Below, one piece after another: positions 1 to 64,000 of a stretch of DNA of 64,000 nt; within the stretch, counting starts at the first letter, position 1; every line of letters begins with the position of its first letter. This stretch comes from an uncultured Candidatus Saccharibacteria bacterium (GTDB lineage Bacteria; Patescibacteriota; Minisyncoccia; Phycocordibacterales; GWA1-40-21). The notes beneath the pieces were generated by a model, which searched no databases, was not told where the DNA came from, and was given only the letters and a program-made list of their open reading frames with translations. Both the position numbers and the translations under genes were made by a program. Location of the stretch: positions 11,336 to 75,335 of the forward strand of contig CAZEMP010000001.1 in the NCBI GenBank assembly GCA_964513515.1, in the 5' to 3' direction.

Positions 1-1
1 T

Positions 2-262
2 ATGGGTTTTGATGAAGAAAAAATAGAAAGAGAGTATGGTCATATGCTCAAGGCATTTGAAGCTGGAACACCACCGCACGGCGGTATTGCTTGGGGACTT
101 GATAGATTTGTCATGATACTTGAAAATGAACCAAACATCCGTGAGGTGATAGCCTTTGCAAAAACTGGTGAAGGTAAAGATCTTATGATGAATGCACCAG
201 GGGAAGTATCATCTGAGCAGTTAAGAGATCTTGGGCTTGAAATAAAGAAAAAAACAAAATAA
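2..262 (+). CDS. aspS: aspartyl-tRNA synthetase, C-terminal fragment (class II aaRS motif 3)
   Basis: Partial ORF; translation GTPPHGGIAWGLDRFVMIL...IREVIAFAKT matches the conserved AspRS C-terminus (PPHGG..GLDR..M, IRDVIAFPK). Confidence 0.65.
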   Translation: MGFDEEKIEREYGHMLKAFEAGTPPHGGIAWGLDRFVMILENEPNIREVIAFAKTGEGKDLMMNAPGEVSSEQLRDLGLEIKKKTK

Positions 263-727
263 ATGGAAAATTGTATTTTTTGTAAAATTGCGAAAGGTGA
301 AATACCCTGTGTAAAGATTTGGGAAGATGAAAAGCATTTAGCATTTTTAGATTTAAGTCCAAATACAGAGGGTATGACTCTAGTTATGACTAAAAGACAT
401 TTTGATAGTGATGCAACCGATATGCCAGAAAAAGAATATTCCGACCTGATGCTTGCAGCAAAAAAGGTTTCAAAAATTCTAGAAAAAGGTTTAGATGTTA
501 AAAGGGTCGCAATAGTTATGGAAGGTCATGGGGTTAATCATGTTCATATAAGGCTCTACCCAATATATGGATTAGAGAAAAAGTTTATTGAAACATGGGC
601 TAAAGACAGAGTTTATTTTGATAAATACCAAGGCTATATTTCCACACAACTAGGTCCAGAAAAATCAACAAAAGAAAGGCAGGATATTGCAGATAAAATT
701 TTTAAAAAAATAAACACAAGGATATAA
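263..727 (+). CDS. HIT-family hydrolase (histidine triad)
   Basis: 154-aa ORF with HGVNHVHIRLYP histidine-triad motif; immediately followed by a paralog. Confidence 0.7.
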   Translation: MENCIFCKIAKGEIPCVKIWEDEKHLAFLDLSPNTEGMTLVMTKRHFDSDATDMPEKEYSDLMLAAKKVSKILEKGLDVKRVAIVMEGHGVNHVHIRLYPIYGLEKKFIETWAKDRVYFDKYQGYISTQLGPEKSTKERQDIADKIFKKINTRI

Positions 728-731
728 AAAT

Positions 732-1175
732 ATGCGAATGATACAAATGACCATAAATAGTAAAAATCAAGAAATGAAAAATAAACAATTAGAAAATTGT
801 GTATTTTGTAAAATGGTTAAAGGAGAAATGTCTTGTGTTAAGATTTGGGAAGATGAAAAGCATTTTGCATTTTTAGATTCAAATCCTATTATGGCTGGGC
901 ATACACTTGTCATACCTAAAAAACACACGGATTATGTATTTGATCTAAGCGATGAAGAATATGCTGAACTAATGTTAAAGTCCAAGAAAGTTGGAGTAAA
1001 TATAGGAAAGAAATTAGGACCAAAAAGAGTTGGTATCGCAGTTGAGGGTTTTGGTGTGCCTCATGTTCATATACACTTAGTACCAATTAATAAAGGATAT
1101 GAACTCAATCCATTAAATGCAAAACCAGCTAAGGTTAAAGATCTAGAAAAGATAGCAGAAAAAATACTAAAATAG
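732..1175 (+). CDS. HIT-family hydrolase, tandem paralog
   Basis: 147 aa; VPHVHIHLVP triad; the N-terminal CVFCKMVKGE...VKIWEDEKHFAFLD is clearly homologous to the upstream gene. Confidence 0.75.
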   Translation: MRMIQMTINSKNQEMKNKQLENCVFCKMVKGEMSCVKIWEDEKHFAFLDSNPIMAGHTLVIPKKHTDYVFDLSDEEYAELMLKSKKVGVNIGKKLGPKRVGIAVEGFGVPHVHIHLVPINKGYELNPLNAKPAKVKDLEKIAEKILK

Positions 1176-1176
1176 T

Positions 1177-1719
1177 ATGAAAAAAGAAATAATATTAAAA
1201 GGAAAAGGATTTACCATTAGACCTTATAGAAAGGATGATTATATTTCTTTAGCTAAAAATGCAAATAATAAAAAAATTGCTAAAAATCTTCTTAATGGTT
1301 TTCCGTCACCGTACACAGAAAAAAATGCAAAGGAATGGATAAAAATGAATATAAATAAATATAAGGAAGGTTTTTATTATAACTTTGTTATAGATGTTGG
1401 CGGTCTTGCTGTTGGTACAATTGGCGCTGGTTTAGTTGAAGAGAAGCCATTTATTATGTCTTTTGGTTATTGGCTTGGAGAAAATTATTGGAACAAAGGA
1501 ATTGTTTCTGAAGCAGCAAGACTTTATTTAAAGTACGCTTTCAAGACTTTTAGGGGTGTTGAAAGGATACAGGCCATAACTTATCTTTGGAACAAAGGTT
1601 CTCAGAGGGTTCTACAAAAGAACGGTTTTAAAATGGAGGGGATTTTAAGAAAATCATATTTAAAAGACGGTAAAATAATAGACAAATATATTTTTAGTAA
1701 ACTAAGAAATGACAGATAA
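1177..1719 (+). CDS. GNAT-family N-acetyltransferase (RimJ/RimL-like)
   Basis: 180 aa; acetyl-CoA-binding-like core (..RGVERIQAITYLWNKGSQRVLQKNGF..). Confidence 0.55.
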   Translation: MKKEIILKGKGFTIRPYRKDDYISLAKNANNKKIAKNLLNGFPSPYTEKNAKEWIKMNINKYKEGFYYNFVIDVGGLAVGTIGAGLVEEKPFIMSFGYWLGENYWNKGIVSEAARLYLKYAFKTFRGVERIQAITYLWNKGSQRVLQKNGFKMEGILRKSYLKDGKIIDKYIFSKLRNDR

Positions 1720-2437
1720 TCAATTCAAAATCAAAACAGAAATTTTTGAGGGGCCGCTTGACCTTTTGCTTTCTCTTATAGAAAAAAGAAAACTTATGAT
1801 CAACGAAGTTTCTTTAGCAAAAGTTACCGATGATTTTATTTCTTATATACAGAGCAAAGAGGTGTACTCAATAAAGGATACATCTAGCTTTTTGGTCATA
1901 GCTTCAACACTTTTACTTATCAAATCTAGATCACTTTTGCCTTCACTTGCACTATCTGAAGAGGAGGCAACTGATATGATGGATTTGGAATTAAAATTAA
2001 AGATTTATAAAAAGATTAAGGAGCTTAGTGTTTATATAAAGAAGAATTTTGGTGAAAGTATTATATTCTTTCCAAACCCTAGAAAAGCAGAACCTGTTTT
2101 TTCTCCAAGTCCAGAGATGAATAAAGAAAATATTTCAAATGCTATTTTTGACGTTATTAAAAATCTACCAAAGTTTGAAGTAAAACCAAAAATAAGAGTC
2201 GCTAAAGTTGTCAGTTTGGAGGAAATGATAACAAATCTTACAAAAAGAGTTCAAACATCATTAAAAATGAGTTTTAAGGATTTTTCAGGTATTGGTAAGG
2301 CAGAAAAAGTGAATGTAATAATTAGTTTTCTCGCTATGCTTGAGCTAGTGAAACAGGGTATAATAGAGGTCAATCAGAAAGAAAAATTTGAAGATATTCA
2401 TATGGAAACAAAGAATGTCGGGATACCAATTTATTAG
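1709..2437 (+). CDS. scpA: segregation and condensation protein A
   Basis: FEGPLDLLLSLIEKRKL N-terminus typical of ScpA; followed by scpB. Confidence 0.7.
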   Translation: MTDNQFKIKTEIFEGPLDLLLSLIEKRKLMINEVSLAKVTDDFISYIQSKEVYSIKDTSSFLVIASTLLLIKSRSLLPSLALSEEEATDMMDLELKLKIYKKIKELSVYIKKNFGESIIFFPNPRKAEPVFSPSPEMNKENISNAIFDVIKNLPKFEVKPKIRVAKVVSLEEMITNLTKRVQTSLKMSFKDFSGIGKAEKVNVIISFLAMLELVKQGIIEVNQKEKFEDIHMETKNVGIPIY

Positions 2438-2472
2438 GCGATAGCTTATTAGCTTTTAGGAAATACTAAAAA

Positions 2473-3075
2473 ATGCAAGAAGAAACAAAAATACAAATAA
2501 ATAAAAATGTTTTAGAAAAACAAATAGAAGCAGTACTTTTTTGGTATGGTGAGCCGGTTTCTATCAAGAAACTTTCTAAAATATTAGAAAGAACCGAAGA
2601 AGAGATTACAGCTTCAATTAAGGCACTTGAAATTAGTTTATCTAATAGAGGCATAGTGATTGTGTCTAAGGATGATGAAGTTACACTTGGCACATCAAAG
2701 GAAGCTTCCTCACTTATTGAAAAATTAACGAAAGAAGAGCTTATAAGAGATCTAGGTAAGGCAGGACTTGAAACATTGTCTATTATTATTTATCAAGGAC
2801 CATTAACAAGAGCTGAAATAGACTATATAAGAGGTGTTCAATCAAACTTTATTTTGAGAAATCTTATGATAAGAGGTCTAGTTGAGAAAGTTCCAAATCC
2901 TAAAGATCAAAGGAGTTTCCTATATAAGCCAACATTTGAAATGTTGAGTTTTATGGGAGTAACTAATATAGAAGAAATGCCAAGTTACAAAGAAGCACGC
3001 GCTGAGATTGAGAGTTATAAAAATACACAAGTTCAAACAGAAACAGTAAAAACAGAAGTAGCTGGAATAGAGTAA
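2473..3075 (+). CDS. scpB: segregation and condensation protein B
   Basis: 200 aa with ScpB-like winged-helix repeats (EAVLFWYGEPVSIKKLSKIL...); synteny with scpA. Confidence 0.7.
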   Translation: MQEETKIQINKNVLEKQIEAVLFWYGEPVSIKKLSKILERTEEEITASIKALEISLSNRGIVIVSKDDEVTLGTSKEASSLIEKLTKEELIRDLGKAGLETLSIIIYQGPLTRAEIDYIRGVQSNFILRNLMIRGLVEKVPNPKDQRSFLYKPTFEMLSFMGVTNIEEMPSYKEARAEIESYKNTQVQTETVKTEVAGIE

Positions 3076-3110
3076 TAATTTATAGTTTTTGATTATATCT
3101 AAAAAATTAG

Positions 3111-4040
3111 ATGAATTTTAATATTTACTTAAAAGAGAATAAGGACACAATAGTATCAGTAATTTTTCTATTAATTATCTTGTCTTTATTTCTTTATCCA
3201 AGATCAGAAAAAGAAATAGTATCATTAAAAACAAATCAAATTATTGAGAAAAATAAGACAGATTATCAGTCTTTTTTAAATGAGGTGGAAGCAAAATCTT
3301 TTTATGTTTATGATATTTTGGAAAAAAAGCCTATTTTCTCTAAAGATGAGCATGCCAAATTGCCGCTTGCATCAATAACAAAGCTGGTTGCTGGGTTGGT
3401 TGTCCTAGATATAATGCCTGAAACCACAGTTGTTACTATAACTAAAGATGACTTAGCTATGGAAGGAGATAGCAGATTATTTGTTGGAGAAAAATGGAAA
3501 CTAAAAGATTTGCTGGACTTTAGCTTAGTAACATCATCCAATGATGGAATGCATGCAATAGCTTCTACCTTAAATTATTATCAAACAGTAAATAATACTG
3601 ATACGATTAAAATAATGAATGAAAAGATTAAATCTTGGAATTTAAAAGACACTATTTTTATTAATGAGACTGGACTTGATATAGACGATAGTATGGGGGG
3701 TGCCTACAGTTCAGCATATGATGTAGCGATGATTTTGGAAAAGATCATAAGAGATAATCCTAGTTTAATATCAAGCACAAATAAACAAAAGGAAAATTTT
3801 GTATCTCAAAGTAATATTATACACGCAGCATCAAATACAAATGTTTCATTAAATGATATACCAGGTTTGATAGCTTCAAAAACTGGTTTTACAAATCTTG
3901 CTGGTGGTAATCTTGCTATTGTTTTTGATGCAGGTTTTATGCACCCTATAGCTATTGTTGTTTTGGGATCAACTATAGACGGAAGGTTTTCCGATATATT
4001 GAAGTTACAAAGAGCAGCTTTAGAAAAACTTTCAGAGTAA
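3111..4040 (+). CDS. D-alanyl-D-alanine carboxypeptidase (S11 serine peptidase) with N-terminal TM anchor
   Basis: LPLASITKLVAG contains the SxxK active-site motif; SSND (SxN) follows; cell-wall gene neighbourhood. Confidence 0.6.
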   Translation: MNFNIYLKENKDTIVSVIFLLIILSLFLYPRSEKEIVSLKTNQIIEKNKTDYQSFLNEVEAKSFYVYDILEKKPIFSKDEHAKLPLASITKLVAGLVVLDIMPETTVVTITKDDLAMEGDSRLFVGEKWKLKDLLDFSLVTSSNDGMHAIASTLNYYQTVNNTDTIKIMNEKIKSWNLKDTIFINETGLDIDDSMGGAYSSAYDVAMILEKIIRDNPSLISSTNKQKENFVSQSNIIHAASNTNVSLNDIPGLIASKTGFTNLAGGNLAIVFDAGFMHPIAIVVLGSTIDGRFSDILKLQRAALEKLSE

Positions 4041-4056
4041 TTTTATATTTTAAATT

Positions 4057-5130
4057 ATGGAGATTAATCTAATAAAGGTAATTTTATCTTCTGTTTCTAC
4101 GTTTATTATAGGTATTATTATTACACCAATACTTACTAAGTACCTTTATGAATATAAAATGTGGAAAAAGAAGGTAAAGAGCGTTTCTTTAGATGGAGGC
4201 GGAACACCTATTTTTAGTAACTTACATGCAGATAGGGAAATCAGCACACCACGTATGGGCGGAATAATTATTTGGGCTTCAGTTTCAATTGTTACAATAG
4301 GTTTTTGGATATTAGCAATTATTTTTGACGGAACTTTTTCTAAATTAGATTTTTTGAGTAGAGATCAGACATGGATACCGTTATCAGTTCTCATCCTGGG
4401 TGCACTTGTTGGTCTTATTGATGATATTCTAGAAATAAAAGGTATTGGCGACAACTATGCTGGGGGGCTGTCTGCTAAAAAAAGACTAATTTTTATAGGT
4501 GTAATATCTTTTTTAATTTCACTTTGGTTTTATTTAAAATTAGATATAAATAATATAAATATTCCATTTATTTCAGAATTAAATTTGGGATTATATTTTA
4601 TTCCAATTTTTATATCAGTAGTTTTGTTTATTTATTCAGGAGGGATAATCGACGGTATAGATGGGCTTGCTGGTGGGGTTTTTTCATCCATTTTCGCATC
4701 TTACGCCGCTATCGCCTTTTTTCAAAATCAAATTAATTTAGCAGCTTTTTGTGCGGCGATTGTAGGCGGCACATTAGCTTTTCTTTGGTTTAATATTCCA
4801 CCCGCAAGATTCTACATGTCTGAAACGGGAAGCATGGCACTAACGATTACTTTGGCGACAGTTGCATTTATGACAGATTCTTTGGGCGAGGGAAGAGGAA
4901 TTTTAGTTTTGCCAATTATAGCTTTTCCTTTAATAATTACATCTTTATCTGTGATTGCACAGATTTTATCTAAGAAAATCAGAAATGGTAAAAAGATTTT
5001 TATTTTAGCTCCATTACACCACCATTTTGAAGCTATGGGTTGGCCAGCTTATAAAGTCACAATGAGGTATTGGGTAGTTAGTATTATCTGCGCAATTTTT
5101 GGCTTGATTATAGCTTTAGTAAAAATATAA
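4057..5130 (+). CDS. mraY: phospho-N-acetylmuramoyl-pentapeptide transferase
   Basis: 357-aa polytopic membrane protein; DDxxD-like LIDDILE and C-terminal HHHFE motif; mraY-ftsW-murG order. Confidence 0.8.
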   Translation: MEINLIKVILSSVSTFIIGIIITPILTKYLYEYKMWKKKVKSVSLDGGGTPIFSNLHADREISTPRMGGIIIWASVSIVTIGFWILAIIFDGTFSKLDFLSRDQTWIPLSVLILGALVGLIDDILEIKGIGDNYAGGLSAKKRLIFIGVISFLISLWFYLKLDINNINIPFISELNLGLYFIPIFISVVLFIYSGGIIDGIDGLAGGVFSSIFASYAAIAFFQNQINLAAFCAAIVGGTLAFLWFNIPPARFYMSETGSMALTITLATVAFMTDSLGEGRGILVLPIIAFPLIITSLSVIAQILSKKIRNGKKIFILAPLHHHFEAMGWPAYKVTMRYWVVSIICAIFGLIIALVKI

Positions 5131-5211
5131 AACAGATTTTATATAAAAGTCTTTTTGTACTATGTTATAATAAGCTTGTTTATCAAGTAATTTATCGTAT
5201 TTTTTCTCTAG

Positions 5212-6330
5212 ATGTCCAATTCAAAAATAAAGGAAATTGATAAAGTTTTTCTATGGACTGTAATCACTCTTGTTATTATAGGTTTTGTTTTTTTTATATC
5301 AGCGTCAATGGGAATGCTTGCAAAAGACAACCTTCAATTTAGTTCTGTTGTATCAAGACAGATTTTTTTTGGAATAATATTTGGCTCAATAGCTTGTTTT
5401 ATTTTTTCAAAAATAGATTATAGAATTTACAATAAATATTCATCATTAATTTTTATTTTATCTATTATAATAACTTCTCTTGTTTTTGTTCCTGGTCTCG
5501 GTACGGATTTAAATACTTTTGCTAAAAGATGGGTATCCATCTTCGGATTTACTTTTCAGCCGGTAGCCATATTAAATATTGGTTTTATAATATATTGGTC
5601 AGCTTGGCTTTCTTTTATTAAAGAAAGAGTTAGTACTTTTAAATACGGTTTTTTACCACTCTTAGTATTAATATCGATTGTTGGTGCACTTCTTTTAAAA
5701 CAACCAGATACTGATTCATTTTTGATTCTCTGTTTGACTGCAGCCGCTATGTTTATAGTTGCGGGTGGTAGAAAAAGATATATAGCAGCACTAGCTCTAA
5801 TCGGTTTTATTGCTTTGATTGTTCTTGCTTTTAATAGGCCATATATAATGTCTAGAATACAAACTTATATAAATCCAGGAGAAAATTCTCAAACATCAGG
5901 TTATCAGATTCAACAGTCACTAATAGCCGTAGGTTCTGGACAAGTTTTTGGTAGAGGTTTAGGCCAAAGTATTCAAAAATATAAATTTTTACCAGAATCA
6001 ATAAGTGACACAATTTTTGCTGTTCTTGCAGAAGAAGGTGGTTTCGTATGGAGTGTTATTGTGATAGGACTCTTTCTTTTTTTTGTATTCCGTGGATTAA
6101 AAATAGCTATAAAATCGCCAGATTTATTTGGTGGACTTTTGGTGGTAGGAATTGTTATACTAACTGTACTGCAATCTTTTATAAATATTGCTTCAGTATT
6201 GGGAATTATACCATTTTCAGGCTTGCCACTTGCTTTTTTTAGCCAAGGAGGAACAGCAATGCTTATGGTTCTGGTTCAGATAGGGATCGTTTTAAATGTA
6301 TCAAAGTTTTCTAAATCTTTAAGATTTTAA
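5212..6330 (+). CDS. ftsW: SEDS-family cell division/elongation protein (FtsW/RodA)
   Basis: 372-aa polytopic membrane protein; conserved SEDS segment ...PESISDTIFAVLAEEGGF... Confidence 0.75.
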   Translation: MSNSKIKEIDKVFLWTVITLVIIGFVFFISASMGMLAKDNLQFSSVVSRQIFFGIIFGSIACFIFSKIDYRIYNKYSSLIFILSIIITSLVFVPGLGTDLNTFAKRWVSIFGFTFQPVAILNIGFIIYWSAWLSFIKERVSTFKYGFLPLLVLISIVGALLLKQPDTDSFLILCLTAAAMFIVAGGRKRYIAALALIGFIALIVLAFNRPYIMSRIQTYINPGENSQTSGYQIQQSLIAVGSGQVFGRGLGQSIQKYKFLPESISDTIFAVLAEEGGFVWSVIVIGLFLFFVFRGLKIAIKSPDLFGGLLVVGIVILTVLQSFINIASVLGIIPFSGLPLAFFSQGGTAMLMVLVQIGIVLNVSKFSKSLRF

Positions 6331-6342
6331 TAAAATAATTGT

Positions 6343-7473
6343 ATGAAAATAATTTTAACAGGAGGAGGTACCGGTGGACATTTTTATCCGCTCATTGCAG
6401 TGGCAGAAGCAATAAATAAAACCGTAAAAGAAGATAGGCTCCTACCAGCAAAGATGTATTACTTATCTGACTCTCCGCATGATCCGGATATGCTTTTGGA
6501 AAACAGTATAGAATATATAAATATTTCTGCAGGTAAGGCTAGAAGATATTTTTCAATATTAAATTTTCTGGATTTTTTCAAAATTATATTAGGAACGATA
6601 GAGGCTACAATAAAAGTTTTTAATATATATCCAGATGTAATTTTTAGTAAAGGTGCAGGTTCTAGTTTTCCGGTTTTGATGGCAGCTAGATTACTTAAAA
6701 TTCCGGTTATTATTCATGAATCTGACAGTGCGCCCGGCAGAACCAATCTTTGGGCATCAAAATTTGCAAAAAGAATCGCTGTTTCTTATCCAGAAGCTAC
6801 GAAATATTTTGACTCCTCAAAAGTGGCGGTTACAGGTAATCCGGTAAGGAAAAATATACAAGTATTACCAAGCAGATCAGACTCTAGGAAGTTTTTAGGG
6901 TTTGAAGAAAATATACCGGCGGTACTTATTCTTGGCGGATCCTTGGGTGCAAGAATTATCAACGATCAAATATTAAGTATTTTACCAAAACTTGTTGAAA
7001 AATATTACGTGATACATCAGACAGGAAAAGCAAATATTCAAGATGTTTCAGGTACAGCAGATGTTGTATTACATGACAGTAATTTCAAGTATAGATATAA
7101 AAGTTTTGATTATTTAAACAATTTAAACATGAGTATGTCAGCTGGAGCATCAGATCTTATAGTATCAAGGGCAGGATCAGCAATATTTGAAATAGCTCAT
7201 TGGGGTATACCAAGTATTATTATTCCTATTACTGATACAAACGGAGATCATCAAAGACAAAATGCTTATAATTATGCAAGATCTGGCGGCGCTATTGTCA
7301 TTGAGGAATCAAACTTATCTCCAAATATTTTGCTCTCAGAAATCAACAGAATATTTGACGATAAGAATTTAATGAAAAAGATGGGTGATGGTGCAAAAAG
7401 TTTTATAAAAACGGATGCATCAGATCTTATTGCGCGTGAGATTGTTAGAATCGGTTTACAACATGAAAAATAA
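6343..7473 (+). CDS. murG: UDP-GlcNAc--undecaprenyl-PP-MurNAc-pentapeptide GlcNAc transferase
   Basis: N-terminal GGGTGGHFYP glycine-rich loop typical of MurG; synteny. Confidence 0.8.
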   Translation: MKIILTGGGTGGHFYPLIAVAEAINKTVKEDRLLPAKMYYLSDSPHDPDMLLENSIEYINISAGKARRYFSILNFLDFFKIILGTIEATIKVFNIYPDVIFSKGAGSSFPVLMAARLLKIPVIIHESDSAPGRTNLWASKFAKRIAVSYPEATKYFDSSKVAVTGNPVRKNIQVLPSRSDSRKFLGFEENIPAVLILGGSLGARIINDQILSILPKLVEKYYVIHQTGKANIQDVSGTADVVLHDSNFKYRYKSFDYLNNLNMSMSAGASDLIVSRAGSAIFEIAHWGIPSIIIPITDTNGDHQRQNAYNYARSGGAIVIEESNLSPNILLSEINRIFDDKNLMKKMGDGAKSFIKTDASDLIAREIVRIGLQHEK

Positions 7474-7478
7474 TTATT

Positions 7479-8819
7479 ATGGAATCTAATAGTAAAATAG
7501 TAACTAGATTTGCACCAAGCCCAACAGGGTTTCTTCATATAGGTGGAGCAAGAACAGCTCTATTTAATTATTTATTTGCTAAGAAAAATAATGGAAAAAT
7601 AATTTTGAGAATTGAAGATACAGATCTTGAAAGATCAAAAAAAGAATATACTGAAGGAATAATAAAGGCATTTAATTGGCTTGGATTTAAGTTTGATGAT
7701 GTCGTTTTGCAATCTGATAATTTTGATACACATAAGAAATATATAGAAAAACTTATAAAAGAAGGTAAAGCTTATGTTTCAAAGGAGGAAGTTAAAGTAG
7801 AAGGTCAAAGGGCAGAGGTTATTAGGTTCAAAAATTCAAATATAAAAGTTACATTCAATGATTTGATTAAAGGTGAGGTTAGTTTTGATACAACTGAACT
7901 TGGAGACTTTATAATTGCTAAAAGTTTGAATGAACCAATCTTTCATCTTTCAAATGTAGTAGACGACATAACAATGGGTATTACACATGTAATAAGAGCT
8001 GAAGAGCATCTTTCAAATACCCCAAGACAAATATTGATTTGGGAGGCAATTGGTGAGAGACCAAGACCGATCTATGCCCATATGCCACTCATATTATCTG
8101 AGTCTCGCGAGAAGCTTTCAAAGAGAAAGCACGGTGAGTTGGTATCTGTTGAATATTACGAAAAGATGGGTTATTTGCCAGAGGCAATGATCAACTTCAT
8201 TGCATTTTTGGGTTGGAACCCGGGAACAGAAGAAGAGTTTTTCTCCATGAATGAGCTTATAGAAAGATTTGATATTTCAAAAGTACAAAAGGCTGGTGCA
8301 ATATTCAACCAGGATAAATTGCTTTGGTATAACAAAGAATATATCAAAAAATTGCCAAAAGAAAGCATTATTCTCGAAATGAAAAAACGATTTCCTGAGG
8401 ATTGTCATGATATGAAAATTATTGAAAAAATCGAAAATACAATATCAGAAAGGATAAATATTTTCTCTGATATAGATAAAATGGTACAAGACGGTGATAT
8501 TCAGTATTTTTTTCACGAACCAAAACTTTCTAAGGAAATGATTGTTTGGAAAAAGGGCGGAACACTTGAACAAGCAAAGGAAAATTTGTCTTTAGTTTTG
8601 AATATTTTAAATGAGATATCTGAAGAAGATTTTAATGCCGATACATTAAAAGTGGAATTAATGAAGCTAGCAGAAGAAAAAGGGAAGGGGAACGTTCTTT
8701 GGCCACTTAGAGTTGCCTTATCTGGTAGAGAAAAATCCCCAGATCCGTTTAGTTTGTTATCAATTTTTGGTAAGGAAGAATCAATAAAGAGAGTTAAATC
8801 TGCGACAGATTTTATTTAA
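7479..8819 (+). CDS. gltX: glutamyl-tRNA synthetase
   Basis: FAPSPTGFLHIGGARTALFNYLFAK (HIGH region) and KLSKRK (KMSKS) motifs. Confidence 0.85.
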   Translation: MESNSKIVTRFAPSPTGFLHIGGARTALFNYLFAKKNNGKIILRIEDTDLERSKKEYTEGIIKAFNWLGFKFDDVVLQSDNFDTHKKYIEKLIKEGKAYVSKEEVKVEGQRAEVIRFKNSNIKVTFNDLIKGEVSFDTTELGDFIIAKSLNEPIFHLSNVVDDITMGITHVIRAEEHLSNTPRQILIWEAIGERPRPIYAHMPLILSESREKLSKRKHGELVSVEYYEKMGYLPEAMINFIAFLGWNPGTEEEFFSMNELIERFDISKVQKAGAIFNQDKLLWYNKEYIKKLPKESIILEMKKRFPEDCHDMKIIEKIENTISERINIFSDIDKMVQDGDIQYFFHEPKLSKEMIVWKKGGTLEQAKENLSLVLNILNEISEEDFNADTLKVELMKLAEEKGKGNVLWPLRVALSGREKSPDPFSLLSIFGKEESIKRVKSATDFI

Positions 8820-8826
8820 CTTTTAA

Positions 8827-10140
8827 ATGATTAATACTAAAGAAAATATAATCTATTTGTACAAAAGGGAATTAGTAACTACATTTTTTGTATTTCTATT
8901 TATATTATTTTTTAGTAATAATTTTGCTTTTTCAGCTACAGAGGAAGAATTAAGAAATCAGATACAAAAAGTTACAGAAACAAAAGTTCAATTAGAGCAA
9001 GAAATATCTAATTATGAAAAAGAATTGAAACAAATTGGGGATGAGACTGTCTCACTTAAAAATACAATAAAAGCTTTAGATGCTACTATTAATAAAAACT
9101 CATTAGATATTAAACTTACGCAAAATAATATAGATAAGGTTACTCTTGAAATTGAAGAATTATCTTTAAATATAGTTAAAGGTGCAAATACCATAAATAA
9201 GAACACAAGGGCTATAGCATCTCTTTTAAGAGAATCAAATACCTACACGGAATCTTCTCTTATAGAAAACTTATTAACATATAAGAATCTATCTGATTTT
9301 TGGAATGAGCAACAAAACATAGCTATTATTCAAAATGAAATAAGAGAAAAAACGGTTGAGATTAAAAATGAAAAAATTGTATTAGAAAATAACAAAACTA
9401 AGACTGAAAAAAAGAAGAGAGATTTATTGAATCTCAAATTTAGCTTGTTAGATAAAAAGAAAATTTTAGATTTAACAAAGAAAGAAAAAAATCAATTATT
9501 AATTGAGACAAAAAATTCTGAATCAAATTATAAAAAAATACTTGCAGATAAAAGAGCGTTGGTTGAAGCTTTTGATAAAGAACTTTTACAGTTTGAGTCA
9601 CAATTGAAATTTTCTATAGATAGAAACAGCTTTCCATCCACTGGAAAGGGAATATTATCTTGGCCATTAGATAATGTTAGAATTACTCAAAGGTTTGGTA
9701 TGACTGAATTTGCAAGAACTACGAATTATTACAATGGGAGAGGACATAACGGTGTGGATTTCGGTGCCTCTATGGGTACAGATGTTAAAGCGGCCTTAAG
9801 TGGAGTGATTAAAGGGGCTGGAGATACTGATATGACATGTCCGAATGCATCATTTGGTAAATGGGTTTTGATTGAACATGCAAATGGTCTTTCTACTATA
9901 TATGCACACCTTTCTTTGATAAGAGTTAGCGCTGGGCAAATAGTAACAACAGGGGATGTTATAGGGTATTCTGGTAATACAGGATATTCAACAGGTCCGC
10001 ACTTACACTTCGGAGTTTATGCGACTCAAGGTGTAAAAATAATGAGTAGAAAAAGTGTATCAGCTGCTTGTAGTGGTAGAACATATGTCATGCCTATCGC
10101 AGATTTGAGAGCTTATTTAGACCCTTTGCAGTACTTGTAA
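8827..10140 (+). CDS. M23-family peptidase with N-terminal TM segment and long coiled coil (EnvC-like)
   Basis: Coiled-coil rich N-terminal half; C-terminal HNGVDFGA...GNTGYSTGPHLHFGV M23/LytM motifs. Confidence 0.7.
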   Translation: MINTKENIIYLYKRELVTTFFVFLFILFFSNNFAFSATEEELRNQIQKVTETKVQLEQEISNYEKELKQIGDETVSLKNTIKALDATINKNSLDIKLTQNNIDKVTLEIEELSLNIVKGANTINKNTRAIASLLRESNTYTESSLIENLLTYKNLSDFWNEQQNIAIIQNEIREKTVEIKNEKIVLENNKTKTEKKKRDLLNLKFSLLDKKKILDLTKKEKNQLLIETKNSESNYKKILADKRALVEAFDKELLQFESQLKFSIDRNSFPSTGKGILSWPLDNVRITQRFGMTEFARTTNYYNGRGHNGVDFGASMGTDVKAALSGVIKGAGDTDMTCPNASFGKWVLIEHANGLSTIYAHLSLIRVSAGQIVTTGDVIGYSGNTGYSTGPHLHFGVYATQGVKIMSRKSVSAACSGRTYVMPIADLRAYLDPLQYL

Positions 10141-10215
10141 AATTATTGTAAAATAAGCGTTATAAGAAAATTGTACGAATTATTACGAATCGTTACGAAT
10201 AATTAATAAACTCAA

Positions 10216-10461
10216 ATGAATAAAGGATTAATAAAAACAATTATATTAATAGTTATTGCACTCATTGTACTTGGATATTTTGGTTTTGATGTTGCAGATA
10301 TTGTTAATAGTCCTACTGTTCAGGCAAACCTTACGAATACTTGGAACTTCGTATTAAAGATTTGGAATAATTATCTAGCAACCCCTGTAATGTATGTTTG
10401 GAATACTTTTGTAGTCGGAGTGCTTTGGAAGCTAATTCAAGCTGGTTCTGGTATCAACTAA
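10216..10461 (+). CDS. small hypothetical membrane protein
   Basis: 81 aa, two predicted TM helices; followed by hairpin terminator at 10504-10527. Confidence 0.4.
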   Translation: MNKGLIKTIILIVIALIVLGYFGFDVADIVNSPTVQANLTNTWNFVLKIWNNYLATPVMYVWNTFVVGVLWKLIQAGSGIN

Positions 10462-10503
10462 AAGGTTCTAAGGGGTCAATTGAATGATGTAAGTATCATG
10501 TAA

Positions 10504-10527
10504 AAGACCGCGCAAGCGGTTTTTAAC
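10504..10527 (+). terminator. intrinsic terminator (ACCGCGCAAGCGGT + T-run)
   Basis: GC hairpin followed by TTTTTAAC directly after the 10216-10461 ORF. Confidence 0.5.
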
Positions 10528-10795
10528 ATTTAATAAAGTTTTCTTAAATTGATTTAACAAATATATATTTTGAGGGAAGTCTAGATTAATTTTTACTAAT
10601 TTAATTTATTAATTATTTAATAAAGAAATAAAAGGGATTATAAATAAGCACAGAGCATCTTAACAGTTATTGTATAAGAGTGGTTTCTTCCTATACAACG
10701 TCGCAAAAGATATATTGTCCGACACTGCTATGGTAAGCGCGCCTATTCTTCCCCGTACCTTTTATACACTAGAATGTTTACGAAGATATAAAACA

Positions 10796-10832
10796 AAAAC
10801 TTCTGGAATATGTTCCAGAAGTTTTTGTTTTA
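10796..10832. terminator. bidirectional hairpin AAAAACTTCTGGAATATGTTCCAGAAGTTTTTG
   Basis: Perfect 13-bp inverted repeat flanked by A-run and T-run; sits at 3' end of minus-strand gene 10834-11325. Confidence 0.55.
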
Positions 10833-10833
10833 A

Positions 10834-11325
10834 TTATTTAGTTAATGCTAACTGATCACTCCCTACTTTATCTGCCATATTCTTTTTCCAGCATTTAGAA
10901 GATGAATTCCAAGGTTTTGATCCTTCGCGGTTATATAGGTACTTTGCGTAGGCCATATTACCTTCAAGGGATTTGAGATCAAGTCCAAGTTCCTCTGCCT
11001 TCTCTGCATGATAGTATTCGTTTATCTGCATGAGACCTAAGTCACCCTTATTTACCTCACCTCTTAAAATGTTACCGTTTTTGTCTAAATGTCTAAATCT
11101 AGATTCACATCTGGCAATTTCTACAAGTATTGGATCATCTTTGAAATAAGCTCTCGCCTTTTTCTCTAATTCATTTCTTGTTGGTACACTTGTAGTAGCT
11201 TTTTCTTCTACTCTTGCAGAAGCTCCAGGGGCTGTAGTTGTTGATACAACCGGCTCCATGGCATATGTGGTTCCTCCATATATTGAAGAAAACACAAATA
11301 ATGACGTTGTTATAATTTCTATCAT
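10834..11325 (-). CDS. lytic transglycosylase-like (SLT/lysozyme-like) secreted protein
   Basis: N-terminal signal/TM; CESRFRH...GDLGLMQINE...AYAKYLY resembles the E-S / GLMQ / AYN signature of SLT domains. Confidence 0.5.
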   Translation of the reverse strand: MIEIITTSLFVFSSIYGGTTYAMEPVVSTTTAPGASARVEEKATTSVPTRNELEKKARAYFKDDPILVEIARCESRFRHLDKNGNILRGEVNKGDLGLMQINEYYHAEKAEELGLDLKSLEGNMAYAKYLYNREGSKPWNSSSKCWKKNMADKVGSDQLALTK

Positions 11326-11501
11326 ATTTAAAAGCAGAGCTGTCTCTGCTTCAGATATATAGTATCATACCTGCTTTTACAAGTCAATAGGTAGACCATT
11401 ATTTTTATCATTGGTCAAATAGTAAAAAATGGCTTTGTTGAGCCATTTTTTACTTGATTTTGACATAAAATTATGGTCTGATTTTTAGCTACTTTTAAGC
11501 T

Positions 11502-12098
11502 CTATTTTTTGTTTAGCCATGGTATTTCAAACTCTTCAAACTCAGGTAAAAGCTTCTTGTCATAAAGGAGTCTTGAGATGGCTTCTCCAGCTATTTTTGC
11601 ACCATTCAAAGCATTATGTGGATGAGGTTCGGCCGGTATTCCAACATATTTCATAATTTTATCAGAATTTAAATCTGTTCTATGATTTGCAACAGGAGGT
11701 ATTATTCCCCTCTTTATCATGTGCATAAAACACAAAGAGTGTTGATCGATAGTTCTAAAAGCAAAAGGCCAAGGAAGATGGGCGCGGTTGGCGGTCATGT
11801 GTATAAAATCTCTATCAAAAGATGGGTTTTGTCCTGCAAAAGTGTGTTCTTGTACTGTTTCCGCCCACTTTATAAAACTTTTTACGAGCTCCGCATCAGA
11901 TTGTTTATTAGGATCAAGGGCTTGTTCTTTATTGAAACCATTTATAAGAAGTGCATCTTTGTTTATATGAGCACCATCCCAAACCCTACATTCTCCGTAG
12001 AATTGATTTTTAGGATTATCAAAATCAAAAGCTCCGATTGATAAGATAGAATTCTTATTTTTGTCTACACCACTTGCCTCTACATCTAATATGATCAT
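11502..12098 (-). CDS. DEDDh-type 3'-5' exonuclease (DnaQ/RNase T-like)
   Basis: MIILDVEASG (Exo I D-x-E), SFDRDF (Exo II), HNALNGA (Exo III H-x4-D-like) motifs. Confidence 0.55.
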   Translation of the reverse strand: MIILDVEASGVDKNKNSILSIGAFDFDNPKNQFYGECRVWDGAHINKDALLINGFNKEQALDPNKQSDAELVKSFIKWAETVQEHTFAGQNPSFDRDFIHMTANRAHLPWPFAFRTIDQHSLCFMHMIKRGIIPPVANHRTDLNSDKIMKYVGIPAEPHPHNALNGAKIAGEAISRLLYDKKLLPEFEEFEIPWLNKK

Positions 12099-12129
12099 GT
12101 TTTTAATTTTAACATAAAATTATTAATAT

Positions 12130-12555
12130 TTATTTTAATCCTGGGCAATTTGCGGAAGGACTAAGTCCAGCCAGTCTTGCTTCTTCAATACTTTTAAACC
12201 AAACTTTATTTTCTTCTTTTATTTTTGATACTCCTGTGCACCAAGGATAGTAATATTTTGTCCCTGATTTTGATGCTACCACTTCCGCTTTCTGATTCTG
12301 CGCCACATCAGAAGTAAGCACAGCAGATAGGACCTTTTCTTGTGTCCTTAAGATGGAAATAGGTACTTTGTTTTTTTCATAGGCGGATATTTTACCAAGG
12401 CCATATGATGCAGTACCAACTAGAATTATCATAAGTACAATATATAAATCATCCTTAATTTTTAGACCCTTTTCATGACTATAAAAGGCATCCCTCATAT
12501 TGGCAAAATGTAGCTTGATTTTTTCTAAAAAATCTTTTATACTCTTCATATACAA
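12130..12555 (-). CDS. hypothetical membrane-anchored protein with small Cys-containing C-terminal domain
   Basis: One TM helix; C-terminal YYYPWC...FKSIEEARLAGLSPSANC loosely resembles Ada-type metal-binding domain topology (only 2 Cys). Confidence 0.35.
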   Translation of the reverse strand: MYMKSIKDFLEKIKLHFANMRDAFYSHEKGLKIKDDLYIVLMIILVGTASYGLGKISAYEKNKVPISILRTQEKVLSAVLTSDVAQNQKAEVVASKSGTKYYYPWCTGVSKIKEENKVWFKSIEEARLAGLSPSANCPGLK

Positions 12556-12610
12556 GTTATTGTATCAGGTCCCTACGAAAAGGGACAATTAATTAAATCA
12601 AGATAATAAA

Positions 12611-12883
12611 ATGGCACATAAGAAGGCGGCTGGTTCGTCAAAAAACGGAAGAGATTCAGGTCCAAGATACCTTGGCGTGAAGATCAATGACGGCGAAATG
12701 GTCAAAGTAGGGCAAATAATTCTAAGACAAAAAGGCAGAGACACTCTTGCTGGTAAGAATATTGGTATTGGAAAGGATCATACACTTTTTGCGCTTAAGG
12801 ATGGAGTTGTAGAATTTGGTACAAAAAGAAAGAATAATTTTGATTCTACAATTACAAGAAGAAATATTATAAATATCAAATAA
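12611..12883 (+). CDS. rpmA: 50S ribosomal protein L27
   Basis: [16 protein letters not shown]...GKDHTLFA is the canonical L27 sequence. Confidence 0.9.
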
Positions 12884-12884
12884 A

Positions 12885-12917
12885 CAAAAAACTGCCAAAA
12901 GGCAGATTTTTGTTTAT
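12885..12917. terminator. bidirectional terminator AAAAACTGCCAAAAGGCAGATTTTTG between rpmA (+) and rplI (-)
   Basis: Hairpin flanked by A- and T-runs, convergent genes. Confidence 0.55.
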
Positions 12918-12936
12918 CAGAAATCCAGAATCTATT

Positions 12937-13380
12937 TTATTGAGGCTTAACGTTTATCTTTAGTTTGTATTCAGCCCCTTCAATTTTTAGATTAATAACA
13001 TGGTCACCTATTTCCTTAAGTGGCTTCTCCATTTCAAAATGTTCTGCGCAAAGTATCACGCCAGTTTCTTTTTTAAATTCCTCTATAATCTCTTCTGGAT
13101 GTATTCCTGCAAAAAGATGTCCTTTTTCATTTACCTTTCCACTTATATGAAGCTTACCGTCAGGTAGTTTGGTAACAGCATATTCGTATGCTTTTTTAAA
13201 CTCTTCTTTCATGAGCGCGCTCTGCTTTTTCTTTGCCTCTACCATTTTTAAATAGCTCGCTGTGGCTGGCACGGCTATATTGTTTGGTATAAGAGAGTTT
13301 AACGCATATCCATCAGCAACATCTTTTATCTCATATTTCTTACCAATTTTCTTTACATCTTTTAGAAGTATTATTTTCAT
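12937..13380 (-). CDS. rplI: 50S ribosomal protein L9
   Basis: MKIILLKDVKKIGKKYEIKDVADGYALNSLIP matches L9 N-domain. Confidence 0.85.
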   Translation of the reverse strand: MKIILLKDVKKIGKKYEIKDVADGYALNSLIPNNIAVPATASYLKMVEAKKKQSALMKEEFKKAYEYAVTKLPDGKLHISGKVNEKGHLFAGIHPEEIIEEFKKETGVILCAEHFEMEKPLKEIGDHVINLKIEGAEYKLKINVKPQ

Positions 13381-13437
13381 ATTTATATATTGTTACTGAT
13401 AATTTGTTATTAAAATTATACTAGCACTTACATCATT

Positions 13438-14658
13438 CTATTTCAATATTTCAATAGCCTTATCCATCTGCGGATCTCTACCATCTTTTAGGTCTTCTGC
13501 TGTCATTTTTACTTCATAATCTGGTGTAAGACCACCGTCTGATATAGATATTCCGTTTGGTGTAAGCCAACGAGCTATTGTTACTTTGAGTGATGTGTCA
13601 GGAGTAACTTTTATAAGTTCTTGAACAGATCCCTTACCAAATGTTTTTATTCCAACAATTTTTGCAATTTTATGTTCTTGTAGGGCTCCTGCTAATATTT
13701 CAGATGCTGAAGCAGAACCACTGTCTGCCAATATAACCATTTTTAACATATCAGTAAAAATATTATATCCTCTACTTCTATATACACGCTCTTCAGTATT
13801 TGGTCCAAAGTTTTCTCTAACAACAGGTTTGCCTAGTGGAAGGAACCAGCTTGCCATATCCACTGCAGATTCTAAAAATCCTCCAGGATTACCTCTTAAA
13901 TCTAGTACCAGCTTATATTTACCAGATTCTAGAAATTCTCTAAGTGCAAACCTAAATTTATCTGATGAAAGTGCGTAAAAATTATAAAGTTTTATAATAA
14001 AAACATCATCCTTGATTTCTGTTTCTGCTGTAGGTACGTCAATTATTCCTCTTATAATTTTTATTTCTACGGGGACAGTAGTACCTTCCCTTTCAAAAGT
14101 AATAGTAACTTCTGTTCCGGCCTTTCCTCTGATGAGTTTGACTGCCTCGTTTACAGACATATTTGTAGCGTCTTTCCCATCTATCTTAAGTAAGACATCA
14201 CCTTTCATAACACCAGCCTTATATGCCGGAGTTCCTTTCAGTGGGGCGACTACCACAAGTTTTTTATCTTTAATTCCCAATTCCATACCAACACCTTCAA
14301 AATTTCCACTTATGTCACTTTCAAAAGATTTACTATCTTCTGGTGGCATAAAAACTGTATACGGATCTCCATATGAGTTGGTCAAACCTTGTATTGCACC
14401 CCAAAGTTTGTCTTGAGAGCCTATTTTCTTTGCATCATCATGAGTGTAAACAAATTTTTGATCTAGTATTGCCCATGTCGCCCAAAAGGCTGCTAGGTCT
14501 ACAGTTGAAGAAGCTGACGATAATGAATTAAGAATTTCTGGTTTTTTATAACCAGTTCTTTGCTCAGATTTACCATAATATATACCCGATCCGAATGAAA
14601 CAGCTATTAAAAAAGCTGTAATTAAAACTATTTTATATTTCTTTAAATCATTTTCCAT
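13438..14658 (-). CDS. ctpA: carboxyl-terminal processing protease (S41) with PDZ domain
   Basis: PDZ segment (GVMKGDVLLKIDG) and S41 catalytic region (DLRGNPGG...ILADSGSASASE). Confidence 0.8.
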   Translation of the reverse strand: MENDLKKYKIVLITAFLIAVSFGSGIYYGKSEQRTGYKKPEILNSLSSASSTVDLAAFWATWAILDQKFVYTHDDAKKIGSQDKLWGAIQGLTNSYGDPYTVFMPPEDSKSFESDISGNFEGVGMELGIKDKKLVVVAPLKGTPAYKAGVMKGDVLLKIDGKDATNMSVNEAVKLIRGKAGTEVTITFEREGTTVPVEIKIIRGIIDVPTAETEIKDDVFIIKLYNFYALSSDKFRFALREFLESGKYKLVLDLRGNPGGFLESAVDMASWFLPLGKPVVRENFGPNTEERVYRSRGYNIFTDMLKMVILADSGSASASEILAGALQEHKIAKIVGIKTFGKGSVQELIKVTPDTSLKVTIARWLTPNGISISDGGLTPDYEVKMTAEDLKDGRDPQMDKAIEILK

Positions 14659-14776
14659 TAGTACTGCATTATCTCAAAATAAGTCATCATTGTCTACAAT
14701 AAATAGTTCTCTTTCTTTTACACTTTGGTCATGATAAAATCTACTTATATATTACCTTATTAATTAATAAAATATT

Positions 14777-15301
14777 ATGCAAAGAGAAGAACCATTATCA
14801 AGAAGTGAATTGAGAAAAACGAGACCGTCAATGAGACATCTTTATATATCTCAAAGAGAACAACTTACTGCCACTCAAAGATTTGCAACATGGATTACAG
14901 AGAGTATAGGTACAATGGGTTTTTTCTACATATTAGTTGTTTGGACAGCCCTTTGGATGGGTTGGAATTTCTTAGCTTCAGAAAATTTACGGTTTGATAC
15001 TGTACCAACCTTCTTTGTTTGGATTTTTATATCAAACATGATGCAGCTTTTCTTTTTACCAATCATTATGGTGGGACAAAATCTTCAAGGTTTTCATGCG
15101 GATGCTCGTGCCCAAGCAGATTTTGAGCTAAATCAGATCGCAGAAAGAGAGATAGATACAGTATTGATACATCTTGAGAATCAAAATGAGCATATATTAA
15201 ATGTGACCGAAAATACTGATAAGATTTTGAAACACCTTGAAAATCAGAATGATCTTATTATAAGTATATTGAAGGAGCTAAAAGGTGGTTCTAAAAAATA
15301 A
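14777..15301 (+). CDS. hypothetical membrane protein (DUF1003-like)
   Basis: Two TM helices followed by coiled-coil tail; family assignment from memory only. Confidence 0.4.
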   Translation: MQREEPLSRSELRKTRPSMRHLYISQREQLTATQRFATWITESIGTMGFFYILVVWTALWMGWNFLASENLRFDTVPTFFVWIFISNMMQLFFLPIIMVGQNLQGFHADARAQADFELNQIAEREIDTVLIHLENQNEHILNVTENTDKILKHLENQNDLIISILKELKGGSKK

Positions 15302-15309
15302 CTGATAAA

Positions 15310-16758
15310 ATGTTGAGCTTTTTTAGAAATATATTTAAAAATAATTATAAGGATATTTATCTTTATAATACTCTTACTAGAAAGAAGGATTTATTTAAGC
15401 CAATTAAATCTGGGAAGCTTTCTTTTTATCAATGTGGACCAACGGTATATTGGGTTCAACATATTGGTAATATGCGAGCGATGGTGATTGCAGATATTTT
15501 GGATAGAAGCTTTAAATATTTAGGCTATAGTGTCAAATTTGTACGCAATTATACTGACGTTGGTCATCTTACTTCAGATCAGGATTCGGGAGAGGATAAA
15601 ATGGAAAAGGCATCAAAAAGAGAAAACGCTTCAGTAAAAGAAATATCAGAAAAATATGTAAAGGTATTTGAAAATGATGTAAATGAGCTCAATACCCTAT
15701 CTCCAGATTACAAACCTAAAGCGACAGAATATGTTGATGAAATGATCAGTATGGTTTCTACTTTACTTCAAAAAGGTTTTGCTTATAGCACAGACCTCGC
15801 GGTATATTTTGATGTTTCCAAGGTACAAGATTATACAAAATTATCCAAACAGAATCTTGAAGAAAATATTTCAGGTGCCGGAACGGGTGATGTTGAGGAT
15901 CCACAAAAGAAACACCCAGCAGATTTTTCTCTTTGGTTCTTTAAGGCTGGTAAACATAAAAATGCATTACAGTATTGGAAATCTCCTTTTAATTCTGCTC
16001 TTGTTTCAAGTGGAGAAGGTTTTCCTGGATGGCACATTGAATGTTCGGCAATGATAAGAAAGCTTCTTGGAAAAACTATAGATATTCATATGGGAGGTAT
16101 AGAGCATGTTCCAGTCCACCACACCAATGAAATAGCTCAAAGTGAGTCAGTAAACGATGTTCCGTTAGCAAATTATTGGCTACATAATGAATGGTTGGTT
16201 ACAAACAATGCAAAGATGGCAAAATCAGAAGGCACAAGCATTACTTTGGCAGACATAAAAGAAAAAGGTTTCAATCCCCTATCTCTGCGATTTTTCTTTT
16301 TACAAGCACATTATAGATCAAGACAGAATTTTACATGGGAAGCATTGGAAGCAGCGCAAAATGGTTATAAAAATTTATTAAATCATATTGCATCTTTAGG
16401 CACACAAATTGGTAAAATAAATGAAAATTTTAAAACTTTATTTACAGAAAAGCTTACTGATGATCTTAACACCCCACAAGCCCTTGCTGTACTTTTTGAA
16501 GTTTTAAAATCGAATATTTCAAATGCAGACAAACTTGCTACGGTTCTAGATTTTGACAATGTTTTAGGACTTAGATTAAAAGGATCTATTTATAAAAAGG
16601 AAGAATTATCAATTGAGGTAAAAAATCTTATAGAATTGAGAAAAAACGCTAGAGATGCTAAAGATTGGAAGAAATCAGATGAATTAAGACATAAGATTGA
16701 GAGTATGGGTTATCAAATAAAAGATTCTTCTACTGGTTCTGATGTAAATAAGATATAA
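15310..16758 (+). CDS. cysS: cysteinyl-tRNA synthetase
   Basis: HIGNMRA (HIGH) and KMAKSEG (KMSKS) motifs; CysRS-like Zn ligand context (GWHIECS). Confidence 0.85.
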   Translation: MLSFFRNIFKNNYKDIYLYNTLTRKKDLFKPIKSGKLSFYQCGPTVYWVQHIGNMRAMVIADILDRSFKYLGYSVKFVRNYTDVGHLTSDQDSGEDKMEKASKRENASVKEISEKYVKVFENDVNELNTLSPDYKPKATEYVDEMISMVSTLLQKGFAYSTDLAVYFDVSKVQDYTKLSKQNLEENISGAGTGDVEDPQKKHPADFSLWFFKAGKHKNALQYWKSPFNSALVSSGEGFPGWHIECSAMIRKLLGKTIDIHMGGIEHVPVHHTNEIAQSESVNDVPLANYWLHNEWLVTNNAKMAKSEGTSITLADIKEKGFNPLSLRFFFLQAHYRSRQNFTWEALEAAQNGYKNLLNHIASLGTQIGKINENFKTLFTEKLTDDLNTPQALAVLFEVLKSNISNADKLATVLDFDNVLGLRLKGSIYKKEELSIEVKNLIELRKNARDAKDWKKSDELRHKIESMGYQIKDSSTGSDVNKI

Positions 16759-16860
16759 AAAGAGGTTTTTTCCTCCATAAAACCCTTTTTTTCTTTCCAC
16801 AGTTTAAACACATATTATTCTATATATATCTATTGTGGATCTTTTACTCACCATGATAAA

Positions 16861-18255
16861 ATGTTTCTCATGTCGGTTACTGAACACAGAAAAATAAATA
16901 TAAGAATTCCACCTCAAAATATAGAATCTGAGAAAGCACTTCTTGGTTCTATTATGCTTCGTCCAGAAGCACTTGTTGAGATCATGGATATTATTCGTCC
17001 AGAAGCTTTTTATGCTGATAAGCACAAAACTATTTTTGAAGCGATGGTTCATCTTTATGAAAAAAGAGAACCGATAGACCTTCTCACCCTGTCTTCAAAA
17101 CTAAAAGAATCTGTAGATTTAGACAGAATAGGTGGAATGAGCTATCTAACAGAAATAGTAAATGTTGTCCCCTCTTCCTCAAATGCAGAACACTATGCAA
17201 CTATTGTTTCTAAAAAGCACACAATGCGTAAGCTTATAGAAGCAGCAGAACATATTGCAAAAATAGGATATGACGAGGAGCATGAGATTGAAGAACTGTT
17301 AGATAGAGCTGAGAAAAAAATATACGAAGTTACTGCTAAAAATCTTTCTGGAAAATACGTAGAAATGAAAGATGTTTTAAGTGATGCTATGGAAAGACTT
17401 GATAGGCTCCATAAAACAAAAGGCGAACTTCGTGGTGTTCCTACAGGATTCAAAGATTTGGATAAGAAACTTTCTGGACTTCAAAATTCAGACCTTATAA
17501 TACTTGCAGCACGACCTTCTATGGGAAAAACTTCTCTGGCACTAGATATTGCAAGAAATGCTGCTATTCGTCACAATGTCCCTACTGCTATTTTCTCTCT
17601 AGAAATGAGTACGCAACAGCTAGTAGACAGAATGCTTTCAGCAGAGTCTAAAGTTGATGCTTGGAGACTAAGAACCGGCGCTCTAAATCTAGAAGAAGAG
17701 TTTGGAAGAATAACAGCTGCACTCGACCCTCTTTCAAAGGCTCCTTTATATATTGATGATCAAGCTGCAAATAATATTTTAAAAATACGTTCTGTTGTCA
17801 GGCGTCTTAAACATGAAAAGAAACTTGGTCTTGTGATTATAGATTACTTACAACTTATGACACCAGTTCATACAAAAGGTGGTGACAATATGGTGCAACA
17901 AATTACAGAGATTTCTCATTCTTTAAAACAATTAGCAAAAGAATTTGATATTCCAGTCATTGCTCTTTCACAGCTTTCTCGTGCTGTGGAGCAAAGAGGA
18001 GGAAAACCAAGACTTTCAGACTTGAGAGATTCTGGTTCTATTGAACAGGATGCCGATGTGGTCATGTTTATTCACCGTGACCAAAATGACGAAGGAGGTG
18101 GAAAGAAACAGAATGCAGAGATTCTTATCGAAAAACACAGAAATGGACCTACGGGTAAAATAGATCTATTCTTTGATGGAGATAAATCATCTTTTCTATC
18201 GATAGATCATTCAGCACAATTTGGGGACTTCAATAACAACCCAAGTGTCTTTTAG
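16861..18255 (+). CDS. dnaB: replicative DNA helicase
   Basis: N-terminal PPQNIESEKALLGSIML, Walker A ARPSMGKT, RecA-like C-domain. Confidence 0.85.
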   Translation: MFLMSVTEHRKINIRIPPQNIESEKALLGSIMLRPEALVEIMDIIRPEAFYADKHKTIFEAMVHLYEKREPIDLLTLSSKLKESVDLDRIGGMSYLTEIVNVVPSSSNAEHYATIVSKKHTMRKLIEAAEHIAKIGYDEEHEIEELLDRAEKKIYEVTAKNLSGKYVEMKDVLSDAMERLDRLHKTKGELRGVPTGFKDLDKKLSGLQNSDLIILAARPSMGKTSLALDIARNAAIRHNVPTAIFSLEMSTQQLVDRMLSAESKVDAWRLRTGALNLEEEFGRITAALDPLSKAPLYIDDQAANNILKIRSVVRRLKHEKKLGLVIIDYLQLMTPVHTKGGDNMVQQITEISHSLKQLAKEFDIPVIALSQLSRAVEQRGGKPRLSDLRDSGSIEQDADVVMFIHRDQNDEGGGKKQNAEILIEKHRNGPTGKIDLFFDGDKSSFLSIDHSAQFGDFNNNPSVF

Positions 18256-18260
18256 GTTGC

Positions 18261-18705
18261 GAATCAACAAATGTAACGAATAATACGAATGGCTACAAAT
18301 AAAATACAGGAAAAAGTATTATATCCAGAATTATCATATATATTAGTTGGTGTACTTTTTTCTACCCATAATGAAATTGGTCCATACGCAAGAGAAAAAC
18401 AGTATAATGATCTTATTGAAATAAAATTGAAAGAATCTAAAGTTCCATACAAACGTGAATTTAAAATAGCCGACTCTGGAAATATCCTAGATTTTTTAAT
18501 TGATAATAAGATCATATTGGAAACAAAAGCTACGAGAATTATTACAAAAGAACACTATAGACAAATACAAAATTATTTACAAGCCACTGGTATTAAACTC
18601 GGTATTCTGATAAATTTTAGTAATAGATATGTAAAGCCAATTAGAGTTTTAAAAATGGATCTATAATTATTTGTAGCCATTCGTATCATTAGTATAATTC
18701 GCATA
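18261..18705 (+). mobile_element. GxxExxY-gene element bounded by ~27-bp imperfect terminal inverted repeats (ATACGAATGGCTACAAATAA)
   Basis: The 5' repeat 18281-18305 contains the gene start codon; the reverse complement of the 3' end (18666-18705) matches the 5' end; solo and miniature copies of the repeat occur at 24308-24350 and 39555-39640. Confidence 0.4.
18289..18666 (+). CDS. GxxExxY-family protein
   Basis: 125 aa; N-terminal ...ELSYILVGVLFSTHNEIGPY... (GxxExxY-like), C-terminal GILINF typical of this family. Confidence 0.55.
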   Translation: MATNKIQEKVLYPELSYILVGVLFSTHNEIGPYAREKQYNDLIEIKLKESKVPYKREFKIADSGNILDFLIDNKIILETKATRIITKEHYRQIQNYLQATGIKLGILINFSNRYVKPIRVLKMDL

Positions 18706-18716
18706 TTTGCAAACAT

Positions 18717-19334
18717 ATGAATTCGATTGATAAACTTATTCAAATATTTTCAGAATTTCCTGGTATCGGCCCCAAGCAAGCGAGAAGATTTGTTTATTTT
18801 TTAATAAACAGAAACGAAGCTTATATTGAAGAATTAAAAAATCAAATCTCTGAACTTAGAAAGGGTGTTAGCTCTTGTTTTGATTGTAAAAGGTACTTTT
18901 TTTCAAAGTTCGACACCCAAACTTTATGTAGTATTTGTTCAGATAAAACTCGGGACACAAGTATACTTATGATAGTAAGTCGTGATATAGATTTGGAAAA
19001 TATTGAAAAAGGACACAGTTTTCTTGGTAAATATTTTGTACTTGGTGGACTTGTACCAATACTTGATAAAAATCCTGAGCAAAGGATTCGTTTGAAAGAA
19101 CTTTTAGCTCTTGTGAGTAGAATGTCAGACAAAGGTTTGAAAGAAATAATATTGGGTCTTGATGCAAACTCTGAGGCCGAATATACAGGTAATATTTTGA
19201 AAACTTCCCTCTCCCCCATCACAGAAAAATATTCTATAAAAATATCTGAGCTTGGTCGCGGACTTTCTACAGGAACAGAGCTTGAATATTCTGATCCAGA
19301 AACTATTAAGAATGCATTGAAGAATAGAAGTTGA
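18717..19334 (+). CDS. recR: recombination protein RecR
   Basis: FPGIGPKQARRFVYFL HhH motif, C4 zinc finger (CFDCK...CSICSD), Toprim domain. Confidence 0.85.
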   Translation: MNSIDKLIQIFSEFPGIGPKQARRFVYFLINRNEAYIEELKNQISELRKGVSSCFDCKRYFFSKFDTQTLCSICSDKTRDTSILMIVSRDIDLENIEKGHSFLGKYFVLGGLVPILDKNPEQRIRLKELLALVSRMSDKGLKEIILGLDANSEAEYTGNILKTSLSPITEKYSIKISELGRGLSTGTELEYSDPETIKNALKNRS

Positions 19335-19345
19335 AAGTAAAAGGA

Positions 19346-19381
19346 AAGGCGGCATGCAGTTTAGTAACCACACGCCGCCTT
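19346..19381. terminator. hairpin AAGGCGGC...GCCGCCTT between recR and convergent island gene
   Basis: 8-bp GC stem, convergent gene ends on both sides. Confidence 0.45.
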
Positions 19382-19395
19382 CAGTTGGAAACATT

Positions 19396-19845
19396 CTACA
19401 CACGGGACACCGTCCTTATGTAGAGATTTCCGGAAAATCTCCCGATGACATACTTTGTCATAACGAGAGAATTTTCTGACAGTGTGTTAAAGAACTTTTT
19501 TGAGACTGACACGCTGTCTTGCTTACCATCAAGCCTCACCCACACAGACCAGTTGGCTGGCTCGGTTACGAAGTGAGGCATGCTGGTTTTCGTGGCCGCA
19601 TTGGGTATTAGGATCATCTTAGTGTGTGATGGGGTGAACCTTTTTTTAACCACACGGCCCACTTTTCGACTCGGTTTCAGAAACCATGAGTCGAGTACTA
19701 AGAACAAACCTTCTAGGATGAGCCATATCGATATTAGGACGCTCACCAGTAGGATGATCATGACGATTGTGCCAAGAGGCCAATCGCAGATCCCCCATCT
19801 GATCATAGTCCACAGTTCGTTCAAGAAACTCATGATGTCCTCCAT
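19396..19845 (-). CDS. hypothetical membrane protein (G+C-richer island, gene 0)
   Basis: Annotated ORF extends to 19866 by a TTG start. The first ATG is at 19845, but a GGAGGA SD 4 nt upstream of a second ATG at 19833 favours the shorter start. Minus-strand promoter TTGACT-17-TACAAT at approx. 19885-19915; one TM helix. Confidence 0.4.
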   Translation of the reverse strand: MEDIMSFLNELWTMIRWGICDWPLGTIVMIILLVSVLISIWLILEGLFLVLDSWFLKPSRKVGRVVKKRFTPSHTKMILIPNAATKTSMPHFVTEPANWSVWVRLDGKQDSVSVSKKFFNTLSENSLVMTKYVIGRFSGNLYIRTVSRV

Positions 19846-19973
19846 AGGGTACGATTTACCACTCAATATTCACTCTATCAATTGTAACATACTAAATAAT
19901 AATAGTCAATATTTATGTATAATTAATAAATTTATTCTTTAAATTATAGTTTCATCGGTTTTTAAAAGTAGAA

Positions 19974-20001
19974 GAGCCCCTCCGTTGCCGGAGGGGCTCT
20001 C
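19974..20001 (-). terminator. hairpin AGAGCCCCTCCGTTGCCGGAGGGGCTCT (copy 1 of 2)
   Basis: 11-bp GC stem immediately downstream of minus gene 20023-20511; identical hairpin at 20608-20633. Confidence 0.6.
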
Positions 20002-20022
20002 TTGAATCCTAGAGCTGAAAGC

Positions 20023-20511
20023 TCAGGGATTTTTTTGTTCTTCTTCTTCGATGGCGACACCGGCGTACCACATGGTGTCTTCCCAGCCCACGTCGTTGCG
20101 AACGACGCAGACGAACCGTTCACCTTCCTTGGCATCACCCTTTGGCTTCTCCACGTAGAAGGTAGCGGAGCACCAGTTGCCGTTCTCATCCTGCCAGTGG
20201 GTAGTGTTCGGCCTGGTGTCGATCAGATGCGGATCTTCCTCATTCTTGGCAGCGAGCGAGTACGGATCGGCAGGCACGAGCCCCCGCTTCGCATACTCCA
20301 CATCCGCCGTTTCGTGTGTGAGGAATTTGCCTGGACAGAAAAGGTGGATTTTGACTTTATCCCCCTTTCCTCTCGGCATCTTCGCGACAACCTCGTCGGT
20401 CGTGAGTTTCCTCAGACCAGTCGCATCGAGTGCCTCATGTGGCGATCTCGAACGAATGACCGGGACTTCGTAGACTTCTTCCATCATCGTATTGATCTGG
20501 CCTCCCATCAT
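20023..20511 (-). CDS. hypothetical protein (G+C-richer island, gene 1)
   Basis: 162 aa; minus-strand promoter TTGATA-17-TATAGT and SD TAGGAGAGGTGA 7 nt upstream of ATG; no recognisable family. Confidence 0.45.
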   Translation of the reverse strand: MMGGQINTMMEEVYEVPVIRSRSPHEALDATGLRKLTTDEVVAKMPRGKGDKVKIHLFCPGKFLTHETADVEYAKRGLVPADPYSLAAKNEEDPHLIDTRPNTTHWQDENGNWCSATFYVEKPKGDAKEGERFVCVVRNDVGWEDTMWYAGVAIEEEEQKNP

Positions 20512-20607
20512 GCGTCGTCACCTCTCCTAGAATAAAAAATTACTGCAGAGAACATTTCTGGAAAACTATACACTTTATATTTGTATATATCAAGAGATTA
20601 AAAGAAT

Positions 20608-20633
20608 GAGCCCCTCCGTTGCCGGAGGGGCTC
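20608..20633 (-). terminator. hairpin GAGCCCCTCCGTTGCCGGAGGGGCTC (copy 2)
   Basis: Identical to 19974-20001; downstream of minus gene 20647-21093. Confidence 0.6.
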
Positions 20634-20646
20634 TCTGAACTCTTAG

Positions 20647-21093
20647 CTACTTTTTTACACCAATATAGCGATAAAGATCGCTCCAGTAGCTTGAGACAAA
20701 TACGTCTAGACAGAGAGCACGTTTCTCTGCACTACCAGTTAGATAGGCAGCGGAGCACTCTTTGCTGTATCCGAGAGAAACAATCGGGAATTTCTTTTGT
20801 AGATTTGGCTTTTGGGTAGCCAGACTCAAAAGATCCCAGAATGAACCAGGCATGTACGCTACCTTATCCATTTGAGCCCGAACCTCATCTCGAAACATAT
20901 TTTTATCGAAGTGGAAAAGTGCGATTTCTTTCTTCACCACCTTCGCATTACTTGATCGGGGAAAGTTTTGTTGATCAATTTTGCTATCTATCCAATCAAA
21001 CCTCCCCAATCGCACAGCATCTTCCACTTCTATCGTCTCATCGACCAAAAGAGTGAAAGTTTCCATCGTATAGCCGATCACCCTGTCGGTCAT
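20647..21093 (-). CDS. hypothetical protein (G+C-richer island, gene 2)
   Basis: 148 aa; SD AACGAGGTGAAG upstream; candidate promoter TTGTGA-17-TATTAT; no recognisable family. Confidence 0.45.
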   Translation of the reverse strand: MTDRVIGYTMETFTLLVDETIEVEDAVRLGRFDWIDSKIDQQNFPRSSNAKVVKKEIALFHFDKNMFRDEVRAQMDKVAYMPGSFWDLLSLATQKPNLQKKFPIVSLGYSKECSAAYLTGSAEKRALCLDVFVSSYWSDLYRYIGVKK

Positions 21094-21181
21094 TTTAACT
21101 TCACCTCGTTACCAGAAATAACATTCGAAAAGAACAAGTCATGTGAATAATACACATTTTAAATGTACATCACAATACAAA

Positions 21182-21258
21182 ACGAATTTTCACTTCGTGA
21201 AAATTCGTCTTTTGTTTTTATATTTACTAAAACCTAGTACCTGCCTGCGCAGGCAGGC
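21182..21258. terminator. pyrG 3' terminator region: 12-bp perfect inverted repeat ACGAATTTTCAC/GTGAAAATTCGT plus palindrome CCTGCCTGCGCAGGCAGG
   Basis: Two strong hairpins between pyrG stop (21266) and island promoter. Confidence 0.5.
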
Positions 21259-21265
21259 CTAGAAG

Positions 21266-22918
21266 CTATAACCTATTTTTAATTGCTGCCTTTATGAATT
21301 CAGTAAATAGTGGATGAGGTGAAAGTGGTCTCGCTAAAAATTCTGGATGGAATTGTGTACCTAAGAAAAACGGATGTACTTTTCTAGGTAGCTCTGCTAT
21401 TTCCATAAGGATACCGCTGGGAGATTTGCCAGAAAACACTAACCCTGCATCTGTAAGCTGTTCTATGTATTCGGGATTTACTTCATATCTATGCCTATGT
21501 CTTTCTTGCACTATGTTTTTTCCATAAGCTTCTTCTGCGATCGTTCCTTTTTCTAAATGAGCGTCATATGCTCCAAGTCTCATACTTCCTCCATAATTAT
21601 GTTCTTCAAGCTTCTTTTTCTGATCTGGCATTATATCTATAACAAGATTTTTTGAATTAGGATTTATTTCTGCAGTTGTAGCATCTTTCAAACCTAAAAC
21701 ATTTCTTGCGTATTCAATGACCATAAGTTGCATACCATAGCAAAGCCCGAAATAAGGAATTTTATTTTTTCTCGCATACTCTATTACAGAAAGCTTCCCT
21801 TCTATACCTGTTTCTCCAAAACCTCCAGGAACGATGATGCCATCAAATTTGTTTAAAGCTTTGAAATCTGCCTTTTTGTCTCCTTCATAATCACGAGAGT
21901 TCACTATGTGTATGACAGCCTTTTTACCCATTTTATATGCAGAATATTTTATTGCTTCAAGTACAGAGATATATGCGTCAGTGAGAACAAAATCTCCGGT
22001 ATTAAAATATTTCCCTACAATAGCTATATCCAATGTATCTTTTACACTTTTTACTTTATTTGCAAAATCAATCCATTCTTGTATTCCAGTTTCATTTTTC
22101 TTTTTACGTAAATGCAGAAGCTTCATCAGAATGTGAGTGATATTATCTTTTTCAAAATTTAAAGGTACATCAAAAACACTTTCAATATCTGGTGCAGAGA
22201 TAACTTGTTCTACCGGCAAGCTACATGAAATAGCAATTTTCTCTTTTCTCCTATGATCCATTGGCACTTCGCTTCTTGCGATGATGATATCTGGATTGAT
22301 ACCGTAAGAGTTCAATTGTCTGATCGCATTTTGTGTTGGCTTAGATTTCATCTCGCCAAGTTTTGATGGTATAGGTAGATAGCTCACAATGACAAAAGCA
22401 ACATCATGAGGATGCATAACTTTCATAACACGAGCTGCCTCCATGAACATTATGTTTTGATAGTCGCCAACAGTTCCTCCTATTTCTACAACTGTAATGT
22501 CGGATTTGTTTACCTTTCCAGATTTGGTGAATCTATGCACTATTTCATCTCTAATCTGTGGTATTGCCTCTACACACTTTCCACCGTATTTAAGGGCTCT
22601 TTCAGCCTCTATAACGTGTTTATAGACCATTCCTGAAGTAATATAGTCATCTGCCGTGAGGCTTTTATTGAGGAATCTTTCATAGTTTCCCATATCCTGA
22701 TCTGTCTCAAGTCCAGAATCAAGAACAAAAACCTCGCCATGTTCTACAGGGTTCATTGTTCCAGCGTCTACATTTAAATACGGATCAACCTTAAGAAGAT
22801 TTACCTTAAAACCTTTTGATTGAAGAAGGGCTCCAATAGATGAAGTCGCTATACCTTTACCAACTCCAGACATAACACCTCCGATAACAAAAATATATTT
22901 ATGCGACTTACTTTTCAT
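21266..22918 (-). CDS. pyrG: CTP synthase
   Basis: 550 aa; N-terminal GGVMSGVGKGI, C-terminal glutamine amidotransferase (GLCYGMQ, HPEF). Confidence 0.9.
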   Translation of the reverse strand: MKSKSHKYIFVIGGVMSGVGKGIATSSIGALLQSKGFKVNLLKVDPYLNVDAGTMNPVEHGEVFVLDSGLETDQDMGNYERFLNKSLTADDYITSGMVYKHVIEAERALKYGGKCVEAIPQIRDEIVHRFTKSGKVNKSDITVVEIGGTVGDYQNIMFMEAARVMKVMHPHDVAFVIVSYLPIPSKLGEMKSKPTQNAIRQLNSYGINPDIIIARSEVPMDHRRKEKIAISCSLPVEQVISAPDIESVFDVPLNFEKDNITHILMKLLHLRKKKNETGIQEWIDFANKVKSVKDTLDIAIVGKYFNTGDFVLTDAYISVLEAIKYSAYKMGKKAVIHIVNSRDYEGDKKADFKALNKFDGIIVPGGFGETGIEGKLSVIEYARKNKIPYFGLCYGMQLMVIEYARNVLGLKDATTAEINPNSKNLVIDIMPDQKKKLEEHNYGGSMRLGAYDAHLEKGTIAEEAYGKNIVQERHRHRYEVNPEYIEQLTDAGLVFSGKSPSGILMEIAELPRKVHPFFLGTQFHPEFLARPLSPHPLFTEFIKAAIKNRL

Positions 22919-22947
22919 GTTTTGATTTTATCAAAAATTTTTTGCAT

Positions 22948-23016
22948 TGTCATTCCCGCGCATGCGGGAATCTAGGATTTAATTGAATCTGGATTCTCGC
23001 ATGCGCGGGAATGACG
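22948..23016. repeat. composite GC-rich palindromic element (two inverted TGTCATTCCCGCGCATGCGGGAATC hairpin units around an AT spacer)
   Basis: Each unit is itself a palindrome ATTCCC-N8-GGGAAT; second copy of the family at 24393-24466. Confidence 0.6.
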
Positions 23017-23033
23017 AGCGCGAAATAAAATTA

Positions 23034-23061
23034 AGAGTCGCGCCTAGGTGGCGCGACTTTT
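23034..23061 (-). terminator. rplU intrinsic terminator (GAGTCGCGCCTAGGTGGCGCGACTC)
   Basis: GC hairpin with T-run on minus strand immediately after rplU stop. Confidence 0.6.
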
Positions 23062-23064
23062 AAT

Positions 23065-23382
23065 TTACTTTATTGAATTTATTTTGACTTTAAAGAATGG
23101 CTGTCTGTGTCCGTTTTTCTTGAAGTATCTGCTTTTTTGTTTGTAATGTATCACAGTAACTGTTGGAAGCTTTCCTATTTCTTCTACTGTAGCTTCTACT
23201 TTTGCTCCTTTAATGAAAGGTGTACCAATAGTGGTATCTGTACCGTTATCCACCAAAAGAACCTCTTCAAAGGCTACTTTATCACCAATTTTGGCTGTAT
23301 CTGAAAGCTTTTCTATCTTTATAGAATCACCTTTTGAAACCTTGTATTGCTTACCACCTGTTTTGATTACTGCAAATTCCAT
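23065..23382 (-). CDS. rplU: 50S ribosomal protein L21
   Basis: MEFAVIKTGGKQYKVSKGD... canonical L21. Confidence 0.9.
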   Translation of the reverse strand: MEFAVIKTGGKQYKVSKGDSIKIEKLSDTAKIGDKVAFEEVLLVDNGTDTTIGTPFIKGAKVEATVEEIGKLPTVTVIHYKQKSRYFKKNGHRQPFFKVKINSIK

Positions 23383-23514
23383 AGGTCAATATACTACATG
23401 AAAATTAAAACTTTTGCAATACATAAAAAACAGCTAAATTTTTGTTTATTTAAACTAATCTGATATAATCAGAGAACTTTATTAATTAAAATCGTCTTAT
23501 AAAATTAAAAGATT

Positions 23515-24297
23515 ATGCAAGAAAAAAAGAACAATTTATCAATTCCTGTTGCCATTATAATCGCAGGTTTTTTGATAGCAGGAGGTATATATTTATCAAA
23601 CAAATCAGACACTCCAAGATCACAAGATAATCAGGCTGTCACAAACACTACAGACATAAACATTAAGCCAATTTCAAAAGACAATCACATTTTGGGTAAT
23701 CCGGATGCTCCTGTAGCACTTGTAGAATTTTCTGATACCGAATGTCCATTCTGTAAGATGTTCCACACTACAATGCAATCTCTTATGAATACTTATGGAA
23801 AGGATGGAAAAGTAGCTTGGGTATACAGACACTTCCCCCTAGACTCTATTCATCCAAAAGCAAGAAATGAAGCAGAAGCAACAGAATGTGTAAATGATCT
23901 TGGAGGTAACACAGCTTTCTGGAAAATGCTTGATACAATTTACGCAAATACCCCATCAAACAACGGACTTGATGCTGCCAAACTTCCAGAATTTGCAAAA
24001 TTAGCTGGTGTTGATGTTGCAAAATTTAACTCATGTTTGGAAAGTGGAAAGTTTGCATCTAAAGTAAATTCTGATTTTCAAGATGGAGTAGCGGCCGGTG
24101 CTCAAGGTACTCCATATAGTGTTCTTGTTTTAAAAAATACATTGTCATCTGGTGCAGAAAGCACATTACAAGAATATATACTAAAGAATGGATTGGCTCA
24201 GAACGTAATAATTTCATCATCTAAAAAGGAAGTTGTTTTGAGCGGAGCTTTGCCGGTGGATATGATAAAGACAATTCTAGATTCAATATTAAATTAA
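23515..24297 (+). CDS. DsbA-like thiol:disulfide oxidoreductase, membrane-anchored
   Basis: N-terminal TM helix; thioredoxin-fold CPFC active site (FSDTECPFCKMFH). Confidence 0.65.
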   Translation: MQEKKNNLSIPVAIIIAGFLIAGGIYLSNKSDTPRSQDNQAVTNTTDINIKPISKDNHILGNPDAPVALVEFSDTECPFCKMFHTTMQSLMNTYGKDGKVAWVYRHFPLDSIHPKARNEAEATECVNDLGGNTAFWKMLDTIYANTPSNNGLDAAKLPEFAKLAGVDVAKFNSCLESGKFASKVNSDFQDGVAAGAQGTPYSVLVLKNTLSSGAESTLQEYILKNGLAQNVIISSSKKEVVLSGALPVDMIKTILDSILN

Positions 24298-24307
24298 ATA
24301 TACCAAT

Positions 24308-24350
24308 ATACGAATGTAGCGAATGATACGAATGGCTACAAATAATTAAT
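24308..24350 (+). repeat. solo copy of GxxExxY-element terminal repeat (..GATACGAATGGCTACAAATAATTAAT)
   Basis: Near-exact match to reverse complement of 18666-18705 and to 18281-18305, without an adjacent gene. Confidence 0.55.
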
Positions 24351-24351
24351 A

Positions 24352-24388
24352 ACAAAGCAGTAGCAACCGAAGGTTGCTACTGCTTTGT
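24352..24388. terminator. hairpin ACAAAGCAGTAGCAACC-GAAG-GGTTGCTACTGCTTTGT
   Basis: 16-bp perfect stem between convergent genes. Confidence 0.55.
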
Positions 24389-24392
24389 AAAT

Positions 24393-24466
24393 TGTCATTC
24401 CCGCGCAGGCGGGAATCCAGAATTAATTTGATCAAACCTAGATTCCCGCCTACGCGGGAATGACAT
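24393..24466. repeat. composite GC-rich palindromic element, copy 2 (TTGTCATTCCCGCGCAGGCGGGAATCCAG ... GATTCCCGCCTACGCGGGAATGACA)
   Basis: Same architecture as 22948-23016; abuts stop codon of 24467-26038. Confidence 0.6.
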
Positions 24467-26038
24467 TCAATTTTTTTCTACAAGTTCTGTAAAGAATCTC
24501 CATATCTCATACATGACTTCGGTATCGTAACCACAATATTCAAGCATTTGTTTTTCCTTTTTCTTAGCGTCTTCGCCCTTAAGCTCACCACTTGTTATTT
24601 GTCTATATGCTTCTATGGCATCTGTTCCGTTTTGTACGCCAAGTTTTTTATATGAGAAATTTGGAGCAATGACGGGCTGTACTTTCTTGATAGATGAGCT
24701 TCCCTTAAATCCATGATGAACATAATATTGATTATTAACAATATCCATAAGGTCATATGTGCGGTCTATAACACTATTTAGGAAGTTAGCATATTGTGGT
24801 AATAAGCTTGCTAGCTCTTTGTTTCGAGAGTTTTCAAAGCTTTTATACCAAGAAATAATAGTCCCAGTATCTCCTATGTCTTTTCTTAATCCTTCCACTA
24901 TTCTTTCTGATGGATCTCCATCAAGTATCAAACACTCTTTATGTTCCACTTTTGCATCTTTACTTTTTAATATGTGTAGAGAGTATTGAAATACAATATG
25001 TTGGTATGGATGATAGCCATTAAAAGGAGGTATCGCTGTTGGGAATGTCTCGTAGTCTAGAAAATATAAAGGATATTTTAGAGAATCAAGCTCTGCTTTA
25101 ATAGCAGGAATATCAACTATTGGGATTTTAGTTTTATGCACTCGTATCTGATTGAGCTTCTTAGGCTTCCCCATTTCCCCACTTTTTGTTTTTTTAGGCT
25201 TTAGTCTATCGTCTTCGGGAACTTTGTCTATTTCAAGTATTCCTTCATTAAGTAATTCTCCTAAATATTTCTTGCTATTTCCTATTCTGTTTAAATCATG
25301 CACGCTATATGCAGGCACTTCAGGATTGCTAAGGCTAAAAGTAGTACAGTGTGAAGAACGTCCTTTAAAATAACAGACGCAATTCCCTGCAGGCTCTTCT
25401 GCCCTCGATAAATATTCATAGCTTCCGCCCATCTCGGTCAAAGTGACAGATGAGAATACTCCATCTACTATTTCTGTCTTATCTTCAATATCAAATAATT
25501 TTTTATAATCCAATTCACCTTGTCTGACATATTTATTATTGAGACGAACAAGATATTTTTTATTAAAATTTACACCACATAGTTTCGCCACATTGGTCTG
25601 GAATGATAAGTCGTATTCATATTGAAGCTCCTTCTTTTTGTCCACCTTACCTTCTTCTTCATTGCCGCCTTCTCCTTCCGTGGAAGACATTTTAATTTCA
25701 TAAAGATCATATGCTTTTGCTTCTTTATTCCAATGGATAACGTCTGTCGCCGCTAAATATTTGTCTGTACTAAAAACAGCCTGATAAATGACAGGAGTAT
25801 GCTCATCCATAAGCTTTTTGGTCAATTCCTGCGCCCCAGCACTTCTTTTTTCCACTAAATAGCCATTTGGCCAAAGTCCTCGAGCGAGTTCCTCAACTTC
25901 GTTTCCCATTACCCCAAGTGCCTTTTCAAATTCAGAAACTGGGAATTTCTTGTATTCTTCAGGCTTATGCCACTTTATCCAAACATTTTTTGCACATTCC
26001 TTATATAGGATAAAATCTGTTTTTGTGAGTAGTTTCAT
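24467..26038 (-). CDS. DUF2779-like protein (PD-(D/E)XK-type N-domain plus RNase H-like/exonuclease-like C-domain)
   Basis: N-terminal MKLLTKTDFILYKEC... start typical of DUF2779; C-terminal YFLDYETF...YCGYDTEVMYEI resembles DEDD-like fold. Confidence 0.45.
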   Translation of the reverse strand: MKLLTKTDFILYKECAKNVWIKWHKPEEYKKFPVSEFEKALGVMGNEVEELARGLWPNGYLVEKRSAGAQELTKKLMDEHTPVIYQAVFSTDKYLAATDVIHWNKEAKAYDLYEIKMSSTEGEGGNEEEGKVDKKKELQYEYDLSFQTNVAKLCGVNFNKKYLVRLNNKYVRQGELDYKKLFDIEDKTEIVDGVFSSVTLTEMGGSYEYLSRAEEPAGNCVCYFKGRSSHCTTFSLSNPEVPAYSVHDLNRIGNSKKYLGELLNEGILEIDKVPEDDRLKPKKTKSGEMGKPKKLNQIRVHKTKIPIVDIPAIKAELDSLKYPLYFLDYETFPTAIPPFNGYHPYQHIVFQYSLHILKSKDAKVEHKECLILDGDPSERIVEGLRKDIGDTGTIISWYKSFENSRNKELASLLPQYANFLNSVIDRTYDLMDIVNNQYYVHHGFKGSSSIKKVQPVIAPNFSYKKLGVQNGTDAIEAYRQITSGELKGEDAKKKEKQMLEYCGYDTEVMYEIWRFFTELVEKN

Positions 26039-26093
26039 ATAAATATATTAACACAATAAAAGCCAGTTTTTTAGTAAAACTGGCTTTTATTGT

Positions 26094-27293
26094 TTAGTAT
26101 GAATGTAATCTATTTATCTTCTCATGTTGTCTTATCTTTTCATGAGCTTTAGCTTCAATTTGTCTTATACGTTCTCTTGTAACGCCGAATTCAAGCCCTA
26201 CTTCTTCAAGGGTGTGAGTAATACCATCATTCAAGCCATGTCTCATTTCAAGAATTTTCTTTTCCTTGAGAGATAGATCGTTTAATATTTCTTTTACTTG
26301 GTCTGAAAGAATTCTTCTTGAGGATTCAAGATCCGGAGAAAGTATTTTGTCATCAGCCACGAAATCTCCAAGAGTAGACTTTCCATCATCTTCTTCTCCA
26401 ACCGGAGCTTCAAGAGAGATAGTATCTTGGTCTATCTTTTCTATCATATACACTTTCTCTACCTCAAGTCCCATTTCTGTTGCTATTTCTTCTGAAAGAG
26501 GTTCTCTTCCCAAATCTTGAGAAAGTCTTCTATAAACTTGCTTATACTTTGCGATTGTTTCCACCATGTGTACTGGGACACGAATAGTTCTAGACTGGTC
26601 TGCAAGAGCTCTTGTGATAGCTTGTCTTATCCACCACGTTGCGTATGTTGAGAACTTAAATCCTTTTGTCCAATCAAACTTATCTACAGCTTTAAACAAA
26701 CCAAGGTTTCCTTCTTGAATAAGGTCTAGAAGTGTAAGGTCTGCAGAGCGTCCTACATATTTCTTTGCGATAGAGACCACAAGCCTCAAGTTGGCCTTCG
26801 CAAGAAGGTTCTTTGCTTCCATATCACCTTGCTGAATCTTTCTTGCAAGATCTTTTTCCATTGAAGCGCTTATAAGTGGATATTGTCCTATTTCTTTCAA
26901 ATATATCTGAATTGAGTCGTATCCTGCGTCAGCACTTCTAGTGCCATAAGTAGCATATTTCTTTATTTGCTCCTCATCTACTTCAAGCATTCCACCTCCT
27001 TCAAGTACATCAATACCAGCTACAACGAGCTTATTGTAAAGTTCATCAAGGAAAATAATATCCCCCTCTATCTTTGGAAATTCTTTCAAAATCTCATCAT
27101 AAGTGATAAAGCCCCTTTCTCTTCCTTTGGAGATAAGTTTATCAGCTCTTGAATTTAAATCACCTTGTTTTTTGGTAACCTTTTTCTCCTTAATTACTTT
27201 TACCTTTGGAGCTGGCTTTGCCTTAACTTTTGATTTTTTGACAATTTTCTTGCTTTTAATTTTCTTTTTTGAATTCTTTTTTGTTTTTGACAT
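26094..27293 (-). CDS. rpoD: RNA polymerase sigma factor RpoD (sigma-70)
   Basis: Regions 2-4 conserved ([32 protein letters not shown], helix-turn-helix near C-terminus). ORF track extends to 27422 but that N-terminus would translate a repeat element; ATG at 27293 (MSKTKK...) preferred. Confidence 0.8.
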
Positions 27294-27330
27294 GTTGTAT
27301 AAACTTTTTAAGTTATTAATATTTATTTTA

Positions 27331-27407
27331 CTGTCTTTGCGAGCGAAGCGTGGCAATCCAGACAATGTTTTGTAAACCTGGTTTGCTTCGCTTTGCTCGC
27401 AAAGACG
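27331..27407. repeat. inverted pair of ~32-bp repeat (CTGTCTTTGCGAGCGAAGCGTGGCAATCCAGACA / CCTGGTTTGCTTCGCTTTGCTCGCAAAGACG)
   Basis: Third repeat family; single-arm copy at 40060-40094. Confidence 0.5.
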
Positions 27408-27445
27408 AATCGATCTTCTCACACGTATATTAATTCCCTATGCTT

Positions 27446-29191
27446 TTATTGTGGTTTCTTGTAAAAATGATTTTTCTCGTTTTTAATCTCACTCAGTTTC
27501 TGCATTATTTCTTTCAGTCTTATTGATATAGAATTTATCAGTTCAGTAGTTTTTTCTTTTTCCGCCAATTTCAGATTTGTTAATAGCTTTCCGAGTTCAT
27601 TTTTATAATACTCCTCACGCAGATTTAGTATCAGATATTCCGTTTCTTTTTCTAGCTTCTCACCAACTATTTTTTCATAATATTCTTCTGCTTCAAAAGC
27701 AAGTTCGTTTATATTGTCTTTATATTCTTTCTCAAACTTCACATATCTTTCTTCGCCGATTATATCTTTTATTTTATCTTTAGTTTTTGTAGTATCTACT
27801 TTTTCCTTTTCACACTTCGCCAATATTGTAGCTAAACTCCTTTCTATAGATCCTCGCTTTAATTCTTCCTTACTAATCCCCCTCTCAATCGTCTCATTAT
27901 CTTCTTTTATATTTTTCGGCTGAAACTCTTCATCCAACTTCACCTTCTTAAGATCGTCCCAGATAAAGTCCTCTTTTATGTCTATTAGTTCTGATATTTT
28001 TTTTACATAACGACTTCTCTCCGTATTTCCATCAAGTAAGTATACATATGGAAGTACCCTAGTCTTTATTGCTTGCCAGAGTTTTTTCTTATCTTTTATT
28101 TCCATTTCAGCCCTGTTAAGCAGGAAATCTATAAGAAATGTTGAATTTTTAATCACATCTTTAAACTTGTCTTTATCAGAAAGTATGAGATCTGCAGGAT
28201 CAAGTCCTTTTGGTATTTCAGCTATTTTTACATCCATACCATTTGAAAGTGCGAGTGCCCATGCTCTTTCAGCTGCTTTCACCCCAGCAGTATCAGAATC
28301 AAAAGACATTATTATTTTATTGGAAATTCTTTTTAGTAATCCCAAATGCTCTGGAGTCAAAGCTGTTCCAGAAGATGCCACAGCATTTGTAAAACCAGCC
28401 TGATGTGCCATAAGAAGATCCATTTGACCTTCGACAAGTATTGAAAAATCAAACTTTCTTATAGACTGTTTTGCACGATCAAATCCATAAAGAACTTTTG
28501 ATTTATCAAATAGCTCTGTTTGAGGTGAGTTGAGATATTTTGCAGATTTCCCGTCATCGTGAAGTATTCTTCCAGAAAAAGCTATAACGCGCCCTGCTGG
28601 ATCAAAAATTGGAAACATAATTCTCCCTCTGAACCTGTCATAGGTATTTTTTCCCTCTGTTTTTGAAATACCAGCCCTTTCTATCTCCTCATCCGTATAA
28701 CCTTTTGATTTTAAATGATCTGATATGGTCCTCCATTCATCTCGTACATATCCTATTCTCCAATTTTTAATTGTTTCATTATTGAGCCCTCTCTTTTTTA
28801 GATAACTTAGTGGGATTTCTTCAGATTGTAAATTTCTTTCTAGGAAAAGTACTGTTGTCTCCATGAGTTGATACAATCTTTCTTTTTTATCACTAGTATT
28901 TTTTGTGAATTTTTCGAGTGTGATACCAGCTCTGTCAGCAAGAATTTTTAATGCACCCAAAAAATCTATCCCTTCAAATTCTTGTACAAATGTGAAAATA
29001 TCGCCTTTTGCACCACATCCAAAGCAGTAGTAGCCACCTCTATCTGGAGATATAAAGAAAGACGGCGTTTTTTCATTGTGAAAAGGACACCTTGCTTTCA
29101 AGTTATTACCAGCTTTTTCTAGCTTAATGTAAGAGCCGATAACATCCTGTATATTTAATCTTTCTTTTATTTGTTCTACAGAAGATGCCAT
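27446..29191 (-). CDS. dnaG: DNA primase
   Basis: Zn-ribbon CPFHNEKTPSF...CFGCG, Toprim core (EGQMDLL). Confidence 0.85.
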   Translation of the reverse strand: MASSVEQIKERLNIQDVIGSYIKLEKAGNNLKARCPFHNEKTPSFFISPDRGGYYCFGCGAKGDIFTFVQEFEGIDFLGALKILADRAGITLEKFTKNTSDKKERLYQLMETTVLFLERNLQSEEIPLSYLKKRGLNNETIKNWRIGYVRDEWRTISDHLKSKGYTDEEIERAGISKTEGKNTYDRFRGRIMFPIFDPAGRVIAFSGRILHDDGKSAKYLNSPQTELFDKSKVLYGFDRAKQSIRKFDFSILVEGQMDLLMAHQAGFTNAVASSGTALTPEHLGLLKRISNKIIMSFDSDTAGVKAAERAWALALSNGMDVKIAEIPKGLDPADLILSDKDKFKDVIKNSTFLIDFLLNRAEMEIKDKKKLWQAIKTRVLPYVYLLDGNTERSRYVKKISELIDIKEDFIWDDLKKVKLDEEFQPKNIKEDNETIERGISKEELKRGSIERSLATILAKCEKEKVDTTKTKDKIKDIIGEERYVKFEKEYKDNINELAFEAEEYYEKIVGEKLEKETEYLILNLREEYYKNELGKLLTNLKLAEKEKTTELINSISIRLKEIMQKLSEIKNEKNHFYKKPQ

Positions 29192-29417
29192 AAATTAATG
29201 AATGAAATGAATATAATTTATGAGCACCCAGTGACTTTTTTCATTTTGTCTAGCAGTGTTCATAAAAAAATTTTATTAACAATAATTTCAATACTAAACT
29301 TTATCTATTCTTCTAAAAATGTCGGGGGCGACATTTACTATGCGTAATTCCAAGGACTCACCTTTTCCCGTCGCTAAGCTCCTCCTCAAGGAGAGACCTT
29401 TGAATTACTGAAATAAT

Positions 29418-32400
29418 TTAGTATTCTGACTCACTCTCGAGTTTCTGTTGTACCTCATCTATCATTTCGAATTTCTTACTGCCAGGAAAACCTGTACCTG
29501 CAGGAATAATTCTACCGATAATAACGTTTTCTTTTAGACCAGCTAAGTGATCCTCTGTTCCCTTTATGGCAGCATTAATAAGAATTCTTGTTGTGTGTTG
29601 GAATGAAGCGGCTGAAACGAAGCTTCTGCTTGATAGAGATGATTCTGTGATACCCATAACTAATAGTTTTGTTTGAATAGGTTCACCCTTATTTTCTTTT
29701 ATCTTCTCATTCTCTAATTTCAAATCTAGCTCATCTATAATATCTCCAATGCTAAAATCTGAAGATCCTGAATCTACCACAGATTTCATAGAGAACATTT
29801 GCTTCACTATGATCTCAATGTGTTTTCTAGCAACGGCAGCACCTTGAAGCTCGTAAGGCTTGCTAACTTCAGTAATAATGTATTCCAAAGCTTTCTGCTT
29901 TCCTGCTAATTCAAAATATTCATCTATATCTACAGATCCATCAGTAAGGATTTGTCCTTTTGTGATCTTTTCATGTTGTTTTACAAACACAATTCTTTTT
30001 GGATTGAATACATATTCAATTTCACCTGATTTCTTTGATTTACCTTTATCTTCCAAATCTGGAATAACAGTTATGATTTTCTCCTTTCCAAAATCTTTTA
30101 CAGAAGAGACTGTTCCGTTTACTGTGGCCACGATTGCTGGTGTCTTCGGCTTTCTCTTTTCGAATATTTCTTCAACACGAGGCAAACCTTGAGTAATATC
30201 TCCACCTGCTGATGCGGCTCCTCCAGAGTGGAAGGTTCTCATTGTAAGCTGAGTTCCTGGTTCTCCGATAGCTTGTGCAGCGATGGTTCCTACAGCTTCT
30301 CCCAAGTCGATTAATTCTCCACGTCCAAGATCCATTCCGTAACAGTTTGAACAAATACCATGAAGTGTTTTACATACAAGTGGTGATCTGACAGCGACAT
30401 TTTCTACTTCCAATTTATCTATATTTTGTGCATCAATTTTTGTAAGAAGTACGCCTTTTTTATAAACCACCTTTCCATCTTTTCCAACAACATCTTCGGC
30501 AAGTATTCTACCTCTAATGTTTTTAGCAACAGAAGATCCTGTATCTTTTCCTACATTTCTGCTGATCACGATACTTTCTTTTGTACCACAATCATGTTCC
30601 TTGATAACTATATCTTGTGCAACAGAGAAAAGTTTTCTTGTAAGATAACCTGCTTTTGCGGTGTTAAGGGCAGTATCTGTAAGACCTTTTCTTGAACCGT
30701 GAGTGGTAATGAAGTATTCAATCGGTGTAAGACCTTCTTTTGATGAATTAATAACTGGGAATTCAATAGTATCTCCAATGGTGTTTTGAATCATACCTTT
30801 CATACCAGCCATCTGAGCAAGTGATCCTAGAGATCCTCTAGCTCCAGATTTCCACATATCATTTACAGAACCATTTTTATCTAGCGAAGTTGGAATAAGT
30901 TTCTCTAATTGACCTTTTGCATCTTGCCAGATCTCAATATTCTTTCTTATTCTCTCTTCTTCTATAAGAAGACCTTCATTAAATTGTTCCATCACCTGTA
31001 CAGATTCACTTCTAGCTTTCTTGATAATTCCATCCTTTTCTTGTGGAACTTGTATATCATCTATTCCCCAGGTTACTCCAGAAATTGTAGCGTATTTGAA
31101 TCCAAAATTTTTGATCTTGTCCATAATAGGAGCAACTTTGTGTGGTCCGTGTTGAACGATAAGATCGTCTATAATCTTCTTTAGCTCTTTGTTATCAATT
31201 TCTTTGTTTACGTAAGGATAATCTTCTGGAAGAACACCGTTAAACAAAAGTCTTCCAACCGTTGTTTCAAAAAGTTTACCTCCAAATTGCTTATATTTAA
31301 TTTTCTCTGATGGCAAGACTTTTATTTTTGTTCTAAATCCTACTATACCAAAGTCTCTTGCTGTAATAGCAGCATTTTTTGATTGGAAATATTTTCCTTC
31401 ACCATTTTCTCCCTCAATGATTTTTGTCATCCAGTAACATCCAAGTACGATGTCCAAAAGTTTTGAAGAAATTGTTGGATCTCCATCTCCTGGTTTTAGA
31501 ATGTTTTTATCAGAAGCCATTATTTCTTTTGCCTCCATTTGTGCTTCTTCGCCTAGCGGTACGTGAACTGCCATCTGGTCTCCGTCGAAGTCTGCGTTGA
31601 ATGCAGTACATACTAGAGGGTGCACTTGAATAGCATTTCCTTCAATAAGAATAGGGCGGAATGCTTGAATACCAAGTCTGTGAAGAGTAGGCGCTCTGTT
31701 TAAGAGAACATATTTATCTTTAATTATTTCTTCAAGTATTGCCCAAACTTCTTGTGCGCCATCATCTATAAGTCTTCCTGCACCACGAATATTATAAGCA
31801 AGCTCTTTTTTCAAAAGTTGTGAAATAACGAATGGGCGGAAAAGCTCAAGTGCCATACGTTTCGGAAGTCCACATTGATCCATATCTAATTCTGGACCAA
31901 CGACGATAACAGATCTACCAGAGTAGTCTACGCGCTTACCCAAAAGGTTTTGTCTAAACAAACCCCTCTTTCCTTTCAAGTTGTCAGCCAAAGATTTCAA
32001 AGGTCTCTTATTTGAAGCAGAACCCATAGCAGAAAATAGTGCATTACCATGTCTGATCGAGTTGTCTATAAGTGCATCTACAGCTTCTTGAAGAATTCTT
32101 TTTTCATTTCTCAAAATTACGTCTGGAGCGTTTATTTCTTTAAGCTTTAGAAGTCTGTTGTTTCTATTTATAACTCTTCTGTAAAGATCGTTTACATCTG
32201 AAGTTGCAAATCTTCCTCCATCAAGCGGAACCATAGGTCTCAAAGCCGGTGGAATGACTGGAATCTTTGTAAGGAACATCCATTCTGGTCTAGATTTTGA
32301 AGCGATCATTGATCTTATCAAACTCAATCTCTTGTTGAGCTTCTCTGTATCTGCGGAGTTAGATTTTTCAAGTGCAGTTAATATTTTCTTTTCTAAATCT

Positions 32401-33092
32401 TCTAGATTTATTTTCTTCAATATTTCATATATCACTTCTCCTCCAATACCTGCTTCAAATACAGATCCGTATTTTATAGAAAACTTATGATATGTGGTCT
32501 CATCGAGAACTTTTCCTTCTGATATTCCCTCAACTTCTTTCTTTGCATTGAGAGCCATTTCTTTTAGGGCCTCTTTTGTTTTCTCATCTGTAACGGTTTT
32601 TACTTTATTCTTGAATTCATTTTCTATTTCTTTAAGTACCCTGTCTTTTTCTGCTTGGAAAGTCTTTACAATAATATATCCTGCAAAGTAAATAACCTTT
32701 TCAAGATCTGATACAGACATACCCATAACAGCACCTAGTCTTGATGGAATTCCTCTCAAAAACCAAATGTGAGATACAGGTGAAGATAGGTCTATGTGGC
32801 CCATTCTTTCTCTTCTTACTATGGATCTTGTTATTTCAACTCCACACTTTTCACAAATAATTCCTTTATATCTTATACCTTTGTATTTTCCGCAGTAACA
32901 CTCGTAGTCCTTATCTGGTCCGAATATTTTTTCATCGAAAAGTCCGCCCCTTTCAGATCTTTGGGTTCTGTAGTTGATTGTTTCTGGCTTTGTAACTTCA
33001 CCGTGTGACCATTTTGCTACCACTTCTGGTGATGCGACATGGATAGATATTACATTGAAGTTTTGATCTTGTGATTGTTTCGTTTTAATCAT
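29418..33092 (-). CDS. rpoC: DNA-directed RNA polymerase subunit beta'
   Basis: 1224 aa; NADFDGD catalytic motif, Zn-binding CYCGKYK..CEKCG. Confidence 0.95.
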   Translation of the reverse strand: MIKTKQSQDQNFNVISIHVASPEVVAKWSHGEVTKPETINYRTQRSERGGLFDEKIFGPDKDYECYCGKYKGIRYKGIICEKCGVEITRSIVRRERMGHIDLSSPVSHIWFLRGIPSRLGAVMGMSVSDLEKVIYFAGYIIVKTFQAEKDRVLKEIENEFKNKVKTVTDEKTKEALKEMALNAKKEVEGISEGKVLDETTYHKFSIKYGSVFEAGIGGEVIYEILKKINLEDLEKKILTALEKSNSADTEKLNKRLSLIRSMIASKSRPEWMFLTKIPVIPPALRPMVPLDGGRFATSDVNDLYRRVINRNNRLLKLKEINAPDVILRNEKRILQEAVDALIDNSIRHGNALFSAMGSASNKRPLKSLADNLKGKRGLFRQNLLGKRVDYSGRSVIVVGPELDMDQCGLPKRMALELFRPFVISQLLKKELAYNIRGAGRLIDDGAQEVWAILEEIIKDKYVLLNRAPTLHRLGIQAFRPILIEGNAIQVHPLVCTAFNADFDGDQMAVHVPLGEEAQMEAKEIMASDKNILKPGDGDPTISSKLLDIVLGCYWMTKIIEGENGEGKYFQSKNAAITARDFGIVGFRTKIKVLPSEKIKYKQFGGKLFETTVGRLLFNGVLPEDYPYVNKEIDNKELKKIIDDLIVQHGPHKVAPIMDKIKNFGFKYATISGVTWGIDDIQVPQEKDGIIKKARSESVQVMEQFNEGLLIEEERIRKNIEIWQDAKGQLEKLIPTSLDKNGSVNDMWKSGARGSLGSLAQMAGMKGMIQNTIGDTIEFPVINSSKEGLTPIEYFITTHGSRKGLTDTALNTAKAGYLTRKLFSVAQDIVIKEHDCGTKESIVISRNVGKDTGSSVAKNIRGRILAEDVVGKDGKVVYKKGVLLTKIDAQNIDKLEVENVAVRSPLVCKTLHGICSNCYGMDLGRGELIDLGEAVGTIAAQAIGEPGTQLTMRTFHSGGAASAGGDITQGLPRVEEIFEKRKPKTPAIVATVNGTVSSVKDFGKEKIITVIPDLEDKGKSKKSGEIEYVFNPKRIVFVKQHEKITKGQILTDGSVDIDEYFELAGKQKALEYIITEVSKPYELQGAAVARKHIEIIVKQMFSMKSVVDSGSSDFSIGDIIDELDLKLENEKIKENKGEPIQTKLLVMGITESSLSSRSFVSAASFQHTTRILINAAIKGTEDHLAGLKENVIIGRIIPAGTGFPGSKKFEMIDEVQQKLESESEY

Positions 33093-33124
33093 ATTTTTGT
33101 GTTTTAAATTAATGTAATGTTTAT

Positions 33125-36100
33125 TTATTTCTCATCACTTAATTTTTCATTCTTGAGTTCGACATTGAGTCCTAGACCTCTCAAGCTGTTAAGTAATACG
33201 TTAAACGAAGCGGGTAGATTTGGTTGTTTTATTCTTTCTCCTTTTACTATTGAGTCGAACGCAGCGGATCTTCCAATAATATCGTCAGACTTAATCGTGA
33301 GCATTTCTCTTAGTGTATATGAAGCTCCATATCCAAGCAGTGCCCACACCTCCATTTCTCCGAATCTCTGTCCTCCTCCTTGTGCTCTTCCTCCCAAAGG
33401 TTGCTGTGTGATCATTGAGTAAGGTCCGATAGATCTCATGTGTATCTTGTCTTCTACCTCGTGGTGAAGTTTCAATATATACATGTAACCAACAGAAATC
33501 TTTTGCTCATAAGGAAGACCATTTCTTCCATCAAAGAGTTTCATTTTTCCATCAGATTCATATCCTGCTTTTACTAATTCTTCTTTAATTTCTTTATCTG
33601 TTGCTCCCATAAATGGCGGAACAATAGCTTGATAATCTAGTGAGTTTGCAGCAAGTCCTAAGTGAACTTCAAGAATCTGTCCGAGGTTCATACGGCTAGG
33701 AACGCCAAGTGGTGTAAGAATAATATCTACAGGTGTTCCATCTTCCATATATGGCATATCTTCTACTGGCAATATTCTAGAGATAACACCTTTGTTTCCG
33801 TGTCTTCCTGCGAGTTTGTCTCCAACAGAAATATTTCTTAGTTGAGCAATCTCAATGTGAATTCTTTTTATGATTCCTGATTCTAACTTATCTCCATTTT
33901 CTCTTGAAAAGATTTTTACAGAAATAATCCTTCCTCTCTTTCCACTCTCAAGTCTCTTTGATGTATCTTTTACATCACGAGCTTTTTCTCCGAATATAGA
34001 TCTCAAAAGTCTTTCTTCTGGAGTAAGTTGCGTTTCTCCTTTTGGTGTAATCTTACCCACCAAAATATCTCCTGCAGTTACTTCTGCTCCAATTCTCACT
34101 ATTCCATCATCATCCAAGTTCTTTAGTTTTACTTCTCCAACGTTTGGAATGTCGCGGGTTGTAACTTCCGGTCCGAGTTTGGTATCGCGAACATTTACTT
34201 GAATTTCTTCAATGTGAATAGATGAGAATTTGCTATTTTTTACCAATCTTTCAGAAAGAATAATAGCGTCTTCGTAGTTTGATCCGCTCCATGTCATGAA
34301 AGCCACAAGAGCGTTTTGACCGATAGCCATTTCTCCATTCACAGAAGATGATGTATCCGCCAATAATTCACCTTTCTTTACTTTTTGTCCCAAATTAACA
34401 GATGGTCTTTGGTGGAATGGTGTAAATCCGTTTGTTCTAGAAAAGCTTACTAGTTTGTATTCTTTTTCTTTTCCTGTTTTTGCTGATTTAACTTTTATAC
34501 TTCTTGCGTCTACAGCTGTAACGGTTCCTTCTTCTTCAGAATAAATAACTCTACCTGTGTAGCGTGCAGCTTCCGCTTCAATGCCTGTTGCAACGAGTGG
34601 AGCTTCAGGAATAACACAAGGAACAGCTTGTTTTTGCATGTTTGTTCCCATCAGCGCTCTTGTTGCATCGTCGTGGTTTAAGAAAGGCATAAGAGATGTA
34701 GCAATAGAGAATGCTTGGTTTGCAGCAACGTCTATAAGGTCCACTTCTTCTCTCTTAACCATTTTTGGTTCTCCGTTTACACGAACTTCAACTTCATCTT
34801 CTGTTATTCTTCCGCTTTTATCGTACGCTGTTCCTCCGTGTGCAATCTTGTGGTTTTCTTCTTCAACAGCATTAAAATATTTTATTTCTTTTGTGATGAC
34901 TCCATTTTTTACTTTCGCATACGGTGTTTCTATCATTCCAAAATCATTGATCTTTGCATATGTAGAAAGGTGCAAGATAAGACCAATGTTTTGACCTTCT
35001 GGTGTGTGAATAGGACATACTCTTCCGTAGTGTGTTGGGTGAACGTCACGAACTTCAAAGCCCGCTCTTTCACGAGTCAAACCTCCAGGACCAAGAGCAG
35101 AAAGAGTTCTCAAGTGTTCGATCTCTTCAAGAATGTTCACCTGTTGCATAAACTGTGACATTTGGCTTGTGGTAAAGAATTCTTTTATTCTTGCTTGAAG
35201 TGGTCTTGTAGAAACAAATTGTACTGGCATTTTTATGTCAGGATCTACAGTAGACATTCTATCTTGAATGTTTCTTTTCATTTGAGCCATACCCACACGA
35301 ACTTTTTGTTGAAGAAGTTCTCCCACGAAACGAACTCTTCTTGAACCCAAATGATCTATATCATCTTCTTTTGCTTCAGGATCATTGTTAAGTTCTACAA
35401 TCTTTTTAATTATTATTATAAAATCTTCAAGAGAAATATCTTTTTTCTCCAAAGTTTTGTCATCTGTAGGTAGATCGAATCTCTTGTTAAATTTTGATCT
35501 TCCTACTTTTGAAATATCGTATCTTTCTGCAGAGAAGATAGATTGAACATGTTGTTTTGCGTTTTCAAGTGCTGCAAGATCTCCGTCTCTCAATCTCTTA
35601 TAAACTTCAAGATAAGAATCGTCTTGATTTTTTGCATGATCTTTAAGAATAGTTGTTTCTATTACTTTCAATGCTTCGGCATCATCTTTGAAAAGTGTTG
35701 TTATATCTTTATCTGTTTTGGCACCAAAAATTCTAAGAAGTGAGGAAATCGCAAACTTTCTCTTCTTGTCTATTTTTACATATATAGCTCCATCAGATTC
35801 TGATTCTATCTCTATCCATGAACCTCTTGCTGGAATGATCTTTGCTCCAAATAAATTTTTACCTTTTAAATCGTTTAAGGTAAAAAATATTCCGTATGAT
35901 CTTGCAAGTTGAGGAATAACAACTCTTTCAATACCGTTTATAATAAAGGTCCCATGGTTTGTCATGAGAGGAACATCTGAGAAGAATATTTCTTGTTCAT
36001 TTTCTGTACCCAGCGCCTTGTTTTTTAGTTTTACTTTTGCTTTTAATTGTCCTTCGTAAGAAATTTTCTTTTCTTTAGACTGGAATTCATCGTACTTTGC

Positions 36101-36340
36101 TTCGCCTACTTCAAAACCAGTAAAAGACAATTCAAACTTTTTGTTTGCATAATCTTTGATAGGGGAAAATTCTTTAAATACTTCTGCGATACCTTCTTTC
36201 AAAAGCCATTGGTATGACTTCATCTGGTGGTCTACCAAGTTGGGTGTATCTATAAGAGGCTCTTTGTATTTACTAAAATATTTCTTTTTTAGCTCTCCTC
36301 CAGTGACACCATCTGTCAAAATATTTGCGGGTTTATTCAT
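33125..36340 (-). CDS. rpoB: DNA-directed RNA polymerase subunit beta
   Basis: 1071 aa; conserved RpoB blocks (GEMEVWAL, NGIERVV). Confidence 0.95.
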   Translation of the reverse strand: MNKPANILTDGVTGGELKKKYFSKYKEPLIDTPNLVDHQMKSYQWLLKEGIAEVFKEFSPIKDYANKKFELSFTGFEVGEAKYDEFQSKEKKISYEGQLKAKVKLKNKALGTENEQEIFFSDVPLMTNHGTFIINGIERVVIPQLARSYGIFFTLNDLKGKNLFGAKIIPARGSWIEIESESDGAIYVKIDKKRKFAISSLLRIFGAKTDKDITTLFKDDAEALKVIETTILKDHAKNQDDSYLEVYKRLRDGDLAALENAKQHVQSIFSAERYDISKVGRSKFNKRFDLPTDDKTLEKKDISLEDFIIIIKKIVELNNDPEAKEDDIDHLGSRRVRFVGELLQQKVRVGMAQMKRNIQDRMSTVDPDIKMPVQFVSTRPLQARIKEFFTTSQMSQFMQQVNILEEIEHLRTLSALGPGGLTRERAGFEVRDVHPTHYGRVCPIHTPEGQNIGLILHLSTYAKINDFGMIETPYAKVKNGVITKEIKYFNAVEEENHKIAHGGTAYDKSGRITEDEVEVRVNGEPKMVKREEVDLIDVAANQAFSIATSLMPFLNHDDATRALMGTNMQKQAVPCVIPEAPLVATGIEAEAARYTGRVIYSEEEGTVTAVDARSIKVKSAKTGKEKEYKLVSFSRTNGFTPFHQRPSVNLGQKVKKGELLADTSSSVNGEMAIGQNALVAFMTWSGSNYEDAIILSERLVKNSKFSSIHIEEIQVNVRDTKLGPEVTTRDIPNVGEVKLKNLDDDGIVRIGAEVTAGDILVGKITPKGETQLTPEERLLRSIFGEKARDVKDTSKRLESGKRGRIISVKIFSRENGDKLESGIIKRIHIEIAQLRNISVGDKLAGRHGNKGVISRILPVEDMPYMEDGTPVDIILTPLGVPSRMNLGQILEVHLGLAANSLDYQAIVPPFMGATDKEIKEELVKAGYESDGKMKLFDGRNGLPYEQKISVGYMYILKLHHEVEDKIHMRSIGPYSMITQQPLGGRAQGGGQRFGEMEVWALLGYGASYTLREMLTIKSDDIIGRSAAFDSIVKGERIKQPNLPASFNVLLNSLRGLGLNVELKNEKLSDEK

Positions 36341-36439
36341 TCTGTTTTTTTAATAAAAATTTATAAATATACAGCCAGTAAAATTTCTATATCTCACACA
36401 AAAAAATAAATACGATTTGTTGATTTTTGTCACAAGCAA

Positions 36440-36500
36440 AAATCAAAATTTAAAAAACAAAAAAAGAATCCCCTTCCCCAAAAGGATTATTTATTTTTTA
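36440..36500 (-). promoter_or_regulatory. terminator-like hairpin (AATCCTTTTGGGGAAGGGGATT + U-run) inside the rpoB 5' leader: candidate attenuator
   Basis: Lies between candidate rpoB promoter (minus strand TTGACA-17-TATATT, plus coords 36601-36629) and the rpoB start at 36340. Confidence 0.4.
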
Positions 36501-36704
36501 TTAAATTTTTAACTTATTTTTCTAAGCAAGATATTCGCAACTTAATCTAGCCTACTATTGGCACTTCCGCCCAGAACTCATTCGTTGTAAAGTTATTAAT
36601 AATATAGACTAAGTAGCCGATTATGTCAACTATATTACGTATTGACTTTGCTTATTACTCGTGTCAATCTTTTATTGGAGTCAAATCACCCTCTGGGGGC
36701 AAAA

Positions 36705-37133
36705 ATGAACTTAGTAAGAGTCATTCTTCTTGCCCTGTCTAAACACCAGGGTAAGCCGGTCGTAATACCGGTGATTGTTTTGAAGGTCAGATATTCCCTC
36801 GAGATGATGGGCTATATCAGACAAAATCCTGAGATTCAGAAGTTGAGGGAGATAGGTTGGTCTGAAGAGCGTATCGAGAGAAGGATCGATCGGGACCTGC
36901 CACAAAAGGTTAGGATGGTTTTGCCGAAGCTCGCAATGAGCGGTCGGGCAAAACCCTTCTATCTTTCAAAACTTCGAAAGATCGCCAGTGGGTCGGAGAA
37001 GAAGTTCAGAGAGTTGGTTACGAGATCTGGTGTTGTTTTCACCGATTCAAGCCAACTCGATAGTTCGCAGACTGCCTATCAGATCACAAGCAAAGGTCTG
37101 AGATGGTGGCTGAAACACAAAAATCTTCCCTAA
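36705..37133 (+). CDS. hypothetical protein, paralog P1 (G+C-richer)
   Basis: ORF track starts at 36642 (TTG); ATG at 36705 preceded by CTGGGGGCAAAA, same context as paralog P2. Followed by hairpin terminator 37159-37196. Confidence 0.45.
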   Translation: MNLVRVILLALSKHQGKPVVIPVIVLKVRYSLEMMGYIRQNPEIQKLREIGWSEERIERRIDRDLPQKVRMVLPKLAMSGRAKPFYLSKLRKIASGSEKKFRELVTRSGVVFTDSSQLDSSQTAYQITSKGLRWWLKHKNLP

Positions 37134-37158
37134 AAAGAAGATGTGGCCGTATAGGCCA

Positions 37159-37196
37159 GAAGCCCGCAGGAAGGTAACACTTCCCTGCGGGCTTTC
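37159..37196 (+). terminator. terminator GAAGCCCGCAGGAAGGTAACACTTCCCTGCGGGCTTTC (copy 1)
   Basis: 14-bp stem + T-rich tail; near-identical copy at 37699-37735. Confidence 0.6.
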
Positions 37197-37275
37197 TGCT
37201 TTTAAAAAACTAGACTTTATTTTTATAAAGTATATAGTTGTCTCGAATTTGTACACAAACAACTTGGGGGTAAAA

Positions 37276-37692
37276 ATGGATGCGGAAGAAACAGTTCTCG
37301 TCTTATTGAATAGGCATGGTAGCAAACCGATGCCCTGTTCAAATCTGCTGGTGCAGGCAGCTTGTCTTTCTGATGAGATCAACTGTGAGGCACGGAGGAA
37401 AAAAGATCAGTTGAGAAGCCTGGGGTATTCAGAAAAACTGATTCAGGAGATCGTAGATTTGCATAGTCACAGGACTGTGCAAACTACTCTCGATCTTTTA
37501 GAGAAGAAAGGGCTCATCGTGGGGAGACAGAACGAGCAGAAACTTCTTCGCGACATTGAACATTTAAACCTGAAGATTCTTCCGAGTGTCATGGAGCAAC
37601 TCAGGATCAATCTTCTCTCCTACAAGCTTACCAAGAACGGTTTACAAAAGCTGTGGGAGAAAGCCGCAAGAACACAGGGTTCAGATCATTGA
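37276..37692 (+). CDS. hypothetical protein, paralog P2 (G+C-richer)
   Basis: Homologous to P1 along full length (..LLNRHGSKPMP.. vs ..LLALSKHQGKPVV..; ..YKLTKNGLQKLWEK vs ..YQITSKGLRWWLKH); SD-like TTGGGGGTAAAA before ATG. Confidence 0.45.
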   Translation: MDAEETVLVLLNRHGSKPMPCSNLLVQAACLSDEINCEARRKKDQLRSLGYSEKLIQEIVDLHSHRTVQTTLDLLEKKGLIVGRQNEQKLLRDIEHLNLKILPSVMEQLRINLLSYKLTKNGLQKLWEKAARTQGSDH

Positions 37693-37698
37693 ACCAAA

Positions 37699-37735
37699 GA
37701 GCCCGCAGGAAGGTAACACCTCCCTGCGGGCTTTC
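37699..37735 (+). terminator. terminator GAGCCCGCAGGAAGGTAACACCTCCCTGCGGGCTTTC (copy 2)
   Basis: Duplicate of 37159-37196 with one loop substitution. Confidence 0.6.
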
Positions 37736-37758
37736 TGCTTATAAATAAAATTGCAAAC

Positions 37759-37783
37759 AAAAAACCGCTTTCGCGGTTTTTTG
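37759..37783. terminator. bidirectional terminator AAAAAACCGCTTTCGCGGTTTTTTG
   Basis: Convergent to RRM gene on minus strand. Confidence 0.5.
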
Positions 37784-37803
37784 TTTTTAGAGTTGTTTTG
37801 AGA

Positions 37804-38070
37804 TTAGTATCTGCTTGGTCTCTCTTCTCTTGGTCTTGCTTCGTTGACGGTCAATTTTCTTCCATCAAGCTCCTTACCATTCCACATTTCTATAGCTGCT
37901 TTTGCACCTTCTTCGGTTGCCATTTCGACGAATCCGAATCCTTTTGATCTACCTGTCATTTTGTCCATGATGATAGCTACTGATGCAACTTCTCCTGCTT
38001 TAGAAAAAGCTTCTGATAATGCGTTCTCTGTAGTGCTATAAGAAACACCACCTACATATAATTTCTTCAT
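37804..38070 (-). CDS. RRM-domain RNA-binding protein (RNP-1/RNP-2)
   Basis: LYVGGVSY (RNP-2) and KGFGFVEM (RNP-1) motifs. Confidence 0.75.
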   Translation of the reverse strand: MKKLYVGGVSYSTTENALSEAFSKAGEVASVAIIMDKMTGRSKGFGFVEMATEEGAKAAIEMWNGKELDGRKLTVNEARPREERPSRY

Positions 38071-38221
38071 TCTTTATATATTACTCAAACCTAATAAACT
38101 TTAAGACCTAACTTGAAACGAAAGACGACTAATCCTTACAAAATCAACTTACTTCTTAATTACTACGATTATAGTTTAAATCTCTATTAATGTCAATGTA
38201 AGTAAAATATAAATAGGAAGG

Positions 38222-38250
38222 GCCTGTTACGCTTCGCGTAACAGGCCCTC
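38222..38250 (-). terminator. hairpin GGGCCTGTTACGCTTCGCGTAACAGGCCC
   Basis: 12-bp stem immediately downstream of minus gene 38257-38559. Confidence 0.55.
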
Positions 38251-38256
38251 ACTCAC

Positions 38257-38559
38257 CTAACCAAAGAACTTGATCATCTCCTTTCCGCCACAACCCGTGC
38301 TGTTCCTCCTGTCGCTCTTATAGGAAAGGGTTATTTCAACCTTTCCTTTTAAAACGACGAACCCTTTTTTCACATCGAGATGTAAGCCGAAACCCGTGAA
38401 GGTTCTGCAGACATTTCTGAGATGCTCGTCTCTTTTAAGACGGTCAAGAAGTAGGAACCCCTCCTTTTTTCGGTCCTTGTCTAGCCAGCAAATGCCGTAC
38501 TCCGAAAGTTCATCCTTGAGTCTAAGTACGATCACCTTTTCAGCTTCCCTTCCTAGCAT
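38257..38559 (-). CDS. hypothetical protein (G+C-richer single-gene cassette)
   Basis: 100 aa; minus-strand promoter TTGCAG-17-TATAAA and SD GGGGTGA; no family recognised. Confidence 0.35.
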   Translation of the reverse strand: MLGREAEKVIVLRLKDELSEYGICWLDKDRKKEGFLLLDRLKRDEHLRNVCRTFTGFGLHLDVKKGFVVLKGKVEITLSYKSDRRNSTGCGGKEMIKFFG

Positions 38560-38687
38560 TCCATCACCCCACTATTGTTTTTGAAGAATTGTGCTTGCGA
38601 TTTATAACAAAATTATTCCTAATCTGCAATGGATTGTTATATAATAGTCTAGTAAACATGCTAGAAGCAAAACCAACAAAAATATCC

Positions 38688-39548
38688 ATGAGAAAAAATA
38701 AAAAATATTTATTTTGTCTATTTTTTATGTTTCTTTTTTTAATAAATCAAAAAGCAAATGCGAGTGAATACATTTCTATTTTTCCAAACGAAGTTGTTCA
38801 GGGAGAACCGGTTTTGATACAAATATCTGGAGTAAAAATTTCTGAAATCAAAAAACTTACCTTTGATAATAAAAAATTATATGTTTTTAACTATCAAAAC
38901 AAAGTTTCGGCTTTAGCTGGCGTGGATCTTAGAGGAAGAATTGGTGATTATAAAATATATTTAGAGTTAAAAAATGGTAGTTCGAGTGAGGAAACTTTAA
39001 TTGTGAGAGAAAGGACAAAACACGAGGAGGAAATGACTGTTCCAGAATCTCTCGGTGGTAATTCAGCAGAGAATCAAACAAAGGTTGTAAATACTTTAGC
39101 AAAAGAAAATGCAATATTGGCTGTAATAAAAACCTTTAGAAAAAATCTTTGGATAAATAAGTTTATTTATCCAGTTTTAAATCCTATCATTACAGATGAG
39201 TATGGATATTCTAGAAAAACTGGTGAATACAACTTGGCTCATAAGGGTGTAGATTTTAAGGCAAAAGTTGGTACAAAAGTATTATCTGTGAATAGGGGTA
39301 TTGTACGCGTCGCAAGAACATTTCAGGTGTATGGTAAGACGGTAGTTGTGGATCACGGTTTTGGTCTTATGTCTTTTTATTTACATCTATCAAAAATAAA
39401 AGTAAATGAAGGTGAGCTTGTACAACAAGGTCAACTTTTAGGGCTTTCTGGAGATACTGGATATGTTTTTGGACCACACTTACATTTTTCTGTGAGAATA
39501 AATAATATTTCTATTGATCCTATTAAATTTCTAGAGCTATTCAAGTAA
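38688..39548 (+). CDS. M23-family peptidase (LytM-like) with signal peptide
   Basis: Start taken at ATG 38688 (MRKNKKYLFCLFFMFLFL signal); HKGVDF...GDTGYVFGPHLHFSV M23 motifs. Track start 38589 would overlap divergent promoter. Confidence 0.75.
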   Translation: MRKNKKYLFCLFFMFLFLINQKANASEYISIFPNEVVQGEPVLIQISGVKISEIKKLTFDNKKLYVFNYQNKVSALAGVDLRGRIGDYKIYLELKNGSSSEETLIVRERTKHEEEMTVPESLGGNSAENQTKVVNTLAKENAILAVIKTFRKNLWINKFIYPVLNPIITDEYGYSRKTGEYNLAHKGVDFKAKVGTKVLSVNRGIVRVARTFQVYGKTVVVDHGFGLMSFYLHLSKIKVNEGELVQQGQLLGLSGDTGYVFGPHLHFSVRINNISIDPIKFLELFK

Positions 39549-39554
39549 TATACA

Positions 39555-39640
39555 AATCAACGAATGAACGAATAATACAAATGGCTACAAATAATTAATT
39601 CGTTGTCATTCGTATTATTAGTATAATTTGTTAATTCGTA
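39555..39640. repeat. miniature element: 5' and 3' terminal repeats of the GxxExxY element abutting with no cargo (MITE-like)
   Basis: GAATAATACAAATGGCTACAAATAATTAAT followed directly by TTCGTTGTCATTCGTATTATTAGTATAATT, matching both ends of 18261-18705. Confidence 0.5.
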
Positions 39641-40044
39641 AAGATGTATGGTACAAAAATAATGAGACCTACTATTACAGCTAGAATTGCTGAAAGTAAT
39701 ACTGCTCCAGCAGCCACATCTTTAGTATCTTTTGCGTAAGGATGATATGTGGGCGAAGTAAGATTCATATCTATTTCTATCGCAGTATTGAAAGCCTCAG
39801 AAATAAAAACTATTCCAGAAACGATAAGTATCATTATCCATTCAATTTTTGTAATTTGAAAAAATATTCCTGCAGCTATAACAAAAACAAACATAGTGAA
39901 GTGTATCCATGCGCTATGTGTAGATTTCATAAAAATCCAAAGTCCCCTTCCAGCATGAGTAAGGCTCTCTGCTCTTTTTATAAAAGAAAACTTTTTTGAG
40001 ATACTTGCCACGTGTGAATTTTCACTTAATTTAGGTTTTGACAT
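39631..40044 (-). CDS. dgkA: diacylglycerol/undecaprenol kinase (DgkA family)
   Basis: Three TM helices; conserved SEAFNTAIE and GAVLLSAI segments. Confidence 0.65.
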   Translation of the reverse strand: MSKPKLSENSHVASISKKFSFIKRAESLTHAGRGLWIFMKSTHSAWIHFTMFVFVIAAGIFFQITKIEWIMILIVSGIVFISEAFNTAIEIDMNLTSPTYHPYAKDTKDVAAGAVLLSAILAVIVGLIIFVPYIFTN

Positions 40045-40059
40045 AGTTTTTATTTATTA

Positions 40060-40094
40060 AACCTGGATTGCTTCATTTCATTCGCAAAGACACA
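40060..40094. repeat. single-arm copy of repeat family 3 (AACCTGGATTGCTTCATTTCATTCGCAAAGACACA)
   Basis: Matches both arms of 27331-27407. Confidence 0.5.
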
Positions 40095-40198
40095 ATTCTT
40101 ATAAAATTCTTTACATGGTCGGTTTATTCATTAATAATCATTATATATTTAAAAAATAAATATATAGTAATTATATTAACTCAGCAAAAATATTAATT

Positions 40199-41560
40199 CT
40201 ACAGTGCCTTACGCTTAGATGGATCTGCATCAGGTTTGTACTCTACAAATTTAACTAACCCATCAAGTTTTTTTCTATCCTCAGCACTTTCAAGTTTGTT
40301 TATATAATAATATCTTAAAGCTCTTTGAAAGGTCTCAGTAATATTTCCAGCATAAAAATTTAGTACGAAATCATGGATACGTCGTGGTTCCATACGGTCA
40401 TCGTATGTAAATAATTGAGGTTGGTCCTCAGCGACTTGTCTATTTTTTACAAGCTCTTTTGCAGCTTTATGAAATTCAATATATTTTTTCAATATTTCAT
40501 TAATACCAGGAATTTCTCTTATTTGCTCTGGCCTTAAAACTTCTTTACGAGATTTAAGGAACATATCAGATGTAGCACCTTGTGATTCATATTTCCCATT
40601 AAATAAAGCATCAGTTGAAAGAGTAAATGTGGACTCTGGCAATTCAGTTGGTAATTTTTTATAAATCCATCTACGTAGCTGAGCTGGGTCAAGTGGTTCA
40701 CGTCCAAAAAAACCCTTACCTGGTGGATTCATAAGTGCGACTACCTTAGTTTTGCCTCTATTCACAGGTAGTACCTCTGAGGCGTCTTCAGAAAGAACTA
40801 TATCACCTCCACGCTCAAGAGCATCTAAAACTTCATGCAAACGAATAAGTATATTAGGCGCGGCTGCATTAAATTCATCTAAAATAATAATTTTAGTTTT
40901 TCCATCTTCTTGTCTAAGACCGCTCGTTACCTTACCATCTGCAAAAAAATACTCTGGATCATTTGGCTTATTTTTATTAGGATTCGGGACATATCTACCC
41001 ATCAAATCTTCAATGTCAGTACTTCCATTCAAATTTATATAATGCACTTCCCAACCAAGCTCAGCTGCCATTTTTCTAACAGCTGTCGTTTTACCAAGAG
41101 ACGTTCCACCCTCAACAATTATTGGTGATCCACTTAAAAAAGCAACTGCAATATCACGTTGAAGAGGTAAAGATAACCCCGTATCATTTATAAAATCTCT
41201 ATAATGCTCTCTTTTTGGTACAAACTTAGTATTATTTATTTTAGCTTTTTCTAAAACCACTCCTAAATAAGAAATATCTTTATCACTTTCATGAATCCCT
41301 TCTACTGGGACAATCTCAACAATAAACTTACCGCTTGCTGGATCAGCTGGATTTGTATCTTCCAATATCTTTACTCTATATGAATGTCCCGGCTCTGGTT
41401 TAAGAGAATTTTTTGAAAGAAAAATTATTTTTCTACCAGGTGCACTGCTCTTATATTCCTTTTCGCCGTCAGGCCTTATTTGTAGCACAAACATAACATC
41501 ATCAAGAAGTTTTTCTCCTGTTTCAGGGCCGAGTTCATGGCTAAGTTGATTTTCTGTCAT
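40199..41560 (-). CDS. MoxR-like AAA+ ATPase (AAA_5 type) with ~150-aa N-terminal extension
   Basis: Walker A GGTSLGKTT, Walker B IIILDEFN; sensor/arginine region conserved. Confidence 0.7.
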   Translation of the reverse strand: MTENQLSHELGPETGEKLLDDVMFVLQIRPDGEKEYKSSAPGRKIIFLSKNSLKPEPGHSYRVKILEDTNPADPASGKFIVEIVPVEGIHESDKDISYLGVVLEKAKINNTKFVPKREHYRDFINDTGLSLPLQRDIAVAFLSGSPIIVEGGTSLGKTTAVRKMAAELGWEVHYINLNGSTDIEDLMGRYVPNPNKNKPNDPEYFFADGKVTSGLRQEDGKTKIIILDEFNAAAPNILIRLHEVLDALERGGDIVLSEDASEVLPVNRGKTKVVALMNPPGKGFFGREPLDPAQLRRWIYKKLPTELPESTFTLSTDALFNGKYESQGATSDMFLKSRKEVLRPEQIREIPGINEILKKYIEFHKAAKELVKNRQVAEDQPQLFTYDDRMEPRRIHDFVLNFYAGNITETFQRALRYYYINKLESAEDRKKLDGLVKFVEYKPDADPSKRKAL

Positions 41561-41656
41561 GGCGAAATTATATATTATCTTCCATATTCTGTCTAGATAA
41601 AATTACATAGTTTAAAGAGCATGAAAACGTATATTTACTTGATTTTAATTTACTAT

Positions 41657-41978
41657 TGACAAATTTAACTATATTTGCTACTATGTTCCCAGATGGAAGT
41701 GGTGATAATCAGGATATCTACTTGGTTATTGGAGTACAGGAAACACACGAGAATGAGCGTAGTAGCTTGTTTGAGTGTTGAAGTACCCAGGTTACATACC
41801 TGACCTGGGTGGGGGTTTGGTTAGCCATACCAAACTAGTCGTGTCTCAAACTTGCCACGGGTTTGAGAACGATTTCCTCAATGTCTTCACGAATTAAGAA
41901 GACATTGAAAGGAAGGCCTCATAACTCTGGTTGTTATCAGAGATTGAGGTAGGGGGCACATAGTATGTGTCCTTTTTT
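41657..41978 (+). ncRNA. candidate structured RNA unit U1 (promoter TTGACA-16-TACTAT to terminator GGGCACA-TAGTA-TGTGTCC + T6)
   Basis: No ORF >=60 aa; multiple internal hairpins incl. GGTTTGG-TTAGCCATA-CCAAACT; transcript approx. 41691-41978. Confidence 0.4.
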
Positions 41979-42035
41979 CGTATATAAAATCTGAAATATA
42001 AATTTTAAGGCGACTATACTTTCTAGATAATAATA

Positions 42036-42209
42036 TTGACATTTCTTACATCTCTGCTATAATATGGAGGCTGTCTTGATTGGCTAGCCATGCCAGTCAT
42101 TGATTTCAAACCTAGCCAAGGTTTGAAATGACTGAAAACAGTAAATAAGTGTCGGGAAAGAGAAAGGGGCTACACACATGACTCGTTATGTGTGTAGCCC
42201 TCTTTAATT
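42036..42209 (+). ncRNA. candidate small RNA unit U2 (promoter TTGACA-16-TATAAT to 13-bp terminator GGGCTACACACAT...ATGTGTGTAGCCC)
   Basis: Transcript approx. 42070-42209 (~140 nt); contains TTGGCTAGCCATGCCAG hairpin motif. Confidence 0.45.
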
Positions 42210-42289
42210 ATCCGACTACTGAATGCTTAATAATTTTGGCTATAATCATATTTAGTCAGTTTCTCTCACTACAGTTAAGTACGTACTTA

Positions 42290-42499
42290 TTGACATTATC
42301 TTTTATGCTTGCTATAATAGTTTTAGAAGTCAAAGATATGGAGATAGTTGGCTAGCCATGCCAATTATATCTATTCAGTTAAAGTTAAGTAAATCGTTCT
42401 TATGGATATTGGTTAGCCATACCAATTTCCATCGAATATATGTTAAAAACATATATTCAAGGGGGCTATATAACAATGTTATGTAGCCCCTCTTTATTT
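42290..42499 (+). ncRNA. candidate small RNA unit U3 (promoter TTGACA-17-TATAAT to terminator GGGGCTATATAACA..GTTATGTAGCCCC + T-run)
   Basis: Transcript approx. 42325-42499; two copies of TTGG(C/T)TAGCCAT(G/A)CCAA hairpin. Confidence 0.45.
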
Positions 42500-42526
42500 A
42501 ATAAAATTTTGCAAATTTCTGGACAA

Positions 42527-42934
42527 CTACTCCTGATAAACTAAACCAGCATTAGATAATACATCCAAGTCATTTTTTTGTAATATGTTTATATTATCTT
42601 TTAAAACAAGATAAATTATGCAGCTATTATCATAATCTGGAGAGAGGGTCTTGGATGTCATTGTTTCTTTGTCAAAAATCTCAACTTGGCCGGTAGGATA
42701 TTGAACCATAAAATCATAAGCATCTTTAGACATATTTGTGTCAACAGAAAAATATATTTTTAAGGTATTGAATGCATTACTAATATTCTCTACTTTTTTA
42801 AATCCCTCGCCACTTAGTATGGATGAGTAATTTTCTAATTCTTCAAGATTTTTAGCTATAACTAAACTAACCTCTTTTTGCCCTATAGCAGTTTTTAGGA
42901 AATCAATAAATTCCTTTTCATTTGTCATATTCAT
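42527..42934 (-). CDS. hypothetical protein (possibly STAS-like/DUF4325-like)
   Basis: 135 aa acidic protein between VWA gene and noncoding region; family guess weak. Confidence 0.35.
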   Translation of the reverse strand: MNMTNEKEFIDFLKTAIGQKEVSLVIAKNLEELENYSSILSGEGFKKVENISNAFNTLKIYFSVDTNMSKDAYDFMVQYPTGQVEIFDKETMTSKTLSPDYDNSCIIYLVLKDNINILQKNDLDVLSNAGLVYQE

Positions 42935-42952
42935 ATAATTTAATATATTGTA

Positions 42953-45094
42953 CTAAAATGTATCGAAATCGGCAATGGCTGCCTTTATTATGCCTGCCAA
43001 TTTCTCTGCCATTTCCTCTACTTTTATGTCACCTATGCTATTTGGAAAATATGAAGTGACCTCGGCTGTTCCAGCTCCTATTCCTAAACCTACTAATTTT
43101 ATATCAGTTTTTTTCAGAATATTTTCTATAGACATCACCAATTCCTCTCCTGAATTAGGCTCTCCATCTGTTAAAACAATCAAAAACTTCTGATCTACTT
43201 TTTGTTTAATCAGATTTTTACTAGCATGACTAATTGCCCAACCGGTTTCAGTCGTCCCAGCGACATTACTTATCATCGTACCGATTTTCTCTCTTACTTG
43301 CTTCGACATCTGCACTCCGAAGGTTTGATATTCATATATTGGTTTACCACGATCATTAAAACCTAAAACCTCAAACTTTATAGATAAACGATTCAAAACT
43401 TCTGATAAAACAACCACAGCTTTAAAGGTCTCAATTATTTTTTCTCCTTGCATGGAACTAGATAAATCTACAAGTAGTGAAATAGCATAATCTTTTTCCT
43501 TAGGCATTTCTCTTTTTTGCCACGCCTTACTTTCCATAGGTGAAATAGATTTGGCCTTTTCTTGTATTCTTTTTCCTATATCAATCCTCTTACCTATTCT
43601 AAATCCTCCTTTCCACCCGCTCATTTTGCGATCAACAAAAATTTCTCTCAACTCACTTTCTAATCTATCAATAATAGGAAGAACTTCTCTACGCACCTTT
43701 TCATATATATTTCTATCATAATTCAGCTCATGCGCTATTTTTTCTTTCATTTTTTTCAACATCTCATCATTTTTGTCCGGCAAAATCCTTTCTACTCTTC
43801 TGGTCGGTTCTTTTGTATCTTTAATCGAGTCAATTTCAACCTCTTTTCCTGATCTTTTTTCAGGACTCTCAGATAATTTACCTTGCAATTCATCTGAAAG
43901 ATCTTTTTCAAATTTCTTTATAGTGGCTTTAGCTTTTTCTCCAATTTCTTTTTTCTTCTCATCTGGCAATAAATCAACATATTCTTTTATTTTTCGCTTA
44001 AGACCTTCAGAAAAATTGCTCATATCAATCGGCTTAGCAGGGTTTTCTTGCTCTGCCTTATCATTACTTTCCTCATCTGTTTTTTTATCACCATCTTTTG
44101 ACTTTAACTTTTCAGCTCTCTCTTTTTTGAGATCATCGATAGCCTTATCTAGTGCGTCTTCGAGCTCTTTTTGTTCATCAGGAGTTAATTGTTCTTTAAA
44201 TTCATCGGGTATTTTACCTCGATTCCTGCCGTCATTTTTATTTTCGCTCTCACCCTCACCTTTTTGCATATCTTTTAGAGCCTCTTGTTTTTTTTGATCC
44301 TCAATATCTTCCTCGATAAGTTTTTTAAATTCCGGCCACACTCTATCACGATTGATCTCGTAAGATGCCTTAGCATATTTTTTAATCAAAATTTCTCCAG
44401 AATCTGCATCTTCCATAGATGGATATGTCCACCAAGAATCTCTGGCAAACTCAAGGGTCGATTTTACTACAGCTTTCACATCATCAGGTAAGTCTGCTGA
44501 AAGCTCAGTGTCTTTTCCTTGCACTTCTCTAAACCACTGATTGATATATTCAAATCCAGCTTGCATAAAACGTGGATTTTGACCAAGTTCTGCGTTAGCC
44601 TTTAATACTGACTCAGCTTTCAATTTTTGCATTAAGGAGTAAGAAAAATGCATCTCCTCTTTAATTTTTGGGTAATTCTCAGCCAAAAAATTATTCATCC
44701 TTGGATCTTCTATCGCATTCATCATAAAAGAGAAGCCGGGCTGTGACCACTCTTTTAAAGAAATAAAATCTGTCCTACTGATTCTTCTATGACCTCCCTC
44801 ATGCGATATAACAAAATAAAGATACTCTATCGGTTTTTCTAGAAGATCTTTAGGATCAATTCTTATTATGTTATTCTTAAAATCCCAATGCCACCCATCC
44901 CCAGGTTTATTTAACTCAATAGGAATTTGAAAATCTTTACCTACAAAATAAACAAGTGGTGATAGTATTTGTTTTTTTTGCAATATTTCTTTCTGTTGCT
45001 CAGGTGTAAAAGTTGCTAAAATTTCACTTTCTGTTTTTGAACCAATAGCATGATACACATCCTCACCCTCTTGATTAAGCTGATGTTTTTCCAT
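42953..45094 (-). CDS. VWA-domain protein with N-terminal HExxH metallopeptidase-like domain and central charged coiled coil (DUF2201-like architecture)
   Basis: ISHEGGHRRI (HExxH) near N-terminus; C-terminal MIDAS DLSSSM...TETG...LTDGEP; partner AAA+ ATPase nearby. Confidence 0.6.
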   Translation of the reverse strand: MEKHQLNQEGEDVYHAIGSKTESEILATFTPEQQKEILQKKQILSPLVYFVGKDFQIPIELNKPGDGWHWDFKNNIIRIDPKDLLEKPIEYLYFVISHEGGHRRISRTDFISLKEWSQPGFSFMMNAIEDPRMNNFLAENYPKIKEEMHFSYSLMQKLKAESVLKANAELGQNPRFMQAGFEYINQWFREVQGKDTELSADLPDDVKAVVKSTLEFARDSWWTYPSMEDADSGEILIKKYAKASYEINRDRVWPEFKKLIEEDIEDQKKQEALKDMQKGEGESENKNDGRNRGKIPDEFKEQLTPDEQKELEDALDKAIDDLKKERAEKLKSKDGDKKTDEESNDKAEQENPAKPIDMSNFSEGLKRKIKEYVDLLPDEKKKEIGEKAKATIKKFEKDLSDELQGKLSESPEKRSGKEVEIDSIKDTKEPTRRVERILPDKNDEMLKKMKEKIAHELNYDRNIYEKVRREVLPIIDRLESELREIFVDRKMSGWKGGFRIGKRIDIGKRIQEKAKSISPMESKAWQKREMPKEKDYAISLLVDLSSSMQGEKIIETFKAVVVLSEVLNRLSIKFEVLGFNDRGKPIYEYQTFGVQMSKQVREKIGTMISNVAGTTETGWAISHASKNLIKQKVDQKFLIVLTDGEPNSGEELVMSIENILKKTDIKLVGLGIGAGTAEVTSYFPNSIGDIKVEEMAEKLAGIIKAAIADFDTF

Positions 45095-45206
45095 GTTCTC
45101 ATATTATCACCGTAATTATTGTATGTAAATGTTATATAATTTTTTATTGAGCGCTCTTTCTTTTTTAATTAAAATTTAAAATCCACCCTACTAATTTTTT
45201 AAAGAT

Positions 45207-45659
45207 TTATTTAAGAGTCAATGGAAAAGTAAATGTTCCCGGGCCAGGTCTTACAGGAATATTGAGTTCTGTAAACACTACTTTGAGAGGTGTTCCAGAT
45301 TTTAAACCTAAAGCATTTGTATAGAGATTGAAAGATACTGAAAAAGCTAATGTTGTGGTTGCTGCCTTTGCAATAGATTTTGTCATGATAGGCACTGCAG
45401 TACCAGCAGATTTCCAACCTTCTCCATTTCTATTGTAAAAGATTTCAGCTTCACCTGCGCGAGAAAGTCTTTCTTCCCATAAACAACCCTTGCTCGTATC
45501 TGCCTTATCTAAAATTCCGTTTATGACAAGTGGCATACTTACGTTTGAGTACATGACCGGAGATGTAATTTTAAAATTACACTTACTTGATGAGATAGTA
45601 TTTTTACCTGCTGTACCTGAGTCGGTTGTACTATTCTCAGCCTCATCTTTATAAGTCAT
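45207..45659 (-). CDS. hypothetical protein; upstream in-frame segment (45684-45800) encodes a signal-anchor peptide separated by one TAA
   Basis: MNKLNINSVKDFFKNLSKMDYYKIAFVVILILLVGSYVS-TAA-NGNKVSEMTYKDEAEN... is one continuous frame except for the stop at 45681-45683. Confidence 0.35.
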   Translation of the reverse strand: MTYKDEAENSTTDSGTAGKNTISSSKCNFKITSPVMYSNVSMPLVINGILDKADTSKGCLWEERLSRAGEAEIFYNRNGEGWKSAGTAVPIMTKSIAKAATTTLAFSVSFNLYTNALGLKSGTPLKVVFTELNIPVRPGPGTFTFPLTLK

Positions 45660-45911
45660 TTCCGAAACTTTATTTCCATTTTAAGAAACATAAGACCCGA
45701 CAAGTAATATGAGTATTACTACGAAAGCGATCTTGTAATAATCCATCTTACTAAGATTTTTAAAAAAATCCTTCACACTATTTATATTTAGTTTATTCAT
45801 AGTAACAAGTATATCCCCTATTATGAAAATAAACGAGACATTATTTCAATTTTATATAAATGAAACTTGAGTTTATTCGATTTTTCTAGTATTCTTTCAT
45901 TCGTTACACAT

Positions 45912-45982
45912 TGGGGGATCGTCTAATGGTAGGACGCGTGCCTTTGGCGCATGCAATCGGGGTTCGAGTCCCTGTCCCCCAG
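45912..45982 (+). tRNA. tRNA-Gln (anticodon TTG)
   Basis: Cloverleaf by eye: acceptor TGGGGGA/TCCCCCA, anticodon arm CGTGC-CTTTGGC-GCATG, T-arm CGGGG-TTCGAGT-CCCTG; 71 nt, no encoded CCA. Confidence 0.8.
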
Positions 45983-46047
45983 CAAGTCAAGTTTTGAATG
46001 TGTTTTTACATTCAAAACTTTACTAGATGGGGAGCATTTGGGACTCG

Positions 46048-46112
46048 AAAGACGGAGTGCGACGGCACGAGTCGGGGTCGCAAGATTTTTCAGCAGAAAA
46101 ATACTTGTGACC
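46048..46112 (+). ncRNA. conserved 65-nt structured element, copy 1 (AAAGACGGAG-GTGCGACGGCAC-GAGTCGG-GGTCGCAAGATTTTTCAGCAGAAAAATACTTGTGACC)
   Basis: 90% identical copy at 57790-57853; differences are compensatory within predicted stems (GTGC..GCAC vs GCAC..GTGC). Confidence 0.45.
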
Positions 46113-46132
46113 GAGTCCCTGTCCCCCAGCAA
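46112..46132 (+). repeat. direct repeat of tRNA-Gln 3' end (CGAGTCCCTGTCCCCCAGCAA)
   Basis: Identical to 45965-45985 inside the tRNA; 147 bp apart; att-site-like footprint. Confidence 0.55.
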
Positions 46133-46139
46133 TAAAAAT

Positions 46140-46436
46140 ATGAAAAAACCATTTTTACATGCATTAGGTGCTGCTCTATACATTTTTACTTTAGTTTCTG
46201 TTGGAAGCTTTTTTACTTCTGCATTAAAAGGTCAAAAAGAAACTATAATCATTCCAATGACAATGTTGAGTCTATTTGTTTTATCTGCAGCAGTTATGGG
46301 ATTTTTATTTTTATCTGAACCATTACAATTACTTATAGAAAATAAAAAACAAGAGTCTGTAGCTTTTTTTGCTAAGACTACTGGATTCTTTGCGGGTTTT
46401 GCTGCTCTTTACGCAATACTATTGTTTCTTATTTAA
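46140..46436 (+). CDS. small hypothetical membrane protein
   Basis: 98 aa starting MKKPFLHALGAALYIF..., three predicted TM helices; ORF track's longer start (45951) would read through tRNA. Confidence 0.4.
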   Translation: MKKPFLHALGAALYIFTLVSVGSFFTSALKGQKETIIIPMTMLSLFVLSAAVMGFLFLSEPLQLLIENKKQESVAFFAKTTGFFAGFAALYAILLFLI

Positions 46437-46640
46437 TTTATTATAATTTAGCGACTTATTGCGCTTATTAATAATAATTTTTCATGCACAGTACGTTAAG
46501 TACTGCTTGTTTATATATGTTGGACATCTACAATTCCTTAAAATATCAGCTAGTTATTACTATAGTAATTGCATTATTACTATATTGGTAATAAAGTAGT
46601 AATATGATTTATTTTCTACAAACCTATTAGAATATTATCC

Positions 46641-46844
46641 ATGTTAGTTGATCTCGATCATTTACTTGCGAGCCCTATATTTGATCCTACAAGATGTGGT
46701 ATTGGATTCCATCCGCTTCACACTGTTTCAGCTATCGTTTTTTATATAATACTTGTATTCATCCCAAATAAATATTCAAAGATTATTGGAATCGGTTTAC
46801 TATTTCATATACTTACTGATTGGTTTGATTGCTTTCTAATGTAA
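46641..46844 (+). CDS. small hypothetical membrane protein
   Basis: 67 aa, two hydrophobic helices; weak support. Confidence 0.3.
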   Translation: MLVDLDHLLASPIFDPTRCGIGFHPLHTVSAIVFYIILVFIPNKYSKIIGIGLLFHILTDWFDCFLM

Positions 46845-46948
46845 AATAAAAAATTAGATATTGTTATAAACTACCAGCCCTAGCTGTGGGGTCTTGCCAG
46901 CCTCATTTCTACTAGTCATTTTTTAGATTCCTCTGCTATAATTTACAA

Positions 46949-48187
46949 GTGATTACACCAAAAATAAAAACTATTTTACATATGGATGGCGATGCATTTT
47001 TTGTTGGAGTAGAAATGGCAAAAAATCCTAAACTTAAGAATAAGCCTGTTGTTACTGGTGAAGAAAGAGGGATAGTTTCTGCACTATCATACGAAGCAAA
47101 AGCTTTAGGAATTGTTCGTGGAATGCCAATATTTAAAGTTAAGAAAGATTTTCCCCAAGTTATAGTTGTACCAGGAGATTATAAATCTTACGCTCGTTAT
47201 TCTAGTTTGATGTTTGATATTGTTCGAAGATATGCAGATGATGTGGAAGAATACAGTATTGATGAATGTTTTGCGGATCTTACAGGACTAGATAAGCCAC
47301 TAAAGATGTCTTATAAAGAAATTGCTGAGCGTATTAAAAAAGAAATTAATGAAGAGCTAGATTTGTCTGTTTCTATTGGTATTGCTCCAACAAAAGTATT
47401 AGCAAAAGTAGCTTCAAAGTGGGTGAAGCCCAACGGACTAACTATTATTGAAAAACATAAAACAAAAGATTTTTTGATTAACACTTCGATTGATAAAATT
47501 TGGGGCATCGGTCCAAAAACCTCTGAATTATTAAAAAAGAAAGGTATAAAAAATGTGCAAAATTTTATAGAAAAAAATATTAGTTGGATAAAGGAAAATT
47601 TATCAAAACCTTACGAAGTTATTTGGAATGAATTAAGGGGCGAATATATTATGAAGATCAATCCTGAGCTAAAAACTGTTTATTCTTCAATACAAAAAAC
47701 ACAATCCTTTCACCCTGCCACAAATAACAAATTATTTTTACTTTCTCAATTATCAAAAAATATAGAAGGTGCTTGTGCAAAGGCTAGACACTATAAATTA
47801 GTTCCCAAAAAGATTTCTTTCTTTTTGAAAACCAGGAATTTTCAATATCAAAATTTTTCTTTCACTCTTCCCTCACCTACCCATTCTCCAGAGATCATAA
47901 ATTCTATAGTCAACTCTAAATTTAATTCTGTTTATAAAAAGGGAGTTTTATATAGAACTACAGGAGTAACTTTATCTGAACTAATCCCAGAGTCAGCGTC
48001 ACAAACAGATTTATTTGGTAATGGTAATGTGGCAAACAAGTTTGAAATGATACATAGACAAATAGATAAGTTGGAAAATAAATTAGGCAAACATGTTGTC
48101 TACTTAGCGTCATCAAGTAATGCCATAAAAAATAAAAGAAATGGTACAGAATCTGAAGATCTCAATAGAGATTTATTATTTTTGTAG
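46949..48187 (+). CDS. dinB: DNA polymerase IV (Y-family, DinB-like)
   Basis: ILHMDGDAFFVGVE (Y-family motif I), SIDECFADLTG (motif II). Confidence 0.8.
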   Translation: MITPKIKTILHMDGDAFFVGVEMAKNPKLKNKPVVTGEERGIVSALSYEAKALGIVRGMPIFKVKKDFPQVIVVPGDYKSYARYSSLMFDIVRRYADDVEEYSIDECFADLTGLDKPLKMSYKEIAERIKKEINEELDLSVSIGIAPTKVLAKVASKWVKPNGLTIIEKHKTKDFLINTSIDKIWGIGPKTSELLKKKGIKNVQNFIEKNISWIKENLSKPYEVIWNELRGEYIMKINPELKTVYSSIQKTQSFHPATNNKLFLLSQLSKNIEGACAKARHYKLVPKKISFFLKTRNFQYQNFSFTLPSPTHSPEIINSIVNSKFNSVYKKGVLYRTTGVTLSELIPESASQTDLFGNGNVANKFEMIHRQIDKLENKLGKHVVYLASSSNAIKNKRNGTESEDLNRDLLFL

Positions 48188-48192
48188 ATATA

Positions 48193-64000: not shown

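Follow-up and report, generated by a model that had tools for sequence, protein, structure and literature searches.

Two structured elements at the tRNA genes of the window

The DNA analysed here, a 64-kb stretch referred to as the window, contains two tRNA genes according to ARAGORN and Rfam, one for tRNA-Gln and one for tRNA-Asn, and each is accompanied by a copy of the same structured element (Table 1). The first-pass annotation of this DNA had described a pair of elements about 90% identical, and both are recovered on the forward strand (46048-46112 and 57790-57853), with 58 of 65 bases identical (89%). They are the only two copies of the core in the window, and since they are no more than 89% identical there is no sign of recent transposition within it. 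Folded alone with RNAfold, the two copies share one two-hairpin fold of -28.6 and -25.0 kcal/mol (z = -6.2 and -5.2 for copies 1 and 2, with 0 of 200 shuffles equally stable), and a covariance model of the family scores them at 81.5 and 80.1 bits. In copy 1, a short helix pairs A-GAC (46051-53) with GUC (46071-73) across a GGA/GA internal loop and encloses hairpin P2 (46057-46068, GUGC-GACG-GCAC); after GUC come GGGG and the downstream half, which forms hairpin P3 (46077-46111, GUCGCAAG...CUUGUGAC) with an AGCA loop and a bulged A. The arm swap reported for the 4-bp stem is confirmed as two double, compensatory changes (GUGC-GACG-GCAC in copy 1, GCAC-GUCG-GUGC in copy 2), as is the substitution of A by G in the long hairpin, which turns an A-U into a G-U pair and thus keeps it. 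The long hairpin itself is present, but it consists of 16 pairs with one bulged A and not of the 17 bp originally proposed.

Copy 1 lies, as had been noted, between tRNA-Gln and a direct repeat of the 3' end of that gene, and the repeat, designated segment X, is exact over 21 nt. The same interval also holds an imperfect inverted copy of the tRNA-Gln 3' part, X', which had escaped the first-pass annotation; X' terminates in ...GGGACUCGAA, 1 nt ahead of the core, and pairs with X in a long helix, P1, tipped by a terminator-like hairpin. The ATG of a gene for a 98-aa membrane protein follows 7 nt after the displaced X. From the tRNA gene to the displaced repeat (45912-46133), the entire stretch is predicted to fold at -108.6 kcal/mol (z = -8.3). 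Copy 1 is a T-loop-type cassette behind tRNA-Gln, that is, a core framed by direct and inverted copies of the adjacent gene end. As a separate observation, the octamer TTGAATGT occurs three times in the window (45993-46000, 57882-57889 and 57953-57960), each time inside or beside hairpins flanking the cassettes, an association that may be due to chance in AT-rich DNA.

Copy 2 presents the mirror image of this arrangement. It is preceded by a copy of the tRNA-Asn 5' end (TATTCCGGAGTAG, through G10), repeated in the window, which lies directly 3' of an ancestral promoter-like sequence and provides the 5' strand of a closing stem; the 3' strand of that stem is an imperfect inverted copy of the same tRNA-Asn 5' end. 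With its local P1, core and small hairpin P4, the unit is predicted to form a closed multi-helix junction (-58.7 kcal/mol, z = -7.1), and in a consensus of eight sequences the closing stem of this type covaries with the local tRNA-Asn acceptor sequence. The earlier placement of copy 2 just upstream of tRNA-Asn fragments is accurate: a partial 5' copy and then the real tRNA-Asn lie downstream, and the 13-nt copy of the 5' end also lies upstream. Copy 2 is a cassette of the mirror-image type, inserted after G10 of tRNA-Asn and now situated in its 5' leader.

The second partial tRNA-Asn copy carries a different sequence, module C, laid out as UGAG-hairpin-CGCAAGACC ... GAAAGGUGUAC-hairpin with a CUGUAAG loop. 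Module C (57919-58000 in the window) recurs in partial tRNA copies at L022 (about 2230-2330) and L026 (about 6040-6100), labels of this kind denoting sampled loci outside the window, and one of its copies sits within the P3 hairpin of a core. Its layout of AAGACC, hairpin and GGUGU.. bears a loose resemblance to the core, and CGCAAGACC occurs 25 times in the sampled loci against about 7 expected. Behind the real tRNA-Asn stands a third cassette that had likewise gone unnoticed, with the frame of copy 1 and a cargo termed module B (AUUUUGCUUACG...CGAAAACC). Its order is a terminator hairpin, an inverted tRNA-Asn 3' end split by a hairpin (58185-58231), cargo B and, as a direct repeat, 17 nt of the tRNA 3' end (58306-58322), and related units are seen in L019, L032, L070, L123, L131, L137, L139 and L143.

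Table 1. Features of the cassettes at the two tRNA genes, in window coordinates.
Feature	Position	Strand	Basis
tRNA-Gln(UUG), intact	45912..45983	+	ARAGORN; Rfam tRNA, 57 bits
Segment X, first copy (last 21 nt, from T-loop C56 to 3 nt past the discriminator)	45965-45985	+	Direct repeat
Terminator-like hairpin (AGUUUUGAAUGU/ACAUUCAAAACU), tip of long helix P1 (X + inverted copy)	45986..46027	+	Inverted repeat; fold
X', imperfect inverted copy of the tRNA-Gln 3' part (complement, from T54 onward)	46028..46049	+	Inverted repeat; junction analysis
Core, copy 1	46050..46111	+	Folds; family structure; covariance-model match
Displaced second copy of X (CGAGUCCCUGUCCCCCAGCAA), beginning exactly at T-loop C56	46112..46132	+	Repeat, 100% identical
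Copy of the tRNA-Asn 5' end (TATT + positions 1-10)	57750..57762	+	13-nt direct repeat; uninterrupted site in L152
P1, local 10-bp hairpin (UUGAAAGACU...AGUCUUUCAA)	57763..57791	+	Inverted repeat; folds
Core, copy 2 (A-GACGGA, P2 GCAC-GUCG-GUGC, GAGUCGGGG, P3 ...GUGAC)	57792..57853	+	Covariance-model match; fold
P4, small hairpin (AGCGGUUCCGCU), and 3' strand of closing stem (..CACUCCGGGA)	57855..57878	+	Fold; 8-sequence consensus
Second partial tRNA-Asn 5' copy (positions -2 to 23) with module C	57894..58025	+	Direct repeat; homologous modules in L022 and L026
tRNA-Asn(GUU), intact	58070..58142	+	ARAGORN; Rfam
Third cassette, frame as in copy 1, cargo B	58143..58322	+	Direct and inverted repeats; fold z = -7.5

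Uninterrupted sites in related genomes

By its DinB homologues, the window organism is placed within the Patescibacteria as a Paceibacteria-like member. The history of the tRNA-Asn locus can be read against a relative with 75% DinB identity (L152), in which DUF167 and tRNA-Asn are kept as a divergent pair with a 68-nt spacer and no core is present. The distance from DUF167 to tRNA-Asn is 372 nt in the window, as opposed to 68 nt in L152. The upstream sequence of L152 (gcttcactttt...atttgctattatgc) directly abuts tRNA-Asn; the same sequence in the window abuts the first partial copy, and the real tRNA-Asn begins 320 nt further on. The uninterrupted site therefore indicates that copy 2 and module C are insertions after G10 that now make up the tRNA-Asn leader. 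For copy 1, the comparable locus is L158, where a tRNA-Gln, a spacer of 37 nt and an ortholog of the 98-aa ORF occur without a core, a weaker piece of evidence because both the isoacceptor and the spacer differ from those of the window. Direct repeats of tRNA ends together with an empty site in a relative point to insertion into tRNA genes, and on these sequence comparisons the core is polymorphic for presence and absence among relatives.

A conserved fold in the Patescibacteria

A first pattern scan, covering one genome per species, specified a 12-nt gap in place of the 10 nt of the window copies and hence missed the type with a 4-bp P2; the relatives that it did find accordingly have a 5-bp P2. 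It gave 27 matches, 13 of them with hairpins, all in Patescibacteria MAGs assigned to Nomurabacteria, Saccharibacteria, Parcubacteria and Paceibacterota. With a gap-tolerant pattern, at least 120 metagenome contigs were obtained, and all of those listed but one look genuine. The presence of the same core in 13 genomes and at least 120 contigs upholds the earlier view that the pair in the window is not a recent segmental duplication. The contrary outcome that had been contemplated, of two copies only and random substitutions in any further homologs, does not obtain, as more than 140 further copies share the fold, with covariation.

The covariation is extensive. RNAalifold, applied to 19 copies aligned with MAFFT, returns 23 pairs, 15 of which show compensatory changes, and the covariance model recovers 141 copies in 100 sources. 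In the alignment of these 141 copies, 97.1% of cells are paired, compared with 78% in shuffles and 32-51% when the partners are slid; this alignment was fitted to the covariance model, which favours pairing, and the independent MAFFT and RNAalifold result agrees with it. Double changes are found in 22 of the 23 pairs, and none of 500 shuffles reaches the observed values. Furthermore, 124 of 135 rows have G-U as the fourth pair of P3, and in 111 of 114 copies the complement folds less stably than the given strand. The near-invariance of this G-U pair and the bias in stability imply that the fold belongs to one strand, as RNA or single-stranded DNA, so the structural constraint suggested by the two window copies is borne out across the 141 copies and can be assigned to a strand.

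The resulting core consists of a 3-bp helix (GAC/GUC), an internal loop (GGA/GA), the short hairpin P2 and the 16-bp hairpin P3, and a helix P1 always stands ahead of it. Invariant nucleotides concentrate in the junctions (A-GAC-GGA-G, C-GA-GUC-GGGG-UCG and GUGAC), and the preferred loops are GACG in P2 (65 of 114 copies) and AGCA in P3 (71 of 114). With compensatory changes and strand specificity combined, the core behaves as a conserved structured motif, and its family is apparently undescribed in the literature and in Rfam. A larger, stand-alone version of about 330 nt is also observed, composed of a long hairpin P0, P1, the core, P4 and a conserved tail (...GAGUNACCAC...GGAGCG). It is found on the reverse strand of L007 (4905-5250), L012 (2215-2565) and L021 (4570-4925), and also in L043, L050, L062, L121 and L133; no adjoining tRNA was called for it and it has no Rfam match. 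In L007, a TATAAT-like box lies just upstream.

Placement and target sites

The linkage to tRNA genes seen in the window extends to the family, in which 97 of 143 copies have a tRNA gene no more than 400 nt away, with more than 12 isotypes represented, and 89 of these 97 are co-oriented with that gene. Copies downstream of a tRNA account for 54 distinct loci, and in most of them the junctions are exact: on the left, X' is the tRNA complement from T54 and stops one A before GACGGAG, and on the right, X resumes at C56 straight after GUGAC. A minority of these loci has a local P1 hairpin or weaker matches, and in a tRNA-Ile/tRNA-Val subclass the joins fall at the very 3' terminus. The upstream tRNA is intact in all cases, and the downstream copy is often truncated or degenerate. 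The mirror-image type comprises copy 2 and at least eight orthologous loci upstream of tRNA-Asn in several genera, in the order 5'-end copy, P1, core, P4, inverted copy, spacer and real tRNA.

The flanking direct and inverted repeats take the sequence of the adjacent gene, over lengths of 6 to about 70 nt, and insertion sites include the T-loop (55/56), the 3' terminus, the position after nucleotide 10, the D-loop (in partial tRNA-Ser copies) and the 3' end of topA (L019, L041 and L064). The spacing between direct repeats is 40-100 nt and the unit measures about 100-170 nt in some 130 loci. Distant direct repeats of the flanks, sought as traces of a large autonomous element, lie nearly all within 100 nt of the core, with isolated matches at longer distances (135-2516 nt) in three loci, L024, L124 and L140, and this short spacing identifies the small unit as the entity. 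Antisense cores occur in the T-loop of partial tRNA-Pro copies (L079 5590-5760, L090 1350-1480 and L099 3000-3120), which are situated between intact tRNA-Pro genes and constitute the main exceptions to co-orientation. Identical units stand in tandem in L058 and L110, L026 has a nested copy, and clusters comprise 4-6 copies in 6.7 kb of L019 and about 5 copies in L030.

The topA targets afford a view of the displaced gene ends. In L019, the displaced and the active 3' end encode nearly identical peptides; read directly, about 11 codons show synonymous and 3 show non-synonymous differences, and the predominance of synonymous differences indicates that the carried end evolved as part of a working gene in another lineage and came with the cassette. 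Several cores or core fragments are stacked at the topA-like 3' end of the same locus (560-1300), with two extra copies of the coding end. In L064 (about 2660-2730, reverse strand), the displaced topA end reads K-T-I-UGA-E-R-C-S-N-K, with Pro in place of the UGA in other lineages; the in-frame UGA could be read as an amino acid, in a host of the code 25 type, or the copy could simply be decaying. In the displaced T-loop copy, a small hairpin termed D (AGCGUACUCGCGG / AGUGUACUCACGG) often intervenes just after GUGAC-CGAA, with 29 matches in 22 loci against about 7 expected (for instance in L053, L045, L072, L112, L120 and L147).

Searches for known families and partner genes

No family of Rfam 15 matches the core at gathering thresholds in the window, in 13 related loci or in the larger RNA of the L007 type, and at E <= 10 the local regions give only spurious miRNA-type matches on generic hairpins. 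The families covered include hammerhead, twister, pistol, hatchet and HDV-like ribozymes, group I and II introns, tmRNA, Y RNA and T-box, so the earlier suggestion of a known ribozyme class such as hammerhead, twister or HDV finds no match even at the relaxed threshold. A hammerhead-like reading of the GA core was discarded, as the U-turn is absent. Read against the kink-turn pattern, the family alignments show two helices and the tandem G-A positions in GAC-G-GA-[P2]-GA-GUC, with a bulge of 1 nt where a true kink-turn has 3 nt. A full-text literature search returned no description of the motif, and the only related work to surface concerned group I introns in tRNAs of Patescibacteria.

Several simpler identities were also set aside. 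An obligatory T-loop intron was sought by running ARAGORN on 53,370 joins of upstream to post-core sequence, which yielded only trivial rebuilds of tRNAs that are already intact; the upstream tRNA is complete by itself, and the element is therefore no obligatory intron. A MITE would be at odds with flanking repeats that are not constant between copies and with the absence of a fixed-length target duplication. As a general explanation, mimicry of a tRNA minihelix or a primer-binding site was rejected because the arms carry trailer nucleotides and not CCA, and the TopA, tRNA-Ile and local-P1 versions have no acceptor-like stem.

Clustering of 686 neighbouring ORFs revealed no constant partner protein: housekeeping genes recur, along with a few serine recombinases, LAGLIDADG-like proteins and TopA. 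Neither a recombinase nor a transposase or reverse transcriptase accompanies the copies throughout, and no IntI-like gene was seen among these neighbours. Large serine recombinases are present in 6 loci only and lie outside the unit, with none between the repeats. Their genes (L003 4769-6409, L004 3989-5557, L044 3-1178, and L144 4367-5950 and 6286-7926) converge on a tRNA-Asn/tRNA-Ala cluster from the side opposite the core, and are probably parts of independent integrative elements that share this tRNA locus as a target. A putative protein of about 220 aa, with an HTH-like N-terminus and a LAGLIDADG-like motif in its sequence, is encoded beside core-carrying tRNA genes in five loci (L035 176-841, L051, L054 1491-2147, L087 442-1113 and L115 4234-4920). 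No autonomous or free circular copy was found, and none occurs in IMG/VR, where two scans gave 0 and 4 matches, the latter being chance matches to high-GC coding DNA without hairpins.

Discussion

The reading that best accommodates these observations, and to which we assign about an even chance, is that both window copies are old members of a Patescibacteria-wide family of small, protein-less insertion cassettes that carry a replacement gene end. The cassettes occupy internal or terminal positions in highly conserved genes, for the most part those of tRNAs, nearly always in the orientation of transcription, and each has its own copy of the gene end that it displaces, such that the host gene stays intact and the old end is left behind as a direct repeat. 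In this model, entry would proceed by Campbell-type recombination within the shared gene-end segment; the unit, mobilised in trans, would probably enter as a small circle or as a single strand in folded form. Because an inverted copy of the target segment lies beside the core, a single-stranded unit can close into a stem with a multi-helix junction, and the core may be either the fold recognised at entry or a fold that keeps the transcript harmless. In both the 3' and the 5' type the core follows transcription, despite their mirror-image repeat frames, which argues for a constraint at the RNA level and not for a purely DNA-level mechanism. The cassette model provides no source for the matching inverted copy at each new target. 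Furthermore, the position upstream of tRNA-Asn is kept across several genera and the stand-alone version is conserved in at least eight loci, two counterpoints that a retained and useful RNA would fit as well.

Such a retained RNA is the basis of one alternative, in which the core is a structured domain used by the host, for example as a scaffold for proteins or as an element governing stability or processing. It would be transcribed together with tRNAs, the tRNA-derived flanks serving only as its closing helix and processing sites. The strong conservation of junction and loop nucleotides across distant CPR classes (A-GAC-GGA, GA-GUC-GGGG-UCG, GUGAC, GACG and AGCA) is what a functional RNA would show, and the co-orientation of 89 of the 97 copies near tRNA genes, the occurrence of same-position copies in several genera and the conservation of the larger stand-alone version (in L007, L012, L021 and others) point in the same direction. 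Copy 2, located between the ancestral promoter-like sequence and tRNA-Asn, is by that placement very probably transcribed. A host function does not, however, lead one to expect four to six copies within a single short locus, as in L019, or about five in L030, nor tandem and nested copies, close relatives that lack the core at the same loci, or cores at topA 3' ends and antisense within partial tRNA-Pro copies; the decay of displaced gene ends and the sharing of one frame by unrelated cargo modules likewise sit better with mobility. We consider a host RNA possible, though rather unlikely. A catalytic role is quite improbable, in our estimation: the core would then be a small ribozyme of a new kind, or would supply the catalytic part of an intron-like sequence, cutting or splicing at GUGAC|C or UU|CGA, with X' acting as a guide that aligns the exon-like copies. 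The boundaries are indeed exact at U55|C56 and after GUGAC, X' complements X on either side in the manner of a guide, the junction nucleotides are highly conserved, and the modelled minimum-energy fold of the whole locus predicts a tRNA with the element in its T-loop; moreover, group I introns are common in the tRNAs of Patescibacteria (PMC13011429), and one occurs in L004. No known ribozyme or intron model matches, however; splicing is never required for the upstream tRNA, degeneracy of the downstream copy would often leave a spliced tRNA defective, and the local-P1 versions have no complementarity to a tRNA.

The first-pass annotation had also raised the possibility of decayed integrative elements that target tRNA genes. 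Insertion into tRNA genes, documented by the direct repeats and the empty site, is the part of that proposal that stands, with direct repeats of a tRNA end flanking the insert at tRNA-Gln (21 nt), at tRNA-Asn (17 and 13 nt) and in 54 loci overall. Integrase targets in tRNA genes are typically marked by a direct repeat that starts in the T-loop or at the 3' terminus and extends slightly beyond the gene. Repeats of exactly this extent, together with the large serine recombinase genes near tRNA-Asn in L003, L004, L044 and L144, would be in keeping with attL/attR or arm-site remnants of large integrase-bearing islands once resident in these genes. The identification as decayed arm sites does not hold, since the unit is always about 100-170 nt, has no integrase and contains a conserved core; it neither encodes a recombinase nor is a clear deletion derivative of an element that does. 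In addition, the repeats are spaced 40-100 nt apart and no intermediate-sized or full-length element appears in about 130 loci, the conserved part is a covarying single-strand fold and not a set of protein-binding repeats, an inverted target copy is not expected of such remnants, and the core and the recombinases are found on opposite sides of tRNA-Asn. An origin as att remnants is hence very improbable.

The cassette family is nonetheless related to known kinds of element, namely small structured insertion elements and tRNA-targeting integrative elements, and is neither a known RNA family nor a simple att remnant. Site-specific integrative elements in tRNA genes include the att sites of phages and islands, in T-loop and 3'-end classes, and tycheposon-like stacks of tRNA remnants. 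Like the cassettes, they are flanked by a direct repeat of a tRNA segment from an internal loop to just past the gene end, they restore the gene with incoming DNA, they let displaced ends pile up in tandem and they target conserved genes. The cassettes differ in their length of 100-170 nt, in the lack of an integrase, in the inverted target copy and covarying single-strand fold, and in their ability to insert also at the 5' side, after G10, in a mirror-image frame. A second parallel is offered by integron attC sites and the attP(+) site of CTX phage, in which inverted arms pair and a single strand presents a duplex target site, the fold is strand-specific and arrays form, as in the cassettes. 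By analogy, the cassette order of target, body, inverted arm, loop and target is what a mechanism of the attC/attP(+) type would predict. In the cassettes, however, the stem varies with the target and the loop is conserved and structured, the reverse of attC, and orientation follows transcription; the attC core sites RYYYAAC/GTTRRRY are absent, the stem bases being ...UCGAA and CGA... or derived from the target (TopA: AGUCUUGGUG).

Short, protein-less, structured and multicopy sequences are also familiar as the Rickettsia palindromic elements, the pneumococcal BOX, the Correia elements of Neisseria and REP/BIME. These small palindromic repeats are modular, as are the cassettes with their modules A, B, C and D, and they sit in RNA or protein genes without destroying them. 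They differ from the cassettes in having constant termini, or fixed short target duplications, or none, and we know of no small palindromic repeat that copies its target end in both direct and inverted form, nor of one with a deeply covarying core across the classes of a phylum. The group I introns of Patescibacteria tRNA genes, which form a 35/36 insertion class, share with the cassettes the phylum, the host genes and the presence of structured RNA at exact tRNA positions (PMC13011429). The cassettes are set apart by the lack of a group I fold in Rfam searches, by their sites at 55/56, 10/11 and the 3' end as opposed to 35/36, and by a tRNA that is independent of removal of the element. Both kinds can be neighbours: in L004, a group I intron (5591-5866, reverse strand; Rfam 75.7 bits) in the anticodon loop of tRNA-Asn, in agreement with the published 35/36 class (PMC13011429), lies right beside a core copy. 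The same locus contains a LOOT RNA (1357-1474).

With well over 140 copies sampled across several CPR classes, the cassettes would give a widespread and deeply conserved structured element to a phylum with extremely reduced genomes that are still poorly understood. They are also of consequence for annotation, as they give rise to partial copies of tRNAs, to tRNA leaders and trailers that are long and structured, and to duplicated gene ends. The exact junctions in tRNA loops, the replacement of gene ends and the matching inverted copy together imply an insertion or copying process that no described family explains, and there is a fair chance that the mechanism is new. A more specific proposal, which we regard as doubtful, is that the core and its target-derived arms constitute a protein-less mobile unit made of folded single-stranded RNA or DNA, with a conserved junction that is itself catalytic or serves as a handle for a host enzyme. 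The stem of such a unit would copy the end of the target gene, enabling it to insert into tRNA loops and rebuild the gene. Were this proposal true, the family would represent a ribozyme or guide-type mobile element of a new sort, peculiar to CPR bacteria.
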